Assembly: GCA_030679995.1 (NCBI GenBank)
Contig: JAUXSK010000009.1
Span: 1-52,560, forward strand
Reading direction: 5' to 3'
Source of the DNA: Candidatus Moraniibacteriota bacterium
GTDB lineage: Bacteria > Patescibacteriota > Minisyncoccia > Moranbacterales > UBA2206
Length of the DNA stretch: 52,560 nt
A model generated the notes under the pieces. It saw only the letters and a list, made by a program, of their open reading frames with translations. It made no database searches and was not told where the DNA came from. How positions within the stretch are numbered: the stretch's first letter is position 1; each line of letters begins with the position of its first letter. Made by a program: the position numbers and the translations under genes. Positions 1 through 52,560 of the stretch are shown here, piece by piece.

Positions 1-139
1 TGCCCGCCAAAGGCGGGAAATCCTAAATTCTAAATCTCAAATTTCAAATAAATCTAAAATATAAAATTACAAATTTCAAACCGTTTTGAATTTAAAATTT
101 TGGATTTATTTGGAATTTGTAATTTTATATTTTAGATTT
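1..139. repeat. AT-rich palindromic repeat element
   Basis: GC hairpin cccgcc-aaa-ggcggg at 3-17. This is followed by a 26-bp perfect inverted repeat, aaatctaaaatataaaattacaaatt at 50-75 against its reverse complement at 114-139. The 38-nt spacer contains a smaller ttcaaa/tttgaa hairpin. Confidence 0.8.
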
Positions 140-574
140 CAATTCTCGTTTGATATTTCTTTCGACTTCTCTTTTGCTTATATCGGCTCGTTTATCAAAC
201 TTCTTCTTTCCTTTGCCTAAGCCAAATTCAAGCTTCAATAGTCGTTTCCTAGTATACACTCGAATCGGCACTAATGTCAAGCCTTGAATCCGCACTTTAC
301 CCGTTAAATGCTTGATTTCCGACCTGTGCATCAACAGTTTTCTTGGCTGGGTCGGATCGTAGTTTTTTACCCCGCCGGCCTGCTTGTAGGGCGTGATATG
401 GGCATTGGTTAGAAAAAGTTCGGAACCTCTGATAGTGACGAAGCTTTCCTTGAGGCTGATATGGCCCATTTTGACGGATTTAACTTCCGGTCCTGACAAA
501 ACCAAACCCGCCTCGTATTTGTCCGAGATCTCATAATCGAAATTGGCGCGTTTGTTGAAAGCCAGAGTTGCCAT
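125..574 (-). CDS. smpB: SsrA-binding protein SmpB
   Basis: 149 aa. The N-terminus (NKRANFDYEI...YEAGLVLSGPEVKS) and the basic C-terminal tail are typical of SmpB. Confidence 0.9.
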   Translation of the reverse strand: MATLAFNKRANFDYEISDKYEAGLVLSGPEVKSVKMGHISLKESFVTIRGSELFLTNAHITPYKQAGGVKNYDPTQPRKLLMHRSEIKHLTGKVRIQGLTLVPIRVYTRKRLLKLEFGLGKGKKKFDKRADISKREVERNIKRELKSKI

Positions 575-608
575 ATTGATAGCTTATCATCTTAATGCGG
601 GATAGTAC

Positions 609-641
609 AAGGGTTATTTCGGTGAAAACCCTTTATTTTTT
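609..641 (+). promoter_or_regulatory. Terminator-like hairpin plus U-run in the argS 5' leader (possible attenuator)
   Basis: Stem aagggtt (609-615) / aaccctt (627-633), followed by tatttttt. It is oriented on the + strand, 28 nt upstream of the argS ATG, in the divergent smpB/argS spacer. Confidence 0.4.
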
Positions 642-668
642 CCTGTTTCTGCGGTAGGATGGAAATAT

Positions 669-2282
669 ATGAGAAAAGAACTGGAAAAAATCATCCAAAA
701 GGCGGTAAAAGATTTGTTCGGGCTGGAGCAGGTCGGTTTTGCGGTGGATTATCCTAAAGACGAGAAATTCGGGGATTACGCGACCAATGTGGCCTTGGTT
801 TTGGCGAAGAAGGTCGGGAAGGGTCCGATGGAAATCGCAGATCAGATTAAAAGTCAAATATTAAATATCAAATACCCGGAATTTGGTAAGATTGAAGTGG
901 TTGCGCCGGGGTATATTAATTTCTATTTATCGGGAAAATTTTTACAGGACGAGGTGGCGGAGATAAATAAAGAGATAGATGATTTTGGAAAAAGCGAAAT
1001 CGGCAAAGGCATCACGATAAACAATGAATTTATTTCAGCTAATCCGACCGGACCGCTGACAGTAGGGAATGGTCGCGGAGGCTTTTGCGGGGATGCGATT
1101 TCACGCGTGTTGCGCAAGGCCGGTTTTGTGGTGACGAATGAATATTATATCAATGATGCGGGCGGCCAGGTGGTGAAATTGGGCCACAGTGTCTTGAAAG
1201 ACGAAGAAGCGGCGTATTCCGGGGAATATATTGATGGATTGAATAAAAAATACGGGCATTTGGCTGACGTGCGGGAAATCGGGCAATTGGCGGCGAAAGA
1301 AGTTTTGGAAAACATAATCCAAAAAACAGTGAAGGAAAAAATGCGGATTTCTTTCGATGAATGGATGAGCGAAAAGAAGATCCAGGATGAAGGTTTCGTG
1401 GAACGGGCAATTGAAATTTTGAAAAACAAAAATTTGGCATATGAATCCGAGGGCGCGTTGTGGCTCAAGACCACTGAATTCGGTGATGACAAAGATCGCG
1501 TACTGATAAAGACCGACGGGCAGAAATCCTATTTTGCCGGCGATTGCGGGTATATGTTGAACAAGATCGAGCGGGGATTCGGGCGTCTGATCATCGGTTT
1601 GGGAGCGGACCACCACGGTTATGTGGCGCGGTTGCGCGCCGCAGCCAAAGCCTTGGGTTTCGCAGGGGATTTCCGTTTCATTATTTCCCAATTGGTGCGG
1701 ATCACCAAAGACGGCAAAGAGGCCAGGATGTCCAAGCGGGCCGGCAATGTGGTGGAAATCGATGAATTGATCGAAAGGGTCGGACACGATGTGACGCGCT
1801 TTTTTTTCCTGATGTATTCGCCGGACACGCATATGAACTTCGATCTGGGCTTGGCCGAAGAGAGATCACAAAAAAACCCGGTTTTCTATGTGCAATACGC
1901 GCACGCCAGAATTTGTAGTATACTTGGGAAATTCGAAGCCCTAAATCCAAATTCCAATCCGCCGGCTGGCGGATCAAAATCGGAAATTCAAAGTTTAAAA
2001 CTTTCATTATTGACTCATGAAAAGGAATTAAGCTTGATGCGGGAGCTGGATAAATTCCCGGAACTGGTGGAAGAGTTGGCGCAAAGTTATGAAGTGCATA
2101 AATTACCATACTACGCTATCAAATTGGCGGATAAATTCCATTCGTTCTATAATGAATGCAAGGTGATCGACGAAGGGAATTCGGATTTGACAAAAGCCAG
2201 AATTAGCCTTATAACGGCAGTGAAAATCGTTCTGGCTGAAACTCTGGATCTGATCGGGGTGGATGCGCCGGAAAAGATGTAA
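669..2282 (+). CDS. argS: Arginine--tRNA ligase
   Basis: 537 aa. Contains ANPTGPLTVGNGRGG (HIGH-region equivalent), an MSKRAGN motif, and the ArgRS-type C-terminal anticodon-binding domain ending ...APEKM. Confidence 0.93.
   Translation: MRKELEKIIQKAVKDLFGLEQVGFAVDYPKDEKFGDYATNVALVLAKKVGKGPMEIADQIKSQILNIKYPEFGKIEVVAPGYINFYLSGKFLQDEVAEINKEIDDFGKSEIGKGITINNEFISANPTGPLTVGNGRGGFCGDAISRVLRKAGFVVTNEYYINDAGGQVVKLGHSVLKDEEAAYSGEYIDGLNKKYGHLADVREIGQLAAKEVLENIIQKTVKEKMRISFDEWMSEKKIQDEGFVERAIEILKNKNLAYESEGALWLKTTEFGDDKDRVLIKTDGQKSYFAGDCGYMLNKIERGFGRLIIGLGADHHGYVARLRAAAKALGFAGDFRFIISQLVRITKDGKEARMSKRAGNVVEIDELIERVGHDVTRFFFLMYSPDTHMNFDLGLAEERSQKNPVFYVQYAHARICSILGKFEALNPNSNPPAGGSKSEIQSLKLSLLTHEKELSLMRELDKFPELVEELAQSYEVHKLPYYAIKLADKFHSFYNECKVIDEGNSDLTKARISLITAVKIVLAETLDLIGVDAPEKM
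1927..1993 (+). repeat. In-frame repeat-like segment inside argS
   Basis: ggaaattcgaag (1927-1938) and ggaaattcaaag (1982-1993) flank aaatccaaattcc plus a GC hairpin, atccgcc-ggct-ggcggat (1957-1974). The segment is translated as ...NPNSNPPAGGSKSEIQS.... Confidence 0.6.
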
Positions 2283-2331
2283 TTAAAGTACGCACATAGG
2301 ACTTATGAGACCTATCGTGCCCAATAAATAT

Positions 2332-3495
2332 ATGAGAATAGGTATTGACGCGCGGACAATTTTGAACCCGGACAAGGGCGAGGCGATCGGCGTGGGCCAC
2401 TATACCTACCAGTTGATCCGCCATCTCCTGGAAATCGACCAAGAAAACGAGTATGTCCTGTTTTTCGATTACCGCGTCCGCGAAAAGGATGTAAAAAAGT
2501 TTTCCAAACCGAACGTAAAAATAAAATTCTATCCGTTTTCCGATTACAAGAAATTTTTGCCGGGCGCGTACAACGAGATTTTGGGTACGGCGACTTTGGT
2601 AAAAGAAGATTTGGATGTGATCCATACGACTTCGCCGTTGAGCCGGATTCCGGTAAGTTATCGTGGCAAGACGATCGTGACTGTGAACAATATGGCGGCC
2701 CACAAGGTTCCGGATGTCTTCCCTCGGTTGTCGGTGGCGAAAAACAAGATAGATTTGAGCCTGATGGCAGGGAAAGCGGATAAGATCATCGCCGTTTCGG
2801 AATCGGTCAAAAAGGATCTGCAGGACATCCTGGAGTGTCCGGCTGGAAAGATAGAGGTTATATATAGCGGTTTTGATAAGAGGTTTTCTGATAAATCGGC
2901 GGATACGCGGGAGGCGGTTTTGGATAAATATGGTATCAAAAATGACAGATATATGCTGTTTTTGGGAACCATTGAGCCGGCCAAAAATATCGCGAGGCTT
3001 TTTGAGGCTTTCAATATATTCAAACAGGATTATAAGAATCGGGGGGCTAATTTTGAATATAAACTGGTGATGGCCGGCAAGAACGGCTGGCTGGCGGAAG
3101 AATATAAACAGATGGCGCAGGATTTGGGTATTGGCAAGGATGTGATTTTCACCGGCTATATCATCGGTGATGAGATCGTTTCGCTTTTTTCGCAAGCTGA
3201 TTTTTTCGTGATGCCGTCGCTCTATGAAGGATTTGGCACGACCGTCTTGGAGGCTTTCGCGACCGGTACACCGGCGATCGTTTCCGGTGTTTCTTCTATT
3301 CCGGAAATCGCCGGCGATGCGGCGGAATTCGTGAATCCTTTGGATGCGCAGGATATCGCGAGGGCGATGCTGAAATTGGCGGAAGATGAAAATTTGAAAC
3401 AATCTTTGCGCGAGAAAGGTAGGAAACAGGTGGAAAAATTCAATTGGGAAAAGTGCGCGCGCGAAACCCTGGAAGTTTACAAAAGTTTTTCTTAG
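2332..3495 (+). CDS. Glycosyltransferase, family 4 (GT-B fold)
   Basis: EGFGTTVLEAFATGTPAIVS motif. The start is moved to MRIGIDART (2332), the usual GT4 N-terminus. The ORF itself opens at 2305. Confidence 0.8.
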   Translation: MRIGIDARTILNPDKGEAIGVGHYTYQLIRHLLEIDQENEYVLFFDYRVREKDVKKFSKPNVKIKFYPFSDYKKFLPGAYNEILGTATLVKEDLDVIHTTSPLSRIPVSYRGKTIVTVNNMAAHKVPDVFPRLSVAKNKIDLSLMAGKADKIIAVSESVKKDLQDILECPAGKIEVIYSGFDKRFSDKSADTREAVLDKYGIKNDRYMLFLGTIEPAKNIARLFEAFNIFKQDYKNRGANFEYKLVMAGKNGWLAEEYKQMAQDLGIGKDVIFTGYIIGDEIVSLFSQADFFVMPSLYEGFGTTVLEAFATGTPAIVSGVSSIPEIAGDAAEFVNPLDAQDIARAMLKLAEDENLKQSLREKGRKQVEKFNWEKCARETLEVYKSFS

Positions 3496-3531
3496 AACGG
3501 TTTATCATAAGCTTTAGGCGAAAAAAAGTTT

Positions 3532-3569
3532 AAAAAGGCTTTGTTTTAGTTAAAAACAAAGCCTTTTTT
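3532..3569. terminator. Bidirectional intrinsic terminator
   Basis: Perfect hairpin aaaaaggctttgtttt / aaaacaaagccttttt, flanked by an A-run and a T-run. Confidence 0.8.
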
Positions 3570-3578
3570 ACTTTGCTA

Positions 3579-3607
3579 TTGTCAAATTTATTATTTTATG
3601 TTATAAA
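3579..3607 (+). promoter_or_regulatory. Predicted sigma70-type promoter
   Basis: TTGTCA (3579-3584), 17-nt spacer, TATAAA (3602-3607), with an extended -10 TG at 3599-3600. Consensus match only. Confidence 0.45.
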
Positions 3608-3694
3608 GACCAATCAGATACGGATGGTTTTTTAAAAATTCAAACAGAGATAGTTATCTCGATTTATCAACTAATAACCCCTGGAGGAGAAGGT

Positions 3695-4921
3695 ATGCGG
3701 ATAAATAGATCGAAAAAAGCAGAAGTCATATATCGTGAAGTTTTTCGTATTGTCGATGCTATGGAGGCGGAGATGGTGAGGAAGGAAAATGAAAAAATAT
3801 TTTTGCGTTTATGGAAAATATTCCATAAAAAACCGGAGGCTTTCGCACGCAAAATAATCGACTTTCTGGAAGTGGCTGCTGGTGATTCCGAAGAAACATT
3901 GGCGGAATCAAAAGATTTTATTCAGGAATTCTATGAATGGATGATGGAAATGTTGGGTGATGACTATGGAACGTCCGTCGAAATGATACGTAGGTTCCGT
4001 TTGTTTTCCGAGGTGGAATGCCTGTGGCAAATTATTTGCTGTAACAGGCGGCTTATCTCAGAGAAGCAATTCACTAAATTACTGGCTCGCAGAAAGTCCA
4101 TATTATTATTTTCTGAGGTCAGGCCGAATAAGGCGCTGGCGGAGAAAATAAAAAGCCTCCAGGAAGAATGGAGGCAGGCCAGAATCGCTTATGTTGAGGA
4201 AAAGCGATCTACGGCTGAAATAAAGAAAAGTTCGATGGAAATTGTTAGCGTCCCAATCGAAACAGGACGCAGGAAAGTATTTAAGGAAAAAGAGCCGCAT
4301 CATTCGGGGAAGGAGAGATTAAGAAGTGGGATTAATGAGCTTCTTGGAGGCAAGTTTGTTTCAGGAGTTTGGATGCTCTCCAAAACCGAACTTTCTAATT
4401 TGAAAAAAACCATTTCATTGTTAGGCGTTGGAGTTGCGGAAAGGTTGTTGATGACTAAAAAGCACCTAGCAAACAATTCTCCTTTTATGGATGCGATTAA
4501 TTCTGATGATGACGGGCTAGGACGTCTCATTTTGGACAGGAATGGGGGTTCAGCAAAAATAAAACCTGTTTCTCAATTTGATCCAGGCGAGGCAGATATT
4601 TTTTCTTTTCCTTCAGATACGTCAGTTGTCATCGTGGGAGGATGTCGAATTAAAAAATGGCAACTTCTCTCCCAAATTATTATGCGGATGGGGGCTAGAG
4701 ATTGCCAGTTTGTTTTCTCTGAAAATTTAGAGAAAATCGGTCGGATAACTGAAGATAAGCTGATAATATTTTTGGCCAACATAAATTCGCACAAAGCAGG
4801 GAATAGGCTTTGCGGGAGAAAAAAAAATTTGCTGAGAATTTATTCCAGCAATGCATCTACCTTCGGAGAAGTCGTGGCCAGAGAATATCTTGCTGCCAAA
4901 ATATCCGGCAGGATAACATAG
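3695..4921 (+). CDS. Hypothetical protein with a C-terminal DUF2325-like region
   Basis: 408 aa with a strong SD (ggaggag) 7 nt upstream. The C-terminal pattern VVIVGG...LIIFLANINSHKAGN...LLRIYSSNASTF resembles DUF2325, judged from memory only. The N-terminal ~300 aa are helical and unrecognised. Confidence 0.6.
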   Translation: MRINRSKKAEVIYREVFRIVDAMEAEMVRKENEKIFLRLWKIFHKKPEAFARKIIDFLEVAAGDSEETLAESKDFIQEFYEWMMEMLGDDYGTSVEMIRRFRLFSEVECLWQIICCNRRLISEKQFTKLLARRKSILLFSEVRPNKALAEKIKSLQEEWRQARIAYVEEKRSTAEIKKSSMEIVSVPIETGRRKVFKEKEPHHSGKERLRSGINELLGGKFVSGVWMLSKTELSNLKKTISLLGVGVAERLLMTKKHLANNSPFMDAINSDDDGLGRLILDRNGGSAKIKPVSQFDPGEADIFSFPSDTSVVIVGGCRIKKWQLLSQIIMRMGARDCQFVFSENLEKIGRITEDKLIIFLANINSHKAGNRLCGRKKNLLRIYSSNASTFGEVVAREYLAAKISGRIT

Positions 4922-4933
4922 GCCGATAAGCCT

Positions 4934-4971
4934 AAACCGCCTGGAACATAGTTATGTTCCAGGCGGTTTTT
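4934..4971 (+). terminator. Intrinsic terminator
   Basis: Perfect 17-bp stem aaaccgcctggaacata / tatgttccaggcggttt, followed by a T-run. Confidence 0.85.
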
Positions 4972-4973
4972 AA

Positions 4974-5002
4974 TTGACTAAAGAGGTTTTTATTGTTAGG
5001 AT
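4974..5002 (+). promoter_or_regulatory. Predicted promoter of the ileS leader
   Basis: TTGACT (4974-4979), 17-nt spacer, TAGGAT (4997-5002), with TG at 4994-4995. Confidence 0.45.
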
Positions 5003-5008
5003 TGGATT

Positions 5009-5231
5009 GGGAAGTTTTTAAAAGCCTTTAGATGAAATTATCAGTTTCAGATCTCTTTTTTAAGAGAAGGTTGCGGGAAGAAATTTAGCTTTTTTCAAGG
5101 CTAAAAAGTAGAACCCGCCGGGTCTGCCCGTAACAGCTGGGAATTAAGTCCTGAGTGATCGGGAGAACTAAGGTGGTACCACGGCAATCGTCGTCCTTAT
5201 GCATTTTTTGCGTAAGGATTTTTTGTTTTTT
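5009..5231 (+). promoter_or_regulatory. T-box riboswitch leader (Ile) with intrinsic terminator
   Basis: T-box sequence aactaAGGTGGTACCaCGG at 5166-5184. Terminator tccttatgca / tgcgtaagga at 5194-5218 followed by a U-run. An alternative aagg/cctt pairing would form the antiterminator. S-turn-like AGUAGAA lies at 5107-5113 within stem gcggg (5073-5077) / cccgc (5114-5118). Confidence 0.8.
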
Positions 5232-5265
5232 TAGGATGCAATTTAAATAATTATAAAATAAAGAT

Positions 5266-8200
5266 ATGTTTAAAAAAGTAGATCCAAAGTTGACCTTTCC
5301 TCAGATGGAAGAAGAAATTTTGAAGTTTTGGGAGGAGCAGCAGATTTTTGAAAAGTCCTTGGAAAAAACCAAGGACAAGCCAGCGTACGCTTTCTATGAC
5401 GGGCCGCCTTTTGCGACGGGAACTCCGCATTATGGCCACATCGTGGGCAGCGTGATGAAAGATGTGGTGCCGCGGTATTGGACGATGCGCGGGCGTTATG
5501 TCGAGCGCAAGTGGGGCTGGGATTGCCATGGCTTGCCGATTGAGAACATCGTGGAAAAAGAACTGGGCTCGAAAAAGAAAAAAGACATCGAAGAAATGGG
5601 CGTGGAAAAATTCAATGGGCTGTGCCGGAGCAAGGTTTTGGGATATGTGGATGAGTGGAAGAAAGTGATCACCAGACTCGGCCGTTGGGCGGATATGGAA
5701 AACGCCTACAAGACGATGGATTTGCCGTATATGGAATCGGTTTGGAATGTTTTCAAACAGTTGTGGGATAAAAGTTTGATTTATGAAGGCTACCGCTCGA
5801 TGCATATTTGCACGCGCTGTGAAACGACTTTGTCACAGCAGGAGGTTTCGGAAGGGTATAAAGATATCAAAGATTTGTCAGCGATCGCGAAATTTGAACT
5901 GGTGGATGAACCGGGGACTTTCGTTCTGGCTTGGACGACGACACCGTGGACTTTGATTGGGAATGTGGCGTTGGCGGTTGGGAAGAATGTTAAATATACA
6001 AAAGTGAGAGTGTATGCTGACAAGAGAAATGAAAAGGGTAAGCCAATTTATGAAAACATTATAGTTGCTAAAGATATCTATGAAAAATGGAAAACTGAAT
6101 TTTATAAAGATGGTGTTAATCAAATAGGAGTAAAATTATTTGGATTGAAGGATTTTTCGTCAGTAAAAGGAGAGCCTATGGTAATTAATGAAAATGAGAT
6201 TATTGACGAGATGGAAGGAAATGCTTTGGTTGGTAAAAAATATAAACCATTATTTGACTATTACCAAAACAAAGGTTTGCAAAACGAGGAGAACGGTTGG
6301 AAAATTTATGCCGGGGATTTCGTGACGACGGAAGATGGGACGGGCGTGGTGCATATCGCGCCGGCGTTTGGAGAGGATGATTTGAAATTGGGACAAAAAG
6401 AAAAGTTGCCGTTTGTGCAACACGTCGGATTGGACGGCGTGATTAAAAAAGAAGCCGGAGAATTCGCCGGACTTTCAGTTAAGCCGATGACCGGAGAAAA
6501 AGACAGTCATCAAAAAACCGATATCGAAATCATCAAATATTTGGCGCACAATAATCTTCTTTTTTCCAAGGAAAAATATGAACATAGTTATCCGCATTGT
6601 TGGAGGTGTGATACGCCGCTTATCAATTACGCGACAAGCTCCTGGTTTGTGGCGGTGGAAAAAGTGAAAGAGGAGGCGCTGGAATTGGCCAAGGAAATAA
6701 ATTGGACCCCGAAGCATATGAAAGAAGGGCGGTTCGGAAATTGGCTGGAAGGAGCGCGCGACTGGTCGATTTCAAGGCAAAGGTTTTGGGCGAGCGTGAT
6801 GCCGATTTGGGTTTGCGATCAATGCGGAGAAGTTAGGGTGTTTGGGGGCGTTGGGGAGTTGGAAGAAATTTCCGGAGAAAAAATTACCGACATCCACAAG
6901 CATATCGTAGACAAGATCACTTTCGAATGTGAAAAGTGCGATGGGAAAATGAAGCGGGTGCCGGATGTTTTGGATACTTGGTTTGACAGCGGATCGATGC
7001 CGTACGCCCAGTTGCATTATCCTTTCGAAAACCAGGAAAAATTCGAAGCCAATTTTCCGGCGGATTTCATCGCGGAAGGACAGGACCAGACCCGCGCTTG
7101 GTTTTATTATTTGCATATTCTGGGAACGGCTTTGCAAAGCAAACCGGCTTTCAAAAATGTGATCGTCAATGGGATCGTTTTGGCGGAGGATGGGAAAAAG
7201 ATGGCCAAGCGGCTTAAAAACTATCCTGATCCTTCGATGATGTTCGACAAATACGGCGCGGACGCGATGCGGATGTATCTGATGAGTTCGCCGGTGGTGG
7301 CGTCCGAAAATCTGAATTTCAAAGAAGCGGACGTGGCGGACTTTATGCGCGGGATGTTCCGGATGCTATGGAATTCGTATTCTTTTTTCGTACTCTATGC
7401 CGATATCGACGGTTGGAAGCCGGCTGGATTCAAAAAACCGGCCGGACTTTTGGATAAATGGATCGTGTCGGAACTCAATGTCCTGATCGGGGAATACAAC
7501 AAACATATGGAAGCGTACGAATTGAACTATGCGGCGCGCCTGTTCCCAAAATTCATCGATAATCTGTCTAACTGGTACATCCGTCGCTCCCGCAAGCGAT
7601 TCTGGAAATCAGAAGATGATGGCGACAAAGCGGAAGCCTATCAAACTTTGCACTATGTCTTGGTCGAGTTGTCCAAATTAATGGCGCCTTTCGCGCCGTT
7701 TATGGCGGAAGAGATTTTCAAAAATCTGACCGGCAAGGAATCGGTGCATTTGGAGGATATGCCGGTGGCGGACGGATCGATAATCGACAACCAGGCTAAT
7801 GAGGAAATGGCTTTGGCTAGGGCATTTGTGAATACTGGCTTGAAATTGCGGGCGGAGGCCGGAATAAAGGTCAGACAGCCGTTGTATAAATTATATATCG
7901 ACAAAGAAATCAATGCCGAGCTCAAGAATATAATCAAGGAAGAAGTCAATGTCAGAGAGATCATAGTTGATCCGGCAATCGAGGCAGTTAGGATTGATAC
8001 GACAATCGATGAAGAATTGAAACTTGAAGGCCAGGCCCGCGAGATCATCCGGTTTATCCAGGAAATGCGCAAAGAGGCGGGCTATGAGGTTGACAACCGC
8101 ATCAAAATATGCTATGCTGGCAAGTCAGCCGTGTTCGAAAAATTCGGACCGCTTATTACCAAAGAAACTTTGGCGACTGAATTGCTGGCAGGGGATCTTG

Positions 8201-8271
8201 AAGATTTTGATTTGGAGAAAGAGATCAAGATTGGAGAGGATCAGATGCACATTAAAATAAAACGGGGGTAG
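5266..8271 (+). CDS. ileS: Isoleucine--tRNA ligase (type 2-like)
   Basis: 1001 aa. Contains PHYGH (HIGH), a KMAKR (KMSKS-like) motif, the WTTTPWTL editing-domain motif and a Zn-type CxxC...CxxC pair. Confidence 0.95.
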   Translation: MFKKVDPKLTFPQMEEEILKFWEEQQIFEKSLEKTKDKPAYAFYDGPPFATGTPHYGHIVGSVMKDVVPRYWTMRGRYVERKWGWDCHGLPIENIVEKELGSKKKKDIEEMGVEKFNGLCRSKVLGYVDEWKKVITRLGRWADMENAYKTMDLPYMESVWNVFKQLWDKSLIYEGYRSMHICTRCETTLSQQEVSEGYKDIKDLSAIAKFELVDEPGTFVLAWTTTPWTLIGNVALAVGKNVKYTKVRVYADKRNEKGKPIYENIIVAKDIYEKWKTEFYKDGVNQIGVKLFGLKDFSSVKGEPMVINENEIIDEMEGNALVGKKYKPLFDYYQNKGLQNEENGWKIYAGDFVTTEDGTGVVHIAPAFGEDDLKLGQKEKLPFVQHVGLDGVIKKEAGEFAGLSVKPMTGEKDSHQKTDIEIIKYLAHNNLLFSKEKYEHSYPHCWRCDTPLINYATSSWFVAVEKVKEEALELAKEINWTPKHMKEGRFGNWLEGARDWSISRQRFWASVMPIWVCDQCGEVRVFGGVGELEEISGEKITDIHKHIVDKITFECEKCDGKMKRVPDVLDTWFDSGSMPYAQLHYPFENQEKFEANFPADFIAEGQDQTRAWFYYLHILGTALQSKPAFKNVIVNGIVLAEDGKKMAKRLKNYPDPSMMFDKYGADAMRMYLMSSPVVASENLNFKEADVADFMRGMFRMLWNSYSFFVLYADIDGWKPAGFKKPAGLLDKWIVSELNVLIGEYNKHMEAYELNYAARLFPKFIDNLSNWYIRRSRKRFWKSEDDGDKAEAYQTLHYVLVELSKLMAPFAPFMAEEIFKNLTGKESVHLEDMPVADGSIIDNQANEEMALARAFVNTGLKLRAEAGIKVRQPLYKLYIDKEINAELKNIIKEEVNVREIIVDPAIEAVRIDTTIDEELKLEGQAREIIRFIQEMRKEAGYEVDNRIKICYAGKSAVFEKFGPLITKETLATELLAGDLEDFDLEKEIKIGEDQMHIKIKRG

Positions 8272-8276
8272 GCGGC

Positions 8277-8549
8277 ATGAAAAGAAAAAAATATGATTTG
8301 GATGAACGGCTGAGGAGTCAGGTCATCGTCGGACTAGAAGAGGAAAGGGATGGATTATTTGTATGGAATATGGCTGGTACAATGTTTTTTTTGGTGATGG
8401 CCGTATTCCTGTATAACATCTTCCCTGTTTTTAAAAGCGGTTATTTTATACTGGGGATGATGATGATAGGATTTTTCATTCCGTACCCCTTAGTTTTCCT
8501 AAGGAGGAAACTAAAAAGAAAAAGAAAAAATCATCACTGTATCAAATGA
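8277..8549 (+). CDS. Small membrane protein (two predicted TM helices), hypothetical
   Basis: 90 aa with two hydrophobic stretches and a basic C-terminus. It starts 5 nt after ileS. Confidence 0.5.
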   Translation: MKRKKYDLDERLRSQVIVGLEEERDGLFVWNMAGTMFFLVMAVFLYNIFPVFKSGYFILGMMMIGFFIPYPLVFLRRKLKRKRKNHHCIK

Positions 8550-8556
8550 TGATTAC

Positions 8557-8595
8557 AGTCCTGCCGGCGCGTGCGCCAGCAGGACTAGTTTTTTT
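8557..8595 (+). terminator. Intrinsic terminator
   Basis: GC-rich stem agtcctgc-c-ggcgc / gcgcc-a-gcaggact, followed by agttttttt. Confidence 0.75.
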
Positions 8596-8626
8596 CTCTA
8601 GGCGGATAAGGTATAATCGAAGCATT

Positions 8627-9355
8627 ATGGAATATAAATATAACGGCATAATTTTAAACAAAAAGGACGTCGGAGAGGTCGACCGCATCTATACGATTTA
8701 TACCCTTGAAGCCGGCAAAATCCGCGTATTGGGCAAAGGGGTCAGGAAGCCCAACGCCAAATTGGCGGGCAATCTGGAATCAGTCACGCAAGCGGAAATT
8801 TTTCTGGCCAAGAGCCGCGGGATGGGAAAGATAACCGGTTCGATCGTCATCGGCAATTTCGCCAATATCAAGGCGGATCTGGATTTGGTCAATAAGGTTT
8901 TTTATGTTTTTAAAATATTGGCCCGACTTATTTCCGATGAGGAAAAAGATGAAAATATTTTCCGGCTTTTGGAAAAATATTTGGCGGTTATGGATGGCTT
9001 ATCCGGCGAGGAAGATAGGGCCGGCATCATAACTATCGGATTGATGTTTAAGATATTGGATGAGATGGGCTATCGATTAGAAGTGGAGAAATGCGTGTAT
9101 TGCGAAAAGAAATTGCTTTTGGAAAAAAATTATTTCAGCATCGCGCGCGGAGGAGTGCTGTGCGCCAAGTGTTTCCAGTTTGAAAATAAAAAAATTCCGG
9201 TCAGCAATGAATCCATCAAGCTTATCCGGATATTTTTACAGAACAAGCTGGAGAATCTGATAAAATTAAGGGCATCCCGGCAGGAAATCAACCGGCTCCA
9301 GGTGGTCCTGGGAGAAGCGTTGGATTGGGTGGGTGGTTCCAATATCCGGTTGTGA
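8627..9355 (+). CDS. recO: DNA repair protein RecO
   Basis: The start is placed at MEYKYNGIILNKKDVGE (OB-fold N-terminus). A CxxC...CxxC zinc motif is present (CVYCEKK...LCAKC). The ORF opens upstream at 8546, across the terminator. Confidence 0.8.
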   Translation: MEYKYNGIILNKKDVGEVDRIYTIYTLEAGKIRVLGKGVRKPNAKLAGNLESVTQAEIFLAKSRGMGKITGSIVIGNFANIKADLDLVNKVFYVFKILARLISDEEKDENIFRLLEKYLAVMDGLSGEEDRAGIITIGLMFKILDEMGYRLEVEKCVYCEKKLLLEKNYFSIARGGVLCAKCFQFENKKIPVSNESIKLIRIFLQNKLENLIKLRASRQEINRLQVVLGEALDWVGGSNIRL

Positions 9356-9408
9356 CGATAATTTTATGAATTTGACCGGTGGTCGCGGCAGAATCATCCG
9401 CCGCAGGT

Positions 9409-9437
9409 TTGATTAGCTGGCCGTTTTTTGGTATGAT
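9409..9437 (+). promoter_or_regulatory. Predicted promoter
   Basis: TTGATT, 17-nt spacer, TATGAT, with an extended -10 TG at 9429-9430. Confidence 0.4.
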
Positions 9438-9475
9438 TCAATCAAGAAATTAAAAAGCTATATCGCTGGCGAACT

Positions 9476-11383
9476 ATGTCTCTTTCAGAAATAAAAAACA
9501 AGCTATATAAAAAAGATCCGGATAAGAATCTGATGCTTCACGATGAAAGCGAGTTCGATGCGAGGAATAAGAATGTAGCTCCAGGCAAGACTGGTGCGGA
9601 TATGGAAGATATTTGGCGGCGGCAGGCTCCGATTCCGCTTGAAAAGAAAAAAAACGTTTTGAAAATAGGTGGAATCATTCTAGGTGCAGTGGTCGTTATC
9701 ATCTTGTCGATGGTAGCGGTCTATCAGATACGCAAGGCTTCATTCGGCGAGGACCGGGTCACGGTCACTGTTGACGGTCCGAAAGAAACAAGAAGCGGGA
9801 AATTGCTGACATACGAAATAACATATAACAATAATAATTGGGCGTCATTGGATGACGCGGTGCTTAGGATAAGCCACCCGGAAAGTTTCAAGCCCGAAGA
9901 AAGCGCGGTCTATAAAACGGAAAGCCCGACGGTCAGTCTGGTCGAGCTGGGAAAATTGGACGGGCATGCGGCCGGCAAAATCGTTTTCAGCGGTCGGGCC
10001 TATAGTCCCAAGGGAACTTTGATGTACATAAAATCCGCTTTGTCATATAAGCCGTCCAATTTCAATAGCCAATTTGTAGCGGAGGGGCAAATCGGAGTCA
10101 ATGTGATTTCTACGCCTATGACATTGGAAATTATGGCTCCGCAAGGTATGGCGAGCGGAGATGCCCTGGATTACCAAGTGAGTTATAAAAACGTAGGCGC
10201 CGAAGATTTCGAAAATATCCGGATCAAAGTCGATTTTCCGGAGGGCTTCATTTTTTCCAAATCCGACCCGTCGGTTTCGGAAGGGAACAATATCTGGTAT
10301 ATCGGACATCTTTCCGCCGGAGACGCCGGGAAAATCGTAATCAGCGGTAAGCTGCAAGGCGAGCGGGATAATATCAAAAAAGTCGCAGTTTATATCGGTA
10401 CTATCAACCAAGGGCAATTTGTCACTTATAATGAGGAATCGACAACTACCAAGATCGCCGCATCGCCTTTGGTGATTTATCAAACAGTCAACGGGTCGAC
10501 GAATTTTTTCGCCAATGCGGGGGACACCCTCAGGTTTGAAATACATTATAAAAATGCGAGCGATCTCGGTCTGGGCAATGTCAATATTAAAGAAACCTTG
10601 AATAGTCCGGTTTTGGATTATTCGACTCTGGAAACGGATGGCGGAGCCTATGATACCGATAACCGGACGATCGAATGGAAGGCTGCGGATCATCCCGCGC
10701 TGGCCAATTTGGCCCCCGGACAGGAGGGTACGATCGCTTTTTCGGTCGATGTCAGCAACACTATTCCGTTGCAAACCGTAAACGATAAGAATTTTGTGAT
10801 TTCAAGCGTCGTGCGGATCGACAGTCCGGACATTCCTACTCCGATCGAGATGAATAAGATCGTAGCCGGCAATAAGATGGATATAAAATTGAATTCTAAA
10901 TTGACTGTCGATGTCAAAGGCTATTATAACGATCCTTTCATCTCCAACGCTGGTCCGATTCCGCCGGCTGTCGGGCAGGAAACGACCTATACGATCCATT
11001 TGAGAGCTGGTAACGTTTCCAACGATGTGACGGATGCCAAGATCGAAACTGTCTTGCCGACAGGCGTCGTAATGACAGGCAAGACATATCCGGAAGGCGC
11101 CAATCTTGAATATAATGGACGGACGAATTCGATAGTCTGGAATATCGGTACGATGAAAGTCGGGGAGGGTATCATAAGCCCTTTGCGGGAAGTGGCCTTC
11201 CAAGTGAAGATCAAACCATCGCCCAATCAGGCGGGTCAGATGGTGGATATTTTGCAATCTGGGATATTTTCGGCCAAAGACTCATTCACGCAGGAAAATT
11301 TGACCGCGCAATTCAAGAGTAAAAACACGATGTTGCAAGAGGACCAGTCCATTGACGCTAGCGGATGGAAAGTAGTACAATAG
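9476..11383 (+). CDS. Membrane-anchored surface protein with repeated DUF11/CARDB-like Ig-fold domains
   Basis: 635 aa. There is an N-terminal TM helix (GGIILGAVVVIILSMVAVY), then repeated ~110-aa beta-rich modules of the form (...Y.ITY.N.G...L.NV.I...P...). Confidence 0.7.
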   Translation: MSLSEIKNKLYKKDPDKNLMLHDESEFDARNKNVAPGKTGADMEDIWRRQAPIPLEKKKNVLKIGGIILGAVVVIILSMVAVYQIRKASFGEDRVTVTVDGPKETRSGKLLTYEITYNNNNWASLDDAVLRISHPESFKPEESAVYKTESPTVSLVELGKLDGHAAGKIVFSGRAYSPKGTLMYIKSALSYKPSNFNSQFVAEGQIGVNVISTPMTLEIMAPQGMASGDALDYQVSYKNVGAEDFENIRIKVDFPEGFIFSKSDPSVSEGNNIWYIGHLSAGDAGKIVISGKLQGERDNIKKVAVYIGTINQGQFVTYNEESTTTKIAASPLVIYQTVNGSTNFFANAGDTLRFEIHYKNASDLGLGNVNIKETLNSPVLDYSTLETDGGAYDTDNRTIEWKAADHPALANLAPGQEGTIAFSVDVSNTIPLQTVNDKNFVISSVVRIDSPDIPTPIEMNKIVAGNKMDIKLNSKLTVDVKGYYNDPFISNAGPIPPAVGQETTYTIHLRAGNVSNDVTDAKIETVLPTGVVMTGKTYPEGANLEYNGRTNSIVWNIGTMKVGEGIISPLREVAFQVKIKPSPNQAGQMVDILQSGIFSAKDSFTQENLTAQFKSKNTMLQEDQSIDASGWKVVQ

Positions 11384-11384
11384 T

Positions 11385-12557
11385 TTGACGATTATGAAAG
11401 ATAATTTTGAAATAATTTCGCAAGGCGCTTTTGCCAGAGTCGGAAAACTTAGGACTAAAAACGGAGAAATCAACACTCCGTTTTTTATGCCGATCGCGAC
11501 CAAAGGCGCGGTTAAGAATGTTTTGCCGCGCGAGCTCAAGGAAATCGGAGCGGAAATCGCCCTGGGTAACACTTACCATTTATGGCTTCGGCCGGGGGAC
11601 GAGTTGATCGCGCGCGCCGGCGGTTTGCACCGGTTTATGGATTGGTCCGGGCCGATCCTGACCGATTCGGGCGGTTTCCAAGTTTTTTCATTGGGTGCGC
11701 GCGCCAAAAAGAACTTCGGGAAAAACGGAGTGCGTCTGACTGAAGAAGGTGTCTATTTCACCGATCCGGTCAATGGCAAAGAGCATTTTATGAGTCCGGA
11801 GAAATCGATTGAGATCCAATTGAATCTTGGATCGGATATCATTATGGTTTTGGATGAATGTCCGCCGTATCCTGCGACTTATGAGTATGCGAAAAAATCT
11901 TTGGAATTGACCACACGTTGGGCGGCGCGCTGTTTCAAATATTTCTATGGATATGTTGATAAAAACAAGGACAAATATGAAAACGGACGGCCGTTGTTAT
12001 TTTGCATAGTGCAAGGTTCGGTCTATGAAGATCTGCGTGAGGAATCGGCCCGGCAATTGTCGCAGTTGGATTTCGCCGCGCTGGGCGGTCCGGCGGACGG
12101 CTGGAACGGTTACGCGATCGGCGGGGTGGCGGTCGGGGAACCGCGGGAGAAGATGTATGATATTTTGCGCTGGGTAGTGCCGGTCTTGCCGGAAAACAAA
12201 CCACGCTACTTGATGGGGCTCGGCAAGCCGGAAGAAATCGTGGCGGCGGTGGGAGCGGGCGTGGATATGTTCGATTGCGTCATCCCGACGCGGGAAGGCC
12301 GGCACGGGCGCTTGTTTATCCGGAAGCACGATGATTTATCCAAAGCGGATTTTTACGAAACCATCAATATCAACAATGAAAAATTCAAAGAAGATTTTTC
12401 TCCGGTCGATGCCCGATGTGATTGTATGCTTTGCCGGAACTATACCCGGGCCTATCTGCGCTATCTCTTTTCCGTCAAAGAACTGCTGGCGCTCAAGCTG
12501 GCCGCCGTCCATAATTTGAAATTCTATCTGGACCTGATGGACGGGTTGAAAAAATAA
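11385..12557 (+). CDS. tgt: Queuine tRNA-ribosyltransferase
   Basis: Contains LGNTYHL, DSGGFQV, GGVAVGE and DCVIPTR motifs and the C-terminal CxCxxC...H zinc site. Confidence 0.93.
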   Translation: MTIMKDNFEIISQGAFARVGKLRTKNGEINTPFFMPIATKGAVKNVLPRELKEIGAEIALGNTYHLWLRPGDELIARAGGLHRFMDWSGPILTDSGGFQVFSLGARAKKNFGKNGVRLTEEGVYFTDPVNGKEHFMSPEKSIEIQLNLGSDIIMVLDECPPYPATYEYAKKSLELTTRWAARCFKYFYGYVDKNKDKYENGRPLLFCIVQGSVYEDLREESARQLSQLDFAALGGPADGWNGYAIGGVAVGEPREKMYDILRWVVPVLPENKPRYLMGLGKPEEIVAAVGAGVDMFDCVIPTREGRHGRLFIRKHDDLSKADFYETININNEKFKEDFSPVDARCDCMLCRNYTRAYLRYLFSVKELLALKLAAVHNLKFYLDLMDGLKK

Positions 12558-12569
12558 GCCGGTCTGAGC

Positions 12570-12598
12570 TTGACAAAGCCTCTCAGACCTGCTATAAT
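12570..12598 (+). promoter_or_regulatory. Perfect-consensus sigma70 promoter
   Basis: TTGACA (12570-12575), 17-nt spacer, TATAAT (12593-12598). The 8-bp inverted repeat ggtctgag (12561-12568) / ctcagacc (12582-12589) brackets the -35 element. Confidence 0.6.
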
Positions 12599-12604
12599 GG
12601 TTAC

Positions 12605-12647
12605 ATATGACGGGTGAATCTCCTTGCGGAGAACCCGTTTTTATTTT
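12605..12647 (+). ncRNA. Candidate very short terminated transcript (sRNA or attenuator)
   Basis: The predicted TSS is about 12605. The hairpin is acgggt...tctcc-ttgc-ggaga...acccgt (12610-12638), followed by ttttatttt. The family is unknown. Confidence 0.3.
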
Positions 12648-12771
12648 GGAAGCCCTAGGTTTCCATAAAAAACAAAAATAAAAATCAAAACAAAAAAGAG
12701 GTAAAAAATCAAAATCAAGGGATTCCTTGGTTTGCTCCCGTCCCATGCGGACAGGGAACTCATAAGAATCA

Positions 12772-12801
12772 AACCCCGTTTATCGGGGTTATTCTTTTTT
12801 T
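12772..12801 (+). terminator. Intrinsic terminator
   Basis: Stem aaccccg / cggggtt with loop tttat, followed by attcttttttt. Confidence 0.65.
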
Positions 12802-12804
12802 AAA

Positions 12805-12834
12805 ATAAAAAATCGCCCCAAGCGGAGCGATTTT
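12805..12834 (-). terminator. Intrinsic terminator of the 97-aa minus-strand gene
   Basis: On the minus strand the sequence reads aatcgc...gcgatt, followed by ttttttatttt. Confidence 0.5.
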
Positions 12835-12847
12835 AAGAAAATGCCGA

Positions 12848-13141
12848 TTAAATTTCCGATAGGATAGTGTAAACAGAATCCTGTTTGATCTTTATCACAG
12901 CTAATTGGCCAAATACGGCTTTGTCGGGAAGGGCTTGGGCATCTTCAAGAATGAAGACGGGTTGATATGAATTTGTCATTATGGTCATTTCGTCCCCACT
13001 GACGGTACATTTGATGTAGGCTTCGACTGTGAGGGATATGCCGATGGAAGTGCTGCTTTTTCCGGCCGCTTTCAAAGAAGGGGCGGATAATAAAAGCAAA
13101 GTCGCCAAGAAAAAAATAAATATGGTTAATTTGTGATTCAT
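12848..13141 (-). CDS. Small secreted protein, hypothetical
   Basis: 97 aa with a clear signal peptide (LTIFIFFLATLLLLSAPSLKA-AG). Confidence 0.55.
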   Translation of the reverse strand: MNHKLTIFIFFLATLLLLSAPSLKAAGKSSTSIGISLTVEAYIKCTVSGDEMTIMTNSYQPVFILEDAQALPDKAVFGQLAVIKIKQDSVYTILSEI

Positions 13142-13219
13142 AGGGGCTTTTTAATTGAACAGAAGAGTCTAGCACATTTTTATGTTTTTGTCAAGACAAA
13201 GGGGTATGGGCGCCCTGCG

Positions 13220-13248
13220 TTGACCGGGCAAGAAAAAGGGAGTAGATT
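13220..13248 (+). promoter_or_regulatory. Predicted promoter giving a leaderless U32 mRNA
   Basis: TTGACC (13220-13225), 17-nt spacer, TAGATT (13243-13248). The ATG at 13256 lies 7 nt after the -10 element. Confidence 0.4.
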
Positions 13249-13255
13249 GAAGTGT

Positions 13256-14587
13256 ATGAAAAAAATCGAACTGTTGGCTCCGGCCGGCAATCTGGAAAAA
13301 TTGAAATACGCTATCGCTTATGGCGCCGATGCGGTCTATGCCGGCGTGCCGGATTTTTCATTGCGGGTGCGGATCAATAATTTCACCCGGGAATCCTTGC
13401 GGGAAGCGGCGGAGTTCGCGCGCAAACACAAAAAGAAAATCTATATCACTTTGAATATCTATGCTCACAATGACCACCTTGAACGCGTCAAGGAACATTT
13501 GAAGTTTTTAAAGACGCTGGATATCGATGGCGTGATTGTGGCCGATCCGGGCATCATCAGGCTGGTCAAAAAACATCTGCCGAAAACGGAAATCCACCTG
13601 TCGACCCAGGCTAACGCGACCAATATCGAAGCGGTGAAATTTTGGGCGGAAATCGGAATCAAACGGATCGTTCTGGCGCGCGAAGTGACGCTGGAAGAAA
13701 TCCGTGAAATCAAGAAAGCGGTGCCGAAAATGGAATTGGAATATTTCGTGCACGGCGCGATGTGTATGAGTTATTCCGGGCGCTGTATATTATCCAAATG
13801 GATGAGCGATCGCAGCGCCAATCTGGGGGATTGCACCCAGCCTTGCCGTTGGAAATATACTGAAAAATCTAAAATCCAAAATATCAAATCCCAAATAAAT
13901 TCGAAATCACAAATCCAAAATCCAAAAAATTGTGGAAAAAATAGTAATGATGAAATATTAGCTGCTAGTGTAATTGATGATCAGAAAAGATTCGAAGTTG
14001 ATTTGGAGGAGGATCAGCACGGGACATATTTTTTCAACAGCCGGGATATGAATTTGTCCGGGCACATCCAAGACCTAGTCGAGGCGGGCGTGGACTCTTT
14101 GAAAATCGAAGGGCGGGCCAAGAGCGTGTATTATGTTTCGACCGTAGTCGGGGCGTATCGCAAGATCATCGATGCGCTGGGCAAGAAAAATTTAAAACAG
14201 ATTATCAGAAAACAACAAAAGGAATTGGACACCTTGGTGAACCGCGGTTACTCAAAAGGTTTTTTGTTGGGGAATGAGCCGGAGCATAATTTCACAGGTG
14301 GCCTGGATGGTACGGGATATAAATTCGTAGGACAGATAGAAGGGCGGCGAAAAATCGGCAATAAAATTTTCTCGGTCGTTTTTATGCACAATGGGATATC
14401 TTTGGCGGATAAATTGGAATTGGTCTCTCCGGAGGGAAGCCGAAAAATCAAACTTAAGAAAATCCTGAACCACAAAATGGAAGAGGTATCAGAGGCGCAC
14501 GGCGGACATGACAAGCGTTATTTTTTTGATTTTGATGGGAAAGAAGTTGCCAAATTTGGATTATTAAGGAAGAATGGAGATAGGTAA
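13256..14587 (+). CDS. Peptidase U32 family protein (RlhA/TrhP/YegQ-like)
   Basis: The start is at MKKIELLAPAGN. The conserved Cys cluster HGAMCMSYSGRC...GDCTQPCRWKY and the ...LKIEGR motif are present. The ORF opens upstream at 13133. Confidence 0.85.
   Translation: MKKIELLAPAGNLEKLKYAIAYGADAVYAGVPDFSLRVRINNFTRESLREAAEFARKHKKKIYITLNIYAHNDHLERVKEHLKFLKTLDIDGVIVADPGIIRLVKKHLPKTEIHLSTQANATNIEAVKFWAEIGIKRIVLAREVTLEEIREIKKAVPKMELEYFVHGAMCMSYSGRCILSKWMSDRSANLGDCTQPCRWKYTEKSKIQNIKSQINSKSQIQNPKNCGKNSNDEILAASVIDDQKRFEVDLEEDQHGTYFFNSRDMNLSGHIQDLVEAGVDSLKIEGRAKSVYYVSTVVGAYRKIIDALGKKNLKQIIRKQQKELDTLVNRGYSKGFLLGNEPEHNFTGGLDGTGYKFVGQIEGRRKIGNKIFSVVFMHNGISLADKLELVSPEGSRKIKLKKILNHKMEEVSEAHGGHDKRYFFDFDGKEVAKFGLLRKNGDR
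13865..13930 (+). repeat. In-frame copy of the AT-rich repeat inside the U32 gene
   Basis: The sequence begins aaatctaaaatccaaaatatcaaatcccaaataaattcg. It matches the reverse complement of 101-139 at about 32 of 39 positions by eye. It is translated as KSKIQNIKSQINSKSQIQNPKN. Confidence 0.7.
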
Positions 14588-14596
14588 TAAAAGTAT

Positions 14597-14669
14597 GTCC
14601 TTGTAGCTCAGTGGATAGAGCGTCTGGTTCCGGTCCAGAAGGCCGCAGGTCCGATTCCTGCCAAGGACA
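14597..14669 (+). tRNA. tRNA-Arg (anticodon CCG)
   Basis: A 73-nt manual cloverleaf. Acceptor gtccttg/caaggac, D arm gctc/gagc, anticodon stem tctgg/ccaga with loop ttCCGgt, T arm gcagg/cctgc, discriminator A. No CCA is encoded. Confidence 0.85.
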
Positions 14670-14675
14670 CCGAAT

Positions 14676-14703
14676 TTGATTTTTCAGGATTGTTTGATAT
14701 AAT
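14676..14703 (+). promoter_or_regulatory. Predicted promoter of the glyQS leader
   Basis: TTGATT, 16-nt spacer, TATAAT (14698-14703), with an extended -10 TG at 14695-14696. Confidence 0.5.
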
Positions 14704-14709
14704 GACCAT

Positions 14710-14862
14710 ATGAAGCGATGATGGGGGTTTGGCTCCCCGGAGCTGATAGGGCATAGTCAAGGCGGTTCGACGAAAGTCGGACAAATCAGGTGGAACCGCG
14801 GACCAGATAAATGGCTCGTCCTGAACATACTATTTTTATTGTATGTTTGGGATGGGCTTTTT
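14710..14862 (+). promoter_or_regulatory. T-box riboswitch leader (Gly) with intrinsic terminator
   Basis: GA-motif gcgatga near the 5' end. Candidate specifier GGC-A at 14750-14753. T-box sequence aaatcAGGTGGAACCGCGG at 14783-14801. The terminator is a 17-bp stem, 14814-14830 / 14841-14857, followed by UUUUU. The antiterminator CAGG[UGGAACC]...CCUG competes with the 5' arm of that terminator. Confidence 0.85.
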
Positions 14863-14926
14863 AAATTCTAATTATATTATAAATTCAAAAATAATTTTTA
14901 ATTATCTTGGAATTTAACTCGAACCG

Positions 14927-14991
14927 CGGATTTTATAACTGAAATTTTTCCTCATTCAACATGCCTACAGAAAAATTTCAGATAAAATCCG
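14927..14991 (+). repeat. Long AU-rich hairpin in the glyQS leader, downstream of the T-box terminator
   Basis: Left arm cggattttat(aa)ctgaaatttttc (14927-14950) pairs with right arm gaaaaatttcagataaaatccg (14970-14991). This gives about 22 bp with a 2-nt bulge and a 19-nt loop. Confidence 0.75.
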
Positions 14992-15040
14992 GATTCTCAA
15001 ACAGAAATTCCTCAAAAATTAAAAAATTATTTTAAAAAAT

Positions 15041-16441
15041 ATGGCAGAAATAAATCAGATGGAAAAATTGGTTTCGCTTTGCAAAAGGCGGGGATTCGTT
15101 TTCCCGAGTTCGGAAATCTACGGCGGTTTTGCCGCGATCTATGATTACGGCCACTATGGGACATTATTGAAAAACAATATCCGCGACGCGTGGTGGAAAC
15201 ATATGGTGCAATACCGCGATGATGTCGTCGGTCTCGACAGTGCGATTTTTATGCACCCCAAGACCTGGGTGGCTTCGGGGCACGTGGACAGCTTCGACGA
15301 TCCGCAGATCGATTGCAAGAAATGCAAAGCGCGGATGCGGGCCGACCATATTTTGGAGGTTTTCGGCATCAATGCCGACAAACAGCCGCTGGAGTTCATC
15401 AATGCGGAAATTAAAAAATTAAAGGAGCTGGGAAAATTGAAATGCCAGGCTTGCGGATCGACTGACGTGACGGAAGCCAAGCGTTTTTCCCTGATGGTGA
15501 AATCCAATTTGGGTTCCCCGACGGATGCTTTGAGTGAGGAGAACGTCGTCTATCTGCGTCCGGAAACTTGCGGGGGGATTTATCTGGAATACAAAAACAC
15601 GGTCGATTCGACGCGGGTGAAATTGCCGTTCGGAATCGCCCAAATCGGCAAGGCTTTCCGCAATGAAATCGTGGCGCGCCAGTTCATTTTCCGTACGCGG
15701 GAATTCGAACAGATGGAGATGCAATATTTCTTACATCCGTCGATAATGAAGGAAAAATATGAAATGTGGAAGAAATTGCGTTGGGATTGGTATCTTGAAT
15801 ATGGGATCGCCGGTGAAAATATCCAGTGGCATCAGCATGAAAAGCTGGCACACTACGCTTCTGAGGCCTATGATGTCGAATATGATTTCAAATCCCTCGG
15901 CGGCTTCAAGGAAATCGAAGGCGTCCACGCGCGGGGAAATTGGGATTTGAGCCAGCACGCCAAGTTTTCCGGAGTGGATCTGAGTTATTTGGATGAAAAA
16001 ACCGGTGAGCGGTTCGTGCCGCACATCATGGAAACCTCAGTCGGTCTCGGGAGGTTGTTTTTGATGTTTCTGGATAAAGCGTATACGGAAGAGGAAATCA
16101 AGGAAGGCGAGGTCAGGACCGTTTTGAAATTGGACAAACGTTTGGCGCCGATCAAAGTGGCGATTTTTCCGTTGATGAAAAACAAGCCGGAATTGGTATC
16201 CAAGGCGCGGGAAATTTTCGATGGTTTGAAGATGCGATGGATGTGCGAGTTCGATGACAACGGGAATGTCGGCAAACGCTACCGTCGGCAAGACGAAATC
16301 GGCACGCCCTATTGCGTGACGGTGGATTTCGATAGCTTGGAGGACGGCGCGGTGACGGTGCGCGACCGCGACACGATGCGGCAGGAGCGGATCGGAATTG
16401 AAAAACTGGAAAGTTTTTTCTCCGGGAAATTTTATAATTAA
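15041..16441 (+). CDS. glyQS: Glycine--tRNA ligase (dimeric alpha2 type)
   Basis: 466 aa. The N-terminus has RRGFVFPSSEIYGG. The class II motifs and the C-terminal anticodon-binding domain are present. Confidence 0.93.
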   Translation: MAEINQMEKLVSLCKRRGFVFPSSEIYGGFAAIYDYGHYGTLLKNNIRDAWWKHMVQYRDDVVGLDSAIFMHPKTWVASGHVDSFDDPQIDCKKCKARMRADHILEVFGINADKQPLEFINAEIKKLKELGKLKCQACGSTDVTEAKRFSLMVKSNLGSPTDALSEENVVYLRPETCGGIYLEYKNTVDSTRVKLPFGIAQIGKAFRNEIVARQFIFRTREFEQMEMQYFLHPSIMKEKYEMWKKLRWDWYLEYGIAGENIQWHQHEKLAHYASEAYDVEYDFKSLGGFKEIEGVHARGNWDLSQHAKFSGVDLSYLDEKTGERFVPHIMETSVGLGRLFLMFLDKAYTEEEIKEGEVRTVLKLDKRLAPIKVAIFPLMKNKPELVSKAREIFDGLKMRWMCEFDDNGNVGKRYRRQDEIGTPYCVTVDFDSLEDGAVTVRDRDTMRQERIGIEKLESFFSGKFYN

Positions 16442-16459
16442 AAATTAATAAATAAAAAT

Positions 16460-17410
16460 ATGGATCTACGGGAAATATACAAACTGGCTATCGAATTCGG
16501 GATTAAAAACGATTTGCGTGGCGAAAAGGAAGTTATAAAAAAATTGGAAAGGATAAAGGGGCAATATGATAAACTGTCTATGGAAGAAAAAGAATCTTTT
16601 GACCAGGAGAGGCTGACGAATCCTTTTATGGATTCGACCATCCATTATGACAGTGGAAAAAAAGTGAAGACCGTGATGGCCGGGATCGATATCGATGCCG
16701 GGGAGTTATTGATCGCCAAGGAATTGGGAGTGGACGCGGTCATCGCACATCATCCGGTGGGCAAAGGACTGTCGTATTTGGATGATGTTATGCATCTGCA
16801 GGCCGATGTGCTGGCCCAATACGGAGTGCCGATTAACGTAGCTGAAAGTCTGATGAAAATCAGGATCAGCGAGGTTTCCCGCAGCGTAAATCCGTCCAAT
16901 CATTTCAAATCTCCGATGGCGGCGCAAAATTTGAAAATCAACTTCTTAAATGTGCACACTCCCGCGGATAACGCGGTGGCTACATTTCTTAAAAATCTGA
17001 TTGAAAAGAAAAATCCTGAATATGTGGGTGAGATAATCGAACTTTTGGAAAGCGTGCCGGAATACAAAGAAGCGAAAAAATACGGTCTGGGTCCGACTTT
17101 GTTTGTTGGAAACAAGGAAAATAGAACTGGAAAGATTGCAGTTACGGAAATTACCGGAGGGACTGAAGGCAGTCCTAAGATGTATGAGAAAATGGCCAAT
17201 GCCGGAGTGGGCACTATAATCGCTATGCATCAGAGCGAGAAACACAGGGAAGCGGCAGAAAAAGCGCATATTAATGTGGTGATTGCCGGGCATATTTCAT
17301 CGGATAATATCGGGGTTAATCTGTTTTTGGATGAATTGGAGAAAAGGGGCATCGGGATCATCCCTTGCTCAGGTTTAATTCGCGTAAGCAGGAATAAGAA
17401 AAGAAAATAG
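16460..17410 (+). CDS. NIF3 (DUF34)-like dinuclear-metal protein
   Basis: Contains GIDIDAGELLIAKELGVDAVIAHHP, HTPADN and GHISSDN, which are NIF3-like His/Asp motifs. The N-terminus is diverged. Confidence 0.6.
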   Translation: MDLREIYKLAIEFGIKNDLRGEKEVIKKLERIKGQYDKLSMEEKESFDQERLTNPFMDSTIHYDSGKKVKTVMAGIDIDAGELLIAKELGVDAVIAHHPVGKGLSYLDDVMHLQADVLAQYGVPINVAESLMKIRISEVSRSVNPSNHFKSPMAAQNLKINFLNVHTPADNAVATFLKNLIEKKNPEYVGEIIELLESVPEYKEAKKYGLGPTLFVGNKENRTGKIAVTEITGGTEGSPKMYEKMANAGVGTIIAMHQSEKHREAAEKAHINVVIAGHISSDNIGVNLFLDELEKRGIGIIPCSGLIRVSRNKKRK

Positions 17411-17411
17411 T

Positions 17412-18680
17412 ATGAATTATAAAAAAACGATATTGAAAAACGGCTTGCGCATAATCATGGCGCCGGTCAAAGGCACGGCCACGGCCACGGTCATAGTGAT
17501 GGTGGGCGCTGGTTCACGCTATGAATCTCCGCGGGAAGCCGGACTGTCGCATTTCATCGAGCATATGTTGTTCAAAGGTACGCAAAAAAGGCCGACCTAT
17601 CTGCAGATCGCCGAGGAATTGGATGCGATCGGCGGGGAATCGAATGCTTTTACCAGCAAGGACAAAACGGCGTATTATGCCAAGGCGGATGCCAAACATA
17701 TCGGAACGGCATTGGATGTCATCGCGGATATGTATTTGAATTCGACTTTGGAAGAAGCGGAAATAAAAAAAGAAAGCGGCACGATCATCCAGGAAATCAA
17801 TATGTATGAGGATTCGCCGATGCGCAACGTGGGCAATATCTTCGAACAGCTGATGTATGCGGACAATCCTCTGGGCGGCGACATCGCTGGCAGCAAGAAA
17901 ACCGTCGCGTCTTTCAAGCGGAATGATTTCATCGATTATATGGAGCGGTTCTATGTGGCGTCGGACACGGTGGTGTGCGTAGCCGGAAAATTCGATGAGA
18001 AAAAAACCATCGCGCGGTTGGAAGGATATTTCGCCGGTATGCGCCAGGGTAAAAAGCCGGTTATGAAGAAGGTGGTTGAAAGCCAAAAAAAACCAGAAGT
18101 GAAGATAAGATTCAAAAAAACCGACCAAACCCACCTGGTGCTGGGCGTCCGGGCTTATGACGACAATCACAAGGACCGTTTCATCTTGAATGTGATGTCG
18201 GTCATCCTGGGTGGCAATATGAGCAGCCGCATTTTCGGTGAGGTGCGTGAAAAACGGGGATTGGCGTATTATGTCAGGACTAATGTCTATGCGTACCAGG
18301 ATTGCGGATATTTGGCGACTTCGGCCGGAGTGGAACACAAGAATTTGGAACTGGCAGTCAAGACGATATTGGACGAATACAGGAAAATCGCGGCTGAACC
18401 GGTCGCGGAAAGCGAGTTGCGAAAGGCTAAAGATTATATCAAAGGACGCAGTATTATGAATCTTGAGTCTTCGGACGAAGTGGCGATGTTTTTGATCGAA
18501 CAGGAAATCGACAAGAAAAAAATAATGACGATGGAGGAGATTTTTTCCAGGATTGACAAAGTGACAACAGGTGACATACTGAGGGTAGCCAAAGATATTT
18601 TCAAAGAACGAGGGCTTAATCTGGCTATAATCGGTCCGCATAAGGACGGAAAAAAAATCCGTAAATCCTTGGTCTTATAA
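17412..18680 (+). CDS. M16 family (pitrilysin-like) zinc peptidase
   Basis: Inverted zinc motif HFIEH in GLSHFIEHMLFKGT. 422 aa. Confidence 0.85.
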   Translation: MNYKKTILKNGLRIIMAPVKGTATATVIVMVGAGSRYESPREAGLSHFIEHMLFKGTQKRPTYLQIAEELDAIGGESNAFTSKDKTAYYAKADAKHIGTALDVIADMYLNSTLEEAEIKKESGTIIQEINMYEDSPMRNVGNIFEQLMYADNPLGGDIAGSKKTVASFKRNDFIDYMERFYVASDTVVCVAGKFDEKKTIARLEGYFAGMRQGKKPVMKKVVESQKKPEVKIRFKKTDQTHLVLGVRAYDDNHKDRFILNVMSVILGGNMSSRIFGEVREKRGLAYYVRTNVYAYQDCGYLATSAGVEHKNLELAVKTILDEYRKIAAEPVAESELRKAKDYIKGRSIMNLESSDEVAMFLIEQEIDKKKIMTMEEIFSRIDKVTTGDILRVAKDIFKERGLNLAIIGPHKDGKKIRKSLVL

Positions 18681-18693
18681 AATCCATAAGTAT

Positions 18694-19713
18694 ATGATCG
18701 AAAAAAGACAAGTGGAAATTTCCATGGGAGTGGTATTCCGGACGGCTATGCTTGCCATCGCCATTTGGTTTTTATATATGATCCGGGAAATCCTAGCCTT
18801 GCTTTTTATGGCGATTCTGATTGTGACGGCCATCGATCCGGTGGTGGACTATCTGCAAAGAAAAAAGGTTCCGCGGACTCTCGGCGTGCTGGTCGTGTAT
18901 GTGCTGCTTTCTCTGGTGATCGGCCTGTCTATCTCATTTCTTGTGCCGCCGCTTATCAGCCAATCCAAGGATTTCATAGAAAAGATTCCTGCATATCTGC
19001 AATCAGCCGGAAGCTATCCGGGTATCGCCAGCGATTATTTCCAAAGCCATAATATGGTTTTGAATGTCCAGCAGATCGCGGATAATTTCAACAATGGGAT
19101 TTCCAATCTTCCCCAACAAATATTTTCCGGGACGATAGATTTGGTCGGCAATTTCATTTCGATTATCGTGGTCCTGGTAATGGCTTTCTATATGACCGTC
19201 AAAGAGGATGGCATCAAAAAATTCATCGTTTCGATTACGCCGGAAAAACACAGGGATTACGCGGTTTCACTGACCGATCGGGCGGAGCTTAAGATCGGCA
19301 AGTGGGTGCAAGGCCAATTTTTCCTGATGTTGATTATTTTTCTATTGGATTTTGTCGGCTTATCCATAATCGGAATCCCATATGCTTTGCCACTGGCGAT
19401 TTTTGCCGGCATTATGGAAATCGTGCCCTATGTCGGGCCGATCGTATCGGCTATTCCTGGAATTATTCTAGGGTTGCTGATTTCGCCGATGACGGGTTTG
19501 ATAACGTTGCTGCTATATTTTTTCGCCCAGCAATTCGAGAGCCACATCGTCGTTCCGCAAGTGATGAAAAAAGCGGTCGGGCTAAACCCGATCGCGGTTA
19601 TCCTGGCCTTGCTCATCGGTTTGAAGCTGGGCGGGGTCCTGGGTGCCATCTTGTCCATACCGTTAGCGACCGTCATCAGTGTTTTTGTTGAGGACTTTTG
19701 GAAAAAGGAATAG
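18694..19713 (+). CDS. AI-2E family transporter (PerM/UPF0118)
   Basis: 339 aa and multi-TM. The family-typical core is GIMEIVPYVGPIVSAIPG. Confidence 0.8.
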   Translation: MIEKRQVEISMGVVFRTAMLAIAIWFLYMIREILALLFMAILIVTAIDPVVDYLQRKKVPRTLGVLVVYVLLSLVIGLSISFLVPPLISQSKDFIEKIPAYLQSAGSYPGIASDYFQSHNMVLNVQQIADNFNNGISNLPQQIFSGTIDLVGNFISIIVVLVMAFYMTVKEDGIKKFIVSITPEKHRDYAVSLTDRAELKIGKWVQGQFFLMLIIFLLDFVGLSIIGIPYALPLAIFAGIMEIVPYVGPIVSAIPGIILGLLISPMTGLITLLLYFFAQQFESHIVVPQVMKKAVGLNPIAVILALLIGLKLGGVLGAILSIPLATVISVFVEDFWKKE

Positions 19714-19809
19714 TCGCGGGAGATGGATTGAAAATCATCCTAGCTGTTTTTGCGAATGTTTTTTTGTCGGGCAGTTGAAAAAAAGCCGCGATTAAGCTAG
19801 ACTGGATTT

Positions 19810-20502
19810 ATGGATACAGGCATATTATATATCGTGGCCACGCCGATCGGAAACTTGGAAGACATCACTTTCCGGGCTGTCCGTGCGTTGGGTTCGGTCG
19901 ATCTGGTGGTGTGCGAGGATACACGGGTGACCAGACGGCTTTTAGACCACTACGGGATCAAGACCCAGGCTGTTTCTTTTTATCGGAATTGCAAATATGG
20001 CGGAGCGGTCAAGCCGGTACCGAAGCTGGATTTTTTGATAAGCGAATTGCTGGCAGGTAAAAATCTGGCCTTGGTGACGGACGCCGGGACGCCGGGCATT
20101 TCCGACCCAGGAAACCAGCTGGTGGCCGCGGCCGTCGCGGAACAAATCTCCGTCATTCCTGTACCGGGCGTATCGGCAGTAACGACGCTGGCCAGCGTTT
20201 CCGGAATCGATTTGAGCGAATTCGTTTTTCTGGGTTTTCCGCCGCACAAAAAAGGCCGGGAAACTTTTTTCAAAAAAGTGATAGGATTTTCTTTGCCGGT
20301 CGTGTATTATGAATCTCCGCACCGGGTCTTGAAAAATCTGGAATTGTTGCAGAAAATGGAATCCGAAAAGCAGGTCATACTCGGACGTGAGCTGACTAAG
20401 ATGTTTGAAGAAATCGTGCGGGGTCCGGTTTCCGAGGTTCTGGGATATTTCCAGCAGAACCCGGGCAAGGTGAAAGGCGAATTCGTAATTATTGTTTATT
20501 AG
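19810..20502 (+). CDS. rsmI: 16S rRNA (cytidine1402-2'-O)-methyltransferase
   Basis: LYIVATPIGNLEDITFRAVRAL...CEDTR N-terminus, with a tetrapyrrole-methylase-type fold. Confidence 0.9.
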   Translation: MDTGILYIVATPIGNLEDITFRAVRALGSVDLVVCEDTRVTRRLLDHYGIKTQAVSFYRNCKYGGAVKPVPKLDFLISELLAGKNLALVTDAGTPGISDPGNQLVAAAVAEQISVIPVPGVSAVTTLASVSGIDLSEFVFLGFPPHKKGRETFFKKVIGFSLPVVYYESPHRVLKNLELLQKMESEKQVILGRELTKMFEEIVRGPVSEVLGYFQQNPGKVKGEFVIIVY

Positions 20503-20503
20503 T

Positions 20504-21937
20504 ATGTCAGATAAATTTTATATCACTACGCCGATATATTACGTAAACGCCAAACCGCATATCGGCCATGCCTACACGACGATCGCGGCCGATGTTTTAG
20601 CGCGTTTGCGCCGGTCCCAAGGCTGGGATGTTTCTTTTCTGACCGGCACTGACGAACATGGACTTAAAATCCAGAAAAAAGCGGAGGAAAACGGCAAGGA
20701 TCCACAGCAGTTCGTGGACGGTATCTCCGAAGAATTCAAGGGGCTTTGGCGGAGTCTGAATATCGAGTATTCCGGCTTTATCCGGACCACGGACACCCGA
20801 CATATGATGGCCGTGCAAAAAGTCTTGCAAATCTTGTATGACAAAGGTGCTATCTATAAAGGTAAATATTCCGGAATGTATTGCGTCGGATGCGAGCAAT
20901 TCAAGAGCGAAAACGAATTGATTGACGGGAAGTGTCCAGATCATGACACTATGCCGGAAAGGATGGAAGAAGAATGCTATCTCCTGAAGATGGCCGATAT
21001 CCAAGACGAGCTTATCAGAAAAATAGAAAGCGATGAATTTCGGATCGCGCCGGAGAGATATAAGAACGAGATTTTGTCTTTTTTGAAAAACCAAAGCCTG
21101 AACGATATTTCCATTTCTAGGAAAAATGTGCGGTGGGGAGTGCCGTTGCCTTTTGATTCCGAACAGACGACGTATGTCTGGATCGACGCCTTCCTGAATT
21201 ATCTTACCGGAATCGGCTGGAATGGGGAAATTGACGACATTCCGAAAGAATGGCCGGCGGACGTGCAATTTATCGGAAAGGATATTTTGCGGGTGCACGC
21301 GACGATTTGGCCGGCGATTTTGATCCATCTCGGCATCGGGTTGCCGAAGATGCTTTTTACGCACGGGCATATCTTGTCTGACGGGAAAAAAATGAGTAAG
21401 ACCTTGGGCAACGCGATTTCCATCGAGGAGATGCTCGAAAAGTTCGGGGTGGACGGCACGCGCTATCTCCTATTGTCGGCTGGTCCGTTCGGGCAAGACA
21501 TCGATGTGACGATGGAAAGGATGATTGAGAATTATAACGCCGATTTGGCCAATGGCATCGGCAATATAACGAGCCGGATAGTCGCTCTGAACCAAAAAAT
21601 GACAGGGGGTTTTGTCGGAATGGATTTTTTAAAAAAAGATGTGGTGGCATATGATGATGGGACATTGCGAGAAAATCTGAAAAATTTAAGATTGGATTTG
21701 GAGTTGCGTGACATAATGATCCATGTCCAGGAGCTGAATAAATATATAGCCGATAATAAGCCTTGGGAAGTTTTTAAGAGTGATGAAAGGAAATTTGCGG
21801 TGATAATGGAGCATTCGTCCCGGGGACTTATGTTTATTGCCAATAAGTTGCTCCCGTTCATGCCGGCCACGGCGGAAAAGATCAAAGAGGCCTTGGCGAC
21901 AAGGCAAGTGGAAATATTGTTCCAGCGCATTAAGTAA
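20504..21937 (+). CDS. metG: Methionine--tRNA ligase (short form)
   Basis: The start is at MSDKFYITTPIYYVN. HIGH is present (HIGHAYT), as are KMSKTLGN and a CxxC...C..H knuckle. The ATG lies 1 nt after the rsmI stop. Confidence 0.93.
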   Translation: MSDKFYITTPIYYVNAKPHIGHAYTTIAADVLARLRRSQGWDVSFLTGTDEHGLKIQKKAEENGKDPQQFVDGISEEFKGLWRSLNIEYSGFIRTTDTRHMMAVQKVLQILYDKGAIYKGKYSGMYCVGCEQFKSENELIDGKCPDHDTMPERMEEECYLLKMADIQDELIRKIESDEFRIAPERYKNEILSFLKNQSLNDISISRKNVRWGVPLPFDSEQTTYVWIDAFLNYLTGIGWNGEIDDIPKEWPADVQFIGKDILRVHATIWPAILIHLGIGLPKMLFTHGHILSDGKKMSKTLGNAISIEEMLEKFGVDGTRYLLLSAGPFGQDIDVTMERMIENYNADLANGIGNITSRIVALNQKMTGGFVGMDFLKKDVVAYDDGTLRENLKNLRLDLELRDIMIHVQELNKYIADNKPWEVFKSDERKFAVIMEHSSRGLMFIANKLLPFMPATAEKIKEALATRQVEILFQRIK

Positions 21938-21962
21938 GTTTTCATTCCAGGTAAAAAACAAA

Positions 21963-22634
21963 ATGAAAAAAATAAAAATAATTTCGATGTCCATTATGTT
22001 GGCGGCCATAGTTTTTTCCAGCCAAGTATCCTTGGCCGCGACGACTGTCAATTACGGGACGACTACTTTTTTTTCCGATGAGAAAGATGTCAAACCGCCG
22101 GTCGAAAAGCCCATATATGATACCGGCATCAGGGGTGGGAAGGAACCCGGAAGCAGTGGCGGGGAGGATGTTGTCGATAGCGAAGGATCGTCATCCGGCG
22201 GCAGCCTGTTTGACCAAGTCATCACTGGAGTGAGTTCATTTTTCAGCGGTTCATCGACTTCGGACAGTCCGGCGGAAGGATCGCTTTTCGATTTACAGAA
22301 GGACTTCGGCCGTGATTCGGACGGGTATCCGGCCGATGGGACGGGGGAATTCATTATGGGCGCCAGGGGCGAGAGTTATGAAAATATGGATATCGATGAA
22401 TATAATAGCCGGATCGCCGGAAAATTTAATTTCAAGGACAACACTTCCGTATCAGCGCCCAAAAAAAGCAAATTACTTTTCACCAATATCATCGTTCCAG
22501 TCGATCTGACGACCCAATATGTCATCATAATAATGGTGATATTGGTGGCGATCGGATCGGCAGTCGGTTATTATTTTTGGAAAAAAGAAGTGGAAAAAAT
22601 GAGCAAGAAACCCAAAGACGAGGATTATGATTGA
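21963..22634 (+). CDS. Secreted, C-terminally anchored Gly/Ser-rich protein, hypothetical
   Basis: The start is at MKKIKIISMS. The signal peptide ends ...SLA-AT, and a C-terminal TM helix is present (YVIIIMVILVAIGSAVGYYFW). The upstream part of the ORF overlaps metG and was rejected. Confidence 0.55.
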   Translation: MKKIKIISMSIMLAAIVFSSQVSLAATTVNYGTTTFFSDEKDVKPPVEKPIYDTGIRGGKEPGSSGGEDVVDSEGSSSGGSLFDQVITGVSSFFSGSSTSDSPAEGSLFDLQKDFGRDSDGYPADGTGEFIMGARGESYENMDIDEYNSRIAGKFNFKDNTSVSAPKKSKLLFTNIIVPVDLTTQYVIIIMVILVAIGSAVGYYFWKKEVEKMSKKPKDEDYD

Positions 22635-23436
22635 CACCCATTCCCATCTTGATGACAAACGGTTTGACGGAGACCGCGAGGAAATTATTTCGCGGGCTTT
22701 TTCCGGCGGAGTGGAAAAAATCATCAATGTCGGAGCGGATTTGGAAAGCAGCACGCAGTCGGTCGGATTGGCCGGTAGAAATAAAAACATCTTTGCGGCA
22801 GTGGGTTTGCATCCGCATATTTTCAACCAAGCCGGGGAATTTTCAAAAAAAATCCAAAGCTTGGGGGGATTGGCAGCTGATAAAAAAGTCGTGGCGATAG
22901 GCGAGATCGGTTTGGATTATTTCAGCCATACGGGAGAAAAAATAACGGAAGCGCAGAAAAAAAACCAGCAGCAAGGATTCATCGCCCAATTGGAATTGGC
23001 CCGGGATTTGGATTTGCCGGCCATCATCCATTGCCGCGCGTCAAAAGATGACCCTATCGATGCCTACGAGGATGCCTATAGGATAATCAACGTGTTCCAT
23101 AGTATGCGGGTGGTTTTCCATTGTTACGGCGGCGGCTTGGAATTCACAAGAAAAATCATACAAGAAACGGATGCCTTTTTTTCTTTTACGGGAAACATCA
23201 CTTATGTCAAAGCCGGTTCTGAGGCTATCGAAGTGTTGAAAGCTATCCCATTGGAACGGATGATGTTGGAAACGGATTGTCCATATCTGGCTCCCGTGCC
23301 GCACCGGGGAAAGCGCAATGAGCCGGCATATATCGCATATGTGAAGGAAAAAATCGCGGAAATAAAGGAAATTCCAGCCCAAGAGATTGATCGGATCACG
23401 ACGGAAAATGCCAGATTATTTTTCAAATTAGGCTAA
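22627..23436 (+). CDS. tatD: TatD family metal-dependent hydrolase
   Basis: Contains IDTHSHLDD, GEIGLDY, HCR and ETDCPYL motifs. Confidence 0.88.
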   Translation: MIDTHSHLDDKRFDGDREEIISRAFSGGVEKIINVGADLESSTQSVGLAGRNKNIFAAVGLHPHIFNQAGEFSKKIQSLGGLAADKKVVAIGEIGLDYFSHTGEKITEAQKKNQQQGFIAQLELARDLDLPAIIHCRASKDDPIDAYEDAYRIINVFHSMRVVFHCYGGGLEFTRKIIQETDAFFSFTGNITYVKAGSEAIEVLKAIPLERMMLETDCPYLAPVPHRGKRNEPAYIAYVKEKIAEIKEIPAQEIDRITTENARLFFKLG

Positions 23437-23482
23437 GATTTTTAAATTTGCCAGGGGATTTTCAAGTGAAATTTTCGAGTGG

Positions 23483-23511
23483 TTGACTTTTTTTAAATTT
23501 TGCGGGAAAAT
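23483..23511 (+). promoter_or_regulatory. Possible promoter of the atp operon
   Basis: TTGACT, 17-nt spacer, GAAAAT. The -10 element is weak. Confidence 0.3.
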
Positions 23512-23532
23512 AGACAGTGATGTTGCTTTGCT

Positions 23533-23787
23533 ATGCATAGGCGCATTAAAAGTAAAATAATGGATAGAGAAATTGGAAAAGATGATAGCTTCTCCGCTTG
23601 GTCATTTGCCTGGGAATTAGGGTATTCGATCGCCGTGCCGCTAGCGGCATTGGCTTTTGCTGGAAGATTTCTGGATAAGAAACTGGGAACATCGCCGTTT
23701 TTACTGCTTGCCTGTATCCTCGTTTCAATCGCCATTTCGGCATATATAGTCTACAAAAAAACAACCGATATAATGAACAGAAAATAA
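23533..23787 (+). CDS. AtpZ/AtpI-like small membrane protein of the ATP synthase operon
   Basis: 84 aa with two TM helices (G..IAVPL..LAFAGRFLDKKLGTSP). The TAATG junction overlaps the start of atpB. Confidence 0.55.
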   Translation: MHRRIKSKIMDREIGKDDSFSAWSFAWELGYSIAVPLAALAFAGRFLDKKLGTSPFLLLACILVSIAISAYIVYKKTTDIMNRK

Positions 23788-24539
23788 TGGAAATTTCACT
23801 CGCACCAGAAATAATATTCCATATCGGATCTTTTCCGGTTACCAACTCGCTCTTGATGACGCTTATTTTAAGCGCGATTATTATCCTGACCTCCCTCAAT
23901 CTCCGAAACAAGCTGAAGCTTGTGCCCAAAGGCTTCCAAAACATATTCGAATATGTTATGGAAGCTTTTTTGGATCTGATCGACAGCGTTACGCAGAACC
24001 GCGAGCAGACCCGCAAATTCTTTCCGCTGGTGGTGACTATTTTCCTGTTCGTGATACTTTCCAATTGGATCGAACTTGTTCCCGGATTGGGAACTATCGG
24101 CATCAATGAAACGCATCATGGCAAGACGATCCTAGTCCCTTTCATCAGGAGCGCTTCGGCTGATTTGAATATGACATTGGCGATCGCGCTTATCTCGGTT
24201 TTCACGATCCAATTTATGGGCATCGCCGCTATCGGAGCGGCCAGATATGCGGGTAAGTTTTTCGTGAATCCTTTGCGCAAACCCTATTTTATCGGAACTT
24301 TCGTGGGAATTTTGGAACTGATCAGTGAGGTCGCTAAAATAATCTCTTTTTCCTTCCGTCTTTTCGGGAATATTTTTGCCGGCGAAGTGCTTCTGATCGT
24401 TATGTTGAATTTGGTCCCATATTTCGTGCCGCTGCCTTTTTTGTTCCTGGAATTGTTTGTCGGATTCGTACAGGCGCTGGTTTTCGCGATGTTGACGCTG
24501 GTATTTTTAAAGATGGCGGTGACGGCGCATGAACATTAA
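23787..24539 (+). CDS. atpB: F0F1 ATP synthase subunit a
   Basis: Contains FSFRLFGNIFAGEVLL, which includes the essential Arg. Confidence 0.92.
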   Translation: MEISLAPEIIFHIGSFPVTNSLLMTLILSAIIILTSLNLRNKLKLVPKGFQNIFEYVMEAFLDLIDSVTQNREQTRKFFPLVVTIFLFVILSNWIELVPGLGTIGINETHHGKTILVPFIRSASADLNMTLAIALISVFTIQFMGIAAIGAARYAGKFFVNPLRKPYFIGTFVGILELISEVAKIISFSFRLFGNIFAGEVLLIVMLNLVPYFVPLPFLFLELFVGFVQALVFAMLTLVFLKMAVTAHEH

Positions 24540-24587
24540 TGCGTGATTGCTGGACGGCTATATCGCTGAATCATTGGAATGATTTAA

Positions 24588-24914
<327 letters not shown>

Positions 24915-25002
24915 TCAGCGGACAGGGAGCAATGAACAGCGAACATATTTCCTGTTCATTGATCTTTGCACATTGGTTATCGTAAAAATTAACTACAAAA
25001 AA

Positions 25003-25488
25003 ATGGAATTATTGGATAATTTGGGAATCGATGGAAGGTTGTTGCTGGCACAGCTCATCAACTTCGTAATCCTGCTGGCCGTGCTGTATAAATTCGCTTA
25101 CGGTCCGGTTTTGAAAATTTTGGAAGAGCGGACGAAAAAAATCGAGAATGGTCTGAAAGATGCCGAAGAATCCCACAAGAAATTGGCTGAAATTTCTGAA
25201 AAGGAGGCGGCGGTCTTGGTGGAGGCTAGGAAAAATGCCCAGCAAATAATTAAAAAATCGGAAGAAGCTGCCGTCAAGAATGCGGAAGAAATCATAGTGT
25301 TGGCTAAGGACCAATCAATCAAGATGCTGGAGCAAGCCAAAAAGCAGATTGAGCAGGAAAAGGAGAAGATCTTGGCAGAAGTGAAAACTGAAGTGGCCGA
25401 ATTGATAATGGTCGCGACCGGGAAGATTATCGATGAGAAATTGGATAGTGAAAAAGATCGTGATTTAATCAATCGAAGTATAAAATAA
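25003..25488 (+). CDS. atpF: F0F1 ATP synthase subunit b
   Basis: The ATG is at MELLDNLGIDG. One N-terminal TM helix is followed by a long charged helix. The TTG at 24973 is less likely to be the start. Confidence 0.85.
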   Translation: MELLDNLGIDGRLLLAQLINFVILLAVLYKFAYGPVLKILEERTKKIENGLKDAEESHKKLAEISEKEAAVLVEARKNAQQIIKKSEEAAVKNAEEIIVLAKDQSIKMLEQAKKQIEQEKEKILAEVKTEVAELIMVATGKIIDEKLDSEKDRDLINRSIK

Positions 25489-25889
25489 TGCGCTTGTCAG
25501 TCAATCAGTATGCGAAAGCCTTGTACGCTTCAGTCAAGGACAAATCCCAAGGCGATATCGGCTTGGTGGTGGCGAATTTGCTGAATCTTTTGCGAAAAAA
25601 TGGACAGATGAAATCAGCTGGGAAAATCATCGATAATTTCTCAGTCATTTGGAATAAGGAAAACGGGATCGTCGAAGCGGAAATAACCAGTCGGGAGGCG
25701 CTGGATAAAGCGTCGCAAGACGGAATCAAGGAATTCATAGCCGGAAAATATGCGGCCAAGGAGGTGATAGTCAGCAATATTGTCGATGAGGATATCCGAG
25801 GCGGAATAATAATCAGGATCGGGGACGAATTGATAGACGCTAGCGTGCGGAGAAGATTGACTGACCTGGGTAAAAGTTTGGGAGCTTAA
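25488..25889 (+). CDS. atpH: F0F1 ATP synthase subunit delta (short)
   Basis: 133 aa. The C-terminus has the OSCP signature GGIIIRIGDELIDASVRRRL. Confidence 0.8.
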   Translation: MRLSVNQYAKALYASVKDKSQGDIGLVVANLLNLLRKNGQMKSAGKIIDNFSVIWNKENGIVEAEITSREALDKASQDGIKEFIAGKYAAKEVIVSNIVDEDIRGGIIIRIGDELIDASVRRRLTDLGKSLGA

Positions 25890-25949
25890 GAATTTCCAGC
25901 AATCAAATCATCTGTTAAGTCATTATTTTAAAATAATTTAAATAAATTT

Positions 25950-27461
25950 ATGAATACGAAGGATTATATCGTCGATCAGCTGAAAAAACAATTGGAAAAT
26001 TTTGAAACTGCGACACAGACTGAGAAAATCGGGACGGTAGTGGAGGTCGGGGATGGCGTGGCGAAAATTTCCGGGTTGTCCGATGCGATGGCCAGTGAAA
26101 TGTTGGATTTCGGCAACGGGATTTTCGGTGTGGCTCTCAATCTAGAGGAAGGCGCCGTGGGTGCGATGATTCTGGGATCTTATGAAGGTATCAAGGAAGG
26201 GGATATCGTCAAATCGACCGGCAAAATCTTGTCGGTGCCGGTGGGCGATATGATGATCGGGCGGGTAGTGAGCCCGTTAGGAGAGGCGATTGATGGCAAA
26301 GGCGAAATAAAATCCGAAACGTATTATCCGGTGGAAAAAATCGCGCCGGGAGTTATAACCAGAAAATCGGTAAGCGTACCGGTGCAAACCGGTATTAAAG
26401 CGATTGACGCGGTTATTCCGGTCGGACGCGGCCAGCGGGAGCTTATTATCGGGGACAGACAGACTGGTAAAACAGCGGTGGCGGTCGATGCGATTATCAA
26501 TCAGAAGGGACAAGATTTGATTTGTATTTATGTGGCTATCGGTCAAAAGGAATCCAAGATCGCGAGGATCGTGGCGGAGCTGGAAAAACGCGGGGCGATG
26601 GAACATACGATTATGGTCGTGGCCGGCGCCTCTGATCCAGCGGCGCTATCATTCATCTCTCCATATGCCGGTTGCGCGATGGGGGAATATTTTTTAGACA
26701 AAGGCAAGGATGTTTTGATAATCTATGATGATCTGAGCAAACACGCTTGGGCCTATCGCCAAATTTCCTTGATTTTGCGCCGGCCACCGGGACGCGAAGC
26801 TTATCCGGGGGATATTTTTTATCTGCATTCAAGACTTCTGGAAAGATCGGCGCGCCTGAATGAAGATTTTGGCGGCGGCTCAATTACGGCTTTGCCGATC
26901 ATTGAAACGCAAGCGGGCGATGTTTCAGCTTATATCCCGACCAATGTCATTTCCATTACGGATGGCCAGATATATTTGGAAACAGATCTTTTCTATAAAG
27001 GCATCCGCCCGGCGCTGAATGTCGGTTTGTCCGTTTCCCGCGTAGGTTCCGCGGCGCAGACCAAGGCGATGAAAAAAGTGGCTGGAAAGTTGCGGCTTGA
27101 TCTGGCGCAGTTCCGTGAGTTGGAAGCGTTCGCGCAATTTGGATCGGATTTGGATGAAAATACCCGCCGCCAAATCGAGCGTGGAAGAAGGACGGTTGAA
27201 ATTTTGAAACAGGACCAATATGAGCCGATGGCGATGCAAAACCAAGTCGCTATCCTCTATGCCTTGACCAATGGATTTTTGGATGATGTAGCGGTGGAAA
27301 AAGTGAAATTTTGGGAAAATGATTTCCATAAGTATCTGAAATCCAATTCGAAAGAGATGTTGGAAATGATCGCGGAAAAGAAAGAGTTGAACGAGGAAGT
27401 GGTGGCGGCTTTGGAAAAAGCGATCAAGGAATTCAAGGAAATTTATCAGAACGGGAATTAA
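25950..27461 (+). CDS. atpA: F0F1 ATP synthase subunit alpha
   Basis: Walker A GDRQTGKT. Strong full-length alpha-subunit similarity. Confidence 0.97.
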
Positions 27462-27574
27462 CAATTTTAAATTATAAATTTGAAATTTTAAATCAATATT
27501 TAATTTCCAAATGAATAAATTTTTACTCATTCAGAATTCATTTTAAATTTAAAATTGAAAATTTAAAATTAATC
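27461..27574 (+). repeat. AT-rich intergenic element, copy 1 (atpA-atpG spacer)
   Basis: 114 nt. The first ~53 nt differ at 4 positions from 30132 onward. The last 38 nt (27537-27574) are identical to 30216-30253. Termini are aattttaaatt / aaatttaaaatt. Confidence 0.9.
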
Positions 27575-27578
27575 AGTT

Positions 27579-28532
27579 ATGGCATCAACACGCGACATCA
27601 GACGACGCATAAAATCCGTCGGCAATACCCAAAAAATAACCCGAGCGATGGAGATGGTTTCGGCTGCCAAGATGAGGAAATCGGTAGCGAGCGTTTTGGC
27701 GATCCGGCCGTATGCCCATGCCGCTTGGAGCGTCCTGACTAATTTGTCGCGGGCTTTTGCGGAATATAGGTCGGGGCTTTTGGAAGTGCGCAAAGTGAGA
27801 CGGGTCCTGGCTATCGCCATAACGTCGAACAAAGGTTTATGCGGGGCTTTCAACGCGCAACTTTCCAAGAAAATACGTGAAGAAATAGCCCATCCGGAAA
27901 ATTTGATGATCAATAGGATCGGAGATGAAAAAATCATATCCAAAGCTGAGGAAATTGAGATTGATTTTGTTACGATCGGCAAGAAAGGCGAGAATACGGT
28001 GCGCAAAGCCGGAAAAAATATCATAGCTTCTTTCAACGACCTGACGTATTTGCCTAAAATTGACGATGTGCGTATCGTAAGTAAAGTGGTGATGGATGAC
28101 TACTTGGCTAAAAAATATGACAAGGTGGTTATTTTTTATACTGATTATGTTTCGGCGATGAACCAGCAGACGAAAGTCCGCCAGCTTTTGCCAATTTCGA
28201 AGATAGACTTGGAAAAACAAATCGCTGCAATGGATGTTCTGGCGAAAGAATATGGACTGGACGAACCTGTGCGGGAATATAAGGTTGAGCCGGCTCCGGA
28301 AACCGTTTTGGAATATGTTTTGCCACGGTTGATCGAAATGCAGATTTATCATGCGATTTTGGAATCCAATGCTTCCAAGGAATCGGCGCGGATGATGGCG
28401 ATGCGCGGAGCGACGGAAGCTGCCGGAGAGATGCGGGATGATCTGACATTTGCCTATAATCAGATCCGCCAGATGAAGATTACGCAAGAAATAGCGGAGA
28501 TTTCAGCTGGACGGGCGGCGCTGGAAAGTTAA
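27579..28532 (+). CDS. atpG: F0F1 ATP synthase subunit gamma
   Basis: N-terminus RDIRRRIKSVGNTQKITRAMEMVSAAK and C-terminus ITQEIAEISAG. Confidence 0.93.
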   Translation: MASTRDIRRRIKSVGNTQKITRAMEMVSAAKMRKSVASVLAIRPYAHAAWSVLTNLSRAFAEYRSGLLEVRKVRRVLAIAITSNKGLCGAFNAQLSKKIREEIAHPENLMINRIGDEKIISKAEEIEIDFVTIGKKGENTVRKAGKNIIASFNDLTYLPKIDDVRIVSKVVMDDYLAKKYDKVVIFYTDYVSAMNQQTKVRQLLPISKIDLEKQIAAMDVLAKEYGLDEPVREYKVEPAPETVLEYVLPRLIEMQIYHAILESNASKESARMMAMRGATEAAGEMRDDLTFAYNQIRQMKITQEIAEISAGRAALES

Positions 28533-28727
28533 ATTATAAATATGCCCAAGGCGGGAAGGAATTGCACAAGATATGGATGCGGGAACGAAGCAGGCGCTCC
28601 CAATGTCGGGAAAGAAAAATTTAGGAGCGGAAACTTTAAATAATCAAAAGCATAGATCGCAGCAAATATCGGTTTTATCGCATTGGTAGCGGATGTTCGT
28701 GCAATAATTTTTTTAAATAATTTTTAG

Positions 28728-30116
<1,389 letters not shown>

Positions 30117-30131
30117 AACATTTTTTATTTC

Positions 30132-30253
30132 ACAATTTTAAATTAAAAATTTGAAATTTTAAATAAATATTTAATTCCTAAATGTTTAAATGATTAAAAA
30201 TTTATTCATTGGGATTTCATTTTAAATTTAAAATTGAAAATTTAAAATTAATC
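30132..30253 (+). repeat. AT-rich intergenic element, copy 2 (atpD-atpC spacer)
   Basis: 122 nt, homologous to 27461-27574 and ending 2 nt before the atpC ATG. Confidence 0.9.
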
Positions 30254-30255
30254 TT

Positions 30256-30693
30256 ATGGGTTCACGAATAAAATTTAAGATTGTCACTCCCGAAAAAACC
30301 GTTTTTGAAGCGGAGGTTTTCCAGGCGACTTTGCCGGTGACGGACGGGGAAGTCACTATCCTGCCTAATCATAGATCATATATCGCTTCGCTTAAGGCCG
30401 GGGAAGTCTGCTTGAAGTCTGATGCGGGAGATGTTTGTTTGGCTGTTTCGGGCGGATTTATCGAATTCAACCAGAATAATCTGGTGGTTTTGGCTGATAC
30501 GGCTGAACGGGCTGAAGAGATCGATTTGGCGCGAGCTGAGGAAGCGAGAATACGGGCGGAAGAGTTAAAGAAAGAAAAAATCGAAATGGATGATAGTGAA
30601 TATGCGCGCGTGGCGGCGGCCGTCGAAAAAGAGATGACTAGGATAAGGGTCGCTAAAAAACATCGCACGGTAACTGGTATGCATCTTGACTAA
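30256..30693 (+). CDS. atpC: F0F1 ATP synthase subunit epsilon
   Basis: 145 aa. The N-terminal beta-sandwich (KFKIVTPEK...) and the C-terminal helical hairpin are present. Confidence 0.9.
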   Translation: MGSRIKFKIVTPEKTVFEAEVFQATLPVTDGEVTILPNHRSYIASLKAGEVCLKSDAGDVCLAVSGGFIEFNQNNLVVLADTAERAEEIDLARAEEARIRAEELKKEKIEMDDSEYARVAAAVEKEMTRIRVAKKHRTVTGMHLD

Positions 30694-30720
30694 AATACCC
30701 AAGAGAGTATAACAGAAAAT

Positions 30721-31254
30721 ATGGCTTTTATTAAATTATTAAAAATATTATTTTTTGGTCCGAAGGTCACTGAATCGGAATCCGGATTGTCTGGACCCAA
30801 GGATCAAGAAATTCAAAATATCGGTGAAGAAATAAAGAAAGAGGTAGAACGTCTTTACGGCGGGCGTTCTTTACGTATCCGCGCCGTGGATGGCGGATCA
30901 ACCAATGCTGAGGAGATCGAACTGACCGCTTTGCTTAATGCCTACTATGATATCGACAGGTTTGGTTTGAGTTTTGTAGCTTCGCCACGTCATGCCGATA
31001 TGCTGTTCGTAACCGGACCGGTCACGAGAAACCTTGAGGCGGCAGTCAAGAAAACTTATCAGGCAGCCCCGGAGCCTTGCATCGTAGTTGCGATCGGGGA
31101 CGGAGCCTGTACGGGCGGCATCTGGAATGATTCGTACGCGGTAGTCGGATCTGTAGATAAAGTTATCCCGGTACATATCCGGATTCCAGGCGATCCGCCA
31201 ACCCCGACAGAAATCTTAAAGGGGGTGCTTGGCGCGCTTCGCGGTAAAAAATAA
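30721..31254 (+). CDS. NuoB/HycG/HyfI-like small subunit, degenerate (Fe-S ligands mostly lost)
   Basis: Contains FVASPRHADMLFVTGPVT, GDGACTGG and IPGDPPTP. Family similarity is clear, but the Cys ligands are replaced (see findings). Confidence 0.85.
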   Translation: MAFIKLLKILFFGPKVTESESGLSGPKDQEIQNIGEEIKKEVERLYGGRSLRIRAVDGGSTNAEEIELTALLNAYYDIDRFGLSFVASPRHADMLFVTGPVTRNLEAAVKKTYQAAPEPCIVVAIGDGACTGGIWNDSYAVVGSVDKVIPVHIRIPGDPPTPTEILKGVLGALRGKK

Positions 31255-31265
31255 ATAGCAATACG

Positions 31266-33260
31266 ATGGAAAACTTTATTATTTATGGGGTTTATATTTA
31301 TTTGACTGGAATGCTGGTTTCGGCGGGTATGTCCCTTCTTAGGAATCATTTCCGTTTCGCAAACGCAATTCTGTTTTTATCCAATTTGGCCGGATTTTCA
31401 GCTATGGTCGCATATCTGGCGAATTTTCCCGGCAGGGAATTGGTGATTTTGCAGACTGGATTTTTTTTCGACTTGAAACTGTCGTTGGATTACCTGTCTT
31501 CGATTTTTTTACTTCTGACTAGCGGAATTTCCGGGCTAGTTGTCGTTTATAGCGCGGAATACCTCGATCGTTATCGGAAAACATATGATATCCAAAGCGT
31601 CCAATCGCTTATGGGAATTTTTATTTTTGGAATGGTCGGCGTCCTTTTGTCTGCCAATGTCGTCGGATTTATGGTTTTTTGGGAAATTATGTCGTTCGCT
31701 TCTTTTTTTCTGGTGATGTCCGATCGGACAAAAGAATCATTGCATGCCGCCTTTATTTATTTTGTGATGACCCACTTGGGGGCAGGAGCGATTTTAGGCG
31801 GATTTTTGATTTTAAGCGGAGGTTCGCTGGGTTTTGAAATCAGCGGAATCGCCGCCGCTTCGCGAAACATCCCGCCTGATTTTCTTACGGTAGCGTTCTT
31901 GCTGTTCTTTTTTGGGTTTGGATCCAAAGCGGGCCTTATCCCGTTCCATATCTGGCTGCCGGAAGCTCATCCGCAGGCACCGACGAATATTTCCGCCCTG
32001 ATGTCCGGATTGATGTTAAAAATAGCGGTGTATGGTTTTTTGAAAACCGTTATGATGTTTTTCCATATCCCGATCTGGGCGGCTTTGCTGGTAATATCGC
32101 TGGGAATCATTTCAGCGTTACTAGGTGCGTTGTATGCGGTCGTGGAGAAAGATATTAAAAAGGCTTTCGCTTATTCCAGTATTGAAAATATGGGTATTAT
32201 TTTTTTGATGCTAGGTATGGCGATGTGCGTTATGGCCAAAAGGACGGCTGGGGAAATCCCTTTGGCAGCTATCCTGCTTGTCACTTATGCGATTTTTCAC
32301 GCGATCAACCACGCCATATTCAAGACAGGCCTGTTTTTATCCAGCGGGGTCATTATTAATAGGACGCATTCCAAAAGTTTGGATATGATGGGCGGTCTTG
32401 CCAAGGCGATGCCGATCTTCTCCTTCATTTTCTTGATTATCATATTAGCTTCAGCTGCATTGCCTCCGTTCGGAACTTTTTATGGGGAATGGGGCTTTAT
32501 CCGGGCGCTTATTGATTTGTTGCAAATTTCCGGAACGAAATTCGCATCCGTTACCGTCTTCTTGACCGTCTTGGCGTTATTCGCCCTTGTGAGCGGACTG
32601 GCTACTTTCGCGATGATAAAAATCTATGCCATTTCTATGCTTGGCCTTCCGAAACTGGAAAGGCATTCCGACGAAAAGACAGACGACGGATTGTTCGTTA
32701 TTCCTTTGGCGGTTATCGGTTTTGTGATGGTCGCTCTGGGAATTTTCGCGAAAAATATCTTAGGCTGGCTTTCTGGCCATATCGGGGAAGTATTTTTCGG
32801 ATATGCGGGGGATATTCCGGATGTCCAAATATCATCAGCGCAGGTCTTTGTCATAGTTGCCGCTTTCCTGCTCTTATCCGCGGCCGTATATAAACTCCTA
32901 TCCGGCAATGGAAGAAAGGAACGGGAATATGATACTTGGAATTGCGGACAACCGATCGACGCCAGTATGGAATATACGGCAACCGCTTTCTCCGCCCCGA
33001 TACGGTTTTTCTTTCTGCCTCTTTTGCAGCGCAGAAAAACCATCATATCCGTACCGGTCGTAAATACGAATCCTTGGATCTCAAAGAAATCTTTTTCTTT
33101 AGACATCACTTCCGTTTGGTATGACAGGCTATATAAGCCGGCGGCAAAATATGTCTTCTGGCTGGCTGAAAAAGTGAGATTGGTCCATACTGGACGGATC
33201 CAATATTATCTATTGCTATTGCTTTCCGCCATAATTATCACATTAATGATAGCCCTATGA
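31266..33260 (+). CDS. HyfB/HycC/NuoL-like antiporter-type membrane subunit
   Basis: 664 aa. Contains WEIMS and GFGSKAGLIPFHIWLPEAHPQAPTNISALMSG, the Proton_antipo_M core. Confidence 0.85.
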   Translation: MENFIIYGVYIYLTGMLVSAGMSLLRNHFRFANAILFLSNLAGFSAMVAYLANFPGRELVILQTGFFFDLKLSLDYLSSIFLLLTSGISGLVVVYSAEYLDRYRKTYDIQSVQSLMGIFIFGMVGVLLSANVVGFMVFWEIMSFASFFLVMSDRTKESLHAAFIYFVMTHLGAGAILGGFLILSGGSLGFEISGIAAASRNIPPDFLTVAFLLFFFGFGSKAGLIPFHIWLPEAHPQAPTNISALMSGLMLKIAVYGFLKTVMMFFHIPIWAALLVISLGIISALLGALYAVVEKDIKKAFAYSSIENMGIIFLMLGMAMCVMAKRTAGEIPLAAILLVTYAIFHAINHAIFKTGLFLSSGVIINRTHSKSLDMMGGLAKAMPIFSFIFLIIILASAALPPFGTFYGEWGFIRALIDLLQISGTKFASVTVFLTVLALFALVSGLATFAMIKIYAISMLGLPKLERHSDEKTDDGLFVIPLAVIGFVMVALGIFAKNILGWLSGHIGEVFFGYAGDIPDVQISSAQVFVIVAAFLLLSAAVYKLLSGNGRKEREYDTWNCGQPIDASMEYTATAFSAPIRFFFLPLLQRRKTIISVPVVNTNPWISKKSFSLDITSVWYDRLYKPAAKYVFWLAEKVRLVHTGRIQYYLLLLLSAIIITLMIAL

Positions 33261-34849
33261 TGCAGATAACAAATATTATCATCCAATTTATTTTCGTTGC
33301 CGCGGTGGCGCCGTTCGCGGCTGGGTTCGTGCGTCTGGTAAAAGCCAGATTGCAAGGAAGAAAAGGAGCTTCGCCATTTTTGGAATACGCGGCTTTGGCG
33401 ACGTTATTGAAAAAGGAAATGGTCATTCCAAGTGCCAGCTCCTGGGTGTTCCGCCTGGTTCCGTTCGTCGTATTGGCTAGCTCGCTTTGCTTCGCGTTTC
33501 TGGTCCCGACAATTTTCCATCTCGGCAGCCTGGCGGGGATGAGTGATTTTTTGGTAATCGCGGGGATTCTGATGACTGGATCGGTTTTCTTGGTGTTAGG
33601 TGGTCTTGATCCGGGCAGCGCATTTGGCGGAATGGGGGCGAGCCGCGAAATGACCATCGCCGCTTTGCTTGAGCCGACGATGATTATGGTTTTCGCCGCA
33701 TTCGGATTCGTAACGAATTCATTTACGATCGACGGGATGATGGTCGAAGGCATCATTATGACTAACCCCTTCCTGCTTCTGTCCGTGGTCGGACTGGTTA
33801 TGCTGGCCTTAGGAGAGAACGCGCGTTATCCAGTGGATAATCCGGCGACCCATCTCGAATTGACTATGGTGCATGAAGCGATGATCCTTGAATATTCCGG
33901 TCCGTACCTGGCGATGTTGGAATATGCTTCAGCGATCAAATTGACAGTCTTCGCTTTCCTGGTCAGCAATCTGATTTTTCCTGGATCATTGCAAATTGCC
34001 GGAGCGGGAATTCCCGCTGTTATATCTGGTTTGTTATTGGCCGTGTTAAAAATCACGATCGTGATGGCTCTCTTGGCCCTGCTTGAATCGACGATTGTCA
34101 AGATGCGTTTCTATCGGATGCAGGAATATGTGTCAGTTTCTTTTTTCGCCGCTTTTTTCGGTATGGCGGCGGCCGTCCTGTCCCAGCAGGTCGATTTTCT
34201 AGTCAATTATACCGTTTTTTTCGTATCCCTCACAATCTTATTTACCGTTTTCGTTTTTGGAAACCTGAGGATTACGCCCGTTTTGCGTTATTATGTCTTT
34301 TCTTCTCTGGCCATTGCCGGCATTGCGGCTTCATTGGGATTTTCTGATATCGGGGAGGCAAAGCATATGTTTTTCTTCGCGCTGGTGACTGTGTTAGTGA
34401 AAGCCGTTTGCGTGCCGCTGGTCATTATGTATGCGGTCAACCGCTATGAGAAAATCAATCAATTCCAGACATTTTTACGGCCGGCTTCCAGTTATTTATT
34501 ATCCGGCGTGATCATCGCGATCGCATTTTTCGTAACAAGCCGGATTTCCTTGATCGAGGGGCCGGTCTGGCCGGGAATCTTGTTCGCGTCTATCGCGCTT
34601 ATAATGCTGGGCATTATGAAAATGGTCATTATGCGTAATATCTATTCTCAGATAATCGGACTTTTGGTTTTGGAAAACGGGCTGGCCTTATTCACTTTAG
34701 TCACCGTCAAGACGCTGCCTGTCGTAATCGAATTGGGGATTTTCGCGATTACGCTGGCCAGCGTGTTTATTTTGGCGAAATTAAGTACTAACATCAAGGA
34801 GTTGTATGGTTCGACGGATACCGAAGAACTGCGCAATTTAGTCGACTAA
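33257..34849 (+). CDS. Fusion of a HycD/HyfC (NuoH-like) subunit and a HyfE-like subunit
   Basis: The N-terminal ~310 aa carry ENARYPVDNPATHLELTMVHEAMILEYSG (HycD signature). The C-terminal ~215 aa carry GLLVLENGLALF ... ELYGSTDTEELRNL (HyfE-like). The ATGA junction overlaps the upstream gene. Confidence 0.8.
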   Translation: MMQITNIIIQFIFVAAVAPFAAGFVRLVKARLQGRKGASPFLEYAALATLLKKEMVIPSASSWVFRLVPFVVLASSLCFAFLVPTIFHLGSLAGMSDFLVIAGILMTGSVFLVLGGLDPGSAFGGMGASREMTIAALLEPTMIMVFAAFGFVTNSFTIDGMMVEGIIMTNPFLLLSVVGLVMLALGENARYPVDNPATHLELTMVHEAMILEYSGPYLAMLEYASAIKLTVFAFLVSNLIFPGSLQIAGAGIPAVISGLLLAVLKITIVMALLALLESTIVKMRFYRMQEYVSVSFFAAFFGMAAAVLSQQVDFLVNYTVFFVSLTILFTVFVFGNLRITPVLRYYVFSSLAIAGIAASLGFSDIGEAKHMFFFALVTVLVKAVCVPLVIMYAVNRYEKINQFQTFLRPASSYLLSGVIIAIAFFVTSRISLIEGPVWPGILFASIALIMLGIMKMVIMRNIYSQIIGLLVLENGLALFTLVTVKTLPVVIELGIFAITLASVFILAKLSTNIKELYGSTDTEELRNLVD

Positions 34850-34853
34850 TCAT

Positions 34854-36308
34854 ATGATGGCGATAATCATAACAATTTTTCTATTTGGCGCGCTGTTGCC
34901 GCAATTTTTAAAAGACGAAAAGCACATCCGCCGGGGCGCCGTTTGGGCGGCGTCCGCTGGGGGATTGGCGGTCTCCGTTTTTGCTTTGCCGGTGCTTTTC
35001 GGGAAAGAACCGTCTTGGTCCGATAGTTGGTGGATGATCGATCCTTTCTCGGCATTGATGGCATCCCTGATAGTTTTCACCTATATGGCGGCGATAGTCG
35101 TAAGTTATCGGTATATCGGGCATGAATACCAAGATGGGATAGTGGGCGTTTCCCAAGTCAGGATGTATTTTTCCCTGATCAGTTTATTCGAGCTTTCAAT
35201 GTTAGCCGTAGTTTTTGCTGATAACGCGATGTTGATGTGGTTGTCGCTTGAAGGTACGACGCTCTTCTCGGCTTTCCTAGTCGGATTATATAAGAAGAAG
35301 ACCTCCGTCGAAGCGGCTTGGAAATATGTCATACTTTGTTCGACGGGCATCACGCTGGGACTTGCCGGCGTGTTATTGATGAATTACGCAGGTGATTCGC
35401 TTAATTTGGATGATAATTTTTTCTCGTTGCTGTTTCTAACTGAGAATGCCCATCTTCTTCCTCCGGAAATTATCAAGTGGGCTTTTGTGTTCCTATTTGT
35501 GGGTTTCGGCACCAAGGTCGGTTTGGTTCCGATGCACGCTTGGCTGCCGGATGCGCACAGCAAGGCGCCATCGCCGATTTCAGCCCTGTTTTCAGGAGTG
35601 TTATTGAATGTCGCCCTTTATGTCATTATTCGGTTCAAACATATCGCGGACAGCGCGCTGGGCGGTTCGGAGTGGACGAATGGGTTCTTCTTGGTCTTTG
35701 GTTTGCTATCGATCGCTTTGCCGGCTTTGGCGTTGCTTATCCAGGATAATTACAAGCGTATGCTGGCCTATTCCAGTATCGAACATATGGGATTGATGTC
35801 TTTGGCGATCGCTTTTTCCCCATTAGGTCTGGTAGCTGCGTTCATCCATATGATCGGGCATACGTTTACCAAGTCGGCTTTGTTTTTCGGAGCCGGCGAA
35901 TTTTTACTTAAATGGAAAACCACCAAAATCAGCAAAATCGGTTCCACGATTAACCATGCCCCGTATACCAGCGTGCTTTTTTTAGTCGGAATTTTGGCGA
36001 TTATCGCCGCTCCTCCGTCAGTGATTTTTTTTAGCGAATTCATTCTTTTCTCCCGGATGTTTTCCACACATTGGATTTTGGCGATCTGCACTTTGATCGC
36101 TATGAGTCTCGTCGCATTTTCAATGCTGCATCTGGCAATCAGGCTGGTTTTTGAAGGGGAGAGCGAGGAAAAAATGGAGAAAGAAAAATGGAACAGCACC
36201 CATACTGTCATATCGATCGAGTTGGTCTTGGCATTCGGACTGTCTTTCGTCCTGATTTCCCCGCCAGGCCTTGCCTTTATCGAGTCGCTGGTTAAAATCG
36301 TCAATTAA
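34854..36308 (+). CDS. HyfF/NuoM-N-like antiporter-type membrane subunit
   Basis: 484 aa. Contains GFGTKVGLVPMHAWLPDAHSKAPSPISALFSG. Confidence 0.85.
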   Translation: MMAIIITIFLFGALLPQFLKDEKHIRRGAVWAASAGGLAVSVFALPVLFGKEPSWSDSWWMIDPFSALMASLIVFTYMAAIVVSYRYIGHEYQDGIVGVSQVRMYFSLISLFELSMLAVVFADNAMLMWLSLEGTTLFSAFLVGLYKKKTSVEAAWKYVILCSTGITLGLAGVLLMNYAGDSLNLDDNFFSLLFLTENAHLLPPEIIKWAFVFLFVGFGTKVGLVPMHAWLPDAHSKAPSPISALFSGVLLNVALYVIIRFKHIADSALGGSEWTNGFFLVFGLLSIALPALALLIQDNYKRMLAYSSIEHMGLMSLAIAFSPLGLVAAFIHMIGHTFTKSALFFGAGEFLLKWKTTKISKIGSTINHAPYTSVLFLVGILAIIAAPPSVIFFSEFILFSRMFSTHWILAICTLIAMSLVAFSMLHLAIRLVFEGESEEKMEKEKWNSTHTVISIELVLAFGLSFVLISPPGLAFIESLVKIVN

Positions 36309-36319
36309 ATTATATTCGT

Positions 36320-37879
36320 ATGAAAACAATCGAAATAATCGCCCGGTTTCCCAATTTGAAATTATCAAAGAATGCTGGCGGCATCATCGAAGCTTCCGCT
36401 GATCGCGATGATATCGCCGCCATCGCCACCGCGCTTGTGCAGGATCACAAGTTGCCATTGTCGCTGATGTTCGGAACCGATGACCGGGAAGAAAAAAAAT
36501 CCTTCGGCGTGCATACGGTTTTTTCCAATGATGCGGAACATGAGCGATTGGTCGTTTCGATCGAAGTGCCGGAGCAGGACGCGCAATATCCTTCGATTAC
36601 CGCTACGGTTATGGCGGCGCATTGGTATGAAAGATATCTGCGCGATATGTTCGGTATCGAACCGAAAGGCCATCCTGATTTGCGAAGGCTGGTACATCAT
36701 GAAAATGTTCCGGAGAATATATTCCCTTTGCGCAAAGATTTTGCCTGGAACGCGAAAATGGAATATGCGAATGTCGCGTATCCGATGCATCATGTCGCGG
36801 GAGAGGGGATATATGAAATCCCAGTCGGGCCGATCCATGCCGGCATTATCGAGCCTGGCCATTTCCGCTTCAATGTGGCCGGGGAGCGGATAATCACTTT
36901 GGAGGGGAAGCTGTTTTTTACGCATAAGGGGGTGGAGAAAATACTGGAAGGCAAAACCGTGGTTGAGGCGCTGCCTTTTATCGAACGGATTTCCGGCGAT
37001 ATGTCGTCCGCGCATGCCTTGGCGTTCGCCCAGTCGATCGAGGTTATTTCCGGATGTGAAATTCCGAGGCGGGCGAAAATGTTACGGACTTTGCTGCTTG
37101 AGTTGGAAAGAATGACGATGCATGTGCATGATTTGGGGAATATCGGCGGGATGGGGACGGGTTATAGTTTCATAGCGGCTAATTGTTTCAGGATCAAGGA
37201 ACGTCTGATGCGGCTCTCTGAAAAAATGACGGGAAACCGTTTTTGGCGGGGCGTAATCGTTCCAGGAGGGGTAGATAAGGACTTTGCTGCGGATGAATTG
37301 ATACACACCTGGTCGGTAGTAAAAAACGCCTATCAGGAAACGATGGAAATTATAAATACGGCTCTGGGGTCGGAAGGTTTTTTGGAACGTCTGCAAACGA
37401 CAGGCGTCTTGCCCAAGGAAGCGGCGGAGGCTTTCGGCGCGGTCGGCGTCGCAGCGCGCGCATCCGGAATTGATCGGGATGCGCGGCGGGATTATCCGTA
37501 CGCGGCTTATGCCGAATTCCCGGTGCCAGTCGTTATTGAATCGACGGGCGATGTGTATGCCAGATACAAAGTTCGAATCGAGGAATTAAAACAGTCTGTC
37601 GCTTTGGTTGAAAAGATAATTTCAAACTTGGAAGAAGGGGCGATTATGGTTGGATATGCGGTCAAAGACGGTTTTGGGCTGGGCTCGGTAGAATCATGGC
37701 GGGGAGAAATCTTATGCGCGGTCAGAATCAAAGATGGAAAGATAGACAGATGCTTCCCGCGTGATCCGTCTTTTTGCAATTGGGCGCTGTTCGGCATAAT
37801 CGGACCGGGCAATATCGTGCCGGATTTCCCGCTTTGCAATAAGTCGCTCAATCTGAGTTATTCAGGAACTGATCTGTAA
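36320..37879 (+). CDS. HycE/HyfG-like large subunit (NuoC-NuoD fusion) lacking Ni-Fe cysteines
   Basis: The NuoC-like part has HWYERYLRDMFGIEPKGHPDLRRL. The NuoD/large-subunit part has GPIHAGIIEPGHFRF...THKGVEK. The L1 and L2 Cys motifs are replaced (see findings). Confidence 0.85.
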   Translation: MKTIEIIARFPNLKLSKNAGGIIEASADRDDIAAIATALVQDHKLPLSLMFGTDDREEKKSFGVHTVFSNDAEHERLVVSIEVPEQDAQYPSITATVMAAHWYERYLRDMFGIEPKGHPDLRRLVHHENVPENIFPLRKDFAWNAKMEYANVAYPMHHVAGEGIYEIPVGPIHAGIIEPGHFRFNVAGERIITLEGKLFFTHKGVEKILEGKTVVEALPFIERISGDMSSAHALAFAQSIEVISGCEIPRRAKMLRTLLLELERMTMHVHDLGNIGGMGTGYSFIAANCFRIKERLMRLSEKMTGNRFWRGVIVPGGVDKDFAADELIHTWSVVKNAYQETMEIINTALGSEGFLERLQTTGVLPKEAAEAFGAVGVAARASGIDRDARRDYPYAAYAEFPVPVVIESTGDVYARYKVRIEELKQSVALVEKIISNLEEGAIMVGYAVKDGFGLGSVESWRGEILCAVRIKDGKIDRCFPRDPSFCNWALFGIIGPGNIVPDFPLCNKSLNLSYSGTDL

Positions 37880-37969
37880 ATTTTTGTAAAGATATTAGAT
37901 TTTTTGATAGTATTATACTTTTAACAGCTATTTTTTTATCCAATTTCATTATTTTCTGGAGGTGTACGC

Positions 37970-38523
37970 ATGTTTAATGCGGTTTTAACGTTAGAGGAAT
38001 ACAGATTGAAAAGCCGATTAAAAAAATAGGTATCCTCCGCAGGTTTAAAAACGGAGAGCTTAAGGGCTTAACCAATAATGGCGGCGTGGCTATCGTGTGT
38101 GGAGACGGTGATATCGATGTTATGGTCCATCATATGCGGGAAATAAGCCACCGTCCGCATTGTAAGTCTGATTTTGGCGGAGTATTACAACTCATTCAGA
38201 GTTTCAGGGGTTTTGATTGGTGATATGCCGCTTGTATGGCAGAAAATATAAAATTCGGTTTTTTCGCAAAGCGAACCAAAACCGTTTTTGCTTATTTTCA
38301 CTATCCTTGCGGAGCTGCTATCCATTATAAACATTCCTTCACGGATATCCTAAAAATAATGGCAGATTCTCCGGAAGTTCTTAAATTGTTGTACAATTTC
38401 GAGAAAATCTACGTCTTTTTATATGTAAGGCGTCTCAATAAAAATAATGAGGAAAGGCAGAATACATATCTTGTAGAAGCGGATATGTTGAAAAAAATCA
38501 TTCAAGACGGAAGATCGGGCTAG
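37970..38523 (+). pseudogene. Disrupted ORF: 19-codon ORF, then a -1 frame segment, then an in-frame TGA, then a 95-aa ORF. Product unknown.
   Basis: SD ggaggtg lies before the ATG at 37970, and this ORF stops at 38027-38029, directly after a run of 7 A. The -1 frame is open from 37978 to the TGA at 38221-38223. ORF 38236-38523 lies in that same frame. Confidence 0.3.
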
Positions 38524-38535
38524 ATTTAAGTGTAA

Positions 38536-38568
38536 AAAGGGAACTCATCGAGTTCCCTTTATTTTTTT
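38536..38568 (+). terminator. Intrinsic terminator
   Basis: Perfect stem aaagggaactc / gagttcccttt with loop atc, followed by attttttt. Confidence 0.85.
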
Positions 38569-38628
38569 AAGAAAAAGGCTATTTTGTGTGGTATAATAGA
38601 TGCAAAGCGTAATAACTAAAAAAACAAA

Positions 38629-39579
38629 ATGGAAAAGATGAAAAAAATAATCGTCGGCGCAGCTATTTTTATAGTCCTCCTGGCCGTGGTCGTAACGGTC
38701 TTGGGCGTAGCTAGGAAAAATACGCCGGGCGCAAATGATATGATGTGGAATGGAGCCGGGATGCTAGATGGCGGTTTTTCTTCCCCTTCAAGCGGTTCTG
38801 TGGCACCGATGCAAAAGGCGTTGCCTGAATCGGCTGGCATAAGATCGTCAGAACAGATGATGCTTGGCGCTGTTTCAGACAGTAGTTTGCCGGTGAATGA
38901 CAGAAAAGTCGTCAAGACAGGCGATTTGAATCTGAAAGTGGATGACGCTGACAGTGCGGCGGAAAAAATCACGCAAATCGCGAAAGGTAATGGCGGTGAT
39001 GTCCAGAACTCCAATTTTTATCAGAACGCTAAAAATATCAAAAGTGGAACGATAACGGTGAAAGTGCCGGTGGATAATTTTGAAAAGTCCTTTAATGAAA
39101 TCAAGGACATCGCGACATTGGTGGTACGCGAATCAGTTTCCGGACAGGATGTGACGGAGGAATATAGCGACCTGCAGGCGCAACTTAAAAACAAGCAAGC
39201 TGAAGAACAATCATTTTTAAAGATCCTGGATATGTCCGGTAAAATCAGCGATATTCTGGATGTGACCCGGGAACTTTCCAGGGTCAGGGGTGAAATCGAG
39301 ATGTTGCAGGGCCGCCTGAAATTTATGGACTCGCAAACGGATATGTCGTCCATAACTGCCAGTCTGACCGAGGATGCGGAAATAACCTTTTCGGATACTT
39401 GGCGTCCTTGGCAAGTGGTCAAGGAAACTTTCAACGCACTGTTCAAAGATATGCAGGGATTGATAAATTTCGCTATCGTCTTGGTCATTCGCATCATACC
39501 GGTCTTGGTCTTGTATGCGCTGGTTTTCATCTTGTTGTTTTTGGCTGGCCGGAAAATATACTCTAAAATAAAAAAATAA
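38629..39579 (+). CDS. DUF4349 domain-containing membrane protein
   Basis: N-terminal TM helix, then KVVKTGDLNLKVDDADSAAEKI..., a coiled-coil region and a C-terminal TM pair. This is the typical DUF4349 layout. Confidence 0.75.
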   Translation: MEKMKKIIVGAAIFIVLLAVVVTVLGVARKNTPGANDMMWNGAGMLDGGFSSPSSGSVAPMQKALPESAGIRSSEQMMLGAVSDSSLPVNDRKVVKTGDLNLKVDDADSAAEKITQIAKGNGGDVQNSNFYQNAKNIKSGTITVKVPVDNFEKSFNEIKDIATLVVRESVSGQDVTEEYSDLQAQLKNKQAEEQSFLKILDMSGKISDILDVTRELSRVRGEIEMLQGRLKFMDSQTDMSSITASLTEDAEITFSDTWRPWQVVKETFNALFKDMQGLINFAIVLVIRIIPVLVLYALVFILLFLAGRKIYSKIKK

Positions 39580-39631
39580 AAAATATCTGATAATCTGGGC
39601 TAGGCATAGTTAAATTATTTAATCTAAAAAT

Positions 39632-40444
39632 ATGTCAGAAGAAAGATTTTATTCCCCGGATATAATAAAAAAAAATAAGAAGACGCGGGAGAGGGTCGAT
39701 AATCTTCGGAAATCGGACAGTATCGATGATGATTCCGTGTATGATTTGGCGAAAGCGGAGAATAAGTTCAGGGAGGAATATAAGCGGGATGGATTGCTGG
39801 AAGATTGTCTTGAAAAGTATGCCGATAAATTCACTACCCTTAATTTGGAAAAATTTGAAGCGCAAAAATCGAATTGGATCGACGGCTTGACCGGTCTTAG
39901 GAATAAAAAGGCGCTTTATGGGGAAATGCCATGTCTTCTGGGTTTGGCAAAGCGCAATAATCACGATTGCTCGGTCCTTATGATAGATATGGATTTTTTT
40001 AAGCGGGTTAATGATGAATATGGACATTTGGCCGGGGATCAGACGCTTAAAATAGTGGCGGATATCATCCGGAACTCAGTCCGGGAGTCGGATTTGTTAT
40101 ACCGTTTCGGCGGAGAGGAATTCGTAGTTGCGCTTTATGACACTGATAGTCGACTATCCCAAACGATTGCGGAAAAAATCAGGAAAAATGTTGAGAAATC
40201 CGGCATTGTCGTGCTCGATGATCAGGACAACCAGCAAGCGTTTAAAAAAACCGTAAGCATCGGTTGTGTCGGAACGGATCAACTTAAGACCTGGGAATCC
40301 ACTATGGAAGATAATATTGACGATATTTTGGAGGATTTGATCCAAAAAGCTGACATTTCTTTATACCGAGCTAAAAATACCGGCAGAAATAAGGCGGTCG
40401 TGTATGAACCCAATAATGATAAGATAATTTTTGAGAAAGTTTGA
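39632..40444 (+). CDS. GGDEF-domain diguanylate cyclase
   Basis: Contains DGLTGLRNKKAL, DMDFFKRVNDEYGHLAGDQ and RFGGEEFVV (active-site GGEEF). Confidence 0.88.
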   Translation: MSEERFYSPDIIKKNKKTRERVDNLRKSDSIDDDSVYDLAKAENKFREEYKRDGLLEDCLEKYADKFTTLNLEKFEAQKSNWIDGLTGLRNKKALYGEMPCLLGLAKRNNHDCSVLMIDMDFFKRVNDEYGHLAGDQTLKIVADIIRNSVRESDLLYRFGGEEFVVALYDTDSRLSQTIAEKIRKNVEKSGIVVLDDQDNQQAFKKTVSIGCVGTDQLKTWESTMEDNIDDILEDLIQKADISLYRAKNTGRNKAVVYEPNNDKIIFEKV

Positions 40445-40656
40445 TTTTTAGAAGATCGGCTGTGGAGCACCTAATGGTAGTGTCGTTTTGTCGACTTTAT
40501 TCTTATCAGTCTTTTTGGGCCATTGTTCGGCGCAGCAAGGCTTTTTTCAAAAAAAGAAATGGACGGCGAGCATACCAGGCTGGGATTTTCGGCTTTTTTG
40601 TTTTCTTGAAAAAAAAGCCAAAATAGGCTAAAGTAGGGTAATAAGGCAAAAAACAT

Positions 40657-43086
40657 ATGGAGCAATATGAACCAAAAGGAATAGAGGCTAAATGGCAGAA
40701 GTATTGGGAAAATAACCCGGAGCTTTATAGTGCTGATAATGCTTCAGATAAGCCAAAAAAGTATATCTTAGATATGTTTCCGTATCCTTCAGCGGCGGGT
40801 TTGCACGTCGGTCATGTGGAAAGCTATACCGCGACGGATATCGCTTCGCGTTATTGGCGGGCAAAGGGCTTCAATGTCCTGCATCCGCAGGGTTGGGACG
40901 CTTTCGGTCTGCCAGCGGAAAATTATGCGATTAAGACCGGAGTGCATCCGGATAAGGTGACCCATGAGAATATCAAAAACTTCACCCGGCAAATCAAATC
41001 GTTGGGAATGTCCTATGATTGGTCGCGCGAAATCGACACTTCCAGCCCGGAATATTATAAATGGACGCAGTGGTTTTTCCTGTTTTTGTATGAGAACGGT
41101 CTGGCCTATAAAAAGAAAGCCAAAGTGAATTGGTGCGATTCTTGCCAGACAGTCTTAGCCAATGAACAGGCGGAAGGTGGGATTTGCGAAAGATGCAAGA
41201 ATGCGGTGGTGCAGAAAGATTTGGAACAGTGGTTTTTCAAAATTACGGATTTTATCGAAAATAATAAGGATACGTCCGGTCTGTTGGATGGGTTGGATAA
41301 ATTGGATTGGCCGGAATCGATCAAGGCGGCGCAAAGGAATTGGATCGGGAAGTCATTCGGCGCGGAAGTGGATTTCGTTTTGGAAAATTCCACGGAAAAA
41401 ATCACGGTATATACCACGAGGATAGATACGATTTTCTCCGGAACATATATTATATTGGCCCCGGAGCATCGCTTGGTTGAAAAGATAACTACGGCGGAAA
41501 ACAAGGCCGCAGTCGAGGGATATGTCGAGGAAAGCAAGAAAAAAACCGAATTGGAAAGAACCGGATTGGAAAAAAACAAAGGCGGGGTTTTCACCGGCGC
41601 ATATGCCATAAATCCGGCGAACCAAGAAAAGATTCCGGTTTGGATTTCCGATTTCGTCCTGGCCAATTATGGAACGGGTGCGGTTTTTGCCGATGCGCAT
41701 GATGAGCGTGATTTCGCGATGGCTAAAAAATACGGCATTCCGTTGAAGGTTTCGATCCGTCCGCAAGATGAAGATGGGAATAAATGGGAAAAAATTAAAA
41801 ATTTGGAAGAATGCCATAGTGACGATGGAATTTTGGTCAATTCCGGACAGTTTGACGGCTTGACTTCGGCAGAGGCCAGGCCGAAAATTATCGAATGGAT
41901 AGCGGCAAAGGGTTTGGCGAGAAAAATGGTAAATTACCGTTTGCGCGATTGGCTGGTTTCAAGGCAACGCTATTGGGGCGCGCCGATCCCGATCATCTAT
42001 TGTGACAAGTGCGGTGAAGTGGCCGTACCGAAAGGGGATCTGCCGGTAGTTTTACCGACGGATGTCGATTTCAAGCCGACCGGCGAATCGCCGTTGGCCA
42101 ATTCGAAAACATTCCACGATGTGAAATGTCCGAAATGCGGCGGAAGCGCCAGGCGGGAATCGGACACGATGGACACATTCGTCTGTTCCAGTTGGTACTA
42201 TTTCCGTTATATCGACCATATGAACAATATGGAATTTGCCGCTCAGGAAAAAATCCAGAAATGGTTGCCAGTCGATTTGTATGTCGGCGGAGCGGAACAT
42301 GCCGTTTTGCATTTGCTCTACGCCAGATTTTTTACCAAAGCCTTGCACAATCTTGGCCATATCGGATTTGATGAACCGTTCTTGAAACTCAGGAACCAGG
42401 GTATGATTCTGGCGGAGGACGGACGCAAGATGTCAAAATCCTTGGGCAATGTGGTTAATCCGGATGATGCGGTGGCCGTGTTCGGAGCTGATAGTCTCCG
42501 GATATTTGAGATGTTTATGGGACCGCTTGAAGATGCCAAACCATGGAACACGCAAGGTATCGTGGGAGTGAAAAGGTTCCTGGAAAGGATTTGGCGGTTG
42601 CAAGAAAAAATTACCGATGAAGACGGCAAGAGTATCCGGTCTTTGGTGCAAAAGACGATCAAGAAAGTCGGCGATGATATCGAGATGATGAAATTCAATA
42701 CGGCTATTTCTGCTATGATGATTTTGGTCAATGAGGCGGAAAAAATAGGAATGACCCGGGAGAGTTATAGGCTGTTCGTGAAAATCCTTTCTCCGTTCGC
42801 TCCGCATATCGCGGAAGAGATTTGGGGAAAACTGGGCAATGCGGAAAGCGTTTTCGTTTCCGCTTGGCCTGACTACGACCCTGGGCTTATCAAGGACGAA
42901 GAAATAAACCTGGTGGTCCAGGTAAATGGTAAGATGCGCGATATGTTGAAAGTCGGCGCGGATATCGATCAAGACGGTGCCAAGGCTGTCGCGCTGGAAA
43001 GTGAAAAGATAAAAGCCTACGTCGCCGGCAAAGAAATTAGAAAAATAATTTTTGTGCCAGGCAAGCTTTTGAATATAGTTGTCTAA
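40657..43086 (+). CDS. leuS: Leucine--tRNA ligase
   Basis: 809 aa. Contains HVGHVESY (HIGH), KMSKSLGN and the bacterial-type CP1 editing domain. Confidence 0.96.
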   Translation: MEQYEPKGIEAKWQKYWENNPELYSADNASDKPKKYILDMFPYPSAAGLHVGHVESYTATDIASRYWRAKGFNVLHPQGWDAFGLPAENYAIKTGVHPDKVTHENIKNFTRQIKSLGMSYDWSREIDTSSPEYYKWTQWFFLFLYENGLAYKKKAKVNWCDSCQTVLANEQAEGGICERCKNAVVQKDLEQWFFKITDFIENNKDTSGLLDGLDKLDWPESIKAAQRNWIGKSFGAEVDFVLENSTEKITVYTTRIDTIFSGTYIILAPEHRLVEKITTAENKAAVEGYVEESKKKTELERTGLEKNKGGVFTGAYAINPANQEKIPVWISDFVLANYGTGAVFADAHDERDFAMAKKYGIPLKVSIRPQDEDGNKWEKIKNLEECHSDDGILVNSGQFDGLTSAEARPKIIEWIAAKGLARKMVNYRLRDWLVSRQRYWGAPIPIIYCDKCGEVAVPKGDLPVVLPTDVDFKPTGESPLANSKTFHDVKCPKCGGSARRESDTMDTFVCSSWYYFRYIDHMNNMEFAAQEKIQKWLPVDLYVGGAEHAVLHLLYARFFTKALHNLGHIGFDEPFLKLRNQGMILAEDGRKMSKSLGNVVNPDDAVAVFGADSLRIFEMFMGPLEDAKPWNTQGIVGVKRFLERIWRLQEKITDEDGKSIRSLVQKTIKKVGDDIEMMKFNTAISAMMILVNEAEKIGMTRESYRLFVKILSPFAPHIAEEIWGKLGNAESVFVSAWPDYDPGLIKDEEINLVVQVNGKMRDMLKVGADIDQDGAKAVALESEKIKAYVAGKEIRKIIFVPGKLLNIVV

Positions 43087-43103
43087 TCTTTAATTGCACC
43101 ATT

Positions 43104-43784
43104 ATGCAAGTAGTAATCTTAGCAGCGGGGCGGGGGAAGAGGATGGAGGATCTGACTAACGGTATTCCGAAGCCGATGTTGAAAATAAAAGGCAAACCGA
43201 TTTTGGAGCATAAGATAAATGCCTTGCCGAAGGAGATCAAGGAAATCGTTTTCGTGGTCGGTTATTACGGCGAATATATAATGAACCATTTCAAACGGTA
43301 TTTCAACGGACGCAAGGTCACGTATGTTTTTCAGACCGATTTGAATGGCACCGGCGGGGCCCTTTTTTTAGCCAGAAGCGTTTTGAAAGATAGGTTCTTG
43401 GTTATGATGGGTGATGATTTGTATCACAAGAAGGATATCAAAGCCTTGATAAAACATAATTTGGCTGTTTTGGGTCGGGAAGTGGAAGATGTGAGCAAGT
43501 TTGGGATTATTAAAACCAATCAGGACGGGCATATGGTGGAAATCGTGGAAAAACCGAAACGGTCGAAAGATAAGTTGGCGAATACGGGCGTATATGTCAT
43601 CAGTAAGGAAATATTCAACTATGATCTGGTTCCGATCGGCGGAGGAGAATTCGGCTTGCCGCAGACCCTGGCCAAAATGGCTAAGGACCATGCGGTCAAG
43701 GTTGAGAAAGCGACAATCTGGCATGCCATCGGCAATCCGGGTGATTTGGCCGAAGCCGAGAAGGTTATCCATAAATTCGTTTAA
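43104..43784 (+). CDS. Sugar-1-phosphate nucleotidylyltransferase (NTP_transferase family)
   Basis: VVILAAGRGKRM signature, 226 aa, with no left-handed beta-helix acetyltransferase domain. Confidence 0.8.
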   Translation: MQVVILAAGRGKRMEDLTNGIPKPMLKIKGKPILEHKINALPKEIKEIVFVVGYYGEYIMNHFKRYFNGRKVTYVFQTDLNGTGGALFLARSVLKDRFLVMMGDDLYHKKDIKALIKHNLAVLGREVEDVSKFGIIKTNQDGHMVEIVEKPKRSKDKLANTGVYVISKEIFNYDLVPIGGGEFGLPQTLAKMAKDHAVKVEKATIWHAIGNPGDLAEAEKVIHKFV

Positions 43785-43786
43785 TT

Positions 43787-44815
43787 ATGAAAAAGAAAAA
43801 AATCGTGACGATCGGCGGAGGTACCGGAAGTTTTATGTTGTTAGCGGGACTTAAAAAATATCAAGTCGATCTTTCGGCTATCGTTTCAATGGCTGATGAC
43901 GGCGGATCGACCGGCGTATTGCGGGATGAACTTGGGGTTTTGCCGCCGGGAGACGTGCGCCAATGCCTAGTGGCCCTGAGCGATTCGTCTGAGGCATTGC
44001 GTGGACTTTTGAGTTATCGTTTCGAGGATGGCGGTCTCAAGGGTCATAGTTTCGGCAATTTGTTTTTGTCGGCGCTGGAAAAAATAAACGGCAGTTTCGA
44101 GGTCGGAATTGAAGAGGCGATTAAAATATTGAATGTCAGGGGTAAGATTATCCCCGTGACCAATGACGATGCCCGGCTTTTTTTGAAATTGAAAAATGGC
44201 GATATTTTGAAAGGGGAAGATAATATAAACCGATCGGTGATAATCCGGAAAGAGGGCCTGGATAAATTATATTTCGAGCCGGCCGTAGCAGCCAGCCAAA
44301 AGGCGATCCAGCATATTCTGGAAGCCGATCTGATTTTGATCGGACCAGGAGGATTTTATACGAGCGTATTGCCGAACCTGTTGGCCGCAGGTATTTCAAA
44401 AGCGATCAAGGATTCAAAAGCGACTGTTATTTATAATTGCAATCTGACCAATAAAAACGGGCAGACTGACGGTTTCAGCTTGGATGACTACGCTAAGGAA
44501 ATAAACGCGCGCATCGGAGCGGAGAGGTTGGATTTTGTCACGTATAATTCCAAAAAACCCGATCGGAAACTTATTGAAAAATACCAAAACAGCCAGCAGC
44601 AATTGGTTGAATTCGATCCGGAAGAAATTAAAGACAGAAGTTATAAAGTTATCCGCGCGGATATTCTAAGCGATGAGATCGCGGAATATAGCAGTGCCGA
44701 TGTCGTAGCGTCCACTCGGGCGCTTATCCGTCATGACAGCAATAAATTGGCGAAGATAATTTTTCTTTTATCGGAAATCGAAGATTATAAAAGCATAATT
44801 AAGGATATAATTTGA
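43787..44815 (+). CDS. yvcK: YvcK/GlmR (CofD-like, UPF0052) family protein
   Basis: Contains IVTIGGGTGSFMLLAGLK and SMADDGGSTGVLRDELGVLPPGDVRQCL. Confidence 0.85.
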   Translation: MKKKKIVTIGGGTGSFMLLAGLKKYQVDLSAIVSMADDGGSTGVLRDELGVLPPGDVRQCLVALSDSSEALRGLLSYRFEDGGLKGHSFGNLFLSALEKINGSFEVGIEEAIKILNVRGKIIPVTNDDARLFLKLKNGDILKGEDNINRSVIIRKEGLDKLYFEPAVAASQKAIQHILEADLILIGPGGFYTSVLPNLLAAGISKAIKDSKATVIYNCNLTNKNGQTDGFSLDDYAKEINARIGAERLDFVTYNSKKPDRKLIEKYQNSQQQLVEFDPEEIKDRSYKVIRADILSDEIAEYSSADVVASTRALIRHDSNKLAKIIFLLSEIEDYKSIIKDII

Positions 44816-46284
44816 TGGATAATCCCAATCAGGATAAAAAAAAACCGTCTGAAAAAACCGTATTCACCCTTTCCGAATTCAGACATGAGGTCGGTATCCC
44901 GCTGGTGCTTGCGAAGAAGCTTGTGATTTGGGGGGAAATCAAAGCGGTCAAGGCAGTTGATGGTACGCTGCGGATTGCCGCAACGGAAGTGCATAAGGCG
45001 ACTGAATTGATCAAAAATCCCTGGGTCAAATCCTATTATTTCATACGGGCCCTGGGCCCTGGCCTCATAACCGGCGCATCGGATGACGATCCGTCCGGCA
45101 TCGGCACATATTCTTCGGTGGGGGCGAAATTCGGTCTAGGTATCTTATGGATGGCGGCTTGGCTTTTGCCGATGATGATGGCGATCCAGGAGGTATGCGC
45201 GCGCATCGGCATCGTGACTAATCGCGGCTTAGCGGGGGTTTTGCAAAAACATTATAAAAAGAAAGTCGTAGGCGTGGCTGTGGTGCTGTTGATTATCGCC
45301 AATGTCATAAATATCGGAGCGGATTTGGGGGCGATGGCGGCATCTTTGCAGATGTTGACGCACATAAATTTTTACATAGGGGCTATATTTTTCGCCGTAC
45401 TTACTATTATTTTTGAAATTTTCATCGGGTACCATCTGTATGTGAAATTTCTGAAGTGGCTGGCTGTTTCGGTGCTGGCGTATGTGGTGACGGGGTTCAT
45501 AATAAATCCTGAATGGAAGGAAATTTTCGGCTCGATGTTCATTCCCCAAATCAAGTTCAGTGATGAATATGTCTTTGCGATGATCGCCGTTTTCGGCACC
45601 AGCATCACGCCGTATCTGTTTTTCTGGCAGACTTCCGAAGAAGTCGAGGAGGGGAAGCTGCGTCTCAAGATACGCAAGTTATTGCATAAAAAAAACGATA
45701 GCGATATGCGCCATAAAATCGGCAAGATGCGGACGGATGTGGGAACCGGTATGGTCTTGGCTAACATCGTCTTTTTTTTCATCGTGGTGACGACCTCTCA
45801 TGTCCTGTTCCGGAATGGGATAACCGATATCGTTTCAGCGGAGCAAGCCGCGCTGGCCTTGCAGCCGCTGGCCGGCAAACATGCGTTTTTGTTATTCGCT
45901 TTCGGCATCATCGGAACGGGAATGCTGGCTATTCCGATCCTTGCTGGATCGGGCGCCTACGCGCTGGCGGAGATTATGAAATGGCGGGAAGGGTTGGAGG
46001 AGAAATTTTCTCGCGCCAAGGGATTTTATCTGGTCATCACTTTTTCAATCTTGGTGGGTCTGGCATTGAATTTTTTCCAGATTAATCCGATCAAAGCCCT
46101 GTATTACTCGGCTTTTCTGAATGGCATAATAGCGTTGCCGCTGCTGATTGCCATTATGGTCGTAGGAGACGATAAGAAGATAATGGGCCAGGAAACCAAT
46201 CCGGTCTGGGTGCGGATATTCGGCTGGATGGCGATCGCATTTATGCTTGGCGCGATTGCGGCGACAATCGTATTGTATTTTTGA
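44815..46284 (+). CDS. NRAMP-related transporter with an N-terminal excisionase/MerR-like HTH extension
   Basis: The core has GPGLITGASDDDPSGIGTY...LWMAAWLLPMMMAIQEVCARIGIVT. The N-terminal ~70 aa have an HTH_17-like pattern. The ATG overlaps the yvcK stop (TGATG). Confidence 0.8.
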   Translation: MDNPNQDKKKPSEKTVFTLSEFRHEVGIPLVLAKKLVIWGEIKAVKAVDGTLRIAATEVHKATELIKNPWVKSYYFIRALGPGLITGASDDDPSGIGTYSSVGAKFGLGILWMAAWLLPMMMAIQEVCARIGIVTNRGLAGVLQKHYKKKVVGVAVVLLIIANVINIGADLGAMAASLQMLTHINFYIGAIFFAVLTIIFEIFIGYHLYVKFLKWLAVSVLAYVVTGFIINPEWKEIFGSMFIPQIKFSDEYVFAMIAVFGTSITPYLFFWQTSEEVEEGKLRLKIRKLLHKKNDSDMRHKIGKMRTDVGTGMVLANIVFFFIVVTTSHVLFRNGITDIVSAEQAALALQPLAGKHAFLLFAFGIIGTGMLAIPILAGSGAYALAEIMKWREGLEEKFSRAKGFYLVITFSILVGLALNFFQINPIKALYYSAFLNGIIALPLLIAIMVVGDDKKIMGQETNPVWVRIFGWMAIAFMLGAIAATIVLYF

Positions 46285-46316
46285 TAAAATATTTTAATTT
46301 ATTTAAAAACAATTTT

Positions 46317-48146
46317 ATGTGTGGAATAGTCGGCTATATAGGGAAACAAAAAGCGGCTCCGATATTGATTGAAGGTTTGAGGCGTCTGGAATATCGCGGT
46401 TATGATTCGGCTGGAATCGCGGTTTTGGGTGGCAAAAGGGGATCGCTTTTCAAATCGGTTGGAAAAGTCGCGAATTTGGAAGAAAAGATCGGTGACCGGG
46501 ATATCCCGGGAACGGTCGGAATCGCGCATACCCGCTGGGCGACGCATGGCAAGCCGAGCGATAATAATTCCCATCCCCACCAGGATTGCACGGGCGACAT
46601 CAGTCTGGTGCATAACGGGATCATCGAAAATTATCTGGAACTGAAAAAGGACTTGGAAAAACAAGGGCATAAGTTTAAATCGGAAACCGACAGCGAAGTC
46701 TTGGCGCATTTGATAGAGGAATTGAATAAAAAAATGGGTTATGAGGAATCGGTTTTTGAGGCTTTGAAAAAAATCCGCGGGACTTACGGCTTGGCGATTA
46801 TTAATAGAAAAGAACCGGAAAAAATAATTGCGGCCAGGAGCGGCAGTCCGCTGGTCCTGGGTATCGGAACCGGCGAATTCATAATCGCTTCGGATGTTTC
46901 GGCGATTATCCGGCATACCCAGCAAGTCATCTATCTGGAAGATGGCGAAGTGGCTATTATCAAGGCGGATGATTTCGAGGTGCGGACCATAAAAAATAAA
47001 GCGAAGAACAAAGTGATTACGAATGTGGATTGGTCATTGGAAAAGGCGGAAAAACAAGGCTACGCGCATTTTATGCTGAAGGAAATATTTGAGCAGCCGG
47101 AAGCGGTCGAAGACGCGATCCGCGGGAGGATCATCGCCGAGGACGGCATGGCGAGGTTGGGCGGTTTGCAGGCAGTAGCGGATAAATTGAGAAAAGTTGA
47201 AAAAATCATCATCGTATCTTGCGGAACGTCCTATTATGCCGGACTTGTCGGGGAATATATGTTGGAAGAATATGCGGGCGTTCCGGTAGAAGTGGAATAT
47301 GCTTCCGAGTTCCGTTATAGGAAGCCGATCATAGACAGGAAGACGGCGGTCATCGCCATTTCACAGTCCGGAGAAACGGCTGATACGCTGGCAGCCATCC
47401 GTGAAGCTAAAAATAAAGGCGCGCTGATTTTGGGCATCGTGAATACGGTCGGTTCGACGATCGCGCGAGAAACCGATGCGGGCGTATATAACCATGCCGG
47501 CCCGGAAATCGGCGTGGCTTCGACCAAGGCTTTCACTTCGCAGTTGAGTATCTTGGCGCTGTTGACTTTGATGTTGGGCAGGCAGCGGGGGATGTCTTTG
47601 GTGACCGGGCAAAGGATCGCCAAAGAATTGAAACGGATTCCGAAGTTGATTACCCGCGTTTTGGAACAAGATAAGGAAATCAAAAAAATCGCTAAAAAAT
47701 ATGCCCAGTACCGGGATTTCCTATATCTCGGAAGGAAATATAATTTCCCGATCGCCACGGAGGGGGCTCTGAAAATCAAAGAGATTTCTTATGTGCACGC
47801 GGAAGGCTATGCGACGGGCGAGATGAAACATGGGCCGATCGCGCTTATCGACAAGGATTTTCCATCTGTCTTTATCGCGCCGCGGGATAGCGTTTATGAA
47901 AAGACGATTTCCGGGATGCAGGAAATCAAGGCGCGCGGCGGAAAGATTATCGCTATCGCGACCGAAGGCGACGCGGAAATCAAAAAAATCGCGGATGACG
48001 TGATATATATCCCTAAAACCTTGGAAATGCTTACCCCGCTTCTGTCAGTGGTCCCATTGCAACTGCTGGCCTATTTCGTGGGCGTGGCTAAGGGCTTGGA
48101 CGTGGATAAGCCGCGCAATCTTGCCAAATCGGTGACGGTGGAGTAG
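46317..48146 (+). CDS. glmS: Glutamine--fructose-6-phosphate aminotransferase
   Basis: The start is MCGIVGYIG (catalytic Cys2), two SIS domains are present, and the C-terminus is ...KSVTVE. Confidence 0.95.
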   Translation: MCGIVGYIGKQKAAPILIEGLRRLEYRGYDSAGIAVLGGKRGSLFKSVGKVANLEEKIGDRDIPGTVGIAHTRWATHGKPSDNNSHPHQDCTGDISLVHNGIIENYLELKKDLEKQGHKFKSETDSEVLAHLIEELNKKMGYEESVFEALKKIRGTYGLAIINRKEPEKIIAARSGSPLVLGIGTGEFIIASDVSAIIRHTQQVIYLEDGEVAIIKADDFEVRTIKNKAKNKVITNVDWSLEKAEKQGYAHFMLKEIFEQPEAVEDAIRGRIIAEDGMARLGGLQAVADKLRKVEKIIIVSCGTSYYAGLVGEYMLEEYAGVPVEVEYASEFRYRKPIIDRKTAVIAISQSGETADTLAAIREAKNKGALILGIVNTVGSTIARETDAGVYNHAGPEIGVASTKAFTSQLSILALLTLMLGRQRGMSLVTGQRIAKELKRIPKLITRVLEQDKEIKKIAKKYAQYRDFLYLGRKYNFPIATEGALKIKEISYVHAEGYATGEMKHGPIALIDKDFPSVFIAPRDSVYEKTISGMQEIKARGGKIIAIATEGDAEIKKIADDVIYIPKTLEMLTPLLSVVPLQLLAYFVGVAKGLDVDKPRNLAKSVTVE

Positions 48147-48157
48147 ACTTTAAACTT

Positions 48158-49177
48158 ATGGATTTACAAAAATTGGAGGCGGTTTTGCAATCGCAAAACC
48201 AGCCGAAATTCCGAACGGAACAGCTCAAAAAAGCCATCTATCAGGATGGTATTTCGAGTTTTACCGAGATTTCCAATATTCCGAAAGATTTGCGGGAAAT
48301 TCTAGTTAAGGAGATGGGCTTATTATCCTTCGAGGTGCAAAAAGTCTTGGTTACTAAAGATGGGCAATCGATGAAAGCTCTTTTGAAGTTGTCGGATGGA
48401 AATTTGATCGAAGCGGTTCTGATCGCGCCTAAGCCCGATGTGTGGTCAGTCTGTATTTCCTGCCAGGTCGGTTGCGCAATCGGTTGCAAATTTTGCGCGA
48501 CGGGTAAGATGGGTCTCAAAAGAAATCTGACGGCGGAAGAAATTACCGATCAGGTTTTGTTTTGGATCCAGTATTTAAAAAATATCAACCAAAAAATATC
48601 AACCGTAGTTTTTATGGGCATGGGAGAGCCCTTATTGAATTGGGAACAGGTGAGTCGGAGCTTGCGGGATCTGATAGACCCGACGCTGTTCGGTTTCGGC
48701 GCGCGGAGTATTTCCGTTTCGACTTCAGGCATTCCGGAGGGGATTGAAAAGCTGGCGATGGAATTCCCCCAGGTCAATCTGGCTTTGTCGCTGCATTTCG
48801 GAAGCGATGAAAAAAGAAGCCAGGCTATGCCGATCAATCGCAAAAATAATCTGGAAACCTTGCGCGAAGCGCTTAAAAAATATTTTCTCAAAACCAACCG
48901 CAAAGTATTTTTGGAATACGTGATGCTTTCGGGCGTGAATGACAGCCGGGAAGATGCGGACAAATTGATCCGCTTCGTGAAATCAATCGGCAAATTACAG
49001 TTGCTGCACGTCAATTTGATCCGCTACAATTCCACCGGTTCGGAATTTAAGCCTTCTTCTAAAGAACATACGGTCGAATTCCGCGATTATCTGGCGCAGA
49101 ACAGGATTGACGTTACGATACGTAAAAGCCTGGGCGAGGAAATCCAAGGTGCCTGCGGGCAGTTGGCGGGGAAATAA
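48158..49177 (+). CDS. rlmN: 23S rRNA/tRNA (adenine-C2)-methyltransferase, radical SAM
   Basis: CQVGCAIGCKFCATG radical-SAM cluster and C-terminal ...GACGQL. Confidence 0.92.
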   Translation: MDLQKLEAVLQSQNQPKFRTEQLKKAIYQDGISSFTEISNIPKDLREILVKEMGLLSFEVQKVLVTKDGQSMKALLKLSDGNLIEAVLIAPKPDVWSVCISCQVGCAIGCKFCATGKMGLKRNLTAEEITDQVLFWIQYLKNINQKISTVVFMGMGEPLLNWEQVSRSLRDLIDPTLFGFGARSISVSTSGIPEGIEKLAMEFPQVNLALSLHFGSDEKRSQAMPINRKNNLETLREALKKYFLKTNRKVFLEYVMLSGVNDSREDADKLIRFVKSIGKLQLLHVNLIRYNSTGSEFKPSSKEHTVEFRDYLAQNRIDVTIRKSLGEEIQGACGQLAGK

Positions 49178-49210
49178 AACATCAATCATAACTCGTTTCC
49201 GGATAATACG

Positions 49211-49244
49211 AAAAATGGCCCAGATATCCGTCCGGGCCATTTTT
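49211..49244. terminator. Bidirectional terminator between convergent rlmN and the YjbQ-like gene
   Basis: Stem aaaaatggccc / gggccattttt, flanked by an A-run and a T-run. Confidence 0.7.
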
Positions 49245-49268
49245 CGGCAGATGGTGAAATTTTATCCG

Positions 49269-49712
49269 TTATTCCCCGATAAATTGCAGGGCGACTTGCC
49301 TCGGCCTTGACCGGTCCAATTCGATAGCGAAGATCCTTTGCCAGGTTCCGAGTTGTAATTTGTTCCCAAGTATATTCAGGATGGCCGAAGTCGGCAGGTG
49401 GAGAGCCTTGTTGTGGGCGTGCCCGTTGGCGCATTCCCCATCGCACATATTGACGGTGCGTATTTCGAAATTGTCATGGGAATATTTTTCGGTTTGCGGA
49501 GCCAATTTTTCCAGGCAGGCTTTCATATCGGAAATCAGGAGCGGCTCGGCCTCATTGACGATGATCGCCATGGTGGTATGGAGGCTCTGGATATTGACGA
49601 TGCCTTTCTCGATCGCGGCTTCCTGGATTTTCTCCTGGATTTTCTCCGTGATATCGATAAAGTCCAAAGTGGCGCCGGTGGCAAGCTGGATGATGTGGTT
49701 GGCGATTTTCAT
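49269..49712 (-). CDS. YjbQ/UPF0047 family protein (secondary thiamine-phosphate synthase-like)
   Basis: Contains SLHTTMAIIVNEAEP, NGHAHNKA and LGTWQRIFAIELD motifs. Confidence 0.85.
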   Translation of the reverse strand: MKIANHIIQLATGATLDFIDITEKIQEKIQEAAIEKGIVNIQSLHTTMAIIVNEAEPLLISDMKACLEKLAPQTEKYSHDNFEIRTVNMCDGECANGHAHNKALHLPTSAILNILGNKLQLGTWQRIFAIELDRSRPRQVALQFIGE

Positions 49713-49926
49713 AAAAAAGAGTTATGTTATTATTATAGACTAATTATAGGCTGAAAAATTTTTAACGCAAGCCTGGTTCAATGGGTATCTCATTGGAAAA
49801 CCAAGGCCGTTTGCGCAGACCTCAGCTTTTTTTAAAAGCTTTATTTAAGCCAATATCCGTCGTCGGTATTTCAAACAATGGCTTATTGTGTTAATATGGG
49901 GGTGTAATTTTTTTTATATCGCTATT

Positions 49927-50253
49927 ATGCTATTTGGAATGCCGAGGATGGAGCCGAAATCGAAAAAGGAATATCGCAATGATCCCGATCATGTGATCGG
50001 TAGGATTCCTCGCGTGAATGAGGAAATCATAGCTTTAAGGGAAATCGAAGGTATCGTAGCCCAGTTTGAAGATTGTCACAACCAAATGGAAAAGTTCAGC
50101 GCCGCTGAAAGGAATAAGGTCAGGCAGAGCTTGCTACTATGGCTTCCCAAAGCTATCGAAAATATTGATGGACGGTATGCTCCGGAATTTGGCCGTCAAA
50201 AAAAACGGCTGGAATTGCTGTATCGTTCAATCGGCGGCAACAAAGAAAACTAG
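49927..50253 (+). CDS. Hypothetical protein
   Basis: The ORF opens with GTG at 49888. The first ATG is at 49927. No motif was recognised. Confidence 0.35.
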   Translation: MLFGMPRMEPKSKKEYRNDPDHVIGRIPRVNEEIIALREIEGIVAQFEDCHNQMEKFSAAERNKVRQSLLLWLPKAIENIDGRYAPEFGRQKKRLELLYRSIGGNKEN

Positions 50254-50257
50254 TTTT

Positions 50258-50689
50258 TTAAATCCGGCTGCTTAGGGTGAGGTAAAAAATTAAAATATCT
50301 GAGTGCTGGTAAGATATTCGGGGCTAGTTTTTCTTTTTCTAAATTTTCCAGTGGAATCCAATCCGATTCCCGGATGTCGGTACCAGGCTTTATTTCCCCA
50401 ATTCTTTTGGCTAGGAAATGCGCTAAAATAACACCTGCCGTTCCTGCGGGAGTCTTTTTTTCGTGTAAAATAAAAACGGCTCCGAATCGATTATTTCGAT
50501 ATCTATGCCAGCTTCCTCCTTGGCTTCACGTTTTGCGGTTTCTATTAAATTTATTTCATAATCTTCCATTTTTCCACCGCAAAACTTCCAATCTTATACA
50601 TATATCTTTCGTCCGCATCTAATTTTGTAGGCCGACTTCCGAGGTGCTTGTCTGGATGGCGAGCTCATATTGATGGGCTGAATCGTCAT
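50258..50689 (-). pseudogene. Nudix hydrolase pseudogene (one in-frame TAA plus one -1 frameshift)
   Basis: Manual minus-strand translation reads MTIQPINM...KIYV*DWKFCGGKMEDYEINLIETAKREAKEEAGIDIEIIDSEPFLFY, then a frame change, then HEKKTPAGTAGVILAHFLAKRIGEIKPGTDIRESDWIPLENL.... A Nudix-box-like motif is present. Confidence 0.55.
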
Positions 50690-50762
50690 TTTTGCTAATT
50701 ATTGCTATAATAACAAGCAAGAGGTCTAACGATAATTATTTAAATAACGGATGTAAAAAAAT

Positions 50763-51470
50763 ATGAGCGAAAAAAACCTTTTTGGGAATGGAGAAGGCAT
50801 GTCTCCGGTTGGAAATGAGAGCGTCGAACAAAAAAAATCTGTCAATGAGTCAAATGGTTTGCATACGGATGAGGAATATCGGGCTGCAAAAGATTCCGCT
50901 GAACATTTTTTGCTGAGAAAAGAGGACGCGACCCATATAATAAATGGCATATTGGAACCTTCAGGGGGAGATATCAGCTTGGTTTCGCCTTCCCGATTGA
51001 AGCAATTAGCGGTGAACATCGAGGAGTTAGGAAAAATATATGACAAGCTGTCCGGCATTAATGGCAAAGGGGAAAAAACAGGCAATGGCGATAGCTATCT
51101 CGGTTTAGAAGGCTTCGCATTCAAGATGGACGGCCTGTACGGGGAGGATGTGGAAAAAATATTGCAAGATAAGGATAACGCGAAGGAGTCCATATTGGGT
51201 GAATATGCAGACCTGATAATGAGGGAAGAGGATGACTTGTCCAAAGAAACTTACGTTCTCGATAAATTTTATGACTTTACGGAAAGATCGGTAGCTAACA
51301 TGTTGGAAAATCTAGGTGTTTCAATCCAGATAATTAAAAGCAAAGGGGAACCTGCTGTCGCCCAGCAGCTTGCTGAAGCAGCAGAGGAAATAAAAAAAGA
51401 TTGGCAAGAAAAATCCGGACCGAGATTGAAACGATTGGTCAAGGAAAGGACAGAACAAATTAAAAAATAA
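50763..51470 (+). CDS. Acidic hypothetical protein
   Basis: 235 aa with no signal peptide, no TM helix and no recognised motif. Confidence 0.5.
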   Translation: MSEKNLFGNGEGMSPVGNESVEQKKSVNESNGLHTDEEYRAAKDSAEHFLLRKEDATHIINGILEPSGGDISLVSPSRLKQLAVNIEELGKIYDKLSGINGKGEKTGNGDSYLGLEGFAFKMDGLYGEDVEKILQDKDNAKESILGEYADLIMREEDDLSKETYVLDKFYDFTERSVANMLENLGVSIQIIKSKGEPAVAQQLAEAAEEIKKDWQEKSGPRLKRLVKERTEQIKK

Positions 51471-51535
51471 GTCGGGTTGACGCTATATCGAAATCATATA
51501 AGAGCGCTGACGCAAGCCAGGGCTCTTTTTATTGA

Positions 51536-52560
51536 TCATAACTTCTTGGTCATATACGTATTAAGCAACCTATATCCCATTTTCCGATAATAGCCGCGCA
51601 CGCCGATGCCTGAGATTACTACAATCTTTTCCAGATTAAATTCATTCTTGGCGATGCGCTCGGCTTCCAGCATCAGCTTGCGGCCTAGGCCGATGTGTTG
51701 CGGGGAATTTTTGTCTTGCATATCGATTTTGGTCAATTTGCCGTAGGTGTGAACTTCACGTATGAGGGCGGCGTTTTTTAGGACGGGCAATGATGCATAT
51801 AATTTGTCATCCTGAACTTGATTCAGGATCTTTGCTGGGTTAGTTGTGATTGGCGCGCTGGCAGATTCCGGATCAAGTCCGAAACGACAATGGCTTGGGA
51901 TCCGCAGCCGCAAAAGCGCGAAAAGTTTTTGCTTGTCTTCAGAAGCATATTGCAGGAATATTTCTCGTCCATCGGAAGCCGGATAGTCGATGCGATCTAA
52001 TATTATTTTTTCACCGGCAGTGTAATCGGACTTTACTTCGCGGCAGCGGATACATTGGCACTGGGATTCTTTTTCGATGATTTGGCGCAGATTGGAAATT
52101 GTCGGACCGGCCAGGATGGAAGATGTTGGCACGTCGCGCACCAAGCGGGCGATGCGGACATAGGGCGGAATAATCTCATTTTTGATCTTTAGGATCATTT
52201 TTTTAAACTGCGTATCGGTAAGCGGCTGGTAATTTCCTTCTGCGCATAATAATACGGCCGTGCTATTATGTGCGGTTTTGTTTTCCTGGCTTTGTTTATT
52301 CTGCCGGCTTTTCCATATTTTATAGAGCGCGCAGTTTTTAACGATCACTGTCGGGTATATCTTTAGCATATCCGGTTGGAAAGCAGGATTGGAAAACAGC
52401 TTTTGAAACATTACAATATCTTTTTCGGGCGTGCTGCCATACATTCCGGGCATGATGTGGTAGTTGATTTTGAATCCGGCATCTTTCAATAATTTGGTGG
52501 CTTCGATAGTTTTTTGGATATCGTGTCCGCGCTTGTTAATTTTTAAGACGTCATCAAAGA
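51536..52560 (-). CDS. elp3: Elp3-like radical-SAM/GNAT enzyme, 5'-truncated by the window edge
   Basis: The frame is open to 52560 (...FDDVLKINKRGHDIQKTIEATKLLKDAGFKINYHIMPG). CIRCREV is present. The C-terminal GNAT region has QHIGLGRKLMLEAE...VISGIGVRGYYRKMGY. Confidence 0.85.
   Translation of the reverse strand, partial: FDDVLKINKRGHDIQKTIEATKLLKDAGFKINYHIMPGMYGSTPEKDIVMFQKLFSNPAFQPDMLKIYPTVIVKNCALYKIWKSRQNKQSQENKTAHNSTAVLLCAEGNYQPLTDTQFKKMILKIKNEIIPPYVRIARLVRDVPTSSILAGPTISNLRQIIEKESQCQCIRCREVKSDYTAGEKIILDRIDYPASDGREIFLQYASEDKQKLFALLRLRIPSHCRFGLDPESASAPITTNPAKILNQVQDDKLYASLPVLKNAALIREVHTYGKLTKIDMQDKNSPQHIGLGRKLMLEAERIAKNEFNLEKIVVISGIGVRGYYRKMGYRLLNTYMTKKL

Follow-up and report, generated by a model that had tools for sequence, protein, structure and literature searches.

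The reading frame at positions 30721-31254 of the 52,560-nucleotide stretch of DNA analyzed here (the window), which stems from an ultra-small bacterium of the CPR (Patescibacteria), encodes the small subunit of an Ehr (energy-converting hydrogenase related) complex of the CPR type, and none of the four positions at which proteins of this family ligate a [4Fe-4S] cluster is occupied by a cysteine. It is very probable that no [4Fe-4S] cluster is bound by this protein and that the complex as a whole is redox-inert. Taking the genomic and structural data together, we consider it likely, though by a modest measure, that the former hydrogenase module, now redox-dead, caps an ion translocator that still works and is linked to the proton-motive force.

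Family membership and cluster-ligand columns of the small subunit

The gene is located on the forward strand, runs from an ATG to a TAA codon, and encodes a protein of 177 amino acids, a homologue of NuoB, HycG and MbhJ. The original prediction had read it as a NuoB/HycG-like protein with the fold motifs of this family, and this assignment proved to be correct. All sequence strings quoted in that prediction are found in the translation (VDGGSTNAEEIE at residues 56-67, SPRHADMLFVTGPVT at residues 88-102, GDGACTGG at residues 126-133, and PGDPP at residues 156-160), and the Pfam profile Oxidored_q6 (PF01058) matches residues 64-170 with an E-value of 3.5e-23 and 82.2 bits, well above the curated cut-off of 27. 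The nearest solved structures are those of HycG (7z0s_G; E 2.4e-29) and MbhJ (6cfw_J; E 1.8e-28). An AF2 monomer model (pLDDT 83.8) exhibits the flavodoxin-like NuoB fold, and Foldseek matches it to MbhJ 6cfw_J with a TM-score of 0.85 and an rmsd of 2.2 Å, and to HycG with an E-value of 1.6e-14. The HycG and MbhJ subunits of group 4 [NiFe]-hydrogenases are of the same length class as the protein and have in common with it the SPRHAD coupling loop, the PGxPP motif and an amphipathic helix at the N-terminus; the NuoB/NDUFS7/Nqo6 subunits of complex I agree with it in Pfam family, in fold, and in their place where the peripheral arm meets the membrane arm. The 'NDUFS7 loop' at the coupling interface corresponds to HycG residues 69-80 (PMC9474812), which align with residues 82-93 of the small subunit; this loop (G82-D93; GLSFVASPRHAD), which links the active site to the membrane arm in FHL and complex I, is intact and invariant.

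Carriers of the proximal or N2 cluster possess four cysteine ligands, present in a CxxC or CC motif, a G-x-C motif and a G-C-P-P motif; HycG, for instance, ligates the proximal [4Fe-4S] cluster G1, the equivalent of N2 (PMC9474812). The corresponding positions of the window protein are T61, E64, G128 and D158. A PF01058 profile alignment with inspection of the ligand columns had been proposed as a check, in the search for four cysteines or for Cys/Asp/His substitutes known to bind clusters, and it is this quartet of Thr, Glu, Gly and Asp that was found. No cubane cluster is known to be held by such a set. The noted replacement of the invariant PGCPP by PGDPP (residues 156-160) is borne out, with D158 in the fourth ligand column, as is the lack of any cysteine in the N-terminal segment, in which T61 and E64 occupy the first two columns. 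The statement that one of the conserved cluster cysteines is kept in the GDGACTGG motif finds no support. In each of the three kinds of alignment used (phmmer without gaps, against HycG, MbhJ and human NDUFS7; MAFFT with 150 representatives; and an alignment with 84 genomic loci), the column of the canonical third ligand (G-[AD]-C) is occupied by G128. Cys130 is located two residues past this column, where 40% of the canonical family members have a second, non-ligand cysteine, so that the count of retained ligands is zero of four and not one of four. We also examined Cys130 as a remaining ligand and rejected it: every alignment puts it two residues out of register, 14 proteins among the 120 closest homologues have isoleucine at this position, and it is missing from the sister clades. 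The whole protein contains just two cysteines (C120 and C130), and the small subunits of the sister CPR lineages L012 and L020 contain none at all. Hence, the expectation that an N2-type [4Fe-4S] cluster could not be ligated in the usual way was correct and, if anything, understated.

A database search recovered 3,435 relatives of the small subunit at E<=1e-5, and column counts were taken from the 120 closest of them, which are 71-84% identical to the window protein and stem from several CPR classes (all of these best 120 matches that carry a name are Patescibacteria, Uhrbacteria, Moranbacteria, Falkowbacteria or Parcubacteria). Glu is present in column 64 and Gly in column 128 in all 120 proteins, column 61 is occupied by Thr, Ser, Asn or Ala, and column 158 by Asp or Asn; D127, next to the third column, is invariant. 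Since these substitutions are fixed among the closest homologues, the loss of the ligands can be attributed neither to chance nor to a sequencing error. That E64, D127 and D158 are so strictly conserved may reflect a new ligand or metal site and not the mere filling of a pocket, an observation that runs counter to the reading of the protein as a structural cap. Ligand columns are also replaced in other cluster-less lineages, which carry D-x-D-N (Methanosarcina and Dehalococcoidia loci), T-C-D-D (other CPR) or D-A-A-D (Chloroflexota) and have apparently arisen independently. A rough neighbour-joining tree of the small subunit alone, with which the grouping of the CPR Ehr clade was inspected, suggests several separate cluster-less lineages but is too crude for counting loss events.

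Partner subunits and the search for redox partners

The small-subunit gene is the first of five contiguous genes on the same strand (positions 30721-37879), all with intact reading frames, that together encode NuoB-, NuoC/D- and NuoH-like proteins and antiporter-like subunits. It is followed by the gene for a NuoL/HycC/MrpA-like antiporter-like subunit (31266..33260; 664 amino acids; Pfam Proton_antipo_M, E 1.8e-52), whose solved matches are HycC (6.5e-52), MbhH (6.4e-44) and, in third place, MrpA (7qru_A; 3.3e-43). This subunit keeps the Glu residue of TM5 (FWEIMS) and the Lys residues of TM7 (GSKAGL), TM8 (LMLKIA) and TM12 (AIFKTG), a set of motifs preserved throughout 17 CPR loci. The third gene (33257..34849; 530 amino acids) encodes a NuoH/HycD-like protein fused at its C-terminus to a NuoK/HyfE-like domain (NADHdh, E 4.8e-27; Oxidored_q2, E 1.8e-6; HycD, 9.4e-26); the two parts are specified by separate genes in L003 and L087. 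The 17 CPR loci also preserve its NuoH-like loop motifs (GASREMT, ENARYPVD and HEAMILEYSG). The fourth gene (34854..36308; 484 amino acids) codes for a NuoM/N/HyfF-like antiporter-like subunit (Proton_antipo_M, E 1.4e-52, and alignments to PDB entries) that retains the Glu of TM5 and the Lys residues of TM7 and TM12, with conservation in the CPR loci. The membrane arm keeps in this way the Glu and Lys side chains that serve in the translocation of ions. Two features of these membrane proteins count against the reading preferred below: two of the three Glu residues in the 'AEAEQEL' stretch of HycD are lost in the NuoH-like subunit, and TM8 of the NuoM/N-like subunit has a conserved Asn (VLLNVA) instead of Lys.

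The cluster is completed by the gene for the large subunit (36320..37879; 519 amino acids), a NuoC+NuoD or HycE-like protein with matches to Complex1_49kDa, Complex1_30kDa and NiFeSe_Hases and an E-value of 5.7e-75 against HycE (7z0s_E). None of its four NiFe cysteines is kept, as RISGDMSSAH replaces RVCGICGFAH of HycE and NLSYSGTD replaces DPCYSCTD, and of the 80 genome loci obtained from a GTDB scan (L005-L084), nearly all share the underlying R-x-S-G-D and L-S-Y-S-G motifs. Both in this absence of the L1/L2 NiFe cysteines and in its set of NuoB-, NuoCD-, NuoH-, NuoK- and two NuoL/M/N-like proteins, the window cluster resembles known Ehr complexes, and the loss of the small-subunit cluster finds its explanation in the fact that the large subunit of the same complex is also devoid of its metal site. 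Jaffe et al. (2020; PMC7304191) described a monophyletic CPR Ehr clade without metal-binding cysteines and inferred that it is unable to interact with H2; their analysis was confined to the large subunit (Fig. S6b). Most of the inspected Ehr loci outside the CPR (rhizobial hyq-like loci, Rhodocyclales, Gammaproteobacteria) keep the four small-subunit cysteines, whereas the window protein has none of them, and in Margulisbacteria NuoB is fused to NuoI, a protein that the window cluster lacks.

A ferredoxin-like partner of the NuoI/HycF type was sought and rejected for the CPR clusters. No C..C..C...C motif is present in the open frames of at least 60 amino acids of the 52-kb window, and a scan of the open frames of the 84 loci found no C..C..C...CP-containing reading frame in CPR clusters. 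The genes that adjoin Ehr in the window are atp and housekeeping genes; among the 20 flanking reading frames annotated with Pfam, which comprise aminoacyl-tRNA synthetases, TGT, peptidases, Nramp, CofD, GGDEF and similar proteins, there is neither a dehydrogenase nor a ferredoxin. Genes for formate dehydrogenase, NuoEF or ferredoxin are likewise absent from the annotated CPR neighbourhoods, in which some flanking reading frames carry no annotation. With the small-subunit cluster gone and NuoI missing, no known redox site is left, and because the small and large subunits have both lost their metal sites, the entire complex appears to move ions without redox chemistry.

These properties set the complex apart from its better-known relatives. 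A functional group 4 [NiFe]-hydrogenase possesses a NiFe site, a proximal cluster and a ferredoxin-like subunit (HycF/MbhN/NuoI), all of which are lacking here. Respiratory complex I contains NuoA, NuoI and NuoJ and, in its full form, the NuoEFG input module; the window cluster has five Nuo-like genes only, without NuoA, E, F, G, I or J, and its small subunit differs from that of complex I by the absence of N2. The redox-independent Mrp (CPA3) antiporters come closer with respect to their MrpA/MrpD-type antiporter-like subunits and their NuoK-like subunit. However, these systems (MrpA-G) possess no peripheral subunits and no NuoH-, NuoB- or NuoD-like proteins, all of which have counterparts in the window, and no MrpB/E/F/G-like reading frames were seen among the cluster genes. 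The resemblance to Mrp concerns a possible working mode, not membership in this family.

ATP synthase linkage and carbonic-anhydrase-like neighbours

Directly upstream of the small-subunit gene lies an F1Fo ATP synthase operon on the same strand (23787..30693), whose AtpA and AtpD proteins are 84% and 87% identical to those of the Pfam-annotated L001 genes. It comprises atpB (23787-24539), atpE for the c subunit (24687-24914), atpF (24973-25488), atpH (25488-25889), atpA (25950-27461), atpG (27579-28532), atpD (28740-30116) and atpC (30256-30693). The gap between the atpC stop codon and the start of the small-subunit gene (ehrS) is 27 nt and contains no terminator-like site; the next strong one after atpC is a hairpin on the forward strand at 38536..38560 (an 11-bp stem followed by a T run), which likely ends an atp-ehr transcription unit. 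This gene order is conserved in 8 genomes, and in L001, L003, L005 and L085-L088 the atp operon immediately precedes the Ehr cluster. Other types of CPR Ehr (L010-L012, L017, L020, L024) have no ATP synthase genes within 10 kb, which weighs against the reading preferred below; in L011, L012 and L017 the neighbours include a CPA Na+/H+ exchanger and a DedA protein. A Na+-specific ATP synthase was considered and set aside, as inspection of the c subunit revealed no Q...E-S/T Na+ ligand set, and for this reason the enzyme is assumed to be H+-coupled.

In the reading that we prefer, the peripheral NuoB/NuoCD pair, now redox-dead, would cap the NuoH-like subunit in a structural and conformational role, and the Ehr complex would be a secondary ion translocator that works like Mrp or DabAB. 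The proton-motive force generated by the co-transcribed H+-type ATPase in these fermentative cells would either drive the complex or be regulated by it, and the role of the complex would lie in Na+/H+ (pH) homeostasis; in many relatives, the translocator may act together with a neighbouring beta-carbonic-anhydrase-like protein. Taken for itself, the prediction that the Ehr complex is an ion translocator linked to the proton-motive force stands on an even footing, with about as much speaking for it as against it.

A refinement of this reading, rather than a replacement of it, is that a vectorial converter of CO2/HCO3- has the redox-free Ehr complex as its membrane module and would be an energy-coupled carbonic anhydrase akin to DabAB or to CupA on the cyanobacterial NDH-1MS complex. 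The beta-carbonic-anhydrase-like partner would hydrate CO2, the antiporter-like channels would remove the proton, and the proton-motive force of the co-transcribed ATPase would supply the energy. We regard this refinement as possible, albeit rather unlikely. DabAB draws its energy from an ion gradient and NDH-1MS from proton pumping. In DabAB/MpsAB and NDH-1MS CupA/B, a PF00361 subunit is combined with a carbonic-anhydrase-like protein, and genes for such proteins flank many CPR Ehr clusters. A gene for a CsoSCA-like protein of about 360 amino acids is located beside Ehr in the CPR loci L005, L015, L085, L086 and L087 and in the proteobacterial loci L055 and L089; the L085 copy matches Pfam CsoSCA_cat (27.7 bits; cut-off 21.5), the family profile matches CsoSCA (2fgy; E 2.6e-10) and a beta-carbonic anhydrase (1ddz; E 6.9e-6), and a C-x-D-G-R motif, a His and a Cys residue are invariant. 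In L090, a member of this family adjoins DabA and four antiporter-like genes.

The window itself carries a gene of a second, shorter CPR family directly behind the Ehr cluster (37971..38523, forward strand; 61% identity over 168 amino acids to the intact L001 gene by tblastn). It appears to be broken, with a frameshift at an A7 run (38018-38024) and an in-frame TGA codon (38221-38223), and encodes Tyr at a position where the family otherwise has an invariant His. The short family displays C-x-D-G-[DR] and H-x-P-C-G-A-A motifs, and beta-carbonic anhydrases are the top Foldseek matches of its AF2 model (pLDDT 89.4; probability 0.95-0.97), at a TM-score of only about 0.4. Its identification as a carbonic anhydrase by sequence failed, as hhalign against the CsoSCA-like family returned non-significant probabilities of 0.2-0.56% and profile searches of the PDB gave no match; what remains is a weak likeness in fold and motifs. 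The window's clade comprises 11 loci, with the window counted as one of them, and a gene of either family is found next to Ehr in 8. Several observations speak against a coupling to carbonic anhydrase: no further gene of this kind besides the disrupted copy is present in the 52 kb, no such gene adjoins Ehr in the SEGD-type CPR loci or in most of the proteobacterial ones, two of the four non-CPR contexts of the carbonic-anhydrase-like family that were inspected contain no Ehr genes, and the association is one of gene neighbourhood. A DabAB-type pump in the strict sense, with DabA (PF10070) beside a PF00361 subunit, is not present, since DabA is absent from the window and from the CPR loci. The window also contains no Cup homologue, the partner being of the CsoSCA type or of the short divergent family, and NDH-1MS retains its Fe-S clusters, unlike the window complex.

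Alternative fates of the cluster pocket and significance

The carboxylate-rich pocket (T61, E64, E65, D127, D158) might have become the binding site of a cation (Mg2+, Ca2+, Na+, or mononuclear Fe, Mn or Zn) or of a different cofactor, and would then function in ion sensing, in gating or as a new catalytic centre. The invariance of E64 and D127, the restriction of position 158 to Asp or Asn, and the acidic or amide residues at the ligand columns of the apparently independent cluster-less lineages are consistent with this proposal. However, the Gly and Thr residues in the third and first columns are poor ligands, the residue identities vary by lineage, and the acidic side chains may simply stand in for the bulk and charge of the cluster via salt bridges to the large subunit; we therefore deem such a site improbable.

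Far less probable still is the retention of an Fe-S cluster through non-canonical ligands, either C120 and C130 with additional Asp, Glu or His residues, or cysteines of the large subunit. Asp, and occasionally Glu or His, does ligate Fe-S clusters in a few proteins, and C120 is invariant in the close clade, in which it is paired with the clade-specific H152. According to the AF2 secondary structure, C120 and H152 each begin a beta-strand that ends at a former ligand column (G128 and D158, respectively), and the two residues are consequently positioned at the end of the sheet that is distant from the former cluster pocket. The isoleucine at position 130 of some close homologues and the cysteine-free sister CPR subunits argue against such a cluster as well; the six cysteines of the large subunit are all off the ligand positions, and the only one compared across relatives, C506, is not conserved. 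Moreover, no electron path would lead to or from such a cluster, because a ferredoxin subunit is missing. Least credible of all is a hydrogenase operon in decay, of which the Ehr cluster would be a remnant without function: the catalytic metal ligands are all lost, CPR genomes are reductive and the adjoining accessory gene is broken, but this is opposed by five intact reading frames, the high identity of the small subunit over 120 homologues from several CPR classes among thousands of relatives, the conserved coupling loops and charged transmembrane residues, the gene order and atp linkage kept in 8 genomes, and already strong signs of purifying selection.

A CPR clade of Ehr complexes, and the absence of the NiFe ligands from its large subunit, had already been published (Jaffe 2020, PMC7304191); beyond this statement on the large subunit, the literature searches yielded general remarks on Ehr. 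In the literature searched, which did not include Marreiros 2013, the loss of the last Fe-S cluster from the CPR Ehr small subunit is not described, nor does the literature searched describe a linkage of Ehr to ATP synthase or carbonic-anhydrase-like genes.

Complex I, membrane-bound hydrogenases and Mrp antiporters have one ion-translocating engine in common, and how the chemistry at the NuoB/NuoD/NuoH junction drives this engine is a long-standing question. The CPR Ehr complex bears on it as a conserved and widespread natural variant, represented by thousands of sequences, which uncouples the conformational machinery from electron transfer and is open to direct testing, since the junction, the coupling loops and the membrane charges are kept and every redox centre has been shed. 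Speculatively, and with a probability that we would place well below that of the cap itself, the CPR Ehr complex could be a cofactor-free, complex-I-like machine that forms one unit with the F1Fo ATP synthase, in which the repurposed hydrogenase-derived cap bears a new carboxylate-lined ion site or docks the beta-carbonic-anhydrase-like partner, and which couples the ATP-derived proton-motive force to CO2/HCO3- conversion or Na+/H+ exchange. If true, this would represent a third, non-redox drive for the conformational engine of complex I and Mrp.

Small-subunit genes of this type are commonly annotated as 'formate hydrogenlyase subunit 7' or 'Ni,Fe-hydrogenase III small subunit', which wrongly implies H2 metabolism when such annotations enter metabolic reconstructions. 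To our knowledge, CPR bacteria have no electron transport chains, and the findings bear on the use that these cells make of their ATP synthase, that is, on how their membrane potential is made or spent: the only complex-I-like genes of these CPR cells share one apparent operon with atp, and those of their relatives adjoin Na+/H+ exchangers, DedA proteins or carbonic-anhydrase homologues.

The cluster-ligand columns of the small subunit

The ehrS gene (30721-31254, forward strand; ATG to TAA, 177 amino acids) encodes, as originally predicted, what its sequence clearly marks as a NuoB/HycG family member: the Oxidored_q6 match reaches 82 bits (E 3.5e-23; Pfam cut-off 27), and phmmer finds E. coli HycG (7z0s_G; E 2.4e-29) as the closest solved relative, along with P. 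furiosus MbhJ (6cfw_J; E 1.8e-28) and the complex I subunit NDUFS7/NuoB (E about 1e-23). Every string that the prediction had quoted from this ORF is present in it. The AlphaFold2 model (pLDDT 83.8, pTM 0.76) superposes on MbhJ (TM 0.85, rmsd 2.2 Å, 135 columns), and the fold is thus retained.

In HycG, the proximal [4Fe-4S] cluster is bound where complex I has cluster N2 (PMC9474812). In ungapped phmmer alignments, the segments VDCGGCNGCEIE of HycG and VNSGSCNGCDIE of MbhJ pair with VDGGSTNAEEIE of the window protein, which puts T61 and E64 in place of the CxxC pair; G128 takes the place of the third ligand (G-A-C in HycG and MbhJ, G-S-C in NDUFS7), and the PGCPP of the relatives corresponds to PGD158PP, a replacement that had been read correctly. 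The identical register is found when MAFFT aligns the protein with 150 cluster representatives (50% identity), and again in an alignment with 84 genomic loci. Inspection of these columns following the Oxidored_q6 match, a check that had been proposed, hence finds cysteine at none of the four. It had also been claimed that one conserved cluster cysteine is kept (GDGACTGG); this has to be corrected, as Cys130, one of only two cysteines in the protein (C120 and C130), lies two residues downstream of the ligand column and was rejected as a surviving ligand. Its column holds a second, non-ligand cysteine in 40% of the canonical members.

A search of 5.8 billion proteins (E<=1e-5) yielded 3,435 relatives. 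The best 120 of these are 71-84% identical to the window protein, and their named members are Patescibacteria (CPR), namely Uhrbacteria, Moranbacteria, Falkowbacteria and Parcubacteria. Among these 120 proteins, E64 and G128 are invariant, position 158 is Asp in 112 and Asn in eight, and position 61 is Thr in 103, Ser in 13, Asn in three and Ala in one; C130 is replaced by Ile in 14. Judged by this conservation, the changes in the ligand columns are no accident. With carboxylates fixed in this way, the carboxylate-lined pocket might serve as a new metal or ion site, a reading that we regard as improbable; that the small subunit, with no cysteine left in any ligand column, holds a non-canonical Fe-S cluster is very unlikely indeed.

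Relative to 87 canonical representatives (cysteine in all four columns, CCCC), the residues E64, G128, D158, C120 (canonical K/R), H152 (canonical D) and W135 are specific to the clade and fixed, while the family invariants R54, D57, G59, S60, N62, E65, E67, D77, R80, G82 and S88-D93 are still present. Residues 82-93 (GLSFVASPRHAD) are the counterpart of HycG 69-80, the so-called 'NDUFS7 loop', which together with three other loops makes up the interface that serves coupling in FHL and complex I (PMC9474812). The invariant Cys120 and the conserved His152 each begin a β-strand at whose far end a former ligand column (G128 and D158, respectively) is located; the C120/H152 pair is therefore far from the former cluster site.

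The Ehr gene cluster and its relatives

ehrS is the first of five closely packed genes on one strand. By their Pfam matches, the second gene (31266-33260) encodes a NuoL/HycC/MrpA-like subunit, the third (33257-34849) a fusion of a NuoH/HycD-like subunit with a NuoK/HyfE-like domain, the fourth (34854-36308) a NuoM/N-like subunit and the last (36320-37879) a NuoC+NuoD/HycE-like large subunit. The fused ORF recurs in the related loci L001, L085, L086 and L088; two separate genes are present in L003 (12521-14082) and L087 (11544-13144).

Alignment with HycE (E 5.7e-75) pairs RISGDMSSAH of the large subunit with RVCGICGFAH, and NLSYSGTD with DPCYSCTD; none of the four NiFe cysteines is left. The cluster thus encodes an Ehr complex by definition. 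Such complexes are already known, as is a CPR-specific clade with a NiFe-less large subunit: Jaffe et al. (2020; PMC7304191) described Ehr large subunits from CPR that form a monophyletic clade, have lost the metal-binding cysteines and, in their words, 'likely cannot interact with H2'; only the L1/L2 regions of this subunit are covered by their alignment. No C..C..C...C motif occurs in open frames of at least 60 amino acids across the 52.5-kb window, the cysteine-motif scan of its open frames found no ferredoxin-like gene, and no ORF with C..C..C...CP was present in the CPR loci scanned. It is highly probable from these residue patterns that no Fe-S cluster is bound and that the complex is redox-inert.

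The membrane arm looks functional at the level of its key residues. The NuoL-like subunit, whose best solved match after HycC and MbhH is MrpA (E 3.3e-43), keeps the Glu of TM5 and the Lys of TM7, TM8 and TM12; in the NuoM/N-like subunit, the Glu of TM5 and the Lys of TM7 and TM12 are likewise present, and TM8 has a conserved Asn; and the NuoH-like loop motifs GASREMT, ENARYPVD and HEAMILEYSG are conserved. This pattern holds in 17 CPR loci, and a decaying remnant is the least credible reading of all.

A GTDB scan with one genome per species provided the 80 best loci (L005-L084). Nearly all possess an Ehr-state large subunit (S-x-S-G; shared R-x-S-G-D and L-S-Y-S-G), and most combine it with a CCCC small subunit (Bradyrhizobium, Mesorhizobium, Burkholderiales, Methylobacter and Verrucomicrobia, among others); the window is thus an example of an Ehr subtype that has lost its last redox centre as well. 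The Ehr of Margulisbacteria differs in having NuoB fused to NuoI. Cluster-less small subunits occur in CPR as three types (T/S-E-G-D, T-C-D-D and D-C-D-D), as D-x-D-N in Methanosarcina, Methanomicrobiales and Dehalococcoidia, and in some Chloroflexota, and they occupy several separate positions in a rough NJ tree. In the D-[TPA]-D-N loci (L009 and L013, Methanosarcina; L019 and L026, Methanomicrobiales; L021 and L025, Dehalococcoidia), the small subunit is encoded last. The atp/Ehr genes of three contigs labelled Gammaproteobacteria or Bdellovibrionales (L007, L011, L017) are of CPR type, with 53-68% identity to the window's small subunit, and these are probably mis-binned CPR contigs. In a Melainabacteria MAG (L054, 3401-10402), a large subunit with all four NiFe cysteines (TCGMCSYSH ... 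LCYACVDR) adjoins a small subunit missing three of the four ligands (GSCNAEEAEL, GDGACNGS, PGNPP); these motifs would make it a hydrogenase-like large subunit that lacks its proximal cluster, possibly of the group 4f type.

ATP synthase and carbonic-anhydrase-like neighbours

Upstream of ehrS lies atpBEFHAGDC (23787-30693, forward strand), with 27 nt between the atpC stop and the ehrS start and no terminator-like site in this gap; a strong site of this kind (11-bp stem and T run) follows at 38536-38560 (forward strand). The ehr genes are thus apparently co-transcribed with those for the ATP synthase. Eight genomes share this arrangement (the window, L001, L003, L005 and L085-L088), in some cases with one or two genes inserted; atp is also upstream in L029 and L016 (T-C-D-D type) and absent within 10 kb of Ehr in L010-L012, L017, L020 and L024. 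The Gln and Ser/Thr that bind Na+ in Na+-type c rings are missing from the c subunit (24687-24914, forward strand; ...GPGIGIG..., ...FTEAIAIY...), and the ATP synthase is therefore probably H+-coupled. The window also encodes a GGDEF-domain protein (39632-40444), 1.7 kb beyond the Ehr cluster on its downstream side, and a GGDEF gene whose product is 31% identical to it stands between atpC and ehrS in L088 (6909-7979). A family without a Pfam match (334-405 amino acids, 41% mutual identity) is inserted at the same site in L085 (7722-8936) and L088 (7986-8987).

The S-E-G-D-type clusters of L011, L012, L017 and L020 have CPA/DedA genes in place of the atp operon: a CPA Na+/H+ exchanger (PF00999, E about 1e-52, 700 amino acids) and a DedA/VTT protein precede Ehr on the same strand in L011 (7064-9858), L012 (7127-9914) and L017 (4198-6970), and DedA alone does so in L020 (9180-9785).

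Within the window clade, a CsoSCA-type carbonic anhydrase homologue of about 355-360 amino acids, encoded either in the atpC-ehrS gap or directly behind the gene for the large subunit, is present in L085 (16726-17811), L086 (16331-17407), L087 (7807-8877), L005 (18191-19336) and L015 (11147-12355, reverse strand). The L085 copy scores 27.7 bits against Pfam CsoSCA_cat (cut-off 21.5), and the profile of the family (629 members, E<=1e-5) matches the carboxysomal carbonic anhydrase 2fgy (E 2.6e-10) and the β-carbonic anhydrase 1ddz (E 6.9e-6). C-x-D-G-R, His and Cys are invariant, and the Zn-ligand and Asp-Arg motifs are intact. The family also adjoins CCCC-type Ehr clusters in the proteobacterial loci L055 (10045-11121, reverse strand) and L089 (10001-11077), and DabA with four antiporter-like genes in L090; in L091 and L092 it has no such neighbours. 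A SulP/STAS transporter gene follows the Ehr cluster of L089.

Downstream of its large-subunit gene, the window holds an apparently pseudogenised accessory gene (37971-38523, forward strand), 61% identical to a 185-amino-acid ORF of L001. From ATG 37971 it reads MFNAVLTLEEYRLKSRLKK, runs into an A7 stretch (38018-38024) and then TAG; homology resumes in another frame, marking a frameshift at the A7 run. A TGA at 38221-38223 also interrupts the frame, and Tyr replaces an otherwise invariant His (L001 H152). The family (27 members; C-x-D-G-[DR] and H-x-P-C-G-A-A) yields an AF2 model (pLDDT 89.4) whose top fold matches are β-carbonic anhydrases (probability 0.95-0.97, with TM only about 0.4), a weak likeness that we take as suggestive; profile comparisons with the CsoSCA-type family and with PDB sequences gave no significant link to carbonic anhydrases.

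The Ehr complex as a putative ion translocator

We suggest that the NuoB/NuoCD pair may act as a redox-dead structural and conformational cap, and that the Ehr complex would move ions as a secondary, pmf-linked translocator, in a Mrp- or DabAB-like manner, with a role in Na+/H+ or pH homeostasis. We give the pmf-linked translocator an even chance of being correct. Where a carbonic-anhydrase-like partner is present, vectorial CO2 hydration might be added; this coupled version is a tentative and distinctly less likely proposal.

The literature searched, whose scope excluded Marreiros 2013, yielded no description of complete cluster loss from the small subunit, which leaves a complex-I-like machine without any known redox site, of the apparent ehr co-transcription with the ATP synthase or of a recurrent Ehr/carbonic-anhydrase-homologue neighbourhood. 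Homologues of ehrS are currently annotated as small subunits of formate hydrogenlyase or hydrogenase-3, and these labels are misleading.

Follow-up and report, generated by a model that had tools for sequence, protein, structure and literature searches.

Gene content of the locus

The window, i.e. the whole stretch of 52,560 nucleotides analysed here (contig JAUXSK010000009.1 of a Parcubacteria (CPR) genome), carries two adjoining gene sets on the plus strand. The first is an F1Fo ATP synthase operon (23787..30693), comprising atpB (23787-24539), atpE (24687-24914), atpF (24973-25488), atpH (25488-25889), atpA (25950-27461), atpG (27579-28532), atpD (28740-30116) and atpC (30256-30693), all identified by Pfam matches except atpE, which was found by translation. 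This operon runs straight into the second set, the ehr genes, which encode EhrS (30721..31254; 177 aa, a NuoB/HycG-like small subunit, Pfam Oxidored_q6 with E 3.5e-23), EhrA (31266..33260; 664 aa, a HyfB/NuoL-like antiporter-like subunit, Pfam Proton_antipo_M and Proton_antipo_N), EhrHK (33257..34849; a HyfC/NuoH-like part, residues 8-294, fused to a HyfE/NuoK-like part, residues 324-528; Pfam NADHdh and Oxidored_q2), EhrN (34854..36308; 484 aa, a HyfF/NuoM/N-like antiporter-like subunit, Pfam Proton_antipo_M) and EhrL (36320..37879; ATG start, 519 aa, a NuoC+NuoD/HycE-like large subunit). All five ehr reading frames are intact. Every ehr subunit scored below all NCBIfam cut-offs, including EhrA, which matched the HyfB model over its full length; the HyfE model covered precisely residues 324-528 of EhrHK. 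The two parts of EhrHK are separate genes in the Uhrbacteria and Acidobacteriota relatives.

The gap between atpC and ehrS measures 27 nt and holds no terminator-like site. Downstream of ehrL, a terminator-like hairpin (38536..38570, plus strand) with an 11-bp stem followed by a T-run tail had the longest stem of all candidates from atpB to the DUF4349 gene, and is likely the end of the atp-ehr transcription unit; no terminator was seen between atpC and this hairpin. The atp genes and the five ehr genes apparently form one such unit. Upstream atpC on the same strand was found in 40 of 54 CPR ehr loci with informative flanks and was absent within ~4 kb upstream in the other 14. The atp-ehr link recurs in the metagenome loci L096, L097 and L124, and in L009 and L097 the ehr genes lie upstream of atp.

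The fused operon, the short intergenic gap and the recurrence of both gene orders would suit an ehr complex that serves as a physical or regulatory partner of F1Fo, for instance as part of a supercomplex, as an assembly factor or as a means of delivering protons locally, with no chemistry of its own. We regard this as very unlikely in view of the 14 CPR loci without a nearby atpC and of the Acidobacteriota relatives (53-62% identity), in which the ehr cluster stands alone, far from atp. Furthermore, dS against relatives ranged from 1.5 to saturated for the ehr cassette, compared with 0.56-0.88 for its flanks, and the cassette has therefore been exchanged independently of the atp genes. Median identities to the window were 72% for EhrS, 64% for EhrL, 59% for AtpC and 55% for AtpG.

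Replaced metal ligands in EhrL and EhrS

EhrL contains the Pfam domains Complex1_30kDa (residues 27-145), NiFeSe_Hases (203-269) and Complex1_49kDa (286-444). Among solved structures, E. coli HycE (7z0s_E) is its best match (E 5.7e-75, 32% identity, residues 47-518 aligned), and both the GP.H....EPGHFR loop and the motif H(K/R)G.EK persist in EhrL, which bears out the likeness to HycE/HyfG noticed in the first-pass annotation. That annotation, made from the letters of the window, had also read the N-terminal motif RxCGxCxxxH as ERISGDMSSAH and the C-terminal motif DPCxxCxx(H/R) as NLSYSGTDL-stop, with all four cysteines gone. Both readings were confirmed: in the alignment to 7z0s_E, 'eRISGDMSSAH' stands opposite 'dRVCGICGFAH' of HycE, and 'SLNLSYSGTD' opposite 'SLDPCYSCTD', with a final L before the stop codon of EhrL. 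When EhrL was aligned by MAFFT with 80 relatives and with HycE, HyfG and NuoCD of E. coli, the HycE C241/C244/C531/C534 columns were occupied by S225/M228/S513/G516, so that no cysteine remains at the L1/L2 positions.

The relatives carry Ser in the C241 column (78/80), Met, Ala or Ser in the C244 column, Ser in the C531 column (78/80) and Gly in the C534 column (79/80), giving the signatures ER[ILV]SGD...H and SLNLSYSG[TN]D[LM]-stop. Since the replacement residues are kept across 80 relatives, the cysteine replacement is a conserved family signature and neither chance nor sequencing error. The ERxSGD / NLSYSGxDL signature was present in ~100 of 150 representatives and in 79 of 80 metagenome loci, and the segments GPIHAGIIEPGHFRF and PRDPSFCNW...NKSLNLSYSG.D were invariant among 30 sequences. 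Protein length is nearly constant at ~519 aa, with 62-78% identity across Parcubacteria classes.

The earlier statement that EhrL lacks a C-terminal maturation extension is correct as an observation. No residue follows the HycE R537 column in any of the 81 EhrL-type sequences, compared with 32 residues in HycE and HyfG, and the C-terminus of EhrL falls in the column of the C-terminus of mature HycE. As a marker of lost maturation the missing tail had to be rejected, since the nearest Cys-containing relatives are tail-less as well: 30 such sequences at 40-44% identity, which are labelled as large subunits of hydrogenases, end in ...C..C.DR-stop. The short end appears to be ancestral to EhrL and this Cys-containing branch.

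A complex I quinone site is missing too, as had been suspected; the quinone-site His and Tyr columns of NuoD correspond to Ile177 and Gly226 in EhrL. The AlphaFold2 model of EhrL (pLDDT 81.6) gave HycE 7z0s_E as its top PDB match (TM 0.88) and a TM of 0.8 against E. coli NuoCD; the former active-site segments were modelled poorly (pLDDT <50 at 153-201 and 486-519).

For the small subunit, described beforehand as degenerate, the HycG C45/C48/C51/C115/C145 columns read G/T/E/G/D in EhrS, and these replacements are likewise conserved among CPR relatives (E in 59/59, G in 59/59, D in 51/59). EhrS has neither canonical [4Fe-4S] cysteines nor a fused ferredoxin domain, and no Fer4 domain was detected in the five ehr products and their neighbours. 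No hyp or hycI gene was found among the ORFs of the 52.5 kb window scanned with Pfam (mostly of at least 110 aa). The initial argument against hydrogenase chemistry is thus upheld by the joint absence of the NiFe ligands, the small-subunit FeS ligands and hyp/hycI in the window. Without NiFe cysteines, [4Fe-4S] cysteines, a ferredoxin-like subunit or a complex I quinone site there is no H2 chemistry, and EhrL is neither a hydrogenase nor a complex I quinone subunit. The loss of all recognisable redox ligands also means that the complex does not perform electron transfer of the kind its relatives perform.

A residual redox role would require an unlinked partner, e.g. a formate dehydrogenase, that passes electrons to a non-cysteine-bound cofactor or a substrate in the old NiFe pocket. 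Most Ehr keep the FeS cluster, often with a ferredoxin domain, and an FDH-Ehr complex has been proposed for other Ehr (PMC6349859). In EhrS itself a non-canonical Cys two residues past the C115 column is mostly kept. We consider such coupling highly improbable: this single Cys is absent from some members, the canonical FeS ligands (four or five) and the four NiFe ligands have all given way to conserved non-ligand residues, no Fer4 subunit is encoded, and an oxidoreductase partner was found neither in the window nor beside 69 CPR clusters.

The membrane arm appears to have been retained. In EhrA, at least 64 of 66 sequences share the TM5 Glu, the TM7 Lys, the His/His/Lys set of TM8 and the TM12 Glu, save for the first TM8 His (NuoL H334 column; 51/66), and EhrN keeps the TM5 Glu (75/75), TM7 Lys (74/75) and TM12 Glu (74/75); with that one TM8 His column excepted, proton-path residues are at least 95% conserved in both subunits. 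The dN/dS of EhrL was ~0.09 against L001, and the dN/dS values obtained lay at 0.08-0.09. On these sequence data, i.e. intact proton-channel residues together with the low dN/dS, the ehr complex is under purifying selection. The loss of all catalytic ligands and the adjacent broken accessory gene described below might have pointed to a hydrogenase operon in decay that no longer functions. That reading was rejected as effectively refuted, and we assign it next to no probability, given the five intact frames, the dN/dS value, the near-constant length and identity across Parcubacteria classes, the invariant replacement residues and the conserved proton path.

Ehr are energy-converting/Ech-hydrogenase-related complexes that were named in Geobacter sulfurreducens and have been reported in Nitrospira, ammonia-oxidising archaea, Margulisbacteria and CPR; they are widespread, occurring also in Cyanobacteria relatives and Acidobacteriota. 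With very high confidence, the gene at 36320..37879 encodes EhrL, which is the large subunit in an Ehr complex specified by five genes (EhrS-EhrA-EhrHK-EhrN-EhrL). With other Ehr this complex shares the group-4-hydrogenase-like large subunit devoid of both CxxC motifs (ERxSGD...H and NLSYSGxD(L)-stop) and the gene set of NuoB-like, NuoH-like, HyfE-like and two antiporter-like subunits. It differs in that both the FeS cysteines and the 2x[4Fe-4S] domain are gone, leaving no recognisable redox centre, and also in its fusion with the atp operon and its carbonic anhydrase neighbours. Among the other sampled Ehr small subunits, 57 of 62 keep all four [4Fe-4S] cysteines (CCCC), compared with the TEGD-type of the window clade, and a fused 2x[4Fe-4S] domain is common among them; the cysteines were missing only in the window-type and L089-type clades. 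The nearest Cys-containing relative has a 2x Fer4 + NuoB fusion, and the small subunit of the Cys-containing relative L090 reads GSCNGCE / GACACSGG / GCPP.

In neighbour-joining (NJ) trees, computed without full-length MbhL, MbxL/MbsL and EchE, EhrL fell in the window-type clade inside the Cys-less family, apart from the Cys-containing sequences, with 99-100% bootstrap; the placement of this clade with respect to the remaining Ehr, and to the tail-less sequences that contain the cysteines, received <40%. The FeS-less window clade is a variant of Ehr and not a non-member. EhrL is not a new class either, as CPR Ehr large subunits without metal-binding cysteines were reported in 2020 (Jaffe 2020, PMC7304191); the function of Ehr is termed unknown in reviews (PMC10284858). 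An FeS-less Ehr small subunit without a ferredoxin-like subunit was not found described in the literature covered (the texts of Coppi 2005 and Marreiros 2013 lay outside its scope). Nor did the search return a paper that connects the atp operon or carbonic anhydrase with Ehr or with the hydrogenase-like complexes of CPR, or a description of non-CPR Ehr clusters beside DabAB, SulP and carbonic anhydrase genes.

Carbonic anhydrase genes beside ehr clusters

A carbonic anhydrase (CA) gene lies directly beside the ehr cluster in 31 of 50 CPR loci with full flanks. Three unrelated CA kinds occur in this position, never together in one locus, and every CA copy in the CPR loci was found within about one gene of the ehr cluster. 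The first kind is a CsoSCA-like beta-CA with invariant Cys-Asp-Arg-His-Cys (E 2e-14 versus solved CsoSCA), the second a gamma-CA (Cam/CcmM-like; E 4e-36 versus CcmM). The third, here called family 2, is a small protein with Cys..Asp / His-x-Pro-Cys motifs, which we tentatively class as beta-carbonic-anhydrase-like because of the motif positions and weak Foldseek matches (E-values 4e-3 or worse, model pLDDT 72, catalytic Arg missing). Family 2 gave no Pfam, NCBIfam or PDB sequence match, an hhalign probability of 1% against the CsoSCA-like family and 8 homologues only in a large database. Intact copies follow EhrL in L002 and L014; in 8 loci, most of them labelled Uhrbacteria, the gene separates atpC from EhrS, and in L052 it is encoded downstream of EhrL, on the other strand.

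The window holds a broken family 2 copy (37970..38523, plus strand), recognised by six-frame reading, with an ATG at 37970 after GGAGG. Its frame is disrupted twice, by a frameshift at or close to a run of seven A (38020-38026) and by a TGA stop in frame (38221-38223); the HYPCGAA motif is kept, and the two fragments gave jackhmmer E-values of 3e-31 and 3e-15. As both lesions were read in one contig (the independent contig L088 stops before the gene), they represent either an assembly error or a true pseudogene.

No CA gene was found nearby in 19 of the 50 full-flank CPR loci or in any Acidobacteriota locus, so that a CA need not be encoded in cis. The genes beside CA-less ehr clusters were housekeeping genes (M17 peptidase, sigma-70, thioredoxin-reductase-like, UvrD, FecR). 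The small ORF after the Acidobacteriota cluster encodes an unrelated membrane protein.

Further associations concern inorganic carbon. The CsoSCA-like family closes a cluster of DabA and 4 antiporter-like genes in Nitrosomonas and occurs near a DabA + antiporter-like cluster in Thiobacillus. One non-CPR FeS-less Ehr is located between SulP and DabA-DabB-SulP, L100 and L103 show the gene order Ehr-SulP-CsoSCA-like, and L155 the order Ehr-gammaCA.

Proposed function and comparison with known systems

CPR bacteria keep ATP synthase and mostly lack respiratory chains, which raises the question of how their membrane is energised. At the present locus an Ehr branch without any recognisable redox centre is nevertheless strongly conserved; it is tied to the operon of the ATP synthase, and carbonic anhydrases from three independent origins recur beside it. 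The redox-free conservation, the atp link and the CA, DabAB and SulP neighbours lead us to hypothesise proton translocation coupled to CO2/HCO3- chemistry, in the window clade and possibly in the whole Ehr family. The complex would be a redox-free, pmf-linked proton translocator with CO2/HCO3-/H+ chemistry as its cytoplasmic input, a reading that we favour with slightly less than even confidence. EhrA and EhrN, with their Glu/Lys/His proton-path residues, would provide an intact membrane arm, and the invariant EhrL loops, corresponding to those that link active site and membrane arm in relatives, may transmit an input in which CO2/HCO3-/H+ chemistry replaces electron transfer. Such a mode would resemble that of the vectorial carbonic anhydrases DAB and cyanobacterial NDH-1MS, and the complex could either draw on a proton gradient that the ATPase generates or supply protons to the ATP synthase.

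Several observations speak against this model, among them the CA-less CPR and Acidobacteriota loci. A need to concentrate bicarbonate is not evident for a fermentative symbiont with little biosynthesis. Gene adjacency does not equal physical or mechanistic coupling, and a carbonic anhydrase, an ATPase and a proton translocator could make up a pH-homeostasis set. The window's own CA-like gene has a frameshift and a nonsense codon, and the CA-like assignment of family 2 is itself weak.

The same membrane arm could instead belong to a secondary transporter of the Mrp type or to a gated conduit for protons, which exchanges or leaks H+ (possibly against Na+ or K+) for pH or ion homeostasis at the expense of an ATPase-made gradient; EhrL and EhrS would then be a structural plug or pH sensor, and the CA neighbours would reflect shared cytoplasmic pH buffering. 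Intact antiporter-like subunits homologous to MrpA/MrpD, the complete loss of redox ligands, the operon shared with ATP synthase and the conservation of the complex in Acidobacteriota and in 19 CPR loci where no CA gene adjoins it all agree with this possibility. It is rather unlikely in our judgement, as equivalents of MrpB, E, F and G are absent, the peripheral-arm loops and the replaced active-site motifs are conserved beyond the needs of a plug, and the ATP synthase c subunit has no Na+ site by motif reading. Three unrelated CA types at the same position, with DabAB/SulP beside other Ehr, moreover point to inorganic carbon specifically.

More speculatively, the CO2/HCO3- model might be extended to a self-contained, non-respiratory chemiosmotic unit of cofactor-free Ehr, soluble carbonic anhydrase and F1Fo in bacteria with no electron transport chain; we think this improbable, while giving it some weight. 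Ehr would here couple CO2 hydration or HCO3- dehydration to transmembrane H+ movement, and a CO2/HCO3-/pH disequilibrium, with CO2 from fermentation or from the host, might be harvested for ATP; alternatively, ATP would be spent to trap inorganic carbon. If true, this reading would extend to Ehr complexes generally. The locus represents a natural complex-I-type proton-pumping arm plus peripheral arm without electron transfer, and such a system would help to study how peripheral-arm events are coupled to proton channels.

Of the known systems, E. coli Hyf/Hyc (group 4a) provides the top sequence and structure match of EhrL (HycE), with the EPGHFR-containing loop and the H(K/R)G.EK motif in common, and the ehr subunits correspond one to one with HyfB, HyfC+HyfE, HyfF, HyfG and HyfI. 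Absent from the window are the iron-sulfur subunits HyfA and HyfH/HycF, the third antiporter-like subunit HyfD, the NiFe and FeS cysteines, the 32-residue C-terminal tail, hycI and hyp. With [NiFe]-hydrogenase group 4 as a whole EhrL shares the large-subunit fold, whereas both Cys motifs, the FeS small subunit and the ferredoxin-like subunit are not shared. Complex I NuoCD/NuoB resembles the ehr products in the NuoC+NuoD fold and in the lost NiFe cysteines; in contrast, EhrL lacks the quinone His/Tyr, EhrS lacks the cluster N2 ligands, and NuoA, J, I, E, F and G are absent.

Mrp consists of the seven-subunit MrpA-G set without a peripheral arm. It is redox-free like the present complex and has MrpA/MrpD-type subunits and a NuoK-like subunit, but MrpB/E/F/G are missing from Ehr, and the NuoB/C/D/H-like peripheral module is missing from Mrp.

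DAB (DabA/DabB) and cyanobacterial NDH-1MS (CupA on NdhD3/F3) are vectorial carbonic anhydrases that are coupled to energy and rest on antiporter-like subunits of the complex I type. DAB works without redox input (PMC13144422). Both share with the ehr complex antiporter-like proton channels with conserved Lys/Glu and, in most of the CPR relatives, a soluble Zn-type CA-like protein encoded alongside; for DAB, the CsoSCA-like family at the end of the Nitrosomonas DabA cluster and the Ehr cluster abutting dabAB are additional points of contact. No DabA or CupA homologue is present, the CA neighbours being CsoSCA-like beta, gamma or small beta-like proteins and the window copy being broken. A full NuoB/C/D/H peripheral module is found in Ehr and not in DAB.

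The large subunit and its lost nickel-iron ligands

EhrL, the large subunit of an energy-converting hydrogenase-related (Ehr) complex, is encoded at 36320-37879 (+) as the last of five co-directional genes and comprises 519 residues. Since it carries the Pfam domains Complex1_30kDa, NiFeSe_Hases and Complex1_49kDa, the protein was assigned as a NuoC-NuoD fusion of the HycE/HyfG type. Its top solved relative was E. coli HycE (7z0s_E, E 5.7e-75); this alignment sets RVCGICGFAH of HycE against RISGDMSSAH, and DPCYSCTD against NLSYSGTD, after which EhrL has one more residue, Leu, before its stop codon. EhrL was also aligned with the E. coli hyc, hyf and nuo references and 80 relatives from genomes. 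The columns of HycE C241, C244, C531 and C534 hold S, M, S and G in the window protein, and S (78/80), M/A/S, S (78/80) and G (79/80) in the relatives. All 81 family sequences stop at the column of HycE R537, the mature C-terminus once HycI has cleaved, and HycE and HyfG extend 32 residues beyond it. At the quinone-site columns of complex I, His is replaced by Ile and Tyr by Gly. Among the window ORFs scanned with Pfam (mostly of at least 110 aa), none is a hyp or hycI gene. The first-pass annotation had described a HycE/HyfG homologue without the four NiFe cysteines, ending at its C-terminal motif, unlike NuoD at the quinone site and accompanied by a degenerate small subunit; this was right in all details, and its reading against hydrogenase chemistry is supported.

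The nearest homologues were found in Parcubacteria MAGs (Moranbacteria, Falkowbacteria and Uhrbacteria; 62-78% identity), almost all with 517-528 and most with exactly 519 amino acids. Representatives at 50% identity were searched exhaustively, and groups were drawn from the best 150. About 100 of these are Cys-less, with the signature ERxSGD...NLSYSGxDL-stop, and 4 are HycE-like with tails of 29-33 residues. A further 30 contain the cysteines and are nevertheless tail-less (ER.CG.C..SH ... ELCY.C.DR-stop; 40-44% identity to the query); existing annotations call them hydrogenase large subunits, with members in Planctomycetota ('Ca. Wujingus') and Desulfotomaculum. This group includes P0123, P0124, P0130, P0139, about 26 further representatives and the locus L090. 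Because these relatives also lack the tail, its absence appears to be ancestral to the EhrL branch; the missing extension therefore stands as described, but not as a consequence of metal-site loss.

Cofactor ligands, descent and selection of the complex

In the small subunit EhrS (30721-31254, +; NuoB/HycG-like), the columns of HycG C45, C48, C51, C115 and C145 read G, T, E, G and D, so that the [4Fe-4S] ligands are lost; the replacements are conserved in relatives (E 59/59, G 59/59, D 51/59). The membrane subunits are EhrA (31266-33260, +; HyfB/NuoL-like), EhrHK (33257-34849, +; a HyfC/NuoH-like part fused to a HyfE/NuoK-like part) and EhrN (34854-36308, +; HyfF-like). EhrHK is a single protein of 530 amino acids in the window clade and is split into two genes in relatives from Uhrbacteria, Peregrinibacteria and Acidobacteriota. 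None of the five products reached curated NCBIfam cut-offs, and the ehr cluster contains no ferredoxin-like subunit.

When metagenomes were scanned with a profile built from diverse Cys-less large subunits, 80 loci were recovered, 79 of them with a Cys-less large subunit. All four FeS cysteines are held by 57 of the 62 assessable small subunits, as short NuoB-like proteins or Fer4+NuoB fusions, and the five without them are all members of either the window-type clade or the L089-type clade related to it. In L090, the Cys-containing relative, the small subunit is a 2x Fer4 + NuoB fusion with all ligands. Most Ehr complexes thus keep the FeS cysteines, whereas the window clade has lost these as well as the NiFe cysteines and is, judged by its sequences, a distinct, fully (doubly) cofactor-free Ehr variant. 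Jaffe et al. 2020 (PMC7304191) placed CPR sequences in a monophyletic subclade of Ehr references, noted that these CPR sequences have no metal-binding cysteines and concluded that the proteins are likely unable to interact with H2; the core finding is therefore of a known kind. Ehr complexes have been described with unknown function (PMC10284858, PMC10432482), and an FDH-Ehr redox complex, its small subunit fused to a NuoI-like domain, was proposed for Margulisbacteria (PMC6349859).

In neighbor-joining trees the window-type clade received 99-100% bootstrap support, and Acidobacteriota (Vicinamibacterales) were nested within it (94-98%), a placement implying that the cluster moved laterally between CPR and Acidobacteriota. 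The grouping of all FeS-less sequences was weak (36%) and deeper nodes were without resolution. The Acidobacteriota cofactor-free clusters (L054-L062, L068, L070, L171) show 53-62% identity and have no atp or carbonic anhydrase (CA) neighbours.

Compared with the closest genome (L001, JBAYWF010000008), the ehr cassette shows 68-83% amino acid identity and its flanks (atp, LeuRS, GGDEF, DUF4349) 84-99%; dS is 0.56-0.88 in the flanks and from 1.5 to saturated in the five ehr genes. The far higher dS of the cassette (30721-38600) indicates that one lineage exchanged it, through recombination or by lateral transfer. With dN/dS at about 0.09, the cassette is under purifying selection.

Several lines argue for a functional complex. 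TM5 Glu, TM7 Lys, TM8 His/Lys and TM12 Glu are kept in at least 95% of the sequences of both antiporter-like subunits, except for one TM8 His column (51/66), and 30 family members share the invariant segments GPIHAGIIEPGHFRF and PRDPSFCNW...NKSLNLSYSG.D. Across CPR loci, median identity to the window is higher for EhrS (72%) and EhrL (64%) than for AtpC (59%) and AtpG (55%). The AlphaFold2 model of EhrL matched HycE with a TM of 0.88; its low-confidence parts are solely the invariant segments of the former active site, which presumably need partner subunits for folding.

Linkage to the ATP synthase operon

A gap of 27 nt separates the atpBEFHAGDC operon (23787-30693, +) from ehrS. The first terminator-like site after atpC is a hairpin with an 11-bp stem at 38536-38560, so that atp and ehr apparently form one transcription unit. 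Of the CPR loci, 54 extend 1.5 kb or more upstream of ehrS, and in 40 of these atpC lies upstream on the same strand, within 450 bp in 23 of the 40; the linkage also occurs in the metagenome loci L096, L097 and L124 and is absent from the Acidobacteriota loci. A different way of joining both systems was seen in L009 (Moraniibacteriota), where an extra atpB-atpF pair precedes ehr and a complete operon follows it (atpB atpF ehrSAHKNL atpB atpF atpH atpA atpG atpD atpC).

Na+-binding c rings carry Gln and Ser-Thr motif residues. Judged by its motif (GPGIGIG...), the c subunit (24687-24914) has the carboxylate Glu but not these residues, and protons are therefore the likely coupling ion of the ATP synthase. 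Downstream of the terminator lies a DUF4349 gene (38629-39579). Roughly twelve related loci (e.g. L001, L004, L005, L013, L014, L019, L020, L025) have a homologue of it downstream of ehrL, and either conserved synteny or an association may lie behind this. The remainder of the window encodes aminoacyl-tRNA synthetases and other housekeeping genes.

Carbonic anhydrase neighbours and a proposed coupling

Three unrelated CA families flank CPR ehr clusters: a CsoSCA-like beta-CA (about 340-400 aa; invariant Cys-x-Asp-x-Arg ... His ... Cys; profile against solved CsoSCA, E 2e-14), a Cam/CcmM-type gamma-CA (E 4e-36 vs CcmM, 1e-32 vs Cam) and 'family 2' (about 200 aa; invariant Cys..Asp and His-x-Pro-Cys). 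For the last, mostly beta-CAs topped a PDB fold search with its AlphaFold2 model (pLDDT 72; E 4e-3 or worse), a weak match by which it is tentatively called beta-CA-like. Fifty CPR loci include 1.3 kb or more on either side of the cluster; exactly one kind was present in 31 of them (CsoSCA-like 16, gamma-CA 5, family 2 10) and two kinds together in none, and no copy found was more than about one gene away from the cluster. This mutual exclusion at one spot looks like non-orthologous displacement in one functional slot.

The complex has no recognizable ligands for NiFe, FeS or a complex-I-type quinone, and its membrane proton-path signature is intact. It is proposed to translocate protons without redox input, with its cytoplasmic side coupled to the interconversion of CO2, HCO3- and H+, a reaction that a docked soluble CA would supply or catalyse. 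Either direction is conceivable, from ATP via pmf to bicarbonate trapping, or from a CO2/HCO3- disequilibrium via pmf to ATP.

The main alternative is a Mrp-like role in ion or pH homeostasis, with CA acting solely as a buffer. The proposed coupling has several caveats: a CA neighbour is missing from 19 of the 50 CPR loci and from the Acidobacteriota loci, the family 2 assignment is weak, gene adjacency is no proof of coupling, and the window copy is broken. The reading frame of this family-2 copy (37970-38523, +), which lies directly after ehrL, shifts at or near an A7 run (38020-38026) and meets an in-frame TGA at 38221-38223; either the gene is a pseudogene or the assembly is at fault here. 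L001 has no family-2 gene; intact copies follow ehrL in L002 and L014 and lie between atpC and ehrS in eight loci, most labelled Uhrbacteria, and in L052 the gene is downstream of EhrL and encoded on the other strand.

Regarding the proposed coupling of Ehr to CA, genes for CA and other inorganic-carbon functions are enriched beside the window clade and are also found beside other Ehr clusters. In L089 (688-18777), a non-CPR FeS-less Ehr, SulP-Ehr is followed by DabA-DabB-SulP, which runs in the opposite direction; L100 and L103, with FeS-containing Ehr, read Ehr-SulP-CsoSCA-like; in L155 a gamma-CA follows Ehr; and SulP adjoins three further clusters (L149, L150, L159). Outside Ehr, a gene of the same CsoSCA-like family ends a cluster of DabA and four antiporter-like genes in Nitrosomonas (L085, 520-11053) and, in Thiobacillus (L086, 4480-21059), comes after cbbLSQO, with such a cluster 2 kb away. 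The short CsoSCA-like CA (about 350 aa; about 1,275 members) is without the N-terminal domain of carboxysomal CsoSCA.

No description of the ehr-atp operon fusion or of the ehr-CA adjacency in this clade was found in the searchable literature, and this wiring to ATP synthase and CA offers the first concrete, testable hypothesis on the clade's function. In DAB and NDH-1MS, CO2 hydration becomes vectorial through an antiporter-like channel (PMC13144422); the coupling proposed for this Ehr complex would be analogous to both.
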